From Zootoca vivipara (lineage: Eukaryota): DNA of 64,000 bases. The translations under genes were made by a program, and so were the position numbers. This document shows positions 1 to 64,000 of this stretch, piece after piece. The notes under the pieces are model-generated. The model had not been told where the DNA came from. It saw only the letters and a list, made by a program, of their open reading frames with translations, and searched no databases. The stretch's first letter is position 1, and every line of letters starts with the position of its first letter. The stretch is taken from assembly GCF_963506605.1 (NCBI RefSeq), contig NC_083283.1:22940001-23004000 (forward strand). Direction: 5' to 3'.

Positions 1-2109
1 AGGTTAGATGCAAGGTAAATATTGGAATGAAACGAGTAGTGGACCAATTCATTTTTATTTAAAGAAAGGTTTCCTTGAAGAATGCTGTTTATTTAGTACA
101 GCAAATATGGTGATTTAGGAATACATACCGCAAATGCTGTCTAGGAAACTTGCATGTAGGGTGGTCAACAAAAAATCCCAATCTCCCTTTCCATTCATCA
201 GTGATATAGTGGGGTCCCACTATGCCTCATTTGTGGTCTTTCCTTAGTAGTGGTGCTTGGGTGTCTCTGTTTTTGAGATGGCATTGAATAGATTTCCTTG
301 AAAGCTGGAAATATGTCTGTTTGAGCAGAGAGGATATTATTCTTCAAATAAATGTTTATAGTCTGCCCTATCTCATGGATTGAGAGCAGGTCATATCTTG
401 GTGTAGGCTCCTGTGTTTTAATTTTTCTTCAGCTGCTTTGGGGATTCTATTTAGCTAGCAAGGCCAAGTCAGAGGAGCCTAAGCATCAAGATGCTGGAAC
501 TCCTTTAAACTATACTGCAGTTATTAACTGGTGATGAGAGCCTTGGTTCTTCAGATGAGGCAGTAAGAGGGATTAAGTGGGGTTTCCATCCATGCAGAAG
601 GTTGGCAGTGATAGGTAGATAAGGGTGTGCCCTTAGTAAAATATTTGTGAATCACTCCCTTGTAAAATATTTGTGTGGAGAATACCTCCCTTTCTTTAGA
701 GGCTTGCTTTTATATCAGTGAAGATCTTTATGGACAAATTGCAAATGCCCCAAAACACACAGTAGTTAAAGTAAGACTAACTGACCTGAATTAGAAGATT
801 GCAAGAATGTTGCTCAGCTCTAAATATTTAAATATCATATATACTTCGGCAAGCTTTTATCATTTGTTTTTATTGCAGTTTGTAAATCTTTAGTGTAAGG
901 TCTTCAGAATTTGTTATGGAGATTGTCCCAAAATATTGTATCCTAGGAATAGCACAATTGTAAGGGGCAAGGTTTAAAGTCTGCCATATATTGCTGATAA
1001 GGATGAAATGGGATTTTATGATGTATTTATTCAGAGTTTGGTAGATCTCCGGGTCGGATTCAGATGGAGATGTCCTGTTGACACTGATATGTCAGTAGTA
1101 GTAGTAGTAGCAGTAGTAGTTGTGCTTAACTCAGTAGTGGTGAGAGATAAAAGTTAAACACTAAAATTTAGAGGCAACGAGAGCTCCTTGACTTAGGGAG
1201 AAAAGGAAGTCTTAAACTCTCTTAAGCAAAGAGACTAATACAGTGTGGTGGCACTATGTATTTAAAATTCCTTATTAATGGAGATTGTAATATTGTCTTG
1301 TATGTTCAAATACATATTTTATGGGGCTTTTTGGATACAGTTACCTTAATCAGGTGACATTTAATATAGTGCAGAAGCAGGTGTCTGTAAGTGGATCGCT
1401 TGCTGCTTGGGAGTATGAATAAAAAAGAGGGGTTACATATGAAGTTCCCCGGGAATGAATATGTAGCGCCAAGCAAATGGTTGCCATTATCCATGCTCAT
1501 GCTTTTAACCAAAAGTTTGGCTGGCAAGCATGAGCAGTAATTTGTACCGGTAGATTTTTAGATTGGGGGCAGGAACATATTGGCTTGTTTCTAACCATTG
1601 GTGTTTTGTGAGCTCAAGGGCTTTTGATCCAGTGATGGAAGAGGCTTGGGAGGTGATTTTTGCTAATTTCTCCCACCCCTTGTAGCCTCCATTGTCCCTG
1701 AAAATTTGTTATGAAGGGTTGGGGGACCAACCAGAACAGATTTTTCTGGGATCTGCTGGGGAAACCAGAAAAAATTGCTCCCTTTTTGTGACTTTTCAGT
1801 TAGTGGATGCCTCCCCTGGAGCATTAGCGTATGGAACACAAATTGGATTCCACCCTTTGTCATTTTTTTTATCACCTGTCAGAAGGTTATTATACTTGAA
1901 TGTCCCAGGTTAATATCATTTGGCCTTTGAATTTATTAAATTACCTGGGGGTAATTTGGCCTTTGAGTTTATTAAATTTCTGGGGGTACACAGGTGTACG
2001 CATACCCCTAAACATTTATTGAATCTTTGTACTTTTGTCCATTTACTGTATTTATTTTTCCTGATTTGAACTATAAAATGGTGATTTTCTTGAGTCAAAA
2101 TGAGAGTAC

Positions 2110-2190
2110 GGTGGTACCTTGGGTTACAGACGCTTCAGGTTACAGACTCTGCTAACCTGGAAGTAGTACCTCGGGTTAAGAACTTTACCT
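2110..2190. mobile_element. Truncated end of a non-autonomous Tc1/Mariner-type DNA transposon
   Basis: TA-CGGTGGTACCTTGGGTTAC start, resembling the TIR of the complete MITE at 8552; no right end found. Confidence 0.45.
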
Positions 2191-2471
2191 TGGCCTCTGG
2201 GTCTGTGTGTGTGACTTCTTCCTTCATATACAAAAATGGCGAGTGGTTATCTATTCTGCACTCTTAATTATTAGCACGTGCACCAACATCTTTAGTTCTG
2301 TTTTCTATCTTGCTGAAGTTTTGATAAAATCCTATCATAAAACTCAGGCAGCTGCTTGGAAAAATGATACCAAGCTCTGATTCTAGCAAAATTTATCCTG
2401 GACACTACTGCTTCTTAATATTCTTGAAGGTTCACATCTGTTATGTTGATAACCCATGTTTTTGTGTTCAG

Positions 2472-2586
2472 CCCTTATGTTGTCAAGTACTATGGCAGCT
2501 ATTTTAAGAACACAGACCTGTGGATTGTTATGGAGTACTGTGGAGCTGGTTCTGTCTCGGACATAATTAGATTACGTAATAAAACG
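2472..2586 (+). CDS. STK3: STK3/MST2 coding exon (human exon 4 equivalent), kinase subdomains IV-V
   Basis: ttcag|...|gtaag boundaries, 115 bp; reads (S)PYVVKYYGSYFKNTDLWIVMEYCGAGSVSDIIRLRNKT; PYVV rather than PHVV favours STK3 over STK4. Confidence 0.97.
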
Positions 2587-2980
2587 GTAAGTGTTTATTT
2601 TTTATAAAACATTATTACCTTTGCAGTTGTTTGTATGAATAAAAAAAAAGTGTTCCCAACAAAGAGTTATTTACTTGAGGAGGATCATAGAATCATAGAA
2701 TTGGAAGAGACCACAAGGGCCATCCAGTCCAACCCCCTGCCAAGCAGGAAACACCATCAAAGCATTCTTGACATATGGCTGTCAAGCCTCTGCTTAAAGA
2801 CCTCCAAAGAAGGAGACTCCACCACACTTCTTGGCAGCAATTTCCACTGTTGAACAGCTCTTACTGTCAGGAAGTTCTTCCTAATGTTTAGGTGGAATCT
2901 TCTTTCTTGTAGTTTGAATCCATTGCTCCGTGTCCGCTTTTCTGGAGCAGCAGAAAACAACCTTTCACCCTCCTCTATAT

Positions 2981-3205
2981 AAAATAAAAAAATTCCTTCA
3001 GTAGCACCTTAAAGACCAACTAAGTTTTTATTTTGGTATGAGCTTTCGTGTGCATGCACACTTCTTCAGATACTTGGTATCTGAAGAAGTGTGCATGCAC
3101 ACGAAAGCTCATACCAAAATAAAAACTTAGTTGGTCTTTAAGGTGCTACTGAAGGAATTTTTTTATTTTACTTCGATCCAGACCAACACGGCTACCTACC
3201 TGTAA
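2981..3205. mobile_element. Penelope-like element remnant (inverted pseudo-LTR hairpin)
   Basis: 93-bp perfect inverted repeat 2981-3073/3077-3169 plus unpaired extension ...CAGACCAACACGGCTACC; 12-bp TSD CCTCCTCTATAT at 2969-2980 and 3206-3217. Confidence 0.85.
3074..3117 (+). ncRNA. Minimal type I hammerhead ribozyme motif (Penelope type)
   Basis: Stem I TTGGTAT/ATACCAA, core CTGAAGA 3081-3087, stem II GTGTG-CATG-CACAC, GAAA 3103-3106, GC, then TC with predicted cleavage after 3110. Confidence 0.7.
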
Positions 3206-3247
3206 CCTCCTCTATATGACATCCTTTTATATATTTGAACATGGCTA

Positions 3248-3598
3248 CCAGGTGGCGCTGTGGTTAAACCACTGAACCTAGGGCTTGCTGATCAGAAGGT
3301 CGGCGGTTTGAATCCCTGTGACGGGGTGAGCTCCCGTTGCTTGGTCCCAGCTCCTGCCAACCTAGCAGTTCGAAAGCACGTCAAAATGCAAGTAGATAAA
3401 TAGGAACCGCTATAGCGGGAAGGTAAACGGCGTTTCCATGTGCTGCTCTGGTTTGCCAGAAGCGGCTTTGTCATGCTGGCCACATGACCTGGAAGCTATA
3501 CACCGGCTCCCTCGGCCAATAATGCGAGATGAGCGCGCAACCCCAGAGTCGGTCACGACTGGACCTAATGGTCAGGGGTCCCTTTACCTTTACCTTTT
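3248..3598 (+). mobile_element. Sauria SINE nested in the CR1
   Basis: tRNA-like head GGTGGCGCTGTGGTTAAA...GGTTTGAATCC, characteristic body, (ACCTTT)n tail. Confidence 0.9.
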
Positions 3599-4668
3599 TA
3601 TCATATCACCCCTTAACCTTCTCTTCTCCAGGCTAAACATACCCAGCTCCCTAAGCCGTTCCTCATAAGGCATTGTTTCCAGGCCTTTGACCATTTTGGT
3701 TGCCCTCCTCTGGACACGTTCCAGCTTGTCAGTTTCCTTCTTGAACTGTGGTGCCCAGAACTGGACACAGTACTCCAGGTGAGGTCTGACCAGAGCAGAA
3801 TACAGTGGTACTATTACTTCCCTAGATCTAGATGCTATACTCCTATTGATGTAGCGCAGAATTGCATTGGCTTTTTTAGCTGCTGCATCACACTGTTGAC
3901 TCATGTCAAGTTTGTGGTCTACCAGGACTCCTAGATCCTTTTCACATGTACTGCTCTCAAGCCAGGTGTCTCCCATCCTGTATTTGTGCCTTTCATTTTT
4001 TTTGCCCAAGTGTAGTACTTTACATTTCTCCTTGTTAAAATTAATCTTGTTTGCTTTGGCCCAGTTGTCTAATCTATTCAGGTCATTTTGAAGTGTGATT
4101 CTGTCCTCTGGGGTATTAGCCACCCCTCCTAATTTGGTGTCATCTGCAAACTTGCTCAGGATGCCCTCAAGCCCATCATCCAAGTCATTGATAAAGATGT
4201 TGAATAAGACTGGGCCCAAGACAGAACCCTGTGGCACCCCACTAGTCACTACTCTCCAGGATGAAGAGGAGCCATTGATGAGCACCCTTTGGGTTCGGTC
4301 AGTCAGCCAGTTACAAATCCACCGAATGGTAGCATTCATAAAGGCCCCATTCTTTCCCTGTTTACTTTTATATTAGTTGTTAGTGATAGTGATTCTCCTG
4401 CTGCTGTTTAAAGTACAATAACATGCCATGCCACAGAGTCTGATAATCTTTTCAGACCATGTCTAATAAAAATGTAAGAATTTTATGAAAGGGAAATATG
4501 ATTTATCCACTGTTTTTTCAGAGAACCACAGACTTAACCTTGGCAAATCATATTACTAGTATATACCAACATGTCAGAGGAGTAAGGCTGAGTCTCTTGG
4601 GTTGCTGGAATATGAAGCAGGCCTGCACCAACCAATCTTCATGGCTGTTTATAAGGAAGAATATATTC

Positions 4669-4758
4669 CATAGCTGCCAAGTTTTCCCTTTTCTCACGAG
4701 GAAGCCTATTCAGCATAAGGGAATTTCCCTTAAAAAAAGAGAGAACTTGGCAGCTATG
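4669..4758. mobile_element. 90-bp hAT-type MITE
   Basis: TIRs CATAGCTGCCAAGTT/AACTTGGCAGCTATG; 8-bp TSD ATATATTC at 4661-4668 and 4759-4766. Confidence 0.85.
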
Positions 4759-5532
4759 ATATATTCTCTCTCTTTTATGTGGTGTTCAAGCTGCAGAGGA
4801 CATTAAAGTAAAAAACCATATTTGTGGGCTGGTAGGAACGTGAACTGGGATGCATAAAGTAGGAATTTGAGTCTGAGAAGCTGATGCTCAGTCAGTGGTT
4901 GTGATCCTGAACTCAGGAGGGTCATGGAAGGGGCAGAATGGCAAGAGAGGAAACCCTTTGTTGGTGAGGAGCTGCAAGAATTGGCTGCTAGGACGAGGGT
5001 GCAAATTCAGTTCTGTTTATAAGCTGATGTTCATTATTAACATTAATATTTATAGCCAAGCTGATAGTTTAAAAGTTTAAAGATCATAAACTTTCAATGA
5101 ACAGATTCTGACTGTAGTTCATAAGCCATTTGGATCTTAGAGCTTTGTTTTTAAATGTGAACTTCAGTGGAAAAACATGCACATTACATTTGGATGCCAG
5201 TGCTTGTTCTTGACTTCCAATAATAGTTTGGCGAAAAACAAACCATGGGCCTGGGTTCCTCTGTCAGGACCTGCTATCTACCATTAAACCATGGTTTATT
5301 TAAAACAATGGCTTATTGTTAGACATAAACCAGACCTGTATCTGGTTCAGAACAGATCTTTTTTCTCATCTCTTTATTCTCTTTAAAATTATTTGATATG
5401 GTAAAATACAAAATCAGTTTGTCCTCTTTTCTTTCTTATTGCTAATTATCCATGAAGGAAATAATGAAACTATTAGAAAGTAACTAGTAGAAGTAAACTC
5501 AGTGCCAACAATTATAGTTTAGTCAAGAATTT

Positions 5533-5669
5533 CATAGAATCATAGAGTTGTAAGGGACCCAGAGGGTCATCTAGTCCAACCCCTTGCAATGCAGGAATTT
5601 CAACTAAAGCATCCATGATAGATGCCCCCCCACCCTCTGCTTAAAAACCTATAAGGATGGAGAGTCCAC
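5533..5669 (-). mobile_element. CR1 3' end fragment
   Basis: CATAGAATCATAGAGTTG...GGTCATCTAGTCCAACCCC, similar to 2685-2820. Confidence 0.75.
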
Positions 5670-7020
5670 TTGAGACATGCTTGAGTGTTGTGGGAAGAAA
5701 GAGAAAACGATGGATTGGCTGGTTTATGATTTCATTTTTAGAAGCACATATATTATATCCATCACAAGGAATTGGAGCTTAGAAGTCAGACTGGCCTTGC
5801 AGCATACATATAACTAGGAAGGGCTGAGCCTCTTCTCACATTTCCAGTCATATTTCTTCTATGTAGCTGTCCATGGATATGTCCTCACACTCTAGTGTTT
5901 CCTAAGTGCAGCCACCAGAATCGGTGTGGTTGTGAGCTCAATCCTGTGCCCCTGTGTCTTGGAGGCCATGTGCTAGTCAGAATCCCAGCAACATAGCATT
6001 TACTTTGATTTTCACAGTCTGACGTCTGGTGGAAGCATTCTAAGGCTGAAGGATGATGTCCTGAAAATGTGGGCCGTCATAGTTAGACCATAGTTAGACT
6101 CCAGAGATGGAGTAGTTCAACAATCTAGACTGATGAAAATGGCATTACTTGTATTTTAATGACTCACATGAATTTGGGGTAGTATTTGGGCACTGTTTTA
6201 TCTATTCATTTGCTGCCCTATAATAATATTCTCAGGGCAGTTTACAACAGAGATAAAAATATTAAAGCTATGTACAATAAATCAACAAAACACATTAGAG
6301 ATGCATACAAAACATGGGGCATATAAAACTTATTTTAAAGCAGCAGTATATTAAATTTTTTGGGGTGGGTGGGAATAAAAAATTACTTGCTTAGTGCCGA
6401 ATGTGTTCAAGGTTCCTAGTAGCTACCTTAAGTAGATCCTAAAGTTTAGGCAGGTATATAGAGAAAGCTGATCCTTCAGGTACTCCAGCACTAAGCAGTA
6501 AAGGACCTTAAAGATCAAAACCAGCAATTCAAACTCTACTGCAGTCAGTAAATACACAACCCAAAGGGCATATTGTCAGAAAAGTTTGTAATACAATCCT
6601 GTTTTGATAAATTGGGAAGACAGGGAGAATTGTATCTATAACAAAATAAAACACAGTATATTAGAAACTCTTACACTCACTTTTCATGTCCTGTTTGTTT
6701 AGGTCCTCTGTCCACAGTCTTTTTTTTGTGGGACCTCTGCTCCTGTTTGATGCTTGTTGATTTTTGTGGGATCTAATTCCTGTTCAAGGAGGTCAAGCCA
6801 TGTGGATTGGATTGCAGGAGTGGGACCTTGATTGGGGGTCTTGCTTTCTGTATTTGTAAAACATTTTGCATAACCTTATGCATGCCATATAAATAATAAT
6901 TATAAGGCAGTTTGCATAATTTTGTGTTATAGTTTCTCAGTCTTTCAAATTGTTTACGTAAGTGTGTAATCAGTGTATGTACACACAGAAGAAAAAAATG
7001 TTATTTATGTTTCTCCATAG

Positions 7021-7185
7021 CTTACAGAAGATGAAATTGCAACCATTCTTAAATCTACGCTTAAAGGACTTGAATATTTGCATTTCATGAGAAAAATACA
7101 TAGAGATATAAAGGCTGGAAACATTCTCTTAAACACTGAAGGGCATGCTAAATTAGCTGACTTTGGAGTGGCTGGACAGCTAACT
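7021..7185 (+). CDS. STK3: STK3 exon (exon 5 equivalent), catalytic loop and DFG
   Basis: ccatag|...|gtaag, 165 bp; [55 protein letters not shown]. Confidence 0.98.
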
Positions 7186-8118
7186 GTAAGTATAAAGTGT
7201 ATGGGTAGAGTCATATTTTATAAATGAGAAAAGACTTTGCAGCCCACACTATAAGGAAGTTTCCACTGTACTTCCTACAGTCTGTTGTAGGGAGAGATGG
7301 AGCTTTTTCCCATTTGAAAAGTGTGGTTAATTTGGAAGTCTTTGCTTACTGAGGTCAGCTTTTCTTTTGTGTGCCTTATGAATCTTGTCCAAAACAGTGT
7401 CCTGCAGAGCTTTTGAACAGGGGGTTGAGCCCAGACTTTTTGTTATGCTCAGAGCATGTGTTGAACCATTCACAGAACCAGTTCAGCATGTGTCACTTGG
7501 CTGGGAAAGTAATGTGAACAAAATAGTTCGGTGGTTTGCCTTTAGAGATGGAGGCCTAACCTCTGACAATACTTTATCCAAGTTGCAAATAGACCATGTA
7601 CTGAAAAATACACTGGATTATGGACTGTAGAAGTTGAATGTGGAATCAGATATTTAGGGTGTTTCACACATTATATGGTGGCAGATGTATTTGCATACAT
7701 ATGATAGAGAGCTGTGGCCAGTCCCAATGCCCTGGTGCATATAACTGTAATATTTTTATGTTTAGATGCACATTTTCTGTAAGCACGTATTGCAGTTACA
7801 CACAGAGGGTGTATATATATATATACATAAAAATGTGTAATGTGTGAAAAAACTCTATGCATGTGTTTGCGGCTTCAAATATTGTTTAATTATTGAAGGC
7901 ACAAACATGGCCTCCAGAACATTGTATTAGACTCTTTTGTACGTATCTAAAATAAGACTGTTTTTCTTGGAAACATGCCTTTTAGGAGAAAGTGCAATGC
8001 TGAGCTTTCTTGAGGCACCGGTGTTAAGTTCAGTTGCACAGATCCCATGTAACTCAACTGTGATAATGGGGTAATTGGATAACTGTGATAATGGGAGAGA
8101 GAGATGAAAATACATTGA

Positions 8119-8418
<300 letters not shown>

Positions 8419-8551
8419 TGATTGGAACTACAGCTGAATGTCCAGTTGCTACTTCGATCTGAGATTTAAAACTAAACTGCTACGAGTAAAGTGTAAATCT
8501 TACAGTGATAGAAGGAACTAAAATAAGCTATGCTACACAGCATTTAATATA

Positions 8552-8794
8552 CAGTAGTACCTCTACTTACAAATAACTTTACTTACGAATTTTTCTACTT
8601 ACAAATGGAGCTCCGTCCGCCATCTTGGATGCGGTTTAGATAGGATTTTTTCTACTTATGAATTTTTAGATAGGGTTGCTTCGACTTACGAATTTTTTCT
8701 ACTAATGCATTCCTATGGGATTCGACTTACAATTTTTTTCGACTTACAAATGTGTGTTCGGAACACATTAAATTCGTAAGTAGAGGTACCACTG
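8552..8794. mobile_element. Tc1/Mariner-type MITE
   Basis: TIRs CAGTAGTACCTCTACTTAC/GTAAGTAGAGGTACCACTG, TA TSD on both sides, internal CTACTTACGAA repeats. Confidence 0.85.
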
Positions 8795-8854
8795 TACAGT
8801 AGTTCAAAAGTGATCATTTACTTCGTCGTTTAATAGACAATTTCCCCCTTTTAT

Positions 8855-8993
8855 GAGGCTGCATTTTTAATTTTTAATTTTAATGAATTGTATTTTAACT
8901 AGTTGTTTTATATTTGGTGTTAGCCGCTCTGAGCCCGGCCTTGGCTGGGGAGGGTGGGGTATAAATAAATTATTATTATTATTATTATTATTA
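8855..8993 (+). mobile_element. L2-like LINE 3' end with (ATT)n tail
   Basis: GTTAGCCGCTCTGAGCCCGG...GGGGTATAAATAAA(TTA)n; an inverse-oriented relative lies at ~49040. Confidence 0.65.
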
Positions 8994-11900
8994 ATGACAT
9001 GGTTTAAAATCTTAAGTTTAATTACACCTGCTGCTTTGATTCCTCCCCAAAAGACAGCTACTGTCACCAAGGATATTTTGATGTTTGCTTATCTCATGAT
9101 TCTGCTGTTTTAGGCATTTTAGGTGTTAATCACTTTTGCACAGGGGTGGAGAACCTGTTTCTCTCCAGATATTGTTGGATTAGAACTCCCATTATTCCTG
9201 GCCATTGACCATGCTGGATGGTGCTATAGGGGGAGCTAGAGTCCAGAAACATATTGAGTTTAGAATAAGAACTAAATAGAGAGTAGTTTAATGTTTTCAT
9301 ATTGTAGTGGCTACATGCTTTGCTTTTTTTTTTAAGTGATGGGTCTTATATCTATGTGATGTCACCTCTTTTGTTCCAATAGGAAACAAACAAAGCTGTA
9401 ACTATGGACATACTATGCATGATATAATTAATTGTAAATCTTTATTTATTGTCTGTTGTTATTATTTATGTGTGCATGGAATGTGAAAAAGGCAGTGCAG
9501 CTGCTACTTTTGATGGCACTGAAAATGCATAGGCAATCTGTATTTCTGGCTTTTTGGTGATATCCTTATTCATTCCGGCTTGTCAAGGGATCAGCTGTAA
9601 AAAAGGAGATTCCATCACTCATGTGTCTTGTTAAAGGGTAATGGTGTGTGTTTTGCAGTGGGTGAACTGAGTTTGGAACTTGAACTATTAATTATCTTAC
9701 AGAAGCAGCTGGTTTTTCTTATATAATGAAGCTATTTTGGTCTTACGTTTAGGGTGAAAAGGAAACATATTTTTAATGATTTTTTTGAATCTTAAAGAAA
9801 TATGTGCCCTTATTCTTGGAGACATAATGATTAGTGTTGACTACAATGGCTTCTTAAAATTTAATGATATCATCCTCATTACATCTGGGATAACTTTGAC
9901 ATAATTGCTTGTAGTTGCACTTGGTAATGAAAGGTAAGAGCTTAAATTATCGGAGAATATTTTCTAAGCATAATAGTTGCTTTTAAACTAAGGGTTAGTG
10001 TTAGTGACAGAATGTGCATATTTGTAATCCTTGTAATCAGTCGTATTAAATCAAAAGGGCAAATTCATTTTAAAAATAACAATTCTGGCTTACATGGTGC
10101 ACATGTTCTTGTTAATAATTTGTGTTCTGGTTTTTAAGGGCTTGTAAGCAGTTAATACTCTTTTGTATATTTGATACCCTACAGTTCTTCTTAATTTTTA
10201 TTAGAGAGTTGTTACAGTGGTTGAGAAGAAATACACAGATTTCAGTTGTGATAGTTTTCCCAGTGTTATATGATCCAACTTCACAAGATTCCTGGACATA
10301 TGTAGATGCTTTTCTTTTTTGTTTTCGTTAAGACATTCAATTGATATAGGCAAGCATGAAAGCTCGGGCAAATTTTCATTGCTTTTTCTGGATCTTGCTT
10401 AGATTCTGTGGTATTTATGTAAAACACTGTTTTGTTACTTGGGAATGCATGCTGAAGTTATTCCTTATGCTATTTTGCTGTAGGCTGGTTGGCACTGCCA
10501 CAAAGGTAATGCATTGCCAGTAGGCCATTTCCTTGTCAATTGCATTTACAATCTAATAGAGATATTACATGACTTTTTAAACAAGTGTTTTGGCAGGGGT
10601 GGAAATGGCAGATTCCAAGCAAATAAGCATAGCTTCCTTTCCCTAACCACACACTAGCTACTCAAGGAGTTGTACTAAATCTTGTGAGAGTGCGAAGGTA
10701 AGGAAAGGATTTCAGGTTGAAAGATGGCAATAAAAGTACTTTAGGGCTCAATATTTGGGAATATATATATCAGATCTTTGTCAAAAACCAACCCATTCTT
10801 GCTGCGGTTGGAAAGGTGGTGACAATCAGCCAATGCAGTAGGCTATTTAATTTATTTTAAAATATGTGCAGTGTGCCTGGGGCTACTTTCCACACTTGAT
10901 CTAATGTTACTAGTAGTTTTAGGAATTTCAGATGTAAGGGCCACCTGCTTCGTTGGCATCAGTGAATGTTCTTTTTAGATGTTTAAAACCTTTTAAGTAT
11001 CAACTTTTTGTGGCAGGAAGTCTCAAAGGGGAAAAGATTTACTTGGTGTAAGTAGTAGATTGCAATCTCTAGTGGAAGTGCTTCAGAGTTCCTGTTCATA
11101 TATCAGAGTTGCTATAATGGGGACATTGTAGAAATGTTTCTGTTCCAGTATTGTGACAACTCTATGTGGTGGCCTGCCACCAAAAACCAGCATCTCTTGT
11201 ACAGGGGTAGGGAACCTGCAGCCTTCCAGATATGGCTGGACTATGGTTTACATCATCCTTGTCCATTGGCCATGCTGTTTGGGAGTTCAACAGCATCTGG
11301 AGAGCCTCACAGGATCATCACCATGGTTTAGTATGACCAAACATACAGCTTGACATCACCAGACTGCAATTTCCCCGTCTCCCACAAATGACAGCCAATG
11401 AAATAGGGCAGGGTAAATTTGTGCTATTAAATAAATTTTAGATAGTGTTATGAGTTCTGGTCCCTGCACTTTAATAAAATTATAGACTAATAGGAATGGG
11501 TCAGAGTAGGACAATGAAGATGGTCTACAGTATGGAAAACAAACTCTGTGAGGAAAGACTGAAGGATCTGTTTAGCCTGGAGAAGACAGTTATTTTCATA
11601 TATCTGAAGGCCTCTTGCACAGAAGAGGGCAAAGTCTCATTCTCTGCTGCCTTATAGGGCAAAACTAGATCTATCAAGACTTCAGTTATAAGATGGTATG
11701 TTTCATAAGAAGAGCCTGTTGGATCAGGTCAAAGGGCCATTTAGTACAGCATTCTGCTCTCACATTGGCCAACCAGATGCTTATGAGAAGCCAACAAGCA
11801 GGACCTAAGTGCCACAGGACTCTCTCTGTTATTCTGAGAAATTGGTATTTAGACATATACAGCTTCTTCTGACAGTGGAGGGGAGAACATAACCGTTGTA

Positions 11901-12372
11901 GCTAGTAGCTGTTGACAGCTTTATATTCTATGAATTTCTCTTCATTTACTTTCAAGAGAAATTAAAAAAAAAACATTCCTGTTTACCCTAGGCACTTGAT
12001 GTCTGAAATACACTGTTCCTGGCAAACATGGGATCACTGATTGAGATAATGTTTTAAACTCTTTTTAGAATACTTAAATATATATTGGTGTGTTTTCCAC
12101 ACTGGGCTCCTTTGAGAGGAAGGGCAGAATGAATGAATGAATGAATGAATGAATGAATATTGGGAGAACTTCTTTGTAGTTACTGTATATCACTTCAACA
12201 GTGTAACCAATTACCAAAGGACTGTTGGGCTATCCTTCACTGGAGGTCTTCAGGCTGAAGTTAGACAGCCTTCTGTTGGGGATGCTCTCTAGCTCTGAAT
12301 TTCTAGTATCAAGCAGGCTGTTGGGTGGCCTCCAATGCCTCCCTCCAATTTATGGTTCTCTGACTTGTAGTA

Positions 12373-12619
12373 CAGTCATACTGTACCTCATGTTGCGTCC
12401 GCTTCAGGTTACCTACGTCTGTTCAAGTTGCGTCCTGCTCCGAACCCGGAAGTACCGGAATGGGTTACTTCCAGGTTTCGGTGCTTGCGCATGCGCAGAA
12501 GCACTAAAACACACTGTGAGCATGCGCAGAAGTGCTGAATGGCGCTGCGGGTTGCAAACGCTGCAGGTTGCGAACGTGCCTCCTGCACGGATCACGTTTG
12601 CAACCCGAGCATCTGCTAT
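12373..12619. mobile_element. Degenerate Tc1/Mariner-type MITE
   Basis: TA-CAGTCATAC...GTTGC start and GCAACCCGAG end; CpG-rich GCGCATGCGC interior. Confidence 0.55.
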
Positions 12620-13899
12620 ATGTGGAAATGTCTAGTGTGTCAAAACTTCTGATAGAGCAAAAAAAGTTCAACATTTCAACAGTCAGTTCACTCTTTCTGC
12701 AGTACCCACATTTTGCTTTTAAAATTGAACCCCTTTCCTACTCTTCTTCATTCTGTGCTTCAGCCGGTTCTATGTTTCTACCCCCAGAACAGCTTCCTTA
12801 GTATTTTGCTTAGTTCTCACTTTTCTTACAATATAGTTTATGCCTTTTCATGATGAGTACTTGCTTTTCATGGTTTGGGGGATTAGATATGATAGACAAA
12901 TTTGCAATAAAAATATAAAACATGATCTCCAAATCCTCTTTTGAAGCCTTGGTGGTTCTATGTATATAGCTCCCAATATAATTATTTCAGTATATCTAAC
13001 ACTCTGAAGTAGGTACTTCACATATATTGTCTAGAGAATGGCATTTGTGCTTTACCTAGTGTCACCCAGCAAATCTTTTGGAAAGTGAGGAACACCGTGG
13101 AGGCCTCTGAAGCCCAGCTGGAACCTAACCCTGGGCTTACTTTCCTTTTCCTTCCTTTATCCTTTAGAATACACCCACATAAGCTTTCCAAGAAGGCTTC
13201 AGCCCTGGTGGCACTCCAAGAAAACATTGCCAACCTTTTGTATAAGCAATCTAGCATTGCAAATTTGCCCCCCCCCTCTAATTTATGCTGTTTTGTCTTG
13301 GGAGAGGCTAGTAATGTAAGATCTTGAAAACATATCCAGCATTTGCCTTTATTGTTTTCTATGCTGAAGTTGTTGGTAATGGACATGTGGACATCATATG
13401 TTCCACAAAATACCGTAGGAAGCCAATTTGAAATGTTTCCATTTGCCTTAAGTCCAATCATGATATTTATTTTTCCATGGCACTTACCCAGATTATCCAT
13501 ACCTCCTGCTTAGCTTGTGTCACTGCCACCATGGACTAATCTGCTTGTGATCAGTTTCTTTCCAATGTATCTTACAAGCAGCTGCCTTTTGCCACAGAAC
13601 TCTTGATGCTGTTTATATTGCCATATAGCCTTAGTCTAGATTTGGGCATTCTGCTGGGGATCAGTGTCTGTATAAACTGAAAAGTTAACTTTTTATTTTA
13701 CTTTGAACATTATTAGCTATTGAACGTTGCCCTTTCCTTTTTTCAACAAGCAAGACAGCACCTGGCAACTAAATATACTTCAACATCCCCAAGGTGGTTT
13801 TGGATCATGTCTGTTACATTATTGCCTAAAACAAGGGTGGACAAATGTTCTTCTGTCAAGGCCACATTCCCTTGATTAGAGGCTGTTGATAAACTAACA

Positions 13900-14503
13900 C
13901 TAGAAGCTTTCATACCAAGATGGGTGAGCTAGAGTGCAGATATATAGTGAGCATAATGGAAACCTGGTGGAATGGAGAAATTAAGTTGGACACACTTATC
14001 TCTGGATGCAAACTCTATAGGAAATATAGAAAAGAGTGTACTCTGGAAGTGGTGTGCAACTCTACATTATAGAGTGCACAGCTAAAGGAGCTAGAAATCC
14101 CAAACAGGGCATACTCCTCCACGGAAACACTGTTAGTGGCAATACCAGGTCCCAAAAGTAATTTTGTATTGGTGATACACTATTGCCCCTCTGGCCAAAA
14201 CATCCAGGGTCTTCTTGAGATGAAGAACAAAATAAAGTGGGCACCCAAAGGAGAAAGTTTCTTAGTTATGAGTGCCTTCAGTTACCCTCACATAGGCTGG
14301 TTGGGTATATCTTCCAACTGTGACAAAGAGGTAACATGTCTGGAAACCCTAAATGACTGTGCCCACGAAGAGCTGGGCATGGAACCAACCAGAGGGGCAG
14401 CAACCCTGGACTTGATGTTAAGCAGTGCCCATGAGCTGGTGTGAGATGTAAGTGTTGCTGAATTGATTAGGAACAGTTACTACCGTGTTACAAAATTCAA
14501 CAT
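13900..14503 (+). pseudogene. Degenerate CR1 ORF2 endonuclease fragment
   Basis: Remnant motifs VMSAFSYPHIGW (GDFNYP-like) and EPTRGAATLDLML in ORF 14136-14444; left boundary approximate. Confidence 0.7.
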
Positions 14504-15177
14504 TCTATTCTATTCTATTCTATTCATTAATTAAATATCTCACTTCTGACTGGGAAAGATTGATGGAAGATAAAGGCCTTCAGTAGGTGACAAAAAGAAC
14601 AGAAAAACACCTGTTTGATTTTTAAAGGAAAAAAATTCCAAAGAGTAGGTGCCTGATATATGTAAGTAGACAGCTTACAAGAAGGTGCAACACAGGCAGT
14701 TGCCATGGCACTGAAAAATAAACCCCAACAAATTATGAGGAGAAACCAAGGTTTGCTCTTGGCTTGCTGTTCATGGTTTGTTTGGAGAGAAACAAATCAC
14801 AAGCCTGGGTTTGAACATCACAGCAAGCCACACGCTGGCTTGTTTCCTGGCAGCGCAGCAGCAGCAGAAGTGGGAGAATAGTAGAGCAAAAACTTTTCCT
14901 TCACATTAAATCACTGTTTTTATCTATGGCATACAATCAGCCAAGTGGGCCAACACAGACATACAGTTTGTGCTTGTAGTCGAGTAAGTATAGTGAACAT
15001 TCCCATATTAATGTTCCAACATTTATTTTTCTACAGTTTTGCAGAAATTGTTTAACATGAGATTATGTTTTCCCCCCACCCATGGTCTTTCGATTCCATG
15101 CAGAATGGTTTTTTTTTAAAAAAAACCACAAAACAAATGACATTGGAAAAAGGATGAAATAATTCCATTCTTTAGAG

Positions 15178-15313
15178 CAGGCACCCCCAAACTTCGGCCC
15201 TCCAGATGTTTTGGACTACAATTCCCATCTTCCCCGACCACTGGTTCTGTTAGCTAGGGATCATGGGAGTTGTAGGCCAAAACATCTGGAGGGCCGTAGT
15301 TTGGGGATGCCTG
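15178..15313. mobile_element. hAT (Charlie/URR1-like) MITE
   Basis: Near-palindromic CAGGCACCCCCAAACT...AGTTTGGGGATGCCTG; 8-bp TSD CTTTAGAG at 15170-15177 and 15314-15321. Confidence 0.9.
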
Positions 15314-17077
15314 CTTTAGAGTAGACTTTCTCTAGTGTATTATGTATAAACTGTAATATTTTCAAGGAAGATTGTTCTGAGCAAATCAGACTTACCTACA
15401 AGTGACCATTTTCTCTCCTGAATCTGTCACTCTTGTTTTGTTTGAAGTTCCATTCACTACTACCGGTATGCTCCCCTCCCCATTTCCTGTCCATAGTGGG
15501 GAAGAGCATGCTTGGCTGAACTAGGGTATGACAAACTATGGGCAGGAGTTTCCCAGTGAATTCCTTTTAGAGAAGACCTTATGCAAACATCCACAGGTAG
15601 TGAGTAAAATAGAAAAAAGACCTTATTATAGGTCTCCAAAATGTGTTTCTGTATTGTTACAAAGTCAAGTAAAAATATTTTAAACCTTTGATGTCGTTGA
15701 GTGCATAAGTAGGAAAACTTAATTGGGAATGTGTAATAAAGTAGCAGAAGGAAAGAATATATGAAATTTGGACTACAGCTTGAGTCTAATTGAAACTTAA
15801 ATAGAAAACATTTATTTCAGACATCTAAATGAGGATTTAATTAAAGTAAAATTAGCTCATCTTTTTAGTTTTATCCTTGAATAGGAAATTTGAAACATAC
15901 TTGACTTGATGGTTGGCTTTCTCTGACTTTGATTAATCACTTTCAAAGTAAGCAGAGGATCAGAACAATAATTTCATAATTACACGCCAGTGAGTTAACT
16001 TGAAACCTTAACTAAAATAACTGTAAAGGAAGTATGATGTTGGTTAGTTTCATGTGATGCTGTATATTTTTGTTACATAATTCAAATACTTACAAGTGCT
16101 AATCTGGAAAAAGAGCAGTTCCATGGTTCTATTCATTTATTTTCAGGATGTTTTAATAGGAAATTGTTTGAGATGGGAATATTAATTTCAAAGGCACTGT
16201 AGCAATAGTTAAGAGCTTATTCAACCTCCATTGATGTTGATAGATGTCTTCTTTGGTCTTCTATACACATTGGATCAGGACCTACAACTTTTAAGCTTTG
16301 TTGAAGATATATTTGATGGAACAGTCATTGTGGTTAAAGTATTCAACAAATCTTGCTCATTGTGAATTATTATTGTATGGTAATGCACTAGTTTCCTTTT
16401 CCCAAGAGAAAAGTTATAAATAAAACTCTGAACAAGCTGAAAGAATTTAAAACTGCTACAGAGCATGATTGCTTGTAATGAGAGAGAGTTAAGTCTTCCT
16501 ATGGATCAAAGTGTAAGACACAACTCTTTTGTAACATGAAGGTCAAAATGGGCCACAGCTGCTTGTAACCAGGATCTTCTGCCACATTGTGCTCTTCAGC
16601 TTGGTCATTTCCAAGGTATAACTTTTTGATCTCATGGATTGGTAAGGCTATAGCAGATGTCCTTGCCTGCTTACTTACGCCTTCAAGGTAAAATGTAAAT
16701 TCTGTAATCTTGGGAACTCCTGACGGTGCAGAAAATCTGACTGGGCTGGGGGTTGGAGGCCAACTGGAAAAGGAAGAAAGCAAACAGTCCATTGCTCATC
16801 CTGCAGTACTGATAGGGAGTCCCATTAACTTGCATTTCAGTTTCTTCTTCTTCTGGTGTGATTGGCACGCCTTTAAGATGATTGAAAGGTGGGTTGCTTT
16901 CCTTAATTTCTGGAACACAGATGTAGTTCATTCTGCTTCCTTCAGTAGTCATTAGAGACCCCTCCCTATCATGCCTCCCTATCCTATTATTACTTGCAAT
17001 TGTGAAATAGTCATTGCAAACAAAACACTACAGATAAAGCTTCTATATCACCCCTGCTGGCTGAAACATTTAGCCAT

Positions 17078-17450
17078 TGTGGCACCTTAAAGACTAAAAT
17101 ACTTATAATGGCGTAAGCATTTGTGGACTCAAGCACACTTCGCTCATTGCAACATGGCATTTTAATCAGCTGAATAAATTACAGTATTGTGAATCTGATA
17201 TCATAAAAGATGTGATATTTAACATACGTTTCAGCTGTAATAATCACTGACTTCAGTTTTTGCATCTCACTGCCATTATACTTGCACCTTTACAAGTTTC
17301 TCCTTTACATACATGCCAGCTAAGGTTTCACTTCATTCATCTGACAAAGTGGGCTTGAGTCCACAAAACACTTACGCTCTAATAAATGTGTTAGTCTTTA
17401 AGGTGGCACAAGATCTTTTATTATTTTCATGAAAAGGGACCAACATGGAA
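17078..17450. mobile_element. Older Penelope-like inverted-repeat remnant
   Basis: TGTGGCACCTTAAAGACTAA...TTAGTCTTTAAGGTGGCACA arms, decayed hammerhead CTGACAAAGTGGG...CCACAAAA, GACCAACATGG extension. Confidence 0.7.
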
Positions 17451-20400
17451 CTTCTTTGAAGATCATTAAGAAACGACAGGCGCATATATATACATGTGTG
17501 AATCAGCTGTTTGCCCCTCTTTCAACTTACAATTGAGGACTCTGCTGCCTATTGTTCTGGAGTAGACTGTTCTGTGATACGGTAGACTGTGAAATCCTAT
17601 GGCAAGATTCACCAGGACGAGCAGCTTAGAATGCAGCTGATCTCCAGCTTAGCCAGATGATTCCTGACTCAGCTGGTGTTAAGTCTCTTTAACTGTGGCT
17701 CAGCCAATGATACGCTGGCACAACTTGCTCAGCCAGCAAAAGGGGCATTCCAGAGGTGTGGCATGGGGGGGACCAAAGAGGTTGAATGCTAAGCTTGATT
17801 ATGTCACCTGGCAATACAGTGCAGAACACTATTTTTAAAGGCTTGTTTTCCCTCTATCCTGCTGAATTTGGTTTGGATCCATTGTAACTTTATGCCAGCT
17901 TACCGTGGCTTGCTCTGTGCCATCTTCTTGTTTATAAGATTGCTCTCCCAGCTAGTGTTTATGTGTATTTACTCACTGTAACCTTTTATATATGTGTTTT
18001 GTTAATAACCTTTCATTAATTCACAATTGCCTAGCTGCTCTTGTTATATGAACTTAATTGAACAATATGGCATTTCATTCTTAGGAAACAGAGTGCCGAG
18101 ATTTCTGTGGTCAATATCATAGAAAACATAGATCAAAAGTGAGATTCTTCAGTGTTTTCATTATGCATTTTAAGAACTTCTGTCAGAGTAACTGATTATT
18201 TGGGAAAGCAAAGTGCAGAGACGACTAGCAAACATCCACATTCAAAGCACTATGCTTTTAAAATGTAGCAGTACACTTATTTACCCCCTACGATTGTCAA
18301 TTTTTTTAATTGCAAAGGAGAAAAAACTATAGTCAAAAGAATATCTAAAGCTTCCATCCTGCATTTTCTTTACGAAACTTAATATAATAATTGACTTTGC
18401 CGAAATGTTAAGGTTATTTGGACTGGAAGTTGGTTAAAATATAAGACTGGGGAAAAATCTACCGTATTTAAAATCTGTACACATGTAATGTCTGTGCTTA
18501 TTCAAAGACAACATAATTCCAAGTTATGTTTTGTTGGATATGATGCATATTAAACGTAAGAGTCTTATTTAAAAAGAGGTGCCAATCAATCTAAATTTGT
18601 TGTAGCTAGAATTTGATGGTCTAAGGATAACTTATCATTCCTTTCTTGTTATAAAATAGTCAAATTTTGTAGTAGTATCAGTTAAGGAGTTTATGGAAAC
18701 TTGGTTTAGGATTGTTTAAAAGAACACAAAATCTTTAATTTGAATTTGATGGCACCTGGTTTCATTTTTGTTCCCCCAGCAACACCACTGGTACCAAAAG
18801 TTACCAGCAGACCACCCTGGTTTAAGCAAAGGATGAAATCACTCTGGTCTTTTCTTTTTATTCCTTTAGTTTGCTGACTAAATATTTAAACAGAGGTATA
18901 ACACATCTGTTATAGTTTGTGACATAGCTGTAGAGCAAGACTTTGTGGTGCATAATTTGCAATTTTTTTAAACACAGATTAATCTTAAAATTGTCTTCAT
19001 GTTTAGCACTCTAAATGAAAAGAGAATTAAACTATGATTTACATTTTACAAGGCAAGAAGTAAGAATGTGTGTTTTAAAGCAACAAGCAGCTCTTGTCCT
19101 GAGAAATAGACCTAAAAGTTCATATTTTTAGCTTGCATGGTCTATTTTTAACATTGTATGAATCCAAGGTTGCTTCCAGATGTGATTTAGTTTTCATTAT
19201 TGAGGTTCCCATGGGAAAGAGAGAGAGCCAACACAAATGTTACCTCCAGAGTTTTGCTCTTGTGCCTTTTTGACAGTGTCAGTAAGTTTACATTGACTAT
19301 GAGCATTGGTTAAAATGTTTAAAGATGTGTATGGAATTTTAAGCATTATGAGTCCCTAGCTTTGTTTTTTGGGTGGTATGTTAGAAAAGGCAGGGGCAGG
19401 GAAGGACAATAAAACCTGGAAAACCTTGGCTGCCATTCCAGGTACCATTTTTTGTTGTTGTTGAAAAATTCTCTTTGCAACGATGGTAATAAACTAGTAA
19501 AATGGAAAATGCCATGCTGTCTTAAAGGCCACACGGATTTTGTGTAGCACATGCTTCCCCTCCTTAAAAATGGTATCTAAGTGAATTGTGTATGCTGGTG
19601 GCCAAAGGGAAATTGGACAGGGGGTTATTCATTTTAAAAATAATAATTACTCTTCTGCAGTATTATATGACACCAGAATTGTCCCTTAAAAAATAGCAGT
19701 CATGGGTGAACTGATCTCTTGTATAGTATGTGTTGGGTTTTTTTCTTCCCTTTGGGAAGAATAGTTCTCTGCTAATGTAATTTGCTCTTGCTACTTTCCC
19801 AAATCAGCCAAGTTAGCTACTCCCTTGCTTGGTCTGGAGCAGATCTGCTCTGATTCCATCATGTGTAAAACACTTACCGCGCCTGGCTCAGGACCATTTT
19901 TGCTCTCCAGTTTTGTTCCAGGCTACCCAGTTATATTAAGGAGCAAGCATTTTCAGGCATTACTTGGCCCAGAACAGCCTTGCCTATCCTGGTGCACTCC
20001 AGATGTTACCTATTACAATTCCTGACCCTTGGTCATGCCAGATGGGGCTGATGAGAGTTACAGTCTAAAACAACTGGAAGGCACCATGTTGGGAAAGCCT
20101 GGCCCAGTGGAATTTTGGGCACGATCCAGCCCCTACAACCTGCATATTGAAGGCATAGTGCATATGGTCTTGCTTGGCTACATAATTTATTTATTTAATT
20201 CATATCCTGCCCTCCGTCCTAAGGGAGCCCAGGGCAGTAAGTACTTTGGTGATAAAAATACAATTAAGAATAACCCCTAAGTACATACCGTACTTAGAAC
20301 ATTTAAAAACTGTTAAAAACAATAAAACACCTGATGCGAGTTTAAAGACTGATATACCCTCAGCAAAACAGTAAAAGTTTTCAGCAGGCATCTGTTTTAT

Positions 20401-21480
20401 TTATTTGCATATTTATAATCCACACTTTGATAAAAAAACCATATCAAGGCAGTATATAACACAGAAGAATAAAATCAGCAAAAAGTATTCATAGAAAGAT
20501 CAATAAAGAACTACAAAGGAATACAGTTATGGTGCCTGCCTAATGTAAATAGGTAAAGAGTTCCAAATTGCAGGATGGACAGTGTGTGGCGCTTATAGAA
20601 GTGTGGGTTCTGCAGATTTAAGTGATCGAGTCAGCATGTTGGCGTAAGGTGATCCCTTAAGTAAGCTGGTCCTAATTCAATAACGCCACATTGAACTCAG
20701 CACGGTAGTAAACTGGCAGCCAGTGTTTTCCAATTTTTTTCTACCCATTTTCTAATTTCGAGACGAAGGAAGATACTGCCACGGAGTTGTTTTTCCAGTT
20801 GCTAGCCCTAACTCTGAATAAAAAGATCCTATGTCACAAAGAGTGGTTTGACCATCTTTCTGAATTCTGCTGATATCCTAATGGTCTATTTCTGACGTGT
20901 AGTACAGTACTTGGGGCAGAGTTTGTGCTGCATCAGTGTCTAAAAAAATCCCAGCAGGTTATTCTTGCATTAAATAAAATACTGGTATAGTATGTCACAT
21001 TCTATCTGATGCTGTTACATTTTGTAGCATTCGTTTTCCTTTGCCAAGGAGAAAGTTTAGAAATATTAAATGGTAAATGAATGCATTGATAGCCAGGCCC
21101 ACCTAATTCTATTATATATCTATTTTTATCTGTTGGAAACAAGCAAAACAATTCAAATAGTTTCTCCAACTAGATCTCATATTGTGTGCCATCCAGCCAA
21201 CATTTGCTCTTAGTTTGTAGTAGTCTGCATTTATTTTATTTGTATTGTAATCTTGGCTGTAAGGCTTTTGCTTTTAAAAGCAGGGTTTTAGCAGTAGCAA
21301 TACCAATTGCCCACAATTATTGCACTGGACACACATAACAAGGTTTTCTATGGGCAATGTTGCACCTACCTTGAAGCATAATCACATTCTCAAAACATAA
21401 ATTTGATACTATGTAGTTTTAAAACTACATAGTATGAGAGAATGCTCTTGTAGTCTGACAGGAAGTTATGTTTTCTATAG

Positions 21481-21965
21481 CAGCTTTTCTCAACCGCTGT
21501 TCCGCGGCACACTAGTGTGCCGCGAGACGCTGGCTGGTGTGCCGTGACATGCGCCGACGAGAAGGGCGATTTGCATTGTCACGTGCCTGGCGGCCGCCAA
21601 CAACCAACACTGACCCGCCGGAAAGGAAGCCGGCCGGGTCACGACGCGGGGCGAGCGCAGCTCTCAACAGCCACCACCACGGGAGGGTGGTTTTAGACAA
21701 ACTTAAAGAAGCTGGCTGGATGAGCTCAACCTGAAACTTGCTGAGCAAAGGATTGTGCTGGCAGAGAAACCAGTGGCTTGTGAAGCCTTATTACAGGAGA
21801 TTGCAACCAACACAGCAATTGGCAAGTGTTTCTTACAGTCATAATTATATAGTCAATATAGGGCGGCACAGAGTTAAATTTTTTAACTTTTTTAATGGTG
21901 GTGTGCCTCGTGATTTTTTTCATGGAACAAGTGTGCCTTGGCCCAAAAAAGGTTGAGAAACACTG
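21481..21965. mobile_element. Non-autonomous hAT (Charlie-like) transposon
   Basis: TIRs CAGCTTTTCTCAACC/GGTTGAGAAACACTG; 8-bp TSD TTCTATAG at 21473-21480 and 21966-21973. Confidence 0.9.
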
Positions 21966-23263
21966 TTCTATAGGATGCCTTAACTTGAAAAGTATACCCA
22001 CTTGTTTCAAACTGATCAGCATCTCATTGCAACATAAATATAGTACCTTATCTGCTTCTACTTTGGGTTAATTATATGAGTTGTTAAGAGTGCTGCAAGC
22101 CTCTTCAAAGCTTAGCATCTGTTACAAAATTCCATTGCTGAGGTGGTAAAGTGGTGTTCAGGCATCTAAATCAAAACTTGTATTCATTTTGTCTCTGGTC
22201 TGGTCAGGCAATGCATTTATTTGTGTGTATACAAGGTGTCATATGATGAGTGTTGGAATTTCTTGGTTGACCCATAAGCTTTGTTTTGAAATTTAATGGA
22301 ATAACAACATACTCAGTGTTCTTGCGACACTAGGCCAAGCCATGGAGCCATGGCTTAATTCTGGGTGGTAGAACAGCAGCAGAGAAGAGTGAAGTGGCTG
22401 TGATTTTTTTTTAAAAAAAAACTGGGAGTACCTGTACATTGACACATTCACCCACGGTTTGGGTTAACATTGTGTGTAAACTGAGCTGCTATGTAGATTC
22501 TGGTTTCCCCTTTGCTTATGAATCTTACTGAGTCTTGCGTTAGATATTCAGAATTCCTTTAAGCTTTTAATGCTTCAACGGCAGCCTATGGTTTCTCATT
22601 GGGGATTAGCAAATAAAGAAGATAATCAATAAAAGTAATTTAGTGTACGAAGTAATATGTTGATTTTCTTTCCCTTTGAATTTTAGCCAGAGATGGTTTA
22701 GATTATGACACCCAGTGCTTTGCCTTACGGCTGCGATTCTATAACTTTTTTCAGATGCATCAACTATGCACTGCCTAATTTGTTATGAAAGTGAAAGAAA
22801 AGTTGTTCAATAATTCTAGCTAAATTGTGCTGCTAACATATGCTTCTGATGAAATTTTGGTAATATGATAAGAATTTGAAAGAACTGTGTGATTGCTTAG
22901 GTTTAAATAACCATTTCAATGACAGTCAACTAAAGATGTATTTTCCTTCCTTTTTTGAGGATCATTTATGAGATGTTATTAAGTCCAAATGGCAGAGATC
23001 TGCCAGTAAGACATACTGAAATATAACCAGCAGAATTGTAAAATGAGTGCTCCTTGAATTTAGCATTAAGGTTAAATATAATTTTATTCAATTTATAATT
23101 TAATGCAACTTTGCTGAGGTAGTTCAGTTAAACGCATTTTGAAATCTTATTTCCATGATACAGATTTGTATTTAAACACATTTTTAATAACTGCATATGA
23201 TGGGTGCCTCTAGATTTATAATTCTTTGCTATACTGCAAATATTGTTTGATAGTGAAAGTCTG

Positions 23264-23691
23264 TGTGAGGGACAGGGGATATCGCGAAGTCCCTCCCCTC
23301 CTGAGTTCAAGCCCGTCCCCGAGCAAAGGGGAAAGCAGGGAGAGTTCCGATTCCAGTGGGGAAGCAGGAAGTCGTGTCCGAGGCTCAGGCAAGGTAGAGG
23401 AGCCAGGGTCCCAGGTGGGACAGGAAGGGGCAAGTAAGGGGGGAAGACCCATCCCCCCAACTCCAGAATTACGCAGGAAGAGGAGGGGCAAGAGGATGGG
23501 TCTGCCAAAGCTTTTGTGTTGGAGAAAGACGCGCCAAAAGCCATTAGGAGGTTCTGAAACCGACTGACAACATCGCTCCGTGTAAATAGCAATGACTTGA
23601 GCACTGTAAATACGCAGCACCAATAAAAGAATAAAATGCAGAGCTGCGTAGCGTCGTTACTCTGAAGTAGTCCACTCCGGCCACTGTGACA
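23264..23691 (+). repeat. 5' LTR
   Basis: TGTGAGG...GTGACA; no differences from 28647-29074 by visual comparison; two AATAAA signals near 23622-23635. Confidence 0.97.
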
Positions 23692-23693
23692 GC

Positions 23694-23704
23694 AACCTCC
23701 TAAT
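23694..23704 (+). promoter_or_regulatory. Self-priming primer-binding site
   Basis: AACCTCCTAAT is the exact reverse complement of LTR 23543-23553 ATTAGGAGGTT; no TGG-type tRNA PBS present. Confidence 0.8.
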
Positions 23705-23733
23705 CATTTTTGGGCTACTTTGGAGTTGCCGGG

Positions 23734-24968
23734 ATGAGCGTGTCAGAGGCGGAGAAGTGGCGGCAGATCGCTGAGCAAGCCCAGCTAGAACTGCAACAGC
23801 TGTCGCTGCAGGCGCAGGGAGAATTGAAGGCAGCTAAAGAGGAGACTAAGAAGGTCCAGGACGACCGGCTACAACTTGCGGAACAGGTGAGAGAGCTCCA
23901 GGAAAAAGAGCAGCATTTAAGGGCGGTGGCGGTAGACCTCCAAAACAAGCTGGATGCAGAGAAAAACAAGGCGGGAGGGGCACCCCAAGTCCAAGTGCTG
24001 CCAGGAAGGAGAGCCGGGACCCTAGTAAGCAAGTTCAATGGAGACCCGAAGGAGTTTCAGGGCTTTGAGACTGAGATTGTGTATGCTCTTGAGCTGCACC
24101 ACGATGAGTTCCCTGATGATGAGCACAGAGTAGCGTTTATTGTGGAGCACCTTACAGGGGCGGCCAGGGAGTGGCTAAGACCGTTAATTGCAACAAGGAA
24201 TCCTTGCATGAAGAATGTCAAACTATTTCTAGAAGGTTTGAAAACGATGTATTCGTCCGATAGTCATATGGACCAGACTAAGGAGGAACTTCATAATTTA
24301 CGCCAAGGAAATATGACAGTTCGCGCGTATTGGGCGAAATTCACCATGCTGGTGCACAGATTGGGGTGGGATCTGGAGTCTGCCCCAATGCAAGCGGCGT
24401 TTTACTTGGGGTTGCATGAGGAGGTGAAGGATGAGCTCTCGAGAGGTCCAAAGCCCAGTAATATGGATCAACTGAGCAAAGCGGCTCTGGCGGTGGGGGT
24501 GAGGCAGGAATCCAGATGGAGCGACAAGCAAGCAACGCGCGCAAAGCGGGCTTGGTTCCCACGGTCGCAGGAGAAGCCACTCCCTCAACAACCCTTTCAA
24601 GCCACGCCTGGGGCCAGTCAGGACCAGGAACCCATGCAGATTGATAGCGCGCGCGCGCGCGGGCTTTTCAAACCCCAGCGGCGCCAAGACGCAAGGAGGG
24701 AAGGGGTGGGAATTGCTTTCTCTGCAACTCCCCCCAGCATCTCGTCAGAGACTGCCCACATCGCAGGGAGTGGCAAGGAAAGGCGGGAACGGTTGTGCCC
24801 TCCCCCACTGACGCAGCACCACAGCAGGGAAACGGGAAAGCCTGGCTGCAGGAGACAAGGGGCGGCAGCCAGGCACAGTCAGCAGACAACAGCCCCAGCC
24901 CACCCACCCGCACAGAGAGGAGCAGAGCCAGCCCACCCCTCCCAGAGCAGGAGTGGTTCTCGAAGTGA
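23734..24968 (+). CDS. gag: Gag (coiled coil, capsid, CCHC knuckle), with a +2 frameshift in (GC)7 at 24647-24660 as assembled
   Basis: ATG 23734; KFNGDP...VAFIVEHLTGAAREW, LRQG..VRAY...F, EPMQID; knuckle CFLCNSPQHLVRDC lies in another frame and is restored by removing 2 bp; stop TGA 24966-24968. Confidence 0.85.
24827..24896 (+). promoter_or_regulatory. -1 programmed ribosomal frameshift signal (G GGA AAC plus pseudoknot)
   Basis: Slippery heptamer 24827-24833, 6-nt spacer, 10-bp stem 24840-24849/24865-24874, loop GGGGC 24859-24863 can pair with GCCCC 24892-24896; the -1 frame is the protease frame. Confidence 0.85.
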
Positions 24969-27900
24969 CGCTCACGCTCCCAAATGGCTATCCATTGACG
25001 GTCCTCGCCCTAATTGACAGTGGTGCCTCAGCCAACTTCTTCTCGAGAAACTTTGCAGAAGAGCACCAGATCCAGCTTCTGCAGCTGGATTTTCCTCTGC
25101 ACGTGGCAACCATTGACGGCAGAGAGCTGCTGGGAGGGGCCATCACTCATCAACCCCCCCCATGAGAATGACGGTTGGAAGGCACTCAGAGACACTGGCA
25201 TTCAACGTCACCACCATCTCAGACCCCCCAATCGTTTTGGGCATGAGCTGGCTGGCGCGCCACGACCCCTCCATAAGTTGGCATCAGAGATGCATCACTT
25301 TTGGATCGGACTTTTGCCTGGAACATTGCATGCAGCACCAACCAGGGGAGGGGCCTCCGATAGCCACGGTGGCCACCATGCACGTCAAAGGGGGTGAGGC
25401 GATACCCAAACCATACTGGGACCTGCAGGAGGTCTTCAGTGAAGCGGAGTCCGACCACCTGCCCCCACACAGGCCTTTTGACTGCCAGATCAACCTGGTG
25501 CCTGGGGCAACTATACCCCCAGCCAAGCTGTACGCCATGTCAGACCAGGAACTGGAGGATCTGCGCGCTTTTATCGACAAGAACCTCAAGCGGGGGTTCA
25601 TCAGAGAAAGCAAGGCAGCAGGGGGCAGCCCGGTCTTCTGGGTGGACAAGAAAGACACGCAACAGCGCCGTCTTGTGGTGGATTTTAGACGGCTGAATTC
25701 GGTGACAGAGCCAGTGGCTTTCCCCATGCCCAGAGTGGATGATCTCCTGACAGCGGCACGCAGAGGCAAGATTTTCACCAAGCTAGACCTGAGGGGGGCG
25801 TACAACTTGATCAGGATCCGGGAAGGCGATGAGTGGAAAACCACGATGTTCACGCCTCTGGGCTCTTTTGAATATCTGGTGATGCCCTTCGGGTTGCAAG
25901 GGGGCTCAGCATGCTTCCAGGCCTTCATGCACCACGTCCTGGGGTCCCTACTCTTCAGGAAATGCTTGGTCTTTCTGGATGACATCCTTATTTACTCCAA
26001 CGACCCAGTGCAGCACGTGAAGGACGTCAGGGAGGTGTTACAGCGCCTGAAGGAGAACCACCTGTATGTGAAGCTGGAGAAGTGCAAGTTTCACACCAAG
26101 GAGGTGGACTTCCTGGGCTACAAGCTGTCAGACAAGGGGCTGGCAATGGACAAGGACAAGGTGCAGACCATCCTGGACTGGCACAGCCCCAGGACGCGCA
26201 AAGATGCCCAACGCCTACTAGGCTTTGCCAACTTCTACAGGAAGTTCATCAAGAACTTCTCTCGAGTTACGGCTCCCATCACTGACTGCCTGAGAGGCAA
26301 GCAGAAGTTCAGGTGGACACCAGAGGCGCAAGCAGCGTTCGAAAGCCTCAAGAGGGTGTTCGCCTCAGACCAGAACCTGTTCCACGTGGTTCAGGACGCG
26401 CCCCTACGCATTGAAACAGATGCTTCTGATAAGGCTGTGGGCGCCATTTTGTTGCAACTGGACGCCAACAGAGAGTGGAGACCCTGTGCCTTCTTCTCCA
26501 GGAAGTTGACCCAGCCCGAGCGAAACTACACAGTTTTTGATCGGGAACTTCTTGCGATCCACGCGGCGTTCCAGCACTGGAGACACTTCCTGGTGGGCGC
26601 CAAGCACCCCATCCAGGTGTGCACAGACCACAAGAACCTGGAGTTCTGGAGAACTGCCAGGGTGCTCAACCAGCGGCAGATACGGTGGGCGGAGTTCTTC
26701 TCGAACTTCAACTTCTCCATACACTACATCCCAGGAGAGCAGAATGTCAGGGCGGATGCCCTCTCCCGCAAGCCAGAGTACATGGAGGAGGAGGCGCCAC
26801 CAGCCCCAAGGCACATTTTCCCCCCGTCGGCATGGTCCTGCGGAGCAGCAGTGGTGAGCGAGGCAGAACTCACAGCACTGACGGCAGCGGATGAATTTGC
26901 CAACCGCATCTTCAGAGAACTGAGAGGGGGGAGGGAGCAGGCAAAAGACTTTGCAGAACGCAGAGGGCTGCTTTTCTACAAGGGTGCGCTGTACCTACCC
27001 ACCACCCAGCTTCGACGTACGGTCCTCAAGCAGATGCACGACAACCCTACAGCGGGGCATTTTGGAAGGGACAAGACCACTCACCTAGTCATGAGACACT
27101 TCTGGTGGCCAGGGGTGAGGGAAGATGTTCGAGACTATGTAAGGGGCTGTACCACCTGCCAGCGGGCGAAGGTGGTCAGAGCAGCGCCACCAGGGTTGCT
27201 GGAGCCCTTAGCCACACCACACAGGCCGTGGGAAGTGGTGTCCATGGACTTCATCACAGATCTGCCTTCGTCCAGGGGTAAGACTGCAGTGTTGGTGGTG
27301 GTGGACCTCATGTCCAAAATGTGTCACTTTATACCGTGTGCCAGGGCAGTCTCGGCAGAAGAGACAGCCAAACTGTTTGTTGATCACATTTTCAGACTGC
27401 ATGGATTACCTTTAAGGGTTATTTCGGATCGTGGCCGCCAATTTGTTTCCAGGTTCTGGCGGCGGCTCATGAACCTCCTGCAGGTGGAGGTCAGCTTGTC
27501 GACGGCTAGACACCCGCAGACCAACGGACAAGCGGAGAGGGTCAACGCCATTCTGCAGCAGTACCTGAGATGCTACGTCAGCCAGCGGCAAACGGACTGG
27601 GTGGATCGCTTGCCACTAGCAGAATTTGCCTACAACAATGCAGTGCACGTCTCCACAGGGGTGTCGCCCTTTAAGGCCAATTACGGGCGCGACCTCAGAT
27701 CTTTCCCAGAGAGGGAGAGGGAGGAGGAGGAGGAGGGCCCACAGGCTGAGGATTGGGCAGAGGAACTGGAGACGGTGCACCAGCAGCTCAGAGAACACTT
27801 GGAGAGGGCCAAGGAAGCGTACAAAAAGGGGGCAGATCGCCACAGGCGACAAGGGGAGGTCATCAGGGTGGGGGACAAGGTGTGGTTGTCCTCGGAGGGC

Positions 27901-28950
27901 CTTCCCACCAGAGGGAGGTGCAAAAAGCTGGCACCCAAATGGCTGGGCCCCTTCACGGTCACGCAACAGGTCAACCCGGTGGCATACAGGCTGGCACTGC
28001 CAGAGGACATGAGGGTGCATCCAGTGTTTCATAGATCGCTGCTGTCGCCGTACAGGGAAAGCAGCAGGCTCAGAGACAGCGAACAAACCCCCGAGGGAGG
28101 GGGGGAGAGGGAAAGCAGGGAGCAACTCAATGAGGCCACGGCCATCCTGGATTCAAGGTGGGGGGTGGGGGGCCTGGAGTACCTCATGGCATGGGAGGAT
28201 GCTCCACCGTCCCAGAATGAATGGGTTCCCGCCACTCAGATACAGGAGGAATTCTTGGTGGAAGAATTTCACGCCCTCTTTCCCCACAGACCCAAGCCCT
28301 GGCACATGGAAAGGGAGGGGGAGGAGGAGGAGGCACGGGAGAACAGCTCACCATGGCGCTGGGAAGCGGAGTTTGAGGAACCAGAGGATGAGGTATGGGT
28401 GTCGCCAAGATCCACCCAGTCAGAGGAAGGAGCAGATTGGCAAAACATTTTTACCCCCACCAGCTCTGACGCCACGGACTTTTTGGGATTCCCGTCCTCC
28501 CAGGCGGAAGGGGGGGGCTCGCAGGACTGGGGGGAGGTGTTCACACCAACGGGCTCGGAGAGCACCGAGTTTTTAGGCTTCCAGTCGTCACCGACACATG
28601 GGGGGGGCCTGGGGAGGGGTGAAGGAGAGCTTGGGAGGGGGGTGGATGTGAGGGACAGGGGATATCGCGAAGTCCCTCCCCTCCTGAGTTCAAGCCCGTC
28701 CCCGAGCAAAGGGGAAAGCAGGGAGAGTTCCGATTCCAGTGGGGAAGCAGGAAGTCGTGTCCGAGGCTCAGGCAAGGTAGAGGAGCCAGGGTCCCAGGTG
28801 GGACAGGAAGGGGCAAGTAAGGGGGGAAGACCCATCCCCCCAACTCCAGAATTACGCAGGAAGAGGAGGGGCAAGAGGATGGGTCTGCCAAAGCTTTTGT
28901 GTTGGAGAAAGACGCGCCAAAAGCCATTAGGAGGTTCTGAAACCGACTGA
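24833..28950 (+). CDS. pol: Pol: protease, RT, RNase H, integrase, chromodomain and C-terminal tail; one base missing near the C8 run at 25154-25161 as assembled
   Basis: ALIDSGA protease; LDLRGAY...MPFGL...FLDD RT; TDAS/ELLAI/TDH/DALSR RNase H; HHCC, SMDF/SDRG/QAER integrase; GPF module; chromodomain 28126-28272. Confidence 0.95.
28619..28646 (+). other. Polypurine tract
   Basis: Purine-rich GAAGGAGAGCTTGGGAGGGGGGTGGA immediately before TGT of the 3' LTR. Confidence 0.8.
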
Positions 28951-29074
28951 CAACATCGCTCCGTGTAAATAGCAATGACTTGAGCACTGTAAATACGCAG
29001 CACCAATAAAAGAATAAAATGCAGAGCTGCGTAGCGTCGTTACTCTGAAGTAGTCCACTCCGGCCACTGTGACA
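28647..29074 (+). repeat. 3' LTR
   Basis: Direct repeat of 23264-23691, followed by TSD GTCTG. Confidence 0.97.
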
Positions 29075-31824
29075 GTCTGTTATTTCTGAACTTGGATGGC
29101 TTAAACCTTATTCAGAAGCTGGCACAAGATTTGCAGGATGCAGAAACAGTTGTTCTTAAGAAATTGGTGTTTATATAAAACACACTCTTTCCTATTGTGT
29201 TTGATTATAAAGATAAGAGTGGTTTTCCTAACTTCTTTCCCCCAGAATGGAAGAGACTTTTTACTGGTTGAAGGTATATTTGGAAAGTAATGGAAACTGG
29301 ATGATTTTTGCTAAACTTGTTTAGAGTAGATAGCTCTTTACCTGGATCTTAAGTTGGTATGTAAAGGTGTTGGTCAGCAGGAAGCTTCTTGGTCAAAGAA
29401 CATGCTTCTTAATTGTTTCCAAATTGTTGCTCTCTGTGTTGATGTTTTCCTGCAAGATTATATATGTAATTGTAGCACAACCTGAAAGTTGATTTGTGTA
29501 TTCGTTAAGTGTAAAAATACGCTGTGACTGTCTTCCTTCACAGATGACCAATTTTTATTTGAATGACCAAGAGTTATTTCAGATTATATGTAAAATTATG
29601 ATTACTGCTGCTGCCCCAAGATGCCTTACTTTACAATCTCATTGTTTTTGCTTTCTGTTCAAGGCTTCCCTTAGGTAAAGTGAGGCAGCTGCCTCAGACA
29701 GCAGACGTGGGAAGAATGGCAGCAGACAGAACTGTGTGTACCACCTAACCTTCTCTGTGCCTCCTCCTCCTAAGCTAGCGTGCTGTCCTTTGCTAGCATT
29801 ATTTCAAGTTTCAACTTCCAGGCTACTTACATCATTTCATTCAAAGCTTATAAGCATAAATATCACCCTCCCACGTTGATAGCCCTTGATGTCCGTAAAA
29901 CTGACTAGATTCCTAATTATTTAATACAGTCGTTTAGGTTGACTTAAAAGTACAAATGTTATTGGGAAAGCAGGGCGCAAGCTTTAGACTATTGTTGTTC
30001 TTAATGGTCACTGAATCTGCACTCTACGGCCCCCTTAAGAGTAGCTTCACATCAACAGGCTTGAAAATTAGGTAGTCACCTGACATTTAAACAGAAGTGC
30101 AAATTACATTATTCGTGTCCTAGAGGTACCAGCAATCCATGTTTAAGCCAAGATATATAACAGAAAATGTTGTATAAAGCTACTGTTTTTGCCTGTCAAG
30201 CAATTAAGCAATTTCAGTTTAAATGTCAGTTTGAAGATGAGAAACAGGAAAACAATGTAGAAATATTAGTTGCTCTTAATTCTTCTGTTTTGGTGTTATC
30301 CAAGGCAATAGTGTTCTGTAGCCACTGTATGACCTACCCAAAGGCAATTGCAATCCTTACTTTTTCAAAGCTAATTGTTCCATGTTTAGTTTACTAAATG
30401 TCATCTGGACTCAGTAAAAAGCAAATGACCTGCATTGAATTAGTATAATTGTAACAAAAACAAAATATCACATAGTTTGGGTCTCATACAGGAAAGGAGA
30501 AAGTTGGAAAAAATTCCCTGTTTGATAAATAAAATCTGAGATATGAAACAGGTTTTACCTGTTTTGGACTCTTTAAAATATTAAATTTTTACTTTTTATT
30601 CTTTACTATTCGAAAATAACATTTCCTCCCTCAAACTTATTTGACTGTCTCACATCAGTATAAGGTTATTTTAGTGATATATTTCTCTTTTTGCCAATTT
30701 AATCCTTTTTAAAATTCCCATGTAAGGCCCCACCATGACCTGGACTTGTAGGTTAGAGAGTGGCAAACACCTGCAAGAGGGGTCTGTTACGTATGCAAGA
30801 GGCTCAGTCCTAAGCAGTGCCCCCCTAGGAGCGATAGGCAGGTGATCAAGGAATGGTCAGTTTGAGAGATAAATTAAACCAGAGCCACATGAATACTGTA
30901 GGTAGTTTTAAGAAGACTAGTACAAATACAAGTGGCATATTTTATCATCATGTACAGTTTATATTGACTTTGCCAGAAGAAGGTAGGGGCAGAAGAGAGA
31001 GAGAAACAGTGTCTTTTTCTGGCTTTTTGGTTCTGTAGTTCTGGTTATATGAAGTCTCACCAGTCACTGGTGCAGGGAATCTCTGCAGAGATCCAGAACA
31101 GAATGTTGTAATTCTGTAATTATTTGAAACCTACTAATAGCAATTGTACAATCCACAGAAAGTTAAGTACACTGATCCCTACGGAGATCAGTGAGATTTC
31201 ATATGTTCTTTTGTCTGTTGTAGCCAACATGTGGCAGGCTTGTTTAGGTGTTATTAAAGATCACATGGGGAAATATTTCACACAGGTGCTTAGATTTCTA
31301 TTTGCAGTTATTATGGAAACTAGATCATTCAGTTAAGAATAAAAGAGAGAGAGAAGAAAACTGTTGTTCTTGATATGCAAGAAATAATGTAGAAACTGTG
31401 GGCCAGACAATGTGTGATTGTAACAGACCCCACACACTGTTCTTCCCCATAGCACTTCCTTTATTGCAGACTCATTTCTGGTATTGGAGTCTAGTTGCAG
31501 AATAGATGTCCCAGGGGTTGGGCAGGTGAGTGAGCCAGGTAAGAAAAAGTGGCAAATATTCAACAACCTCAACCTGTGGGCCCTTTCTGCACTCTTACCC
31601 TCTGCTTTACATATGATCAGGGCAAATCCATTTTCAAAGAATGGTTCTTTTGCCTTCACATAGAGTTTGATTCAAACCCATCTCTAGACAGCTTCCTTAG
31701 TGTAAACTTTAAAAAAGCCTTTCTGACTCACACCAGAGGCCCATCTAGTCCAGCACCCTGTTCTCATAGTGGCCAACCAGGTATCTATATGTAATATGTA
31801 CCTGAGTGTACACGCTTCCCACCT

Positions 31825-31825
<1 letters not shown>

Positions 31826-31865
<40 letters not shown>
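31826..31865. repeat. (GTT)n microsatellite
   Basis: About 13 perfect units. Confidence 0.9.
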
Positions 31866-32333
31866 AATTAGAATTTATATACTGCCCTATACCTGGAGGT
31901 CTCAGGTAATTACCAGCAATTGGCACACAGAGGTAGAACATATCTATTGTGGCTAGCATGTATAACTGAAGTTAATCAAATTGAGCTTCTTTGAAAGTAT
32001 CGTGCTTGAAAAGTGCTAGAAAGCTACTTTTACACATTTGACCTCTTGAATCATAGCATGTGCAGAACTGCAGAATAATCTTGTAGTTCAAGATAAAATG
32101 CCGCCTATCCTTTGGTAATCTTTGCTCTTAATCATGTGACAATTGTTCCCTTATCTTTTCCTCCTCCTGTGACATTTTCTGCTGTACCATCCTATCATAG
32201 TTTGCATTAAATAATATCCAAAGGTCATAATTTTAAGAGTATTTGCCGTTTATGGGTACAAATTATGGACAGCTAAACTACTGGTGCAATGATAGGAGTG
32301 AGGCCTTGTCAGCATATAACACCTGTTCTCAGA

Positions 32334-32525
32334 GATCTGCAGTGGTTGCTGATTTGCTACCGGGCCAAGTTCAAGGTGTTACTATTAGTATATAAAGCCC
32401 ATAACAACTTGGGACCAGTTTACCTATGAGATCGCCTTACTTACCCTATATAAGCCCTTTCAACCACTTTGATTGGCAGAACTCTCACTGTTACAGGTGC
32501 CACATAATACCTGTTCCACACTTGT
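32334..32525 (+). mobile_element. L2 ORF2 C-terminal fragment
   Basis: Reads like DLQWL.I.YRAKFKVLLLVYKA.NNLGPVYL, the L2 LHWLP...FK motif. Confidence 0.6.
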
Positions 32526-32879
32526 TGGGATGGCCAGGTTGCTAAGGGTCAAAAGAGATGTACAAGGAAGCTGCCTTGTTGTGAGCCATACTGAGAGACA
32601 ATGCCTCTTGCCTCAGTACTGTCTGCAGCATAGGTAGCCAATACGTTACCCACCTCTATGCTGGTAGATTACAACTCCCATCATCCCTGATAATTGGGTA
32701 TGCTGACGGGCTGATGGGAGGGGGAGTTAAGCAACATTTGGAGGCACAACGTTAGCTTTCTCTGGTCTACAATGACTGGCAGCAGCTTTCCCATGTTTTC
32801 ATACAAGGATTCCCCCCCTTGAATTGAATTGCTAGGAATTTATTTTGGGACATTTTGCCTGCAGAGCTACAGCCCCTCA

Positions 32880-33044
32880 NNNNNNNNNNNNNNNNNNNNN
32901 NNNNNNNNNNNNNNNNNNNNNNNNNNNNNNNNNNNNNNNNNNNNNNNNNNNNNNNNNNNNNNNNNNNNNNNNNNNNNNNNNNNNNNNNNNNNNNNNNNNN
33001 NNNNNNNNNNNNNNNNNNNNNNNNNNNNNNNNNNNNNNNNNNNN
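32880..33044. other. Assembly gap (165 N)
   Basis: Run of N. Confidence 1.
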
Positions 33045-34119
33045 AAGTGGGATCATCACTGGTGTGGAGAGAGGTGGGCTTTTTAATCCTTTGAGTTTGC
33101 TGCATTCCTTCTTGCCCCACATTGGTTATTTACGAGAGGAAAGCTTTGGCCCCAACTCCGCTTCCAGTCTAGCAACGGGATTTGTTTTTATCAACTTTTA
33201 TGTGCAAGCTTAGTAACTCAGCTATCTTCTGTAGTAAACTGAGCAATGTATATTGAGCATTTAACTGTAATGAATGTTTGTTTCCTTCACATGGCCAAAG
33301 CAATTTTGTAGTGTGGTTCTGAGCTGCTTTGGAGCTGATTCTCAAACAACCTTGTAAAGTGAAATAAACTCTGAAGGGTTGGAATATACTCTAATTATCC
33401 TGTATAAAGTGGTTTATATAATGTTTTATAGTGAGTCGTTGTGTCATAGGTCACTGTTAATTATTATATGGAACTTCAGCTGACTCTGTGATGATGATGA
33501 TACTAAAGAAACAGTAGTTAGACCATTTCCCCCCTTTAGGTTTTTTTTTTAAGCTACTGCAAAACTGCCATTCTAACTTGAACATTATGTGACAACTTTC
33601 CAACTTTCCAGGTTCAAATGTTGGTTACTGTCAAGGTCACAAGCAAATACTTTATCTTGGCATGTCCTTAATTTTAAATTAAAGTATGCTGCTAAACAAT
33701 TAGTTTGGATTTGCACTTTCTAAGACGAATCTGTTGATCATTGCTATGCCTTAAATTAGAGTATCTTCATTAAACATGATAAAATCATTGTAGAAGGGGT
33801 TAATTATGTTACACCAGATGGACACCTTGGCTTGTTGCCAGATTTCTCTCAAGTTAATAGTTTATCTGAATTATTCATGAAAAATAAATACTTGAATGGA
33901 GTTTGGGAAAGAATATTACATTTTATGTTGATGGCAGCTTTCCCCATTTATGAAAATCTTGTGACTGTTATAATAGTCGCAATTTTTCTGAGACCTTTTC
34001 ACAGTTGTTAAGGCTCAGGGTTGCACTACATACTGTGCACACTGCACAATGTATGTACATTTTGGGTGTAACATCAGAACACAAGAAGAACCTGCCAGAT
34101 CAGGCCAGTCACCCATCTA

Positions 34120-34209
34120 CATAGCTGCCAAGTTATCCCTTTTTTACAGGGATTTTCCCTTATGCTGAATAGGCTTCCTCGCGAGAAAAGGGAAAACTTG
34201 GCAGCTATG
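34120..34209. mobile_element. Second copy of the 90-bp hAT MITE, opposite orientation, inside an old CR1-like 3' end
   Basis: Same TIRs as 4669-4758, interior reverse-complementary; CATCTA duplicated in the flanks. Confidence 0.8.
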
Positions 34210-34272
34210 CATCTAGGCCAGCATCCTATTCTCACAGTGTCCAACCAGATGACAACGACGATGATGATTATA

Positions 34273-34640
34273 TTAATTAAATTTGTATACAGCCCTTCCT
34301 CCGAAGATCACAGGGTGGTTCACAAGATAAAAATACAAAATGCGAACACAAAATACATAATAGAAACAAGAACAACCCAGTAACCGCCTCCCACAAACAC
34401 ATTTAAAAGGCAATAGAATGTTAATCAGCCAAAAGCCTGGCTTAAAGAGAAATGTTTTCACCTGGCACCTAAAGATACGTAATGAAGGTTCCAGGCAAGT
34501 CTTCCTGGGGAGAGTATTCCACAAATGGGGAGCCACTGCAGAAAAGGCCTCTTCTGATGTTGCCACCCTCTGGACCTCTTGTGGTGGTGGCACATGAAGA
34601 AGGGCCTCAGAGTCCGGGTCAGTTCATATGGCAAGAGGCA
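34273..34640 (-). mobile_element. L2 LINE 3' end
   Basis: ORF 34273-34593 (-) reads AFSAVAPHLWNTLP...FRCQVKTFLF, the L2 ORF2 C-terminus. Confidence 0.8.
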
Positions 34641-35941
34641 GTCCTTATGCCTGTGGGAAACCTGCAAGTGGAATCGAAGCTCAAGAGCCCTCTCTTCTCC
34701 TGTGGTTTCCAGCAGCTGGTATATGGAAGGAAGCATTACTGCCTCCAGCTGTGGGGTCAGAGCAGTAGCCATAATGACTAGTAGCTTTCAGTACTGTTCT
34801 CCACCATGAATTTATCCAGTCCTCTTTTAAAGTCATTTGAGTTGGTGACCGTCACTGCCTACTATGGGAGAAAGTCCCATGACTGTGCACTACACAAATA
34901 AGTACTCTCTTTTTTCGTTTTTTTGCAGTGCATGTGTGTTTTCTATGCATGCCCACATATAAATTCAATAAACTAGCACTTTAGGCAGAGTGCTTTGCTA
35001 CATCTTTATCTCTAGGAAAGTTTGGCAGCTTCTGGGAGATTCTTACATTGGGAAGTAGTAAAAGCACACACCCTGAATTTTGCATATTACAGTCATTTTA
35101 TTATTGCCTCATTCCCCCATTCCCCCACACCCAGTATGGTGGTGATGTGGAAGCTGCAGTATTAGTACAATTCCTTCCTTTGCCTGTGGAATAAACTGAG
35201 GAGCCCTAGACATCTTGGAGGAATCCAGGTTGTGGCTTCTCCCCTCCGACTGTTATTTCTGTTTCAAGGAAAGACAAGTCTTATGGGGGAAATGGCCCTG
35301 TGCTACCTTCTTTTTTAGCCTCTGAAGGAGTCATGCAAAAGCTCCCACAATATAATATAAGACAGAGGGACTTGGCATACCACTTCATTCTGATTAATAT
35401 GTAGTTTGGTTCCAAGCTTACCTGCTTTTACAATTAACCTCTCATTCTTTATCTATTTTTATGTAGCAAGGTTTGTATTGCATTGGCAGATTAATAGAAA
35501 CCTAATCAATTTGTTAAGTGCTCTAAAATATTACCCATTTGATTTACCCAGTTTACTGTTTTGTATGTATAAAAGTGGCATATAATAGCTGCTAGATCAT
35601 ATTTTATGTGCTTAACCAGGAAGTGTTTTTGCTTCTCAGCCAAAAGACTGTGAAATTCAAAATCTTCTCTTGAGACTGATTAGCAATAATAGATAAAGTA
35701 AAGAATGATGTGCACAATGAGGTACAGTTTAAATAGAGGAAATTGTAATGGGAAGTAGCTACATTGGTAGCAGATGGATTTGCTTCCTTTATCTTGGTGA
35801 TATTGGAAATTCAAGACTAGCTAAACTCCCCTCATCCCCTTCCAGGTTTCAACTTGAAAAATAAAGATAAAAGGAACAAAGTTGTTTTAATTTGCTGAAA
35901 TACTGATAGACTTACCTTTTCTTCCACCCTTAAAAAAATAG

Positions 35942-36079
35942 GCAATTTTTATGATTCCTACGAACCCCCCTCCAACATTCCGGAAGCCAGAGCTCTGGTC
36001 TGATGAATTCACTGATTTCGTGAAAAAATGTTTGGTGAAGAATCCTGAGCAGAGAGCAACTGCAACCCAACTTTTGCAG
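35942..36079 (+). CDS. STK3: STK3 exon (exon 7 equivalent)
   Basis: aatag|...|gtcag, 138 bp; [46 protein letters not shown]. Confidence 0.97.
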
Positions 36080-36672
36080 GTCAGTATTCAACTGTGTTCC
36101 CTAGGGAAGCTTGGATTTATGCCCCCAGCAGATGTAATCCAACAGAGTTTGGATGGCACCATATTGGCTATTCCCAGACCCAGACAGACAGTTCTGGGAA
36201 ACCTTTCCCACTTACCCAGCTTTCTTAAAAACTTAAAATATTTGGTATTGGTTTTAGTCACAGTTGAATTTTGCATGTTGCTGCCTCCTTCATTCTTCCT
36301 GCCCTCATTCTGGAACTCCCCAAACCATTTCTATCAGCTAGCAAATCTGAGTCTGCTTGATTTGAACTCTTTCTCCCTCCTTGTCCTCTCCAACCCTCTG
36401 CTTTCCATCTTTCCTTATTTTCCTACTTACCTTTGTCATTCTTGAAGACTTTTGTTGCAGTATAATTTTGGGTTTTAGTTCTTTTCTTTTGTGACAGTGG
36501 GCGAAAAATGCAAATCCAAGTGTGGCCCAACTTCGTTTTAGTACTGTGCTTCTGCATTGGTAGCCAGCACACTGTCCTGTCCTCATGCAGCTTTGTAGAT
36601 GGATATCAAGACTGTAATTGTAACCATGCTTACCTGGGAGTAAGCTTCATTAAATTCAGTTCTGGGTAGATA

Positions 36673-36775
36673 TCATAGAATCGTAGGTTTGGAAGGGACC
36701 TCAAGGTCCAACCCCCTACATTGCAGCAATCTCAGCTAAAGCACCCATGACAGATGGCCATCCAACCCCTGCTTA
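36673..36775 (-). mobile_element. CR1 3' end fragment
   Basis: TCATAGAATCGTAGGTTTGGAAGGGACC...CCATCCAACCCCTGCTTA. Confidence 0.7.
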
Positions 36776-39259
36776 TGGTTAGGATATGGTTAGGATAGCG
36801 CTGTAACTCTTTTTATTCTAGATGGAACTGAATTAATATTCCTGTACTGTTTTCTCTTTTTATTTATACTTATTTGTAAAAATATTTATATACAACTGTA
36901 TCATAAAAATAGTATCACAGTGGTGGACGACAACAACAACAACAACAGACAGTAAAATCATAAAAAGCTAAAACAAGAGGAAAGCCATAGTAGTAGTAGT
37001 AGTAGTAGTAGTAGTAAAAGTAAACAGCACATAGTGGAAAAGCAGCAGGGAACATAAAAAACATAAAACATAAAAAAACTCTGTAACAGTTAGGTAACAT
37101 ATTATTACTATTTTGGTTATTGATTGCCTTTTACAAGAAGTCTCAAGTTGATTTACAGTGAGAGAGATAATAAAATAAACACAAAAAATTACATATAAAA
37201 GATTAAAAACACAATTACAACAATCCACTAGAAACTTATTTATTTCAAAAAAATTATGCACTGCTTGATTGTAAAAAAGCATTAAAGTGGTTTACAAAAA
37301 GATAAAACAATATAATCAAGAAAAAACTACAATACTTTAAAACAAAGGTTAAAATACTAAAATAGATTAAAATCCTCTTCCCAAGGACACAGACATGCTT
37401 GCTATAAATTATTCAGCTAAACTTCACCCCCCCTTCAACCACAGCAATAAAAACCAGCAGTTGAATAATGCCTGGGAAAAGAGGAGAGATGCCACCACTG
37501 AAAAAGGTCATCTCTCTTATTACCACCCTGTGACCACAATAGTCCTGCAACCATGTTCCATATGGCATGGGATATGGGGGGAAGAACTTCATTTTATCGT
37601 TTACAAATCTGATGCTGGGAATAAGGTGATATCTGTGCAATAAAAACACAACCTTGAGGAGAGACATCCAGGCTTTGTGCAGAAAATGGATAATTACATT
37701 ACTAAAATGTGATTGTGTGGGAAGTTCCTGTGCTGAAGTTACAAAAAGAGTTTGCTCTGACTTTTGTAAGAAAAAAAATCAGCAAATTTTTAGCAACTTT
37801 TAATAGCAAAGCAAAATATATTTTTGAGAGCACAGCCTATTAGGACATATCAAGGACCATTAGGACATATCAAGAGTCAAGAGCACAATTTATGAGCTTT
37901 CTCCTTTAAAAGAAAACACCAAAAACAAAACAAAACAACAAAACAAAACACCCTATGGGGCAGGAGTCAACTAATAAAGTCCCATCAGTGGAAACTAGCA
38001 CAAGGGGACTTCCTCCATCTTCTCTCTCCTGAAATTGGCTCTTGGGGGTCAGCAAAAAACCCCAGAACAGTGTGCAGGGGTAGGAGAGGGGGACCATTCA
38101 ATCTTGCAAGGTGACATGCTTGCCCTGATGGGTGGAATAATTGACATAAGGCAACATTGAATTTCTCTCCTGGGTTTTCAATAGATAAATTGGTTTAAAA
38201 TTCCACTTGGAATTTTAATGTACAAATGTTAATAGCAAGAATAGGAAAGCAGGTGATCTATAAACAGCCATATTCACATTAATGATAGAACACATGCCAG
38301 TTCTTAAACCAGGAGTGTAAATTATATTAAAATAGGTGGGTTTTCTTGATTTCTTCAATATCATCTGGCCAGCCTGAGGGTTTTAATTTTACTTCTTTTT
38401 TAATTCATCATTGTACATTGTACAGACTGCACATTGTGGCTGTAGCACTTTCCCTCCAGTTCTGCTACCCATGGCTAACCACGGTTTGGCGTAGTGTCAA
38501 GACTTAACCTTGACTTGTAGTTTGTTTTCCCCAGACGAATCACAGGTGGTAAACCAGGAACAAACTTTGGTTACAGCTTATGGTTTGCCTGAAGCAAGAC
38601 AAGCCACTAGCATGGGTTTTGATGGAATGCTAAGCCAAACCATGGCTTAGCCTTGGGTAGTGTAGCAGCAGCAGCAGGGGTAGGGTGGGGCTTGGAAGAT
38701 TACTCTGGACGTGATCAAGAACTTTCATGTTTGCTCATTTGCATTAAGCCATGGTTTGGTTTAGCATTACGTGTGAACCAGTTCAATGGCTCAATGATTC
38801 ACTTTATGTGGATCATTATATTGCCTGCTCTGCTTATGGCCACTAACTTGCATTGTCAGCTTGTTAAGATGAATTAAATACTGTAACCGAATGCATTTAA
38901 AAGTTTATTTTTCTATGTCAGGCTATCTTCTCTTTGTTTATTTACCACCTAATTCGCATTTCCTTTGGACAATTATATCCTTAACTGTAAAGCAGTTGTG
39001 ATTTGTAGTAACATTCTTCTCATGGTTGCTGTTTACCTAAACAAACAAAATGGAAAATCCTATTTAGCTGCAAAGCGGTTAAACAGATCATATGTTCTTT
39101 TATTCCAAATTTTAATTGCTGTCCAAAGGGAAATGTTCTTTCATGCACTGGTCTGTGAAGTTGATTGACATGTTGTTTTAACATGTTACACCATATTTAT
39201 ACTATATGTACAGTGTCTGTAGGCTCCGTTTTGTGTAACTATATGGTTTTCTTTTCTAG

Positions 39260-39385
39260 CATCCTTTTATTAAGAATGCAAAACCAGTTTCAATCCTGAG
39301 AGACCTGATTACTGAAGCTATGGAAATTAAGGCGAAAAGGCATGAAGAACAGCAGAGGGAACTTGAAGAAGAAGATGAAAACTCG
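39260..39385 (+). CDS. STK3: STK3 exon (exon 8 equivalent)
   Basis: ttctag|...|gtgtg, 126 bp; HPFIKNAKPVSILRDLITEAMEIKAKRHEEQQRELEEEDENS. Confidence 0.97.
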
Positions 39386-39429
39386 GTGTGTGAGAATTTA
39401 ATTATTTTTTTGTGTGGCCAGTTACATGG

Positions 39430-39756
39430 AGCTAGTTTGCACGTAGTACTAAACCATGGTTTAATGCTATACAGATTAGCCTGAGCGAAGCATCGTGCTC
39501 TCCCCCCTTGCTTTCCCTCCTTGTGGCTTAGCATTGGGAATCCTGCTTTAAAACAAGCCAATGGTTGCTAAATGAGCCATCTTCAAGCCATGGTTTATGA
39601 ACCATTTCAGTTTTTTCTTCCAAACTGAAAATAATCTCACCAGCACTCTTCCCGACTGTTCAGGAGGGAGGAATACACAAGCTGATGCTTGCTCAGGCTT
39701 GCTGAGGTTGGTCATGCCACGCTAAACCATGGTTTAGTGTTGCATATGAACCAGCC
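39430..39756. mobile_element. Old palindromic MITE with AAACCATGGTTT subterminal motifs (possibly PIF/Harbinger-like); relatives near 5240, 14750, 22335, 38470, 48795, 53800
   Basis: GCTAGTTTGCAC...CTAAACCATGGTTTA at the left and CTAAACCATGGTTTAG...GAACCAGCC at the right. Confidence 0.5.
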
Positions 39757-41017
39757 AGTATCTACATATTTAAACGATCAGTTGTGATCAAGAGAGTTGC
39801 CCCTGGGTTTTTCTGAGTTTTATTCCTGGCAAGTGCCACATAAACCCCCAGATTGCAGAAGCAGTTTGTAGGTTTGTTGTAAGTTTTTAATTATTAGAAG
39901 GGGGTGGGCAGTTGGCTCAAAAGCAGTCTGGCTCCCTCCATTTTAGTGGGAATGCAATCTTGATATTTTACCTGCATTCGGGAACAGATAAAATCAAGAG
40001 TATGGGGGAAAAGTGATTGCTCAGTTTCTCATGGCCAAAACATAAATGTGCTTGAGATTGCAAATATATCCTTTCTCATAGAAAAACTACTATAAACAAA
40101 GGCATGTGTGTGTGGACATTTAGTAACTCTAGTATGACCAGCTTACCTGTTCTGGCTCTTGTTTTAATAATAATTGGCCATACAACCTTTAAAGAACATG
40201 TTAGAGAATTAAATTTATAACCTTGCAAATTCAAGCAACAATTTGAGTAGATATCTAAGGGCTAATGGGAGTATAGCAGCAGTCTATGAATGTCTGTCTA
40301 TCAGTGTTTTGTGCTGTGTCTTTTGTGACTAGGTGACTAATCTTATCAGAGGTGACTCAAAGCATTTACATTAGTAAATAGTTTTGTCCTGCTATCTGCT
40401 TTACTAAGTGACATCTGCTTTCCCTTTTGGCTTGACAGAGACTTCTGCATAAAATTTAAAATGTGCGTATTCTTCAATTTGTCAAGTAAAAGGGATTTGC
40501 TTACCTGCTCTTATATCCTGCTTGGCAAGCTGCACTGCATTATTGTACTGTTTATATAGGCGAGAGCATTTATTGTGACACACAGCATTCTCACCAGTTG
40601 TCATTTTATCTAGAGAAATTCAAGTAGCATGATCAGTGGTCATTTTTTCCTCTGCTGGACATCTTTTCCTTGAGGGCATAGTTTAGAACCATTTCTTCAT
40701 CTATCAGACACGCTTAATCTTTCTTAGCATTTCCATTCATGCAATACTGAGAGATAATTGCTATTGAGATACCGGACTTTATGAAAGGTTATCTTTTTTT
40801 TATGAAAGGTTATCTTGTGGTGCCTCTCTTATTAGATACCTTTAAAGAAACAGTTATGACAAACCAGCTGTAAAGTTACTTAAAACTAGTACTTTGGTTG
40901 AAGAAAAGGCTGCAAAATTTTGAGCTGCTTGATGTCAGGTTTCATAAATAAAATGAAATGATCTATTGCCCTTTAGAATTTTATTAGAGGAAAAAATAAC
41001 CCGTGGTAATTATTTAT

Positions 41018-41135
41018 CCAGAGGGGTAGCTGCATTAGTTTCTTGCAGCAAAAACAACAGTCTTGCAGACCTTACAGAGTAACGCATTCATTATGGCATA
41101 TTATTTCTGGGACTGCAATCCACTTCGTCAGATAA
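41018..41135 (-). mobile_element. Degenerate Penelope-like end fragment
   Basis: GGTAGCTGCATTAGT...CCTTACAGAGTAAC...CCACTTCGTCAGAT; the minus strand gives CTGACGAAGTGG. Confidence 0.5.
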
Positions 41136-43902
41136 CACTTCATTTGTTAGTGCCACAAGCCTGTTGTTTTCAGTATATCATATATCCTCAAAAGTTCAGC
41201 TGGCACACCTGTAGTCTGGGCGACTTTTATAAACAAGTAGCAATGTCTACCTTCTTTGAAAGCTATGTGGAATATAGTCAATAATAGAGCTCATGAAGTT
41301 GAGTTTAGGCATGTTACAAGAATAGCTTGTCTGATGAGAATGTATTCTGACAAACTGACATGTTTTGATAGGTGTTGAGGTAACTTTACAGATTTTTTTA
41401 ATTAAGTAAAAAGTCCAAGCTGAGTACTCTACAGAAGGTTAATCCCAATATCAAAGTTTAAATGTTGGTTTAAGCATTACTAAACATGATCTAGCTCTTT
41501 TATGCATTTTTGAAGTGTGATGCAAATTTGATTCTGATGTCAGGCAGCTGTATTATGGAAACGTAAAGCAACTCGTTGCCTGGCAGCCCCCAAGAAACAT
41601 GTCCAAATATTTATTTCAAAGGATCTTTAAAGAAATGAACTAATAGTCAACTCTTGCTGTATCTTTTTGCTTCACATTTCAATATCTACATTATCACAAG
41701 ATTGTTTGAAAACACTTCCTAATGACAAAAATAAAATGACGTGCTTTTTATAGTAATAACTAAGAACAAAAAAACAGTTACCGTAGCTTTATTGGTATAG
41801 TATGCTTGCTTCCATGTTACTAATTCCTACAGTTCAACTTCCTTATATATCTAATTACTTGATATTAACTCTTGAGGGAGTTAGAAATCAGGGAAGTTTA
41901 AAAAAGCTAAATCATCTTCTTGTTTCCAGTCTTCTTGTTTTGCCATCATGTTTCTGAAACTATTATAGCTGGAAACTTGCTTATTTTTAAGACAGGCCAG
42001 GATTCTTTGAATTGTGTGTGCCTTTCAAAAGATGCGGGTAAATATGCTGTCCAGTTGTTGTTTAAGGCAACCTTTTCTTATGAAATATTTTCTTATGGCC
42101 AGGAATTAATTTTTATTTTTAATAAAGAGCAGTTGTCCCCCTCCTCCACACCTTTACTGTAATGTCATATACATTTTATGACACCATTCATTTAAGCTTT
42201 TCTAAATGTTAATCAAATAATTGGATCCCTATGACTTCTTGAAGAAGAGAGAGAAATCAATACGATTTTAGCTAGCACTGAAGTGTGCCCATTATTGGGA
42301 TAGCTTGTAATATGGCACAATAACGTTTTATGTGCTAATAGACAATAATGATTAACCCGCAAAAGTAGTGAATCTGATATATAGTTCTCTTTCACTTTAC
42401 AGTATTTGTACAGGTCGTCATATTTGTTGAAAAGAGGTGTACTTGCTCAAATGCTCAGTTTTTAGAGCTCCTGAATTTCCTCATCTTTTATGTGTTCATA
42501 GGCTACTCTAGTAATTTTTACAAAAGCAAACTGTGATTATATTCACATTTTCCCCCACCCCAAAGCAGTGATGAGGTGTTTATTGTATAGAGTATTAAAT
42601 TTAGTTATTTTAACTAAAGTTATTTTAACGCAAAGTTGTGCATTACACTCTACTTGTCTTTGCTGCCCTCTAGTGATCTTGTGTATATAAGACAGAGATT
42701 AGTTTAAATTGATCCTGAGATCCAAGAGGGATTTCTTTTCTCTTTACTAGCGATAGGGTGGGGTGGGGTGTTGCGATACATTTTGTTAAATTGTGCTGTG
42801 CATTATATCTTCCAAGAATCTTCAGGTATTTACAAAGCAAGGTTATGCCTGTTGAACTAATATAATGAACATACTGTAGGGGAAGATAAAGGCTGTCGGT
42901 AGCCAAGCTAACCTATTCAAAATTTTCCTGACTGGAAAATATGCCAGACCCTAATAATGAACACAATACAAATTTATTGAAATCTCTCCTAGAATACATG
43001 TCTGTGTATGTGTGTGTTTTTAAAAAGCACAAGTTCATCCAGTCCATTAACTGTTAATTACTTTAAGTTACAGAACACAGTTGTTACAGGAAGAACATAG
43101 GAAGCTGCCTTGTACAGAGTTTCACCATTGGCCAATCTAGCTCAGTTTTGGGACTACAACTCCCATCATTCCTGACCACTGGTCTTGCTAGCTAGGGATG
43201 ATGGGAGTTGTAGTCCCAAAACATCTGGAGGCACACTGGTTGAGAAACACTGGACTAGATGACCCTTGTGGTCCCCCCTGACTCTACAATTCTGTGAGTT
43301 GCACTGCAGATATCGGCCATAATGACTGCTTACAACTGTATTGGGTAGAGTAATTAATTCTAGCATCTTTTTTTCACTTTTTTTCTGTGCTGTTTCTTTA
43401 ACAAGATTCCCACTTTACATCAAGGCACTCAAATTATGTTGCCCTTTTGGCCCAGTGATCTAGAAAAGCATTTCCAAATTCCTTGGCAGATGCTGTCATT
43501 GCTTTTATAGAGAATTTTGAATACTCTAGATGAGAAATAAAGAGAGACAAATTCCAGAAAACCTAAAAATCAGCAAACTTTCTCCCAGCTGTACAACATA
43601 AAAGACATGGTGTCTGAATGGTAAAAGATTTTTTTATATAGAATTAATATGAAAATTAATTGGAAAAGATTGTCACATATAATTAATATTAAATTTAATG
43701 TGACTGCTGTAGATGTGGTGGGCATACTGCTTAAAAAAAAACCCAACCAAATAATTGTCTCTAACATGCTAGAACAGAAATAATTTTAGAAATAATTTAT
43801 AAATGAGAGAACTTACAATTATATTTTTAATTTTTTTCCCATCAGGAGGAGTGCATATACATTCCTTGTATTAGGCATATAGTGGCCCTACCTGGTGTAG
43901 TA

Positions 43903-44233
43903 GGGACCCAGGTGGCACTGTGGGTTAAACCACTGAGCCTAGGACTTGCCGATCAGAAGGTCGGTGGTTCGAATCCCCACGACGGGGTGAGCTCCTGCCA
44001 ACCTAGCAGTTCGAAAGCACGTCAAAGTGCAAGTAGATAAATAGGTACTGCTACAGCGGAAAGGTAAACGGTGTTTCCGTGCACTGCTCTGGTTCCCCAG
44101 AAGCGGGTTTGTCATGCTGGCCACATGACCTGGAAGCTGTACGCCAGCTCCTCGGCCAATAACACGAGATGAGCGCTGCAACCCCAGAGTCGGTCACGAC
44201 TGGACCTAATGGTCAGGGGTCCCTTTTACCTTT
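43903..44233 (+). mobile_element. Sauria SINE, near full length
   Basis: GGGACCCAGGTGGCACTGTGG head, GGTTCGAATCC B box, ACCTTT tail; decayed TSD (T)ACCTGGTGTAGTA / (T)ACCCAGTGTAGTA. Confidence 0.9.
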
Positions 44234-46799
44234 ACCCAGTGTAGTACTGAGGCATTAAACATGTCTTGAGGGAATGACCGAACTTGTTTTTTTTATGACA
44301 TGATATTCTGTTTATTAGTATGTAAAGAGTTCCATATTGATTCATTACCGTAATTCATTTGAAAGCATTTATAGGCTGCTACATATCGGTAGTTCAAAAA
44401 TCTATAAGCTATGGTATGTACAGTCTAAAAAAACGGACACTGTATTATTAAAACAAAAACACAACCTAAAACCAATAGAGCAACAGTATAAAAACACATA
44501 AAAGTAGATGAAAGCAAATAAAACAGAAATTTGGAGGACTCAAACATGTACCAACCTTATGGTTCAGGGGAAGCCTGGACAAAAAGACAAGGCTTCTCCA
44601 AAACATCTGAAACAACTGAATTTTCTTTTAGAAATTCTATACGTTTCCTGCTTAAAATGGAAGGAATTCGAATACTAAGGGGTGCAGTATGTTGATCCTG
44701 TAATGAGGAGCTACATTAGGATAAATGGGAGACTTAAATGATTTCAGCAGGTGTGTTGTTGTCCTTCTTATCTTCTTCACTTCGTCTGAAATGTAGGTAT
44801 TCTGGTTGACAAGGCATGGATTTCACTGTGCGATTAACAGTGCATTATGGAGTGTGCATGGTTCCATGTAATTTTCTGGCTTGCCAGTCTTGCAGACTTG
44901 CCCTTGGGAAGAGCACAGACAGATAGGCTTGTGAACGTATTTATTTTGAGTAGGAACAAATTGGAAACAAAAAGTTTTCTTTTTGGAGCACTCAACAGAA
45001 ATCATCCATCAGCAAGGAGGGCCGTAGAACCCGTTGCTTTCTTGCTCACTCAACCAATATTTCTTGTTGATTTCATGTTTCTTTTGGAGAGTATAGGCAA
45101 GATTAATATAATTTAGCATAGTTCAGAAAATACAGCTTTCACTCATTGAACTGAAGGAGAGTTGCATTCATGGAAGGCCCCCTTTCTGAGTGATTCTGCA
45201 CTGAACAGAAGCCCCTTCCATTCATGATGAAACATGAAATGAGAGAAATTTAGGGATCACAATTGGTTACAATAGTCCTGAATTGTTCTTTTTAATTACC
45301 TGTAAATAAATTTGCTTGAATTTATGGATTTAGATCCAAATTTAAACGACAAATTTCATTAGTGCTATTCCATGGATGTGAAATAGAAGACTGATTATTG
45401 TTTAGAAAAAGGAGAGTATACAACTCCTGAAGGTATTTGAATCTGAAGAAATAGAGGTAGAGATGTTAAAAAGTGTGGAAGGAGACATTTGAAAGAGATC
45501 TCATGTTAGAGGACTGACATGTACTTCAAGGGGAAAAAGGAAATGGTAGAAATTTGATTTACAAGACAAACTCAGCAGGGAATTGTGAATAGTAGCAAAT
45601 TGTTACCATGAATTTCTTCTTGTGGTGCTGTTGTTAATTGCTGATTTTCATTATGGCTAATAAACTGAGACTTATCTCTGAAACTGTGGCTCACTTAATC
45701 ACTTATTTTAAAAGAAACTCTGTTAACAATGTGGTATTTAGGGTTCCCCTCCCTTGGAAACAAGGTGGTGATTTTATTGATTTATAAATCAGTAGAACAC
45801 ACATTTAGGCATTTGAATTACACTCCACATATATCTTTTGCATATGAAAATATTATTTCTATCTTTCTGTAAATAGGCTAGAGAAAAATAACTATTCCTG
45901 AAAGACAGTACACTTTAAGCTGAATTTATCTTACTATTTGCAACTTAAAAAAACACAAAACAACAATGCCAGCAACCCTGATTTTTGTAGTTTTAGTCTG
46001 TGTCATCAGTCACAGTCAGTGCTTCATAAGTTTACTCTCCCCAGGACAGCAGGATCATTTTCTTCATGATGGCACTGATTAGTGGTACGTGGCTTTTTCA
46101 TTAGCCATTGAAATCCGTAGAGCTATTTTGTAAACTTGATGTTAGGATAGACTTTCGAAGCCTATTTGGCTGGTTTTATTTGGCCCTCAAAAAGGGCTAC
46201 AAATCAAAGAATTCGCTTTTTATTGAGTCACCTAAAATTAAACACTTAATTGGAAGCTTTTATACAATCAACAAGCAGCTTTTTTGCATTCTGATGTTTT
46301 TTTGTGGGTTGTAGAATGTGCCCTTGTAACAGGACTTGAGGCATAGAACAGCATGTTAGTCCTTAAATAGCTGGGATATTGTGCACATCCTCTAAATCTG
46401 ACTTCAGAAAGAGAGTAGGATTTCCTAATAATGTTTTCAAATACTTCTATTCCATATGGGTTTTATGATTCATGAACTGGATTATCATCAGTTCTCTGTT
46501 TTACATTCCTGGCACATTACTGCCACTGATTGGAAATGCTTTTGTATCCTTTGCTGGAATTAACTCTGTTCCACGGTCCCGAAGCATCTGCTCAGCAGAT
46601 ACTTCTCTACAAAGTATCCACGGGTTTTCTTCTTCCTCCTTTTATCATAGCTTAACAAACCCTTTAAGAACATACAAATGAAAGGAATTGCCTTTGCCCA
46701 TTGAGATTTTATTTTTTTTAAAAAAATTTTTTTACATGATATGCAATGCCCTTTTGATCTCCGGGACTCATTTCTAATGAGGTTTTTTAATACATGTCC

Positions 46800-46968
46800 T
46801 TAGGCATCTGCTTATCATGCAGAAGGCTGCAGTTCAGTCCCTGGCATCTTCAGGTAGGAGTGGGGCAGACCCCTGTCTGAAATCCTGCAGAGCTGCCACC
46901 ACTCAGTGAAGGCAGTGCTGAGCTAGATGGGGCAACGTCTGACTCTATAAGGCAGCTTTCTAAGTTCT
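46800..46968 (+). mobile_element. Squam3-like tRNA-derived SINE fragment
   Basis: GCATCTGC..CATGCAGAAGG...CCCTGGCATCT..AGGTAGG...AAGGCAGCTTTCTAAGTTC. Confidence 0.6.
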
Positions 46969-47524
46969 TGTTAAATTTCTGTTAAAAATACATTGGGTAA
47001 CAGGACTGGGAAAGGCTGCTGCCTGAGGCATTGAAGAGGTAGTATTAGTGACAGTAAGCAACAGGCAAGGTGGGCAAATCATGTGAAGTAACAATAAGGG
47101 GGGTGCAAATATCCTATTTCTGTTTTTGAGATTCTTCTTTCACAGAATGCTTTCCAGTTGTTTTCATCTTGTTGCTAGTGCTGTGTAAAAACTGTGGGTT
47201 GTATCAAGTACTCCCCCTGATCTGCTCCTGGGGGTTCCCCATTTTGAGGATGAACTGGGAGCTGCAGGGCAGTGTGGGGCATAACCAAGTGTGCATTGGT
47301 GCTTACTAGGGAAAGTTTTGAAGAATTATCTAGGTAGATAGGACAATAAAATACAATGGAAAACATAACATATTTTTTAAAATACCTTGTAGGATATATT
47401 TCGGGTAGCTATTACAAAACTGGGGAAAGGGCTAAACTTTTCCTTAATGTTGCTCATTGTCCCCAACTACCATGTTAGTTCTCTCTGTGTAACATTTAAC
47501 CAAGTCTTCTCTTCTCATGATGAA

Positions 47525-47711
47525 CATTGGAATCCGCCATATAGCAAGTCAAAGCACTGGTCCATCTAGCTCAGCACTGTCTACAATTATAGGCAATATT
47601 TCTCTAGGATTCTAGACGGCATTCTCTCCTTGTCTTTCCTGGAGATGCTGGGGATTGAACCTGGGACCTTCTGCATGCAAAGCAGATGCTTTACCACTGA
47701 GCTACAGCCCT
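47525..47711 (-). mobile_element. Squam3-like tRNA-derived SINE
   Basis: Minus-strand head GGGCTGTAGCTCAGTGGTAAAGCATCTGCTTTGCATGCAGAAGGTCCCAGGTTCAATCCCC with A and B boxes, followed by SINE body. Confidence 0.7.
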
Positions 47712-47996
47712 TCTCCTAACCATGAAAATGACCATAAATCTTAAATCTGACATGCCCCAAAATTCAATATGAGAAACAAGAAATGTTACAGTGTTTCTCA
47801 GTGTTATAGAGCACAAGTCTATTGATTTCCGTGAGTCTATCCAAGCAGGACTTAGTTGGGTATCACCCAGAATTTAAATGTGACAAGCCATGATGTGAAG
47901 AAAGAACTAAGGGATTCAGAATGTGTGATTAGAAGTTATTTTGTCCTCAAGATCAGTATGTGTTTGGAAGTAACTTCTATTTAAACATTTTTACAG

Positions 47997-48195
47997 GATG
48001 AGGATGAGCTGGACTCCCATACCATGGTGAAGACAAATTCAGAAAGTGCTGGCACAATGAGAGCCACAAGTACTATGAGTGACAGTGCTCAGACAATGAT
48101 TGAACATAATAGCACCATGCTTGAATCCGATTTGGGGACCATGGTGATAAACAGTGATGATGATGATGATGAAGATGAAGATGGAACTATGAAAA
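47997..48195 (+). CDS. STK3: STK3 exon (exon 9 equivalent), caspase site and TM-motif linker
   Basis: ttacag|...|gtatg, 199 bp; DEDELDSHTMVKTNSESAGTMRATSTMSDSAQTMIEHNSTMLESDLGTMVINSDDDDDEDEDGTMK(R); DELDS is STK3-type. Confidence 0.97.
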
Positions 48196-49039
48196 GTATG
48201 TTTAATTTTCCTTTCTGTTTAAAGCATGTAATATTTTCCCTCTAGATATGTAAATTGTTATCAATAAATATGCACTTAAAATGTTATGGATTCTACAAAA
48301 GAATGTTGGAGTTAAAACCTTGGGAAAGGAAGCTGTCCATATAGATATTGGCTACATTCTTGTGGTTTGTGCAGATGAGATTCACATGTGTACTTGAGCT
48401 AGTTTTCCCTGACAACACGTCTGCCCTTGGGCCGAAAATTCCATGAACTCACAGATCTCTTCAGCAAGATGGCTCACGACCTCTAGATTGCCTTTATTAG
48501 TAATATTAGTTATAAATACTTTGCTTACTTCATGCTATGTTATGGAACTAAATATAAGTTTTAAATGTGATTTCATTTTTATTGAAGTCATTCACATAAC
48601 ATTTCATGTAGGATAACTGGAAAAATTAAAATATATTTTAGAACTATAGAACACTTTTCATTAAGGTCACACCAGTCAGACCCAGAGCCATTTGGAGCCA
48701 GTTCTATGATAGTCATATAGATTTATAGTCAGGAGTTAATGGTTGAACAGTGTAAAGGGTATATTTTTAAAAAATGATGTCATAAAGCATTGGCCTGGTT
48801 CACACATCTAGTTATGCCATGGTTAAAAATAAACTATGGTTTACCGCAAGCAAAAAAGTGTGCTGGTGCACACTGCTTAATCATGCTCGCTTCAATCCTC
48901 CCCTTTCCCTCCTTTTCTGCAGTCGGGAGGAAACAAACCAGGATGTTGGCTTGGCTACTTTGGTTTCCACTTGTGATTTGTTTGAAGAGAAACAAACCAC
49001 AAGTGCTGGTTGTCTTGTAATAAAAAAAAAAAGATGAAT

Positions 49040-49462
49040 AAAATTTTATTTATACCCCGCCCTCCCCAGTCAAAACCGGGCTCAGGGCGGCTGACACCAG
49101 TAAAATTACAATAAGACGTAAAAGAAAGAAAAACAATTAATTACTGTAAAACACAGTTTAAATTTTAAAATTTTAAAATGCAGCCTCATTTTAAAGTAGC
49201 CCAAATCAAAACCATAAGGGAGGAAAACATAGGGGTCAGACTGAGTCCAGCCCAAAGGCCAGGCGGAACAGCTCCATCTTGCAGGCCCTGGTCTCCTGTG
49301 AGAGAGCGTTCCACCAAGTTGGGGCCAGTACTGAAAAGGCCCTGGCCCTAGTTGAGACCAATCTAACCACCTTATGGCTCGGGATCTCCAAAATGATGTT
49401 ATTTGTGGACCTTAAGGTCCTCCGTGGGGCATACCAGGAGAGGCGGTCCTGTAGGTACGAGG
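49040..49462 (-). mobile_element. L2-like LINE 3' end
   Basis: TTTATTTATACCCCGCCCTCCCC...GCTCAGGGCGGCT; TTCCACCAAGTTGGGGCCAGTACTGAAAAGGCCCT (RAFS.LAPTWWN on the minus strand). Confidence 0.75.
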
Positions 49463-50465
49463 ACCTGAGAAGAAGTAAGGGAATGGAGTCTGGCTGAGGA
49501 AAACGAGGAGCAAAAGAGGCACAATGGAGCAGTATGCATTAGCATGCTGGTAGTTGGTGAAAAAAACCTCATTTTATTATAGTTTATGGCTTAATGTGTA
49601 GTGAGAACTGGTTCACTATCTGTTCAAAAGGTAAATGTACAGTGTTGGCATTAATCTAACTCCTTGTCAGAAACTTTCTGTCTTTTGCTATTATGACTGC
49701 TTGCCTTTTGCCCAGTGCCTTCAAATATTAACTGAGGTTTCCAAAAGCATTTCATCTCTCCCAACACATTCAACTGAATGAATTAAGTTTTGCAAAAGCT
49801 CTGCTGGAAGTTAGTGAAAACATTGGTGGTATGACTGTTCAGTCATAACTCCTGACAATGTAAAGTGTCTAATATTTTCTCTCCAGAAATGCAGAAGAAA
49901 CATCAGTTGCCCATCTGATGGCTATCTTGCCATATGTCTGGCAAATACACATGTGACAAAATTAGCCTAATATAATCTATTGCTAGGATGAACTGAAGCA
50001 GTTTTATGTGTCTTATTAAAGTCTGAACAGATTTAAACTTATTTGAATGTTAGAAACATGCTTGTTGTGACTTGTAGAAGTGGAGCTGGCAATTTAAGAT
50101 TTTGTAGTGCTTATGTACAGTAGACCAGGGATTTTTATCTCCAGCTAAAAGATAATAAACAGTTCTGTTGATGAGTGATGACTCTTGAGTAGAATGATTC
50201 AATCCATAAAACACTTAATACATGTTTTAATTTGTGTATGATGCTGAAATAGGTATTTGCTTTATAAACTTCTGTGGATAATGGGGAGATTTATTATCAA
50301 AATCTTGAACTAATATTTAACATATGGTAGAAGGGTATTATAAAACATCATGAAGATAATGTTATGTAAAGCAAATGTAAGAGTTCCAAGAAGAATAATG
50401 GATGAATTATTCTGGATGGAAATATATTCACAAAGAGATAGGCACAAAGAGATATATGTGAAAGA

Positions 50466-50796
50466 GAAGGTTGTCGGTTTGAATCCGCATGGCGGGGTGA
50501 GCTCCCGTTGCTGTGTCCCAACTTCTGCCAACCTAGCAGTTTGAAAGCATACCAGTGCAAGTAGATAAATAGTTCTTGCTGCAAGGGGAAGGTAAACACT
50601 GTTTCTGTGCTCTCTGGCACTCATCATGGTCTTCCATGCACCAATAGCGGTTTAGTCATGTTGGCCACATGACCCGCAAAGCTGTCTGTGGACAAACACC
50701 AGCTCCCTTGGCCTGAAACGAGATGAGCGCCGCACCCCATAGTCCCCTTTGACTGGACTTAACAGTCCAGGGGTTCTTTACCTTTTACCTTTACCT
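50466..50796 (+). mobile_element. 5'-truncated Sauria SINE, different subfamily
   Basis: Body homologous to 3248-3598, ACCTTT tail, 13-bp TSD TATATGTGAAAGA at 50453-50465 and 50797-50809. Confidence 0.9.
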
Positions 50797-51814
50797 TATA
50801 TGTGAAAGATACGCTGTGCAACTCTTCTAAGAAAACATTTCTTTTAATTGCAGAATGAGACCCTCTTTTAATGTTAAGTTTCCCATATATACTCTCATTT
50901 TTTGGAAATACACAACTCCATGGGTTTGTGGTCCATCATAACCTTTTACAGACTTGTTCATGTGTTCAATGAACATATGTACGTGTGTGTGTATGGTATT
51001 GTGGTGGCAGGTTCTACCCCTGAACTTCTGCACATTCATGAGATTTCTGTAGAATGCTGCCATGCATGTAGCTGTACATCTTAGGAAGTCTTAGGGTTCT
51101 CTTTGGGCATAACTGAAAAGCAGTGTTCCTGATAGCATAGACCAGGGTTCAGCAGTCCTTTGGACCCATGTGTAGATATTGGATACTACAACCTATTTTA
51201 TTTGCTACAATAGAATGTTTATTTCATGCTGAATTTCATTGGGGGAGAGGATCCTGTGGGCGCCAGGAAAGGTCTCTATAGGTGTAGGTGCCCCTATGGG
51301 TACCATGCTAGTGACTTCTGCCCTAGATAGAAGACTCTGCACATATAACAGTGTAAGTGGATGCTTTCTGTAAATGTTTTAATGAAGTAAGGAACAGAGC
51401 CTGCCACTTGGATGCCTCAAACCTGCCCACACTTACATTTTGTTGAAACAGGCTTAAAAACAGTCCTCCTTTTGCACTGAGTGTCACTTACTAGTTATCC
51501 TATCACTGAACACCAAGCCCGTCTTTAATCTGTACTCTGTTTATATTATTTAGGCTGGAAAAGTTCCCTCCAAATAGCAGGGGTTGTATGTTGGATTACG
51601 CCTCAGGACAGGAATGAAGGTTTTGGAAGCAGACTGAGGCTCCTATGATGCTCTAGTTCATTTCCTGCCTTTGTTATGATGAATTCAGTTGTGATCGCTG
51701 TTGACACCTGTGTAATCTTCTCAGGCTAGTTGCTATTGATCTTTCTTCTGCCTTGTATTCAGACTTTCATCTTGAGTGTTTTTCCTCTCCTTCCTCATTA
51801 GATATTTAAGGATC

Positions 51815-52730
51815 TAATGGATTTAATGGATCATGGTACATCTCATGGATGTACGGAAAATGTACATAGCCAGAACCAAATTGTTCATACAAGCAGATTC
51901 TCTTTTTGTGTCTTTCCATCCAGCACCTCTGCGTAGAAAGGTTTGTGTGCCCACTTTGTCTAAATGGATGGCTTATGAGGTGTTAAAGATACTAGTGCCT
52001 TTGAGACTGACNNNNNNNNNNNNNNNNNNNNNNNNNNNNNNNNNNNNNNNNNNNNNNNNNNNNNNNNNNNNNNNNNNNNNNNNNNNNNNNNNNNNNNNNN
52101 NNNNNNNNNNNNNNNNNNNNNNNNNNNNNNNNNNNNNNNNNNNNNNNNNNNNNNNNNNNNNTGATGTTTGTGAAGTGGCTGCATGGGCTTCTCCAAATAA
52201 TTTCATATGCCATTACAAATTTAGGCTGCTTTTGAAAGGATGGTCCTTCAGCAGGTCCTTCCATAGAATATTGCACAGTTGGATGCAGGCCAGGGACCCG
52301 CCCTATTTTTCATGTAAGACAATTTTACTCGACTATGATTGATCGTCAAAGAAGATTAGCTTTGGTGTACCCCAACATACCATCCCTGATAGCTGAAGAT
52401 AAATAGCGTGATTGGTACCTACCTGAACAGTAGATTTCCTTCGCTTCAGCATGGATGGTATGGCTGCACCCTGTCATATTTGACTGCATGTATTTTTATA
52501 GGGACCATACAGTACATCCACTGATCTGTTAAGCTATTTTGCTGGAATCAGGCTTTCCACTACTGTTTATTTTCTGCTGCTTGCTTTTCTAAGTTTCTCT
52601 TTAAGTTCATGGGCTCATGATTCTTGTATCAAGTTTGGCGAGTCTGCAAACTAGAGCATCATGGGAGCATCCTCCTACTTCCTGCCATAACCCAACATAC
52701 CATCCCTGCCTAAGCCAAAGGTAGATAGGT
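51815..52730 (+). mobile_element. DIRS-like tyrosine-recombinase retrotransposon remnant spanning a gap
   Basis: HLMDVRK..YIARTK.....SLFVSF...TLSKW and DVCEVAAWASPNNFICHYK resemble DIRS1 YR; CCCAACATACCATCCCTG repeated at ~52370 and ~52691 with a near-complement GGATGGTATGG at ~52453. Confidence 0.65.
52012..52161. other. Assembly gap (150 N)
   Basis: Run of N. Confidence 1.
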
Positions 52731-54004
52731 ATGGTTGACACCTATTGCCTCAGTGAAGAGGTGACACCAGAGTCTGTTGAAAGTATAAAAAGTAGTGAAC
52801 TGGACTGATCATGCAGCTTTGTCATAAAATGCTTAATTTCACTATTATATAGTATAAGGAATTATTTAATTTTCCTACTATTTACATATGCATCTTTCAC
52901 TTCCTACACTGAACTTAAAGCTACTACATCTTGTTGCTAGACATTCTCCTAGTCAGGTATTGACCAGGCTCAAAACTGCTTAGCTTCAATAATGAAGCTT
53001 GGTGAGGTAGTTCTCCAGCTTTTGGAAATAAGATTTTGTTCTGCCTATTTGAATGAAGAGAGGACTCTGTTCTGTGTAGAAAAACTGGAATGAGTCATCG
53101 TTGTGATTTTGGTGTGTCCTCAGCTAGTGTTTCCCTTTTATCTCTTCCCAGTATGTGATAAATTTCTTCCACATAATGCAGTGTGGTCATATGTGAAATT
53201 CTTTAATAGCTTTGTGCTATTTCAGCACTATACTTGGTTTCTGTGTTAATCATTAAACTATGTCATTGCTCTGGGAAGAAATGATCTGCCCCTAATAACA
53301 AATTGTGTCCAAGGAATGTGGATATTACTTCAACTTCACAAATTATTGATGTGTCTTTTGACATTTGTTCTGTTTTGAAGCCCTATAGCCACCACATTTT
53401 AACTTGTGCTATATTGGAGCTTATTTATTTATTTATTTATTTAACATATTTATCAGTCAGTTTTTAAACGACTGTGAAATCACTTATTTTCAGATGGTTC
53501 TCTCAAATATGTTAAAAATTATACCAGCACATGTGGGCATTGCTTCCTGTATTAATGCAGTTTGGGTCTTGGTGGTAAGCATGGATCATGGGTTATGTGT
53601 GAATTGAGCTTGAGAGAAGAATTCGTACATTCTCTTAACATGTGATCTGTTTGGTCTTGTGCATGTTAGGAGGAAGGAACTTTCCTGTCTCTTCCCACAG
53701 TGTGTCTGCCCACCGTAAGCTGAAAGACTATTCACTTTCTGGAAATCGGAGCACGAGATGAGAACCCCAGGATGTTTTTAGATTATTTCATTGGCCTGTT
53801 TCATGCAACCTCTTCACTTCTCCCTCATAGTTTGCTTGGCTCACCATGTCCTCTGAACCGGGCTCATGGTTTAGCTCTCTCCAGACTAATCATGTTGTAA
53901 CCAAGGTTTGTTATTGGCTATGGCTCATAGTTAGTTTGGAGAGAACAAAGCCATGAGGTCTGGCTTGAGGTGAAAAATGACCGGGTAGGAGCAAAGTTGC
54001 TGTG

Positions 54005-54344
54005 GTCCCTCGGTCCAGTATACCTGAAGGAGCGTCTCCACCCCCATCATTCTGCCCGGACACTGAGGTCCAGTGCCAAGGGCCTTCTGGCGGTTCCCTC
54101 GCTGCAAGAAGCCAAGTTACAGGGAACGGAGAGGGCCTTCTCGGTAGTGGCACCTGCCCTGTGGAACACCCTCCCACCAGATGTCAAAGAGAAAAACAAC
54201 TACCAGACTTTTAGGAGACATCTGTTTAGGGAAGCTTTTAATGTTTAATAGATTATTGTATTTTAATGTTTTGTTGGAAGCTGCCCAGAGTGGCTGGGGA
54301 AACCCAGCCAGATGGGCGGGGTATAAATAATAAATTATTATATT
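54005..54344 (+). mobile_element. L2 LINE 3' end
   Basis: GPVYLKERL...RTLRSS..GLLAVP...RAFSVVAPALWNTLP; GGGCGGGGTATAAATAATAAA tail. Confidence 0.85.
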
Positions 54345-55318
54345 CAGGGTGGATTTGATTTAAATCAAACTGATTTAAATCACGATTTAAATCACGATTT
54401 AAATCACTAGTCAATAAGGCTTGATTTAAATAATAGTTTTCTACATAAAGACTAATTCTTGCTGGTATGACTTTAATATGCAAGTAGATGAAGATTTTTA
54501 GAATAACAACTTTTCATATTAGTTTTTTATCCCCAGTTTAATAGGTTAATCATTCATATTTGGACAACTTTACTGTTGTACTTAGGAAGGAGAAAAATAA
54601 TCATTACCTTAATAATAACGATTTAAACAGATTTATTCAACTGAAACAATAACATTACAGCATATGTTATTTGCTTAAACAAACATCCATGCTTGTTAAC
54701 TAATTTGGCTAAACAAAAACAAAATATATATATTTTAAGAAATTTAGACTGTCAGCCCATCTTACACATGAAAAACATAAATACTGTCCATTCCAAACAA
54801 TCAGAAAAATATTGTTTCTATTCTATTCACTGAACTTCTTGAAATTTAGCACTGAAGGGGTTGTTTCTGTATTCATAGGTTTGTTGAACAATAGGATTAA
54901 GGTCTTTTTCTCAACTCTGTTCATGTTATAACATTTTTGCTGTGAAGAAGAGGCATGTGATCTCTGTTGAGTCAAATTCAGTTTTGAGAACTGCAAAAGT
55001 AAACCAAGCATCTGTGATAATATCTTGTAGGCAGAGAAACTGCCCAATAATCTTAACAAAAACCTCTGGAAGAGCATGACATTGTGAATGGATTAATGGA
55101 ATTTATTTACCCCAAAAATTAAACATATACAACCTTATTCTACATAATTAAAAAACTAATCTTTATTTCATGAAGGAATAACCTTTGGATAGTAATATAT
55201 TTTCCTCAAAAAGCATTTTATTTAAAAAAATCTGATTTAAATCAAAAGAATTGATTTAAATAAAAAAAAATCTGATTTTTTTGATTTTTTTTTAAATCAT
55301 TGATTTTTATCCATCCTG
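54345..55318. mobile_element. 974-bp non-autonomous hAT-type transposon inserted in the L2 tail
   Basis: TIRs CAGGGTGGAT/ATCCATCCTG, GATTTAAATC subterminal repeats at both ends, 8-bp TSD ATTATATT at 54337-54344 and 55319-55326. Confidence 0.9.
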
Positions 55319-56994
55319 ATTATATTATTATTCACTGGCAGCCCTCTGTATCTGTTTGTTTTCTGTCTCTTAATGTAGCTCTTATAGGATGCAATGAAGA
55401 TGTGAAACGCTGTGACTGATAAATCTGCAGAGTTGCTAACCCTAAATATTCCTTAAAAACATTCATTCTACTCCACTAGTAATGCAGGATTGATTTTTCT
55501 CAGCCCAGTACTGTGGTGGTGTTGTTGTTGTTAAACCAATTATCCACCCTTCACCAGCAGGTCCCTGGGCATGTTGCAATAATAAAAAAATGCAACATTA
55601 AAAAGTTAAAACAAATCACAGTCACAGGAATAGGGTGGGTTCAGAAATGAGTGGGGGAAAGCATTTTTATTCCTCATGTTGGAATTAATTGTATTCTAGG
55701 AGAAGCAAAAGGCGACTTATAGATGATGCATTTGGAGGGACCTATGATCTGGTGGTCTTTGTATACTGCTCTATCATAAAAAAATCAGAGAGCTTTACAA
55801 CAATGGTTTCCAATGTTACTAAGGGAGGAGTAGCCCCATACATACTGGGATTTAGTTTGGGCCAGATCTCCCTTTGAGATTGCTTAAAATGTGTAGATTT
55901 TTGGGTGACACATTCTAAGATGGTTTTTTTTGCAGCAAGCCACACAACTGCAGAAATAAATGTGTTTAGACAGAGGGGGAATTTTCTTCTTCTCCTAGCA
56001 ATGCAAAACTACCCGACATCTTTTAAAACTTTGCTAACGTTAGATTTTGTATATATATTTCCCTCATCTTTCTATTTTCCTGCTCAAGGACAAAATAAGT
56101 AACAATAATAAGTTTTTTATTTATAGGCGCCCATGCTTGGAGGCCCCTGGGCGCTATGACAAAAAAATAAGTAAAAACATATTTCCCCCCAACAAATAGG
56201 GACTTGTGCCCAAATAAAGCTGAGATCTGGAACAAAACAAAGCTTGACATTCTAACCTAACATTTTAATACACAGCCTAGCAATAAATAGCATTGTGTTT
56301 TCTGGCCTTATATTTTTTCAGGAGTAGGGGCTTGTGTGGGTAAACACTAAAGCCAAGAAATCAGCTGTTGGTGAGAAAGGGATGCACTATATCAATACAC
56401 GAAAACAGAACCTGGAAGTCTGGAAAATCAAGTGGGCACAAGAGTCCTTCTATGGTGGTACAGTTTGACTGACCTGCCCTTGCTTTTCTACAGTTTCATC
56501 TGGCTTTAATTTGGAAAGCCCACATCCTTACTAAATATGCTTGCTAGTTCTCATACAATTTTCTGTTTTCATAAGGCATTTCTCCACAATGATTTTCATT
56601 CTCCCACCTTTTAGGGTTAGAGTCTTTTTGTGTTTCCCCCCAGCTCCCCCCAAAGTGGCTGCTTTTGTGTGCCAGAGAAAAATGTGAGGGGAAATCTCAC
56701 AACAGCACTAAAAGGCAAACCTTTATAAAATTAATATAATCTTGATAAAATATCCAATGTGTTTTCAGTTGATGATGGCCTTCTTCAAGGGCATAGGATT
56801 AAGATCATGTCAAGGTGACATCTCTGGCAACAAGAATTGTGTTATTTGATTTCACATTTTTTTATTTTGAGTCCATCCATTTGCCCATCTAGCACAGTAC
56901 AAACTATTCTGACCTTGAGTGGCTCTCTAAGGTCTCCAGTGGTGATCTTTCCCATCCCTGCAGTCTGCAGTCCTTTTAAATGGAAATGCTAGAG

Positions 56995-57179
56995 CAGGGG
57001 TAGTCAAGCTTTTTATACCTACCACCCACTAATGCATCTTTCTTGATGGTAAAACTTCCCTACCGCCCACCAGTGCTCGATAGAAGGAGGATTCAGCTTG
57101 TGCCGTAGAACCCCCCAACACTCACCTGGAATCCTAAAACGCCCACTAGTGGGTGGTAAGGACCAGGTTGACAACCCTG
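56995..57179. mobile_element. hAT MITE
   Basis: CAGGGGTAGTCAA/TTGACAACCCTG ends; 8-bp TSD TGCTAGAG at 56987-56994 and 57180-57187. Confidence 0.88.
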
Positions 57180-57311
57180 TGCTAGAGAGAGAGAACCTAA
57201 ACTATAACCCTTCTCCATTATATCTAGCAAAGTGTAGCAACATTTTAACACATTTTGGGGAAATTAGCAATACAGTTTCAAGGTGCAGGTAGGGACTCTA
57301 TAAATGTTGGT

Positions 57312-57351
57312 TTTCTTTCTTTTCTTTCTTTCTTTCTTTCTTTCTTTCTTT
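57312..57351. repeat. (TTTC)n microsatellite
   Basis: Direct inspection. Confidence 0.85.
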
Positions 57352-58364
57352 ACTTTGTATCTGGAAGCGTCTTTGGAGTTGAAAATGCTTAATCTTTCTC
57401 CCAAGCTATGCTTAAGATCGTAATCAGCCAATTCTGCAAATGATTGTGAAACTCTGCAAGTTAGAGATTATCCTTTAATGTGGAACTTCTGCATTTTCTG
57501 AGCATCTAATCAAGTGATGTCAGTGCAATTCTCTTGTGGATTATTGTAGTAATAGGAATGAATATCAAGAAGTTAGTGAGGCATGACTTTCCTTTCCTGC
57601 AGCAATGTTTAGCTGTTCCTACCAAAGCTGTATTCCAAACGATCACTTAAATAGTTTGTAAGATTACCTTATAACATGTGTCAGACCAATTTATTACAGT
57701 TTCCTCATGCGCCTAGGATTCCCTTTCCTTAAGAGATAATTGCCCTTACTCTATGGAAGGGTAGCCAGTGTAGTGCCCAACAGCTGTTGTGGGCTATCAA
57801 CTCCCATCAGGCTCTGGCAACACAGTCAAAGATCAGGAATTATGGAAGTTGTAGTTCACAACATATGGAGGATGCTGCTATTGGCTCCTGCTCTCTATGG
57901 TCCTCTTGACTTTGCTATACAGTTTGATACACAAATTTGATATTCTTAGTTGGTTCTTTTTCTTTAGGTAAAGTAGACATTTTTTTTTGTCCCGTGAATA
58001 TGGCTTGTAAAGCCATAAACTTAACTATAAGAAGCAAAAATCCTGGCAATGCAGTTATTTACAAAGACTGAATTGTAAATTTTTAGCATAGTTGTAATGT
58101 GATTGATCTGCATCTCTGCATTTTTTAGAATGTTCTCATTGAATTGTCCCACTTGTAAGAGGGGATATTGGGGTTGTATCCCATGTTGCAGCTCTGCTAA
58201 TGCAACATACTTCTGGAAAGGACGTGAAAGCCCTCTCCACTCTCCCTGCTCCGGGCATGCCCTCAAAATCTGCTCTGGGGGATTGGGAGCCCCTCTAGAG
58301 CAGATTTGGGGGGACATATGAAGCAGAGGAGAGGAATGGAACTTCCCCCACATGCTGTTGGATA

Positions 58365-58659
58365 CAACCTTAGTCTGGTGTTAATGGATACTTTTCAATT
58401 TGTACAACCTGAGGATGTGGACAGGAACCTTGGAAATGTGAGAGCTACCACATGTGTGCTTGATCCTTGCCCTTTCTGGCTCATCGAAAGAGTCAGCAGG
58501 GGACTGGCTGAGTGGGTGAAGGGAGAAGGTCAATGCCTCTCCTTACAACAAGGCAGGGTGCCAGCATGCCTAAAGCAGGCAGTTATAAGACCACCATGGA
58601 AAAATCCATCCCTGAATCCCACCGTATTGGATGATTATCAGCCAGTCTTCAATGTTTAA
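58365..58659 (+). pseudogene. L2 ORF2 fragment (pre-RT region)
   Basis: TTCVLDPCPFWLI...SLQQGRVPACLKQAVIRP...PSLNPTVLDDYQPV. Confidence 0.8.
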
Positions 58660-58951
58660 TTCTGTAGATGTATCCTGAGTTAACTGAGCCGTAAGCCACT
58701 TTTTTGCACTCATTTGCATCACAGTGGTATTTTATTAGGTTTCTGTCACTCTGAATACATACCTCTTTCTTGTTTGCCCTGTCACCCTATCAGTTATTTT
58801 AACCATCACCCTATCCTGTGATCGCTAGGAAACAAACATTAACCCTGCCTATTGGTATCTTTTGTGCAGCTCTGTTATAAACACAATTTACTTGGAACTT
58901 ACTGCTTTTCTCTTTTAAATTTTAACCACAGCCTTCTAATTTTCATACTAG

Positions 58952-59127
58952 GAAATGCAACATCACCACAGGCTCAGCGACCTTCTTTTATGGACTACTT
59001 TGATAAACAGGATTCCAAGAATAAAAGCCATGAAAACTGCAACCAGAATATGCATGAATCTTACCATATATCGAAGAATGTCTTTCCTGATAACTGGAAG
59101 GTTCCTCAAGATGGTGATTTTGATTTT
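58952..59127 (+). CDS. STK3: STK3 exon (exon 10 equivalent)
   Basis: actag|...|gtaag, 176 bp, phase compatible with the previous exon; (R)NATSPQAQRPSFMDYFDKQDSKNKSHENCNQNMHESYHISKNVFPDNWKVPQDGDFDF. Confidence 0.97.
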
Positions 59128-62100
59128 GTAAGTACCGCTGTACAGTTTGCTTTCCTGGTATCTTTGCATGGTGTAGTAATTCTAACTGTGGTCTGCAAAC
59201 ATGAACACTGTACAGAATTCTTAGCAGTGTAGCAATCTCTTAGGAATATGGCCACCTACATAGCACAAACCAGGACAGTGTTAGAGGGTCTCTTCTCCAG
59301 TCTTCAGAGAGTAGCTGGAAGTGGGGAGGCAGAAAAAAGTCCACCTTTCCTTCCACTCTGCTGTTTTAATCTGAAATCTTAGTTGCAGTACTATGCCCAG
59401 AGCTCAGAAACTGCTCGCCCTAATGAAATTCCCTGTTGCAAAATGTGCCTAGAACAATGGGAGTTTCAAACACTGATCCAGGATGCATTGTAGGGTTTTT
59501 CAGACTGTGAATTCCATGTTCTGCAGTTTAGTGGTCCTTCCCTTTATCATTTTCTGTACTATTAGAGACTTGTCTTGGCCACTGTGTGCATTCTCCCAAT
59601 GTGCATGCAAAATTACATATTGTAAAATGAACTTGAACCAGCAATGTAGAAGTCGCCTAGTTTATCTTTTTGGTTTCTTGTCTCTGACAGCACCTCCCAT
59701 CTTCTCTGAATAGCAAACTGCAGCTTTTTGATAAAATTCTTTATTTGGTATGTGAAACCTTTGTGATCCAGCAGTTTTTCTCTCTTTGTCACCACTGAAA
59801 TAACTAATGAATCTGACTCTTCATTCTCAGCCATTTAGGATGTTTGTGAACATCCTATGATTAGCTGCTTATTAGACCCTGTTTCAGTTTCACTTGCACT
59901 CAATCATAGGACTGTCTCTTCTATCCTGCTGAATGTTTTCTGTACACACTTTTTAGTGTAAAAACAAACACATACTTTTCAGTGTGTTAACCAGGCAAAT
60001 GTTTGTTGTATCTGCATCTTTAAGCTAACTTAATTGATCAATATTTTACTTGTATTGTCCACCTTAACTGTATGGGAGTATACATTAAGGCCACCCATTA
60101 GAAAATTGAGTTAAACCGGTGTAAGAAGTATTATCTATTTTTGTGTGATAGCAATAGTCATGCATGAAGTATATAGATTTTGTTATCAGTTATTTTAACC
60201 ATCACACTTTGTAGCTCTTTGTCTGATCCGACAGATTGTAATTATCGTTGTAGGTGTTCTGAGTAGTACACTATGTGGAAAATTCAATTATTCTCTCCAG
60301 TTGTTTGCTTTGGGAAATGTTATTCATATTATTGGCTATAGGTACTGACGCTTGTTAAAGGATAACTTATTGTGGAGCATGCATTTCATGCTTTTCTAAA
60401 ATTGACATCAATTTTTTAGATTGCTGACATACAGTCTTTAAGTAATTCATGAAAATTATAAATAATGGATAACTTTTAGTTCTAAGGAACTCTGTTCTAT
60501 CTCTGTTGGATTTTGCCTTAATGGGACCTAGTTAAGGATTTTATCAGTGAATGCAATCAGGAATGACTAATTTTGTGTGTTCTAAAAGAATAGGGTAGCA
60601 GTTTAAATTCCAAAATGTAAAAAATGAATCAGCATCCAGTGTTATTTTAGGACAACGTAGCTGCTCTTAGCAAGATACAAGTTTAATTCTTGTCGGACCA
60701 TTACAGGGGTCAATATCCTCATTCTTTCTAAAAATGAAGGATTGAGTTTAACCCGGGATCACCTAAGTGAAAGAATAGGCACCAGCTCCTGACGGTTGAG
60801 ACACTTGGGGACATCATTATTATTATTTCTTTAGGGTGCTGGGCCCCTTCAGTGTTCAGAGGGTGTTGGGCTCTCCCCCCTGGGTCCTTGCAATGTCACA
60901 TGATGTCGTGCATGTGACGTCAGGACATTGCATTGGGCCCCCTCAATCATCCAGAGAAGCTGGCACCTCTGAGTGCAAGCATAGGAGTCAGTTCAGAGGA
61001 TTGGACATCGGTGATAGCAGTATGGGGGTTGAAAGAAAACTTAATTGCAAGTATCTTGATGTTCTTTTGCCTGCCTTTTAGGATTGTATTTGTCGAGCAG
61101 AGATTGTCTCCCCATCTGCTTACTGCTTTAAAATGATAAAGGAATACCACCTAATCTATACTCTAAAAGCTGCTGAAAAATAAAACAGTCATCGTGCTAG
61201 CTAGATCATAAATTAGTATGGTATTATTTAAAAAGCACAATCTTTAATTAAAGTTACTAAATTTTGCATTATTTTTCTAACAGATGAATGAGAGTCTACA
61301 TTCCCCAAAAGAGATAAGTTTTTGTAATGGCTCAAAACGCAGGCATTAGTATTAGGAATTGATTTAATTTAGAAAGATAACTGTTAAAAGCCTCATCAGT
61401 GATGATTGAATCAATTATCTTAACTGCATCTGCATGTTAAGTGAAGTGCCTGTTTTTCTCTCTGCGTAGAATAATTCAAATAGAGAAGGCAAATGCATTT
61501 TATATCAGTGCCAAAGGAAAGATTCCTGCCTTTGCTAAACTTACTACCAAACAGGTCTGGTATCCAGATTGTTTAACATTAAACACAGAACGTGCATATC
61601 ATGTGTCGGCATTACACTGTTGTTTAAGTACACTTTTGATGCCTTGAGCATTTTTTTTTATAAAAAAGCCATCTGTTACTAAAAGGCATGATTCTTTAAT
61701 GTATTCTTAGAACAACAAATACATTAAAACATAACAATCACTGCAAAACGATGACATTGCAAATAGCAAGTATTTAATTAGCACTACAAACGTTAAATGT
61801 GACAGCTGATTAGGTAATAGAATAACATGATTTAATCATTAAAATGATTAAGGATAATATACAGCATTTAGATAGAAATCTCAGAAACAATGTAAATTGG
61901 TATTTTATTAGAGTCTTACTGTATTAATCTTAGCTTCCATTACCCTAATGAATTTAAAAATGCAATGATTTCTGTAAACACGTTTCTGCACAACTTTTAA
62001 AAAAACCTGTGGTAGATAAATTTAGTTTAAAAGCAGAAGCAAAAGCTTCTGATCTTATAGCCATGTTGCACTGTGTGTGTGTGTGTGCGCGCGCAGATCC

Positions 62101-62303
62101 AGGGCATATATAGGCTTACACACATAACACTATACAAGAGGTGGGCAACTGTTTCTGTTGATAGTTGCCTTCCTTTGTGGGGCCATATTCCCAGTCCTAG
62201 GCAGATATATTCAGAAGTAAGCTGTACAGGGTTTGATGGCTGTTTAGCAACACACATTTCTGAAGTTACCTGCTATGTGTTTAATCCTTAATCCTTCTTA
62301 CAG

Positions 62304-63730
62304 CCTACAGCCCCTGCTATCCTAGCTGACCCTGACCAGGAACATTGGGAGCAACTCCCTCCCTATGCCCCCATTTATCCAAAACTACTTAAAGGAAAGG
62401 AAGGATCGGGTGATAACGAACAAAAAGAGGCTGGGACTACAGGGGCGGCAGAGCAAACTGAAAAGGAAGGGCGACGAGAAAATTCAGAATATGGTCTCCG
62501 CTTGGATCCCAAACCGAGTGCGGCGGCACTGGAACCCTTGGGCAGTCCATGCAACAAGATCCCAGGGGCAAGAATCTTCCTCTTAAAGGAAGTGCCTAAT
62601 CCAACAACCCCATTCTCATACATGGATCTATTGAACTGGAAAACACATATCCCACCCTATTCTGAAAAGCCACAACGGATTTGATTAGTTCAATTATGGA
62701 AATATATTATCCCACTTGGGCGGTCTGCAGGCAATTACTGATGACCTTTCTTAGTACTGAGGAAACGCAAAGAGTCGATCAACAAGCACAGGAATGGCTC
62801 AAGCGAGAAGCAGAGAGGCATGGGGTGGCCAACACACAGGCCTGGGTGGCGGAGAATTATCCAAATCAAGACCCCCATTGGGATCCCAATGAAGGGGGGG
62901 AAAGAAGGAGGCTTGATCGACACCGCCAGGCCATAATAGAAGTCTTGAAAGCTGGAGCACAGAATATTAACAAGGTGGGGGAAATCATACAGAGAACAGA
63001 TGAGTCTCCGGGCACCTTCCTGGAGAGACTTTATGAAGCCTATAGGACCTATACACCATTAGACCCAGAGGCTCCTGAAAACCGCATAATGGTGAATATG
63101 AGTTTTGTGAAGCAAAGTGCACCAGACATTAGAAGGAAGCTTCAGAAGCTAGAAGGATTCGCTGGAATGAATACAGAACAGTTGGTGGCAGTAGCTTGGA
63201 AAGTATATATGAACAGAGATTTGGAAGAGAAAAGGGAAGCAGCAAGAAAGATGAAAAGGGAAATGGATTTATTGGCAACGGCCATAATAGCCAGACTTCC
63301 CACATACCAAGGAGGCTGGGGAGCAAAAGGAGGTTGGCAAAGGGGGGGCTTAGGCCCGAACCAATGCGCTATATGCTGAGAAGAAGGACACTGGAAGAAT
63401 GAATGCCCGAGAGGGGAACGCGGAGGAAGAGGAGGACGTGGCTCAGTGAGAGATAGAAGAATTATAGTGAGAGGAAGAGGACGAGGCCAGTGGCGTGGAG
63501 GTTGGACACCAAGCAACTAGAGAGAAGGTGGATGGGACCCCACTGGGAGATGTGATTGACCTGGAGGTCCCAGAGTTCGAGAAAAAGCGAACGCATGAAT
63601 CAGACTATAAAGACTCAACTAGCCTAACTGTGCGATGAAACTCATTTAAAGTGTTGCCCTTTGCCCTATTCCGCATTAGGTGTGCCCCTAAGGGAAAATT
63701 AAAGGTCTCGCCTTTTGAATTGATGTATGC
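62304..63730 (+). pseudogene. gag: Gammaretrovirus-like (ERV1) remnant: gag late-domain region, p30 capsid, NC, then an integrase core piece
   Basis: PFSYMDLLNWK..PPYSEKP; PTWAVCRQLL; DESPGTFLERLYEAYRTYTPLDP; FVKQSAPDIRRKL; knuckle CAIC*EEGHWKNEC; then ERMNQTIK...LPFALFRIR...SPFELMY; frameshift at ~62681 and a TGA in the knuckle. Confidence 0.92.
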
Positions 63731-63995
63731 ACAGATCGTGAAGCTGAGGCTCCAATACTTTGGCCACCTCATGAGAAGAGAAGAATCCTTGGAAAAGACC
63801 CTGATGTTGGGTAAGATTGAGGGCACTAGGAAAAGGGGACGACAGAGGACAAGATGGTTGGACAGTGTTCTCGAAGCTACGAACATGAGTTTGACCAAAC
63901 TGCGGGAGGCAGTCCAAGACAGGAGTGCCTGGCGTGCTATGGTCCATGGGGTCACGAAGAGTCGGACACGACTAAACGACTAAACAACAACAACA
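63731..63995 (+). mobile_element. BovB (RTE) LINE 3' end with (CAA)n tail
   Basis: KLRLQYFGHLMRREESLEKTLMLGKIEGTRKRGRQRTRWLD...HGVTKSRTRLND* followed by (CAA)n. Confidence 0.93.
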
Positions 63996-64000
63996 ATGGC

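What the first reader, a model, noticed from the sequence alone, without database searches (positions are those of the whole stretch)
28435..28581. Retrotransposon integrase tail carries two tandem FLGF motifs mimicking the LEDGF-IBD/TND-interacting motif: candidate new integration-tethering system
Seen: after the chromodomain, Pol has two acidic Ser/Thr-rich repeats 30 aa apart, DWQNIFTPTSSDATDFLGF (28435-28491) and DWGEVFTPTGSESTEFLGF (28525-28581). Twelve of 19 residues are identical, yet 9 of those 12 codons differ synonymously, so this is an old duplication maintained at the protein level. Established: host partners of the LEDGF/p75 integrase-binding domain and related TFIIS N-terminal domains (JPO2/CDCA7L, POGZ, IWS1, MLL1, DBF4, MED1) use a short helix ending in (I/L)F, an acidic phospho-regulated linker and FxGF. 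Recalled examples, to be verified: JPO2 IFNAPSDDEEFVGF, IWS1 IFGESGDEEEEEFTGF, MLL1 EDEQFLGF. Short C-terminal integrase motifs target Ty5 (Sir4) and MLV (BET proteins), while HIV-1 binds LEDGF through its folded catalytic core instead. Inference: this chromovirus may use short-linear-motif mimicry to tether to LEDGF/HRP2 or another TND elongation factor and integrate into transcribed gene bodies, consistent with (not proven by) its position in an STK3 intron. I know of no description of this in a Ty3/Gypsy integrase but could not search.
Basis: partly seen in the sequence, partly recalled or inferred. Interest (0 to 1): 0.92.

Follow-up and report, generated by a model that had tools for sequence, protein, structure and literature searches.

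The report
Lizard retrotransposon integrase carries LEDGF-binding-like motifs
A young lizard Ty3/Gypsy retrotransposon, like its relatives in wall lizards and anoles, carries in its disordered integrase tail conserved copies of the short motif that host proteins use to dock onto the chromatin readers LEDGF/HRP2, so it may steer its insertions into transcribed genes; binding has not been tested.

Summary
Two 19-residue units lie at 28435-28491 and 28525-28581. They share 12 of 19 residues, 9 of them through different codons (pS 0.89, pN 0.23).

The units sit in a predicted disordered tail after the chromodomain of a Ty3/Gypsy Pol. The element spans 23264-29074, has identical 428-bp LTRs and a 5-bp target duplication, and lies in sense orientation in an intron of an STK3/MST-like kinase gene.

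Each unit reads W-x-x-[IV]-F, a 9-residue acidic Ser/Thr linker, then FLGF. This fits the published LEDGF/HRP2 IBD-binding (TND-interacting) motif and resembles the validated DPF3a peptide.

The main new result is conservation. The same bipartite motif, with an 8-9-residue linker in all 20 strict units, occurs in diverged Gypsy lineages of Podarcis muralis, in unnamed assemblies and in Anolis carolinensis, while the surrounding tail is barely alignable. Motif-less chromoviruses keep the HP1-type aromatic cage. Motif bearers have lost cage residues, or the whole chromodomain.

I found no paper describing this. Binding and insertion bias remain untested, and no TND sequence was available for complex prediction.

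First readers flagged the same family on at least seven other pieces of this genome.

Verdict: a well-supported candidate for a new variant of tethered integration.

The parts
23259..23263 (+). Target-site duplication GTCTG, 5' side
   Evidence: The same 5 bases flank both LTRs.
23264..23691 (+). 5' LTR, 428 bp, TG...CA
   Evidence: 100% identical to 28647-29074.
23734..25017 (+). gag
   Evidence: Pfam Retrotrans_gag, Ty3_capsid and DUF4939; first Met at 23734.
25016..25161 (+). Protease N-terminal half with catalytic DSG, in a different frame from the rest of Pol; this copy's frame is interrupted near 25150-25160
   Evidence: Three-frame translation.
25162..28950 (+). Pol ORF (protease C-terminal part, RT, RNase H, integrase, SH3, chromodomain, tail); its last 304 nt lie in the 3' LTR
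28135..28272 (+). Chromodomain with an incomplete aromatic cage (N-W-A where HP1 has Y24-W45-Y48)
   Evidence: Pfam Chromo 27.3 bits against a cutoff of 25.1; alignment to Drosophila HP1 1KNA; AF2 pLDDT 92-95.
28354..28404 (+). Probable relic third unit (WRWEAEF-acidic linker-VWVS) without FxGF
   Evidence: Resembles the second unit of P0122 (RWEAVF...FRGF), by eye; coordinates. This is an inference.
28435..28491 (+). TIM/IBM-like unit 1: DWQNIF-TPTSSDATD-FLGF
28525..28581 (+). TIM/IBM-like unit 2: DWGEVF-TPTGSESTE-FLGF
28599..28646 (+). Purine-rich tract abutting the 3' LTR; probable polypurine tract, lying inside the Pol ORF
   Evidence: Sequence; its function is inferred from its position.
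28647..29074 (+). 3' LTR
   Evidence: AATAAA at 29005 and 29013; RNA molecule ends pile up at 29022.
28852..28923 (+). LTR-encoded basic C-terminal patch (RRKRRGKR...LLCWRK), conserved in related families; nuclear-localisation-signal-like
29075..29079 (+). Target-site duplication GTCTG, 3' side

Best explanation
The two units are short linear motifs in the disordered C-terminal tail of the integrase. They imitate the host's TND-interacting / IBD-binding motif: a hydrophobic W-x-x-[IV]-F anchor, an 8-9-residue acidic and phosphorylatable Ser/Thr linker, and FxGF. The most likely reading is that they dock the integrase, and with it the pre-integration complex, onto the TFIIS-N-terminal-type domain (IBD) of the H3K36me2/3 readers LEDGF/PSIP1 or HRP2/HDGFL2. 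That would bias insertion towards the bodies of transcribed genes. Two units could raise avidity or engage LEDGF, for which the review reports dimerization. Phosphorylation of the linker (one minimal CK2-type site per unit, plus a conserved TP) could tune affinity. Shown here: the motif, its protein-level conservation, its constant spacing, its location in a predicted disordered region, and its co-occurrence with a reduced chromodomain. Inferred: the partner, the role of phosphorylation and the effect on integration.
For: 1) Match to the published definition. TIMs have an anchoring short helix with F/V/L/I, an 8-16-residue linker rich in D/E/G/S/T that is phosphorylated by CK2, and an optional FxGF. 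All known LEDGF/HRP2 partners have the FxGF and need it (review PMC9987994). The consensus is (S/E)xFxGF. The validated DPF3a peptide LFGSTSESDTSTFHGFDEDD binds the HRP2 IBD, loses binding with F325A or F328A, and binds better when Ser at -2 is phosphorylated (PMC7337902). JIL-1 DFxGFDE binds the LEDGF domain of Drosophila JASPer, so the interaction is old in animals. The window units read [IV]F + 9 residues (7 of 9 are D/E/S/T, none basic) + T-[DE]-FLGF. Podarcis relatives read LF-TPTLSAST-FQGF-DSDEE. 2) Conservation. The window sits in a 100%-supported clade of 10 integrases in which every member has the motif, at only 58-64% integrase identity. Further fragments carry one or two units. Both units align position for position between the window and P0122/P0275, so the two-unit layout predates these families. 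All 20 strict units have a linker of 8 or 9 residues. 3) A second lineage in Anolis carolinensis (P0106, P0109: DIFA[EA]PSDE[DE]SFEGF) carries the motif and has no chromodomain. The tree needs at least 2 changes of state. 4) Selection acts on the protein: pS 0.89 against pN 0.23 between the units. 5) AF2 folds the chromodomain confidently and leaves the tail at pLDDT 40-55, with a 3-residue helix on QNI of unit 1 and no packing onto the chromodomain. 6) 44 of 46 motif-less chromoviruses keep [YFW]-W-[YF]; motif bearers do not. 7) From established knowledge, integrase C-terminal tails are where Ty5 (Sir4), MLV (BET) and chromoviruses carry their targeting determinants.
Against: The primary IBM papers are not held, so the comparison rests on one review, one validated peptide and one fly motif. 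Short motifs are degenerate, and profile or sequence searches of the PDB with the units did not retrieve IBD-ligand chains. In the window the -2 position is Thr rather than the published Ser/Glu, and the linker is less acidic than in the relatives. The 8-9-residue linker is at the short end of the stated 8-16 range. Most units also fit an LC3-interacting W-x-x-[VI] core. Loss of the first and third cage residues also defines plant group II chromodomains, which as I recall still localise to heterochromatin, so the chromodomain may still work. One intronic copy and RNA reads with many different LTR flanks are not a controlled test of targeting.
Confidence: 0.55

Rival explanations
1. The units are a conserved short linear motif for a different host partner, not a TND. 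Candidates are Atg8/LC3-family proteins through the acidic W-x-x-[VI] core, an appendage-type or nuclear-transport factor that reads aromatic-acidic peptides, or a kinase or phosphatase docking site.
For: Most units contain W-x-x-[VIM] after acidic residues, which fits the LIR core as I recall it. The FTPT element is conserved in the window and in Podarcis group A, and no TIM description mentions it. Nothing here identifies the partner directly.
Against: An LIR does not explain the invariant FxGF at a fixed 8-9-residue distance. Podarcis group A (DDWLFTPT) and Anolis (RDIFAEPS) do not fit W-x-x-[LIV] yet keep [LI]F + linker + FxGF. According to the review, the bipartite geometry with two aromatic anchors and an acidic linker is what the two pockets and the basic patch of a TND read.
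Confidence: 0.25
2. The motif acts within the element. It could contact its own integrase, chromodomain or Gag to regulate multimerisation, processing or particle assembly, or act as an autoinhibitory pseudo-ligand.
For: It co-varies with changes in the neighbouring chromodomain. Two tandem copies could bridge integrase subunits.
Against: AF2 with a family alignment shows no confident packing of the units on the chromodomain; the tail stays at pLDDT 40-55. The Anolis lineage keeps the motif without any chromodomain. The motif matches a known host ligand class closely.
Confidence: 0.12
3. There is no function. The resemblance is a chance feature of an acidic, low-complexity tail that was duplicated and inherited.
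For: A single FxGF arises in 2.7% of shuffled tails. Whole-unit identity across families (0.35-0.36) is only moderately above other tail segments (0.24-0.32).
Against: The anchor residues and the spacing are retained across lineages whose integrases are only 46-64% identical, while 45 neighbouring tail residues are unalignable. Synonymous sites are saturated but replacement change is low. The full bipartite pattern occurs in 0.03% of shuffles. No such acidic-linker pattern appears in the roughly 100 motif-less relatives scanned.
Confidence: 0.06

Closest known systems
Cellular TND-interacting motifs / IBD-binding motifs (JPO2/CDCA7L, IWS1, KMT2A, POGZ, ASK, MED1, DPF3a; fly JIL-1)
   Same: Bipartite pattern of a hydrophobic anchor ending in [ILV]F, an acidic Ser/Thr linker and FxGF. 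It lies in a disordered region, often in more than one copy per protein, and acidic residues follow FxGF in the relatives.
   Different: It is carried by a retrotransposon integrase rather than a transcription regulator. The window has Thr at -2 and a conserved W four residues before the anchor F. Binding is untested.
HIV-1 and other lentiviral integrases binding the LEDGF/p75 IBD
   Same: The proposed partner and the proposed outcome are the same: tethering to an H3K36me reader and integration into transcribed gene bodies.
   Different: From established knowledge, lentiviral integrase uses the folded catalytic-core dimer interface. Here the contact would be a linear motif imitating the host's own ligands.
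MLV integrase C-terminal tail binding BET proteins, and the Ty5 integrase targeting domain binding Sir4
   Same: A short peptide at the integrase C-terminus recruits a chromatin protein. In Ty5 the contact is switched by phosphorylation (established knowledge).
   Different: The partner, the motif and the chromatin compartment differ.
Chromovirus chromodomain targeting (MAGGY, Tf1; group I and II chromodomains)
   Same: Same element class and same position at the integrase C-terminus. The window still has a folded chromodomain.
   Different: The cage is reduced to N-W-A, the group II pattern that the cited paper says was known only from plants. An extra motif-bearing tail of about 200 residues follows, whereas most relatives end within about 30 residues of the chromodomain.
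POGZ, a domesticated pogo transposase that binds the LEDGF/HRP2 IBD
   Same: A transposon-derived protein listed among IBD partners.
   Different: POGZ is a host gene derived from a DNA transposon, not an active retroelement. No link to integration targeting is known to me.

Membership tests
TND-interacting motif / IBD-binding motif (LEDGF/HRP2 class) | FxGF with two phenylalanines | tested here: met
   FLGF in both units. F-x-G-F is present in 20 units of 18 related proteins.
TND-interacting motif / IBD-binding motif (LEDGF/HRP2 class) | Ser or Glu at -2 from the first Phe: (S/E)xFxGF | tested here: inconclusive
   The window has Thr at -2 in both units, which is phosphorylatable but not the published residue. 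Relatives have S, E, D, T or G.
TND-interacting motif / IBD-binding motif (LEDGF/HRP2 class) | Flexible acidic or phosphorylatable linker of 8-16 residues | tested here: met
   The window linker has 9 residues, 7 of them D/E/S/T and none basic. All 20 strict units have 8-9 residues.
TND-interacting motif / IBD-binding motif (LEDGF/HRP2 class) | Upstream short helix presenting F/V/L/I to the first pocket | tested here: inconclusive
   W-x-x-[IV]-F is present. AF2 gives only a 3-residue helix on QNI at pLDDT about 50.
TND-interacting motif / IBD-binding motif (LEDGF/HRP2 class) | Lies in an intrinsically disordered region | tested here: met
   pLDDT is 40-55 beyond the chromodomain, against 92-95 for the chromodomain itself.
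TND-interacting motif / IBD-binding motif (LEDGF/HRP2 class) | Direct, Phe-dependent binding to a TND/IBD, enhanced by CK2 phosphorylation | not testable with these tools
   No TND sequence could be obtained from the session's sources. One minimal S/T-x-x-D/E site per unit was seen by eye.
Chromovirus (Ty3/Gypsy with an integrase chromodomain) | RT, RNase H, integrase and a C-terminal chromodomain between LTRs | tested here: met
   Pfam hits; LTRs and target-site duplication.
Chromovirus, group I chromodomain | Aromatic cage Y-W-Y | tested here: not met
   N-W-A when aligned to HP1 1KNA. Other clade members lack the third cage residue and mostly the first. By eye, Podarcis group A also lacks the W.
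Tethered integration through an integrase C-terminal peptide | Insertion-site bias that depends on the peptide and its partner | not tested

The most novel reading that the evidence does not exclude
A squamate Ty3/Gypsy lineage changed its way of choosing integration sites. It let the methyl-lysine cage of its chromodomain decay, or lost the chromodomain altogether as in Anolis. It acquired tandem mimics of the host's LEDGF/HRP2-binding motif, possibly more than once. If so, it arrived by linear-motif mimicry at the same H3K36me-reader tether that lentiviruses reach through a folded interface. This would be the first retrotransposon known to hijack the TND-TIM network of the transcription elongation machinery.
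Probability: 0.4. Interest if true: 0.9.

Novelty: new variant of a known kind. Interest (0 to 1): 0.78.

Why it matters
Where mobile elements insert decides how much harm they do and how they shape genomes. Only a handful of tethering mechanisms are known: Ty1, Ty3, Ty5, Tf1, MLV with BET, lentiviruses with LEDGF, and chromodomains. A vertebrate Gypsy family that imitates the host's own LEDGF/HRP2 ligands would add a new mechanism. It would show convergence with lentiviruses and extend the TND-TIM interaction network to genomic parasites. It would also give a natural experiment, because motif-bearing and motif-less sister families live side by side in the Podarcis muralis genome. The motif is short and portable, so it could also interest people who design targeted integration tools.

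Tried and rejected
- PDB sequence searches with the 80-residue tail segment and with a profile of the two units returned only chance hits: pepsins, an FN3 protein and RexA. Searches at this level cannot see short linear motifs.
- The ESM Atlas search on the 61-residue motif region gave no usable hit.
- The primary IBM/TIM papers (Tesina 2015, Sharma 2018, Cermakova 2021) are not held. A text search for the recalled JPO2, IWS1 and MLL1 strings found only the DPF3a paper. Those recalled sequences are therefore not used as evidence.
- Complex prediction was not run. It accepts only session sequences or Swiss-Prot references of bacteria, archaea and phages, and no TND/IBD sequence could be obtained that way.
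- A third protein search with the P0122 tail added only more Podarcis proteins.
- RNA reads are mostly 90-95% alike, so they come from other copies, and they lie on both strands. They show that the family is transcribed at a low level but say nothing firm about this copy or about targeting.
- I considered that the conservation is nucleic-acid level (polypurine tract or LTR). I rejected this because the units lie 66-212 nt upstream of the LTR and differ at synonymous sites.

Full report
**1. What is at the coordinates**

Translation of 28435-28581 gives DWQNIFTPTSSDATDFLGF, an 11-residue spacer, then DWGEVFTPTGSESTEFLGF. These are residues 1092-1110 and 1122-1140 of a 1262-codon ORF at 25162-28950.

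Pfam finds these domains in that ORF:
- RVT_1
- two RNase H models
- Integrase_H2C2
- rve
- SH3_Tf2-1
- a Chromo domain at residues 992-1037 (27.3 bits, cutoff 25.1)

Upstream lies a gag ORF with Retrotrans_gag and Ty3_capsid matches.

- 12 of 19 residues are identical.
- 9 of those 12 use different codons.
- Nucleotide identity is 36/57.

Nei-Gojobori counting gives pS 0.89 (saturated) against pN 0.23 for the 19 codons, and dN/dS of about 0.22 for the whole 30-codon repeat. The duplication is therefore old and is kept at the protein level.

**2. The element**

Two 428-bp LTRs (23264-23691 and 28647-29074, TG...CA) are 100% identical and are flanked by the same 5 bases, GTCTG. This is a very recent insertion.

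The Pol ORF continues 304 nt into the 3' LTR. The purine-rich tract that abuts the LTR lies inside the ORF, and the units lie 66-212 nt upstream of the LTR.

This copy is not fully open. The protease catalytic DSG (25016) is in a different frame from the rest of Pol, and the frame changes near 25150-25160. Reads from other copies show a length difference in that neighbourhood.

MST-type kinase exons lie on the + strand on both sides of the element, at about 8191 and 35969.

**3. How the units compare with the published motif**

The review of TFIIS N-terminal domains describes TIMs as follows (PMC9987994):
- a short anchoring helix with F/V/L/I
- an 8-16-residue linker rich in D/E/G/S/T that CK2 phosphorylates
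- an optional FxGF

The FxGF is present and essential in every known LEDGF or HRP2 partner. Several proteins carry two or three TIMs.

The HRP2-DPF3a paper adds three points (PMC7337902):
- The consensus is (S/E)xFxGF.
- The binding peptide is LFGSTSESDTSTFHGFDEDD.
- Binding is lost with F325A or F328A and gains from phosphoserine at -2.

The fly JIL-1 motif DFxGFDE binds the LEDGF domain of JASPer.

The window units have an [IV]F anchor with W four residues before it. They have a 9-residue linker with 7 D/E/S/T residues and no basic residue, then T-[DE]-F-L-G-F. The fit is good. There are two soft spots: Thr instead of Ser/Glu at -2, and a linker at the short end of the stated range.

**4. 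Conservation, the main new result**

A search with the tail found Podarcis muralis Gypsy polyproteins that carry ...DDWLF-TPTLSAST-FQGF-[SD]S[AD]EE directly after the chromodomain. A search with the integrase half and a full HMMER scan of 1.84 billion representatives added more:
- a second Podarcis group: RWR[GE][VM]F-[KE]TS[ED]D...S-FRGF
- unnamed fragments P0122 (FWEEQF-ATTDEEEED-FVGF and RWEAVF-ESTDDDSSS-FRGF) and P0125 (QWKTVF-ESDENEDTD-FLGF)
- Podarcis fragments P0123, P0127, P0274 and P0275
- decayed Zootoca vivipara copies with LSGF
- an Anolis carolinensis lineage: RDIF-A[EA]PSDE[DE]S-FEGF (P0106, P0109)

In all 20 strict units the distance between the anchor F and FxGF is 8 or 9 residues. 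In an alignment of tails, both units of the window line up with both units of P0122 and P0275, so the two-unit layout predates these families. By contrast, 45 residues between the chromodomain and unit 1 have no counterpart at all.

Whole-unit identity (0.35-0.36) is only moderately above the rest of the tail (0.24-0.32). What is kept are the anchors and the spacing.

**5. Phylogeny**

On a tree of the integrase region (49 rows, IQ-TREE quick search), the window lies in a clade of 10 with 100% support, and every member of that clade has the motif. Their integrase identities to the window are only 58-64%.

This clade sits inside a squamate clade of 17 rows (98% support), which also holds:
- P0014, with no motif
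- the Anolis P0017-19 family, with a variant DIVMPDEEE-NLGF
- Podarcis P0016, with a canonical chromodomain and no motif
- its sister, Anolis P0106/P0109, with the motif

At least two changes of state are needed. The tree cannot tell two gains from one gain with losses, and the Anolis branch is long, so its placement deserves caution.

In Anolis P0106/P0109 the chromodomain is missing altogether. The motif follows the string GDSVM, which by analogy with the window's GVDVR (the verified LTR start) is probably already LTR-encoded. This is an inference, because no DNA was available.

**6. The chromodomain**

Aligned to Drosophila HP1 (1KNA), the window has N at Y24, W at W45 and A at Y48.
- Of 46 motif-less chromoviruses in the sample, 44 keep [YFW]-W-[YF].
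- All motif bearers lack the third cage residue and most lack the first.
- Podarcis group A also replaces the W (by eye).

A caveat applies. Loss of the first and third residues defines group II chromodomains, which the cited paper says were so far seen only in plants (PMC3605345). As I recall, these still localise to heterochromatin. The domain may therefore still work. The co-variation is suggestive, but it rests on one or two evolutionary events.

**7. Structure**

AF2 with the family alignment folds the chromodomain at pLDDT 92-95 and leaves everything after it at 40-55. A three-residue helix falls on QNI of unit 1, and the tail makes no confident contact with the chromodomain. This fits a linear motif in a disordered tail and gives no support to an intramolecular role.

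**8. Chance**

In 200,000 shuffles of the tail:
- one FxGF appeared in 2.7%
- two appeared in 0.03%
- one full bipartite pattern appeared in 0.03%
- two full patterns never appeared

Among the 270 proteins then retrieved, the only other F-x(6-12)-FxGF matches are a folded RT segment (C-[LE]-F...F-[LV]-G-F) and an integrase-core segment (FFANNGRHPRTFPGF in two Podarcis proteins). Neither has an acidic linker.

**9. Reads and copies**

The element's words are held by runs of the window's species (organism A, several studies) and of a second species (organism B).

Raw RNA reads cover the element thinly and are mostly 90-95% alike, so they come from other copies. Many different flanks join the LTR start, and molecule ends pile up at 29022, just after AATAAA at 29005 and 29013. 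The family is therefore transcribed, but this is no test of targeting.

First readers flagged the same two-motif tail on at least seven other pieces of this genome. This shows a multi-copy family. It is not independent support for the interpretation.

**10. Literature**

Four searches combining LEDGF, FxGF, TIM or short linear motif with retrotransposon, Gypsy, chromovirus or integrase found no description of such a motif in a Ty3/Gypsy integrase. The library lacks most subscription journals, so this is absence within the held papers only.

**11. Reading**

- The best explanation is host-ligand mimicry that tethers the integrase to LEDGF/HRP2 (confidence 0.55).
- The main rival is another host partner (0.25). 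For example, an LC3-type reader fits W-x-x-[VI] in most units, but it fits neither group A nor Anolis and does not explain the FxGF at fixed spacing.
- An internal role in the element (0.12) and no function (0.06) are less likely.

**12. Verdict**

I class it as a new variant of a known kind (tethered integration through an integrase tail peptide) and rate it of high interest.

Noticed in passing
window 25016-25161: This copy's protease is split between two frames. The catalytic DSG at 25016 is in one frame and the rest of Pol, from 25162, is in another, with the change near 25150-25160. Reads of other copies show a one-letter length difference in that neighbourhood. Despite identical LTRs, this copy is probably not autonomous, unless the assembly is wrong there.
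   Followed up: partly
window 28647-28950, especially 28852-28923: The Pol ORF runs 304 nt into the 3' LTR. Its end (a basic cluster plus LLCW[RK]K and a Ser/Asp-rich terminus) is conserved in P0122, P0008, P0125 and, more loosely, Podarcis group A. Part of U3 therefore appears to be protein-coding under constraint; it may be a nuclear localisation signal.
   Followed up: partly
window 28354-28404: A probable decayed third unit (WRWEAEF, an acidic linker, then VWVS in place of FxGF). It lies inside a 42-residue insertion that relatives lack.
   Followed up: partly
window 29005-29022 (and the equivalent place in the 5' LTR): Two AATAAA signals are followed by a pile-up of RNA molecule ends at 29022 in both raw RNA runs. 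This is a likely polyadenylation site, and so the R/U5 border, of the family.
   Followed up: partly
window about 2521, 7099, 8191, 35969, 39308, 58987 (+ strand): Exons of an STK3/STK4 (MST)-type kinase lie at these places. The retrotransposon sits in sense orientation in the roughly 27-kb intron between the exons at about 8191 and 35969.
   Followed up: partly
P0106 and P0109 (Anolis carolinensis), last ~110 residues: This Gypsy lineage has no chromodomain at all. Its TIM-like motif follows the string GDSVM, which probably marks the LTR start, so the motif may be LTR-encoded there. P0018 and P0019 carry a variant with NLGF at a similar place.
   Followed up: partly
runs X11-X13 (organism B): A second species holds 52-60% of the element's 31-letter words. 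The family is therefore shared, nearly identical, between two species. This could be recent common ancestry or transfer; I did not look into it.
   Followed up: no
window 23534-23726: Another first-reader note (s1-850153) proposes a tRNA-independent self-priming structure at the U5-leader of this element. I did not examine it.
   Followed up: no
   Followed up: no
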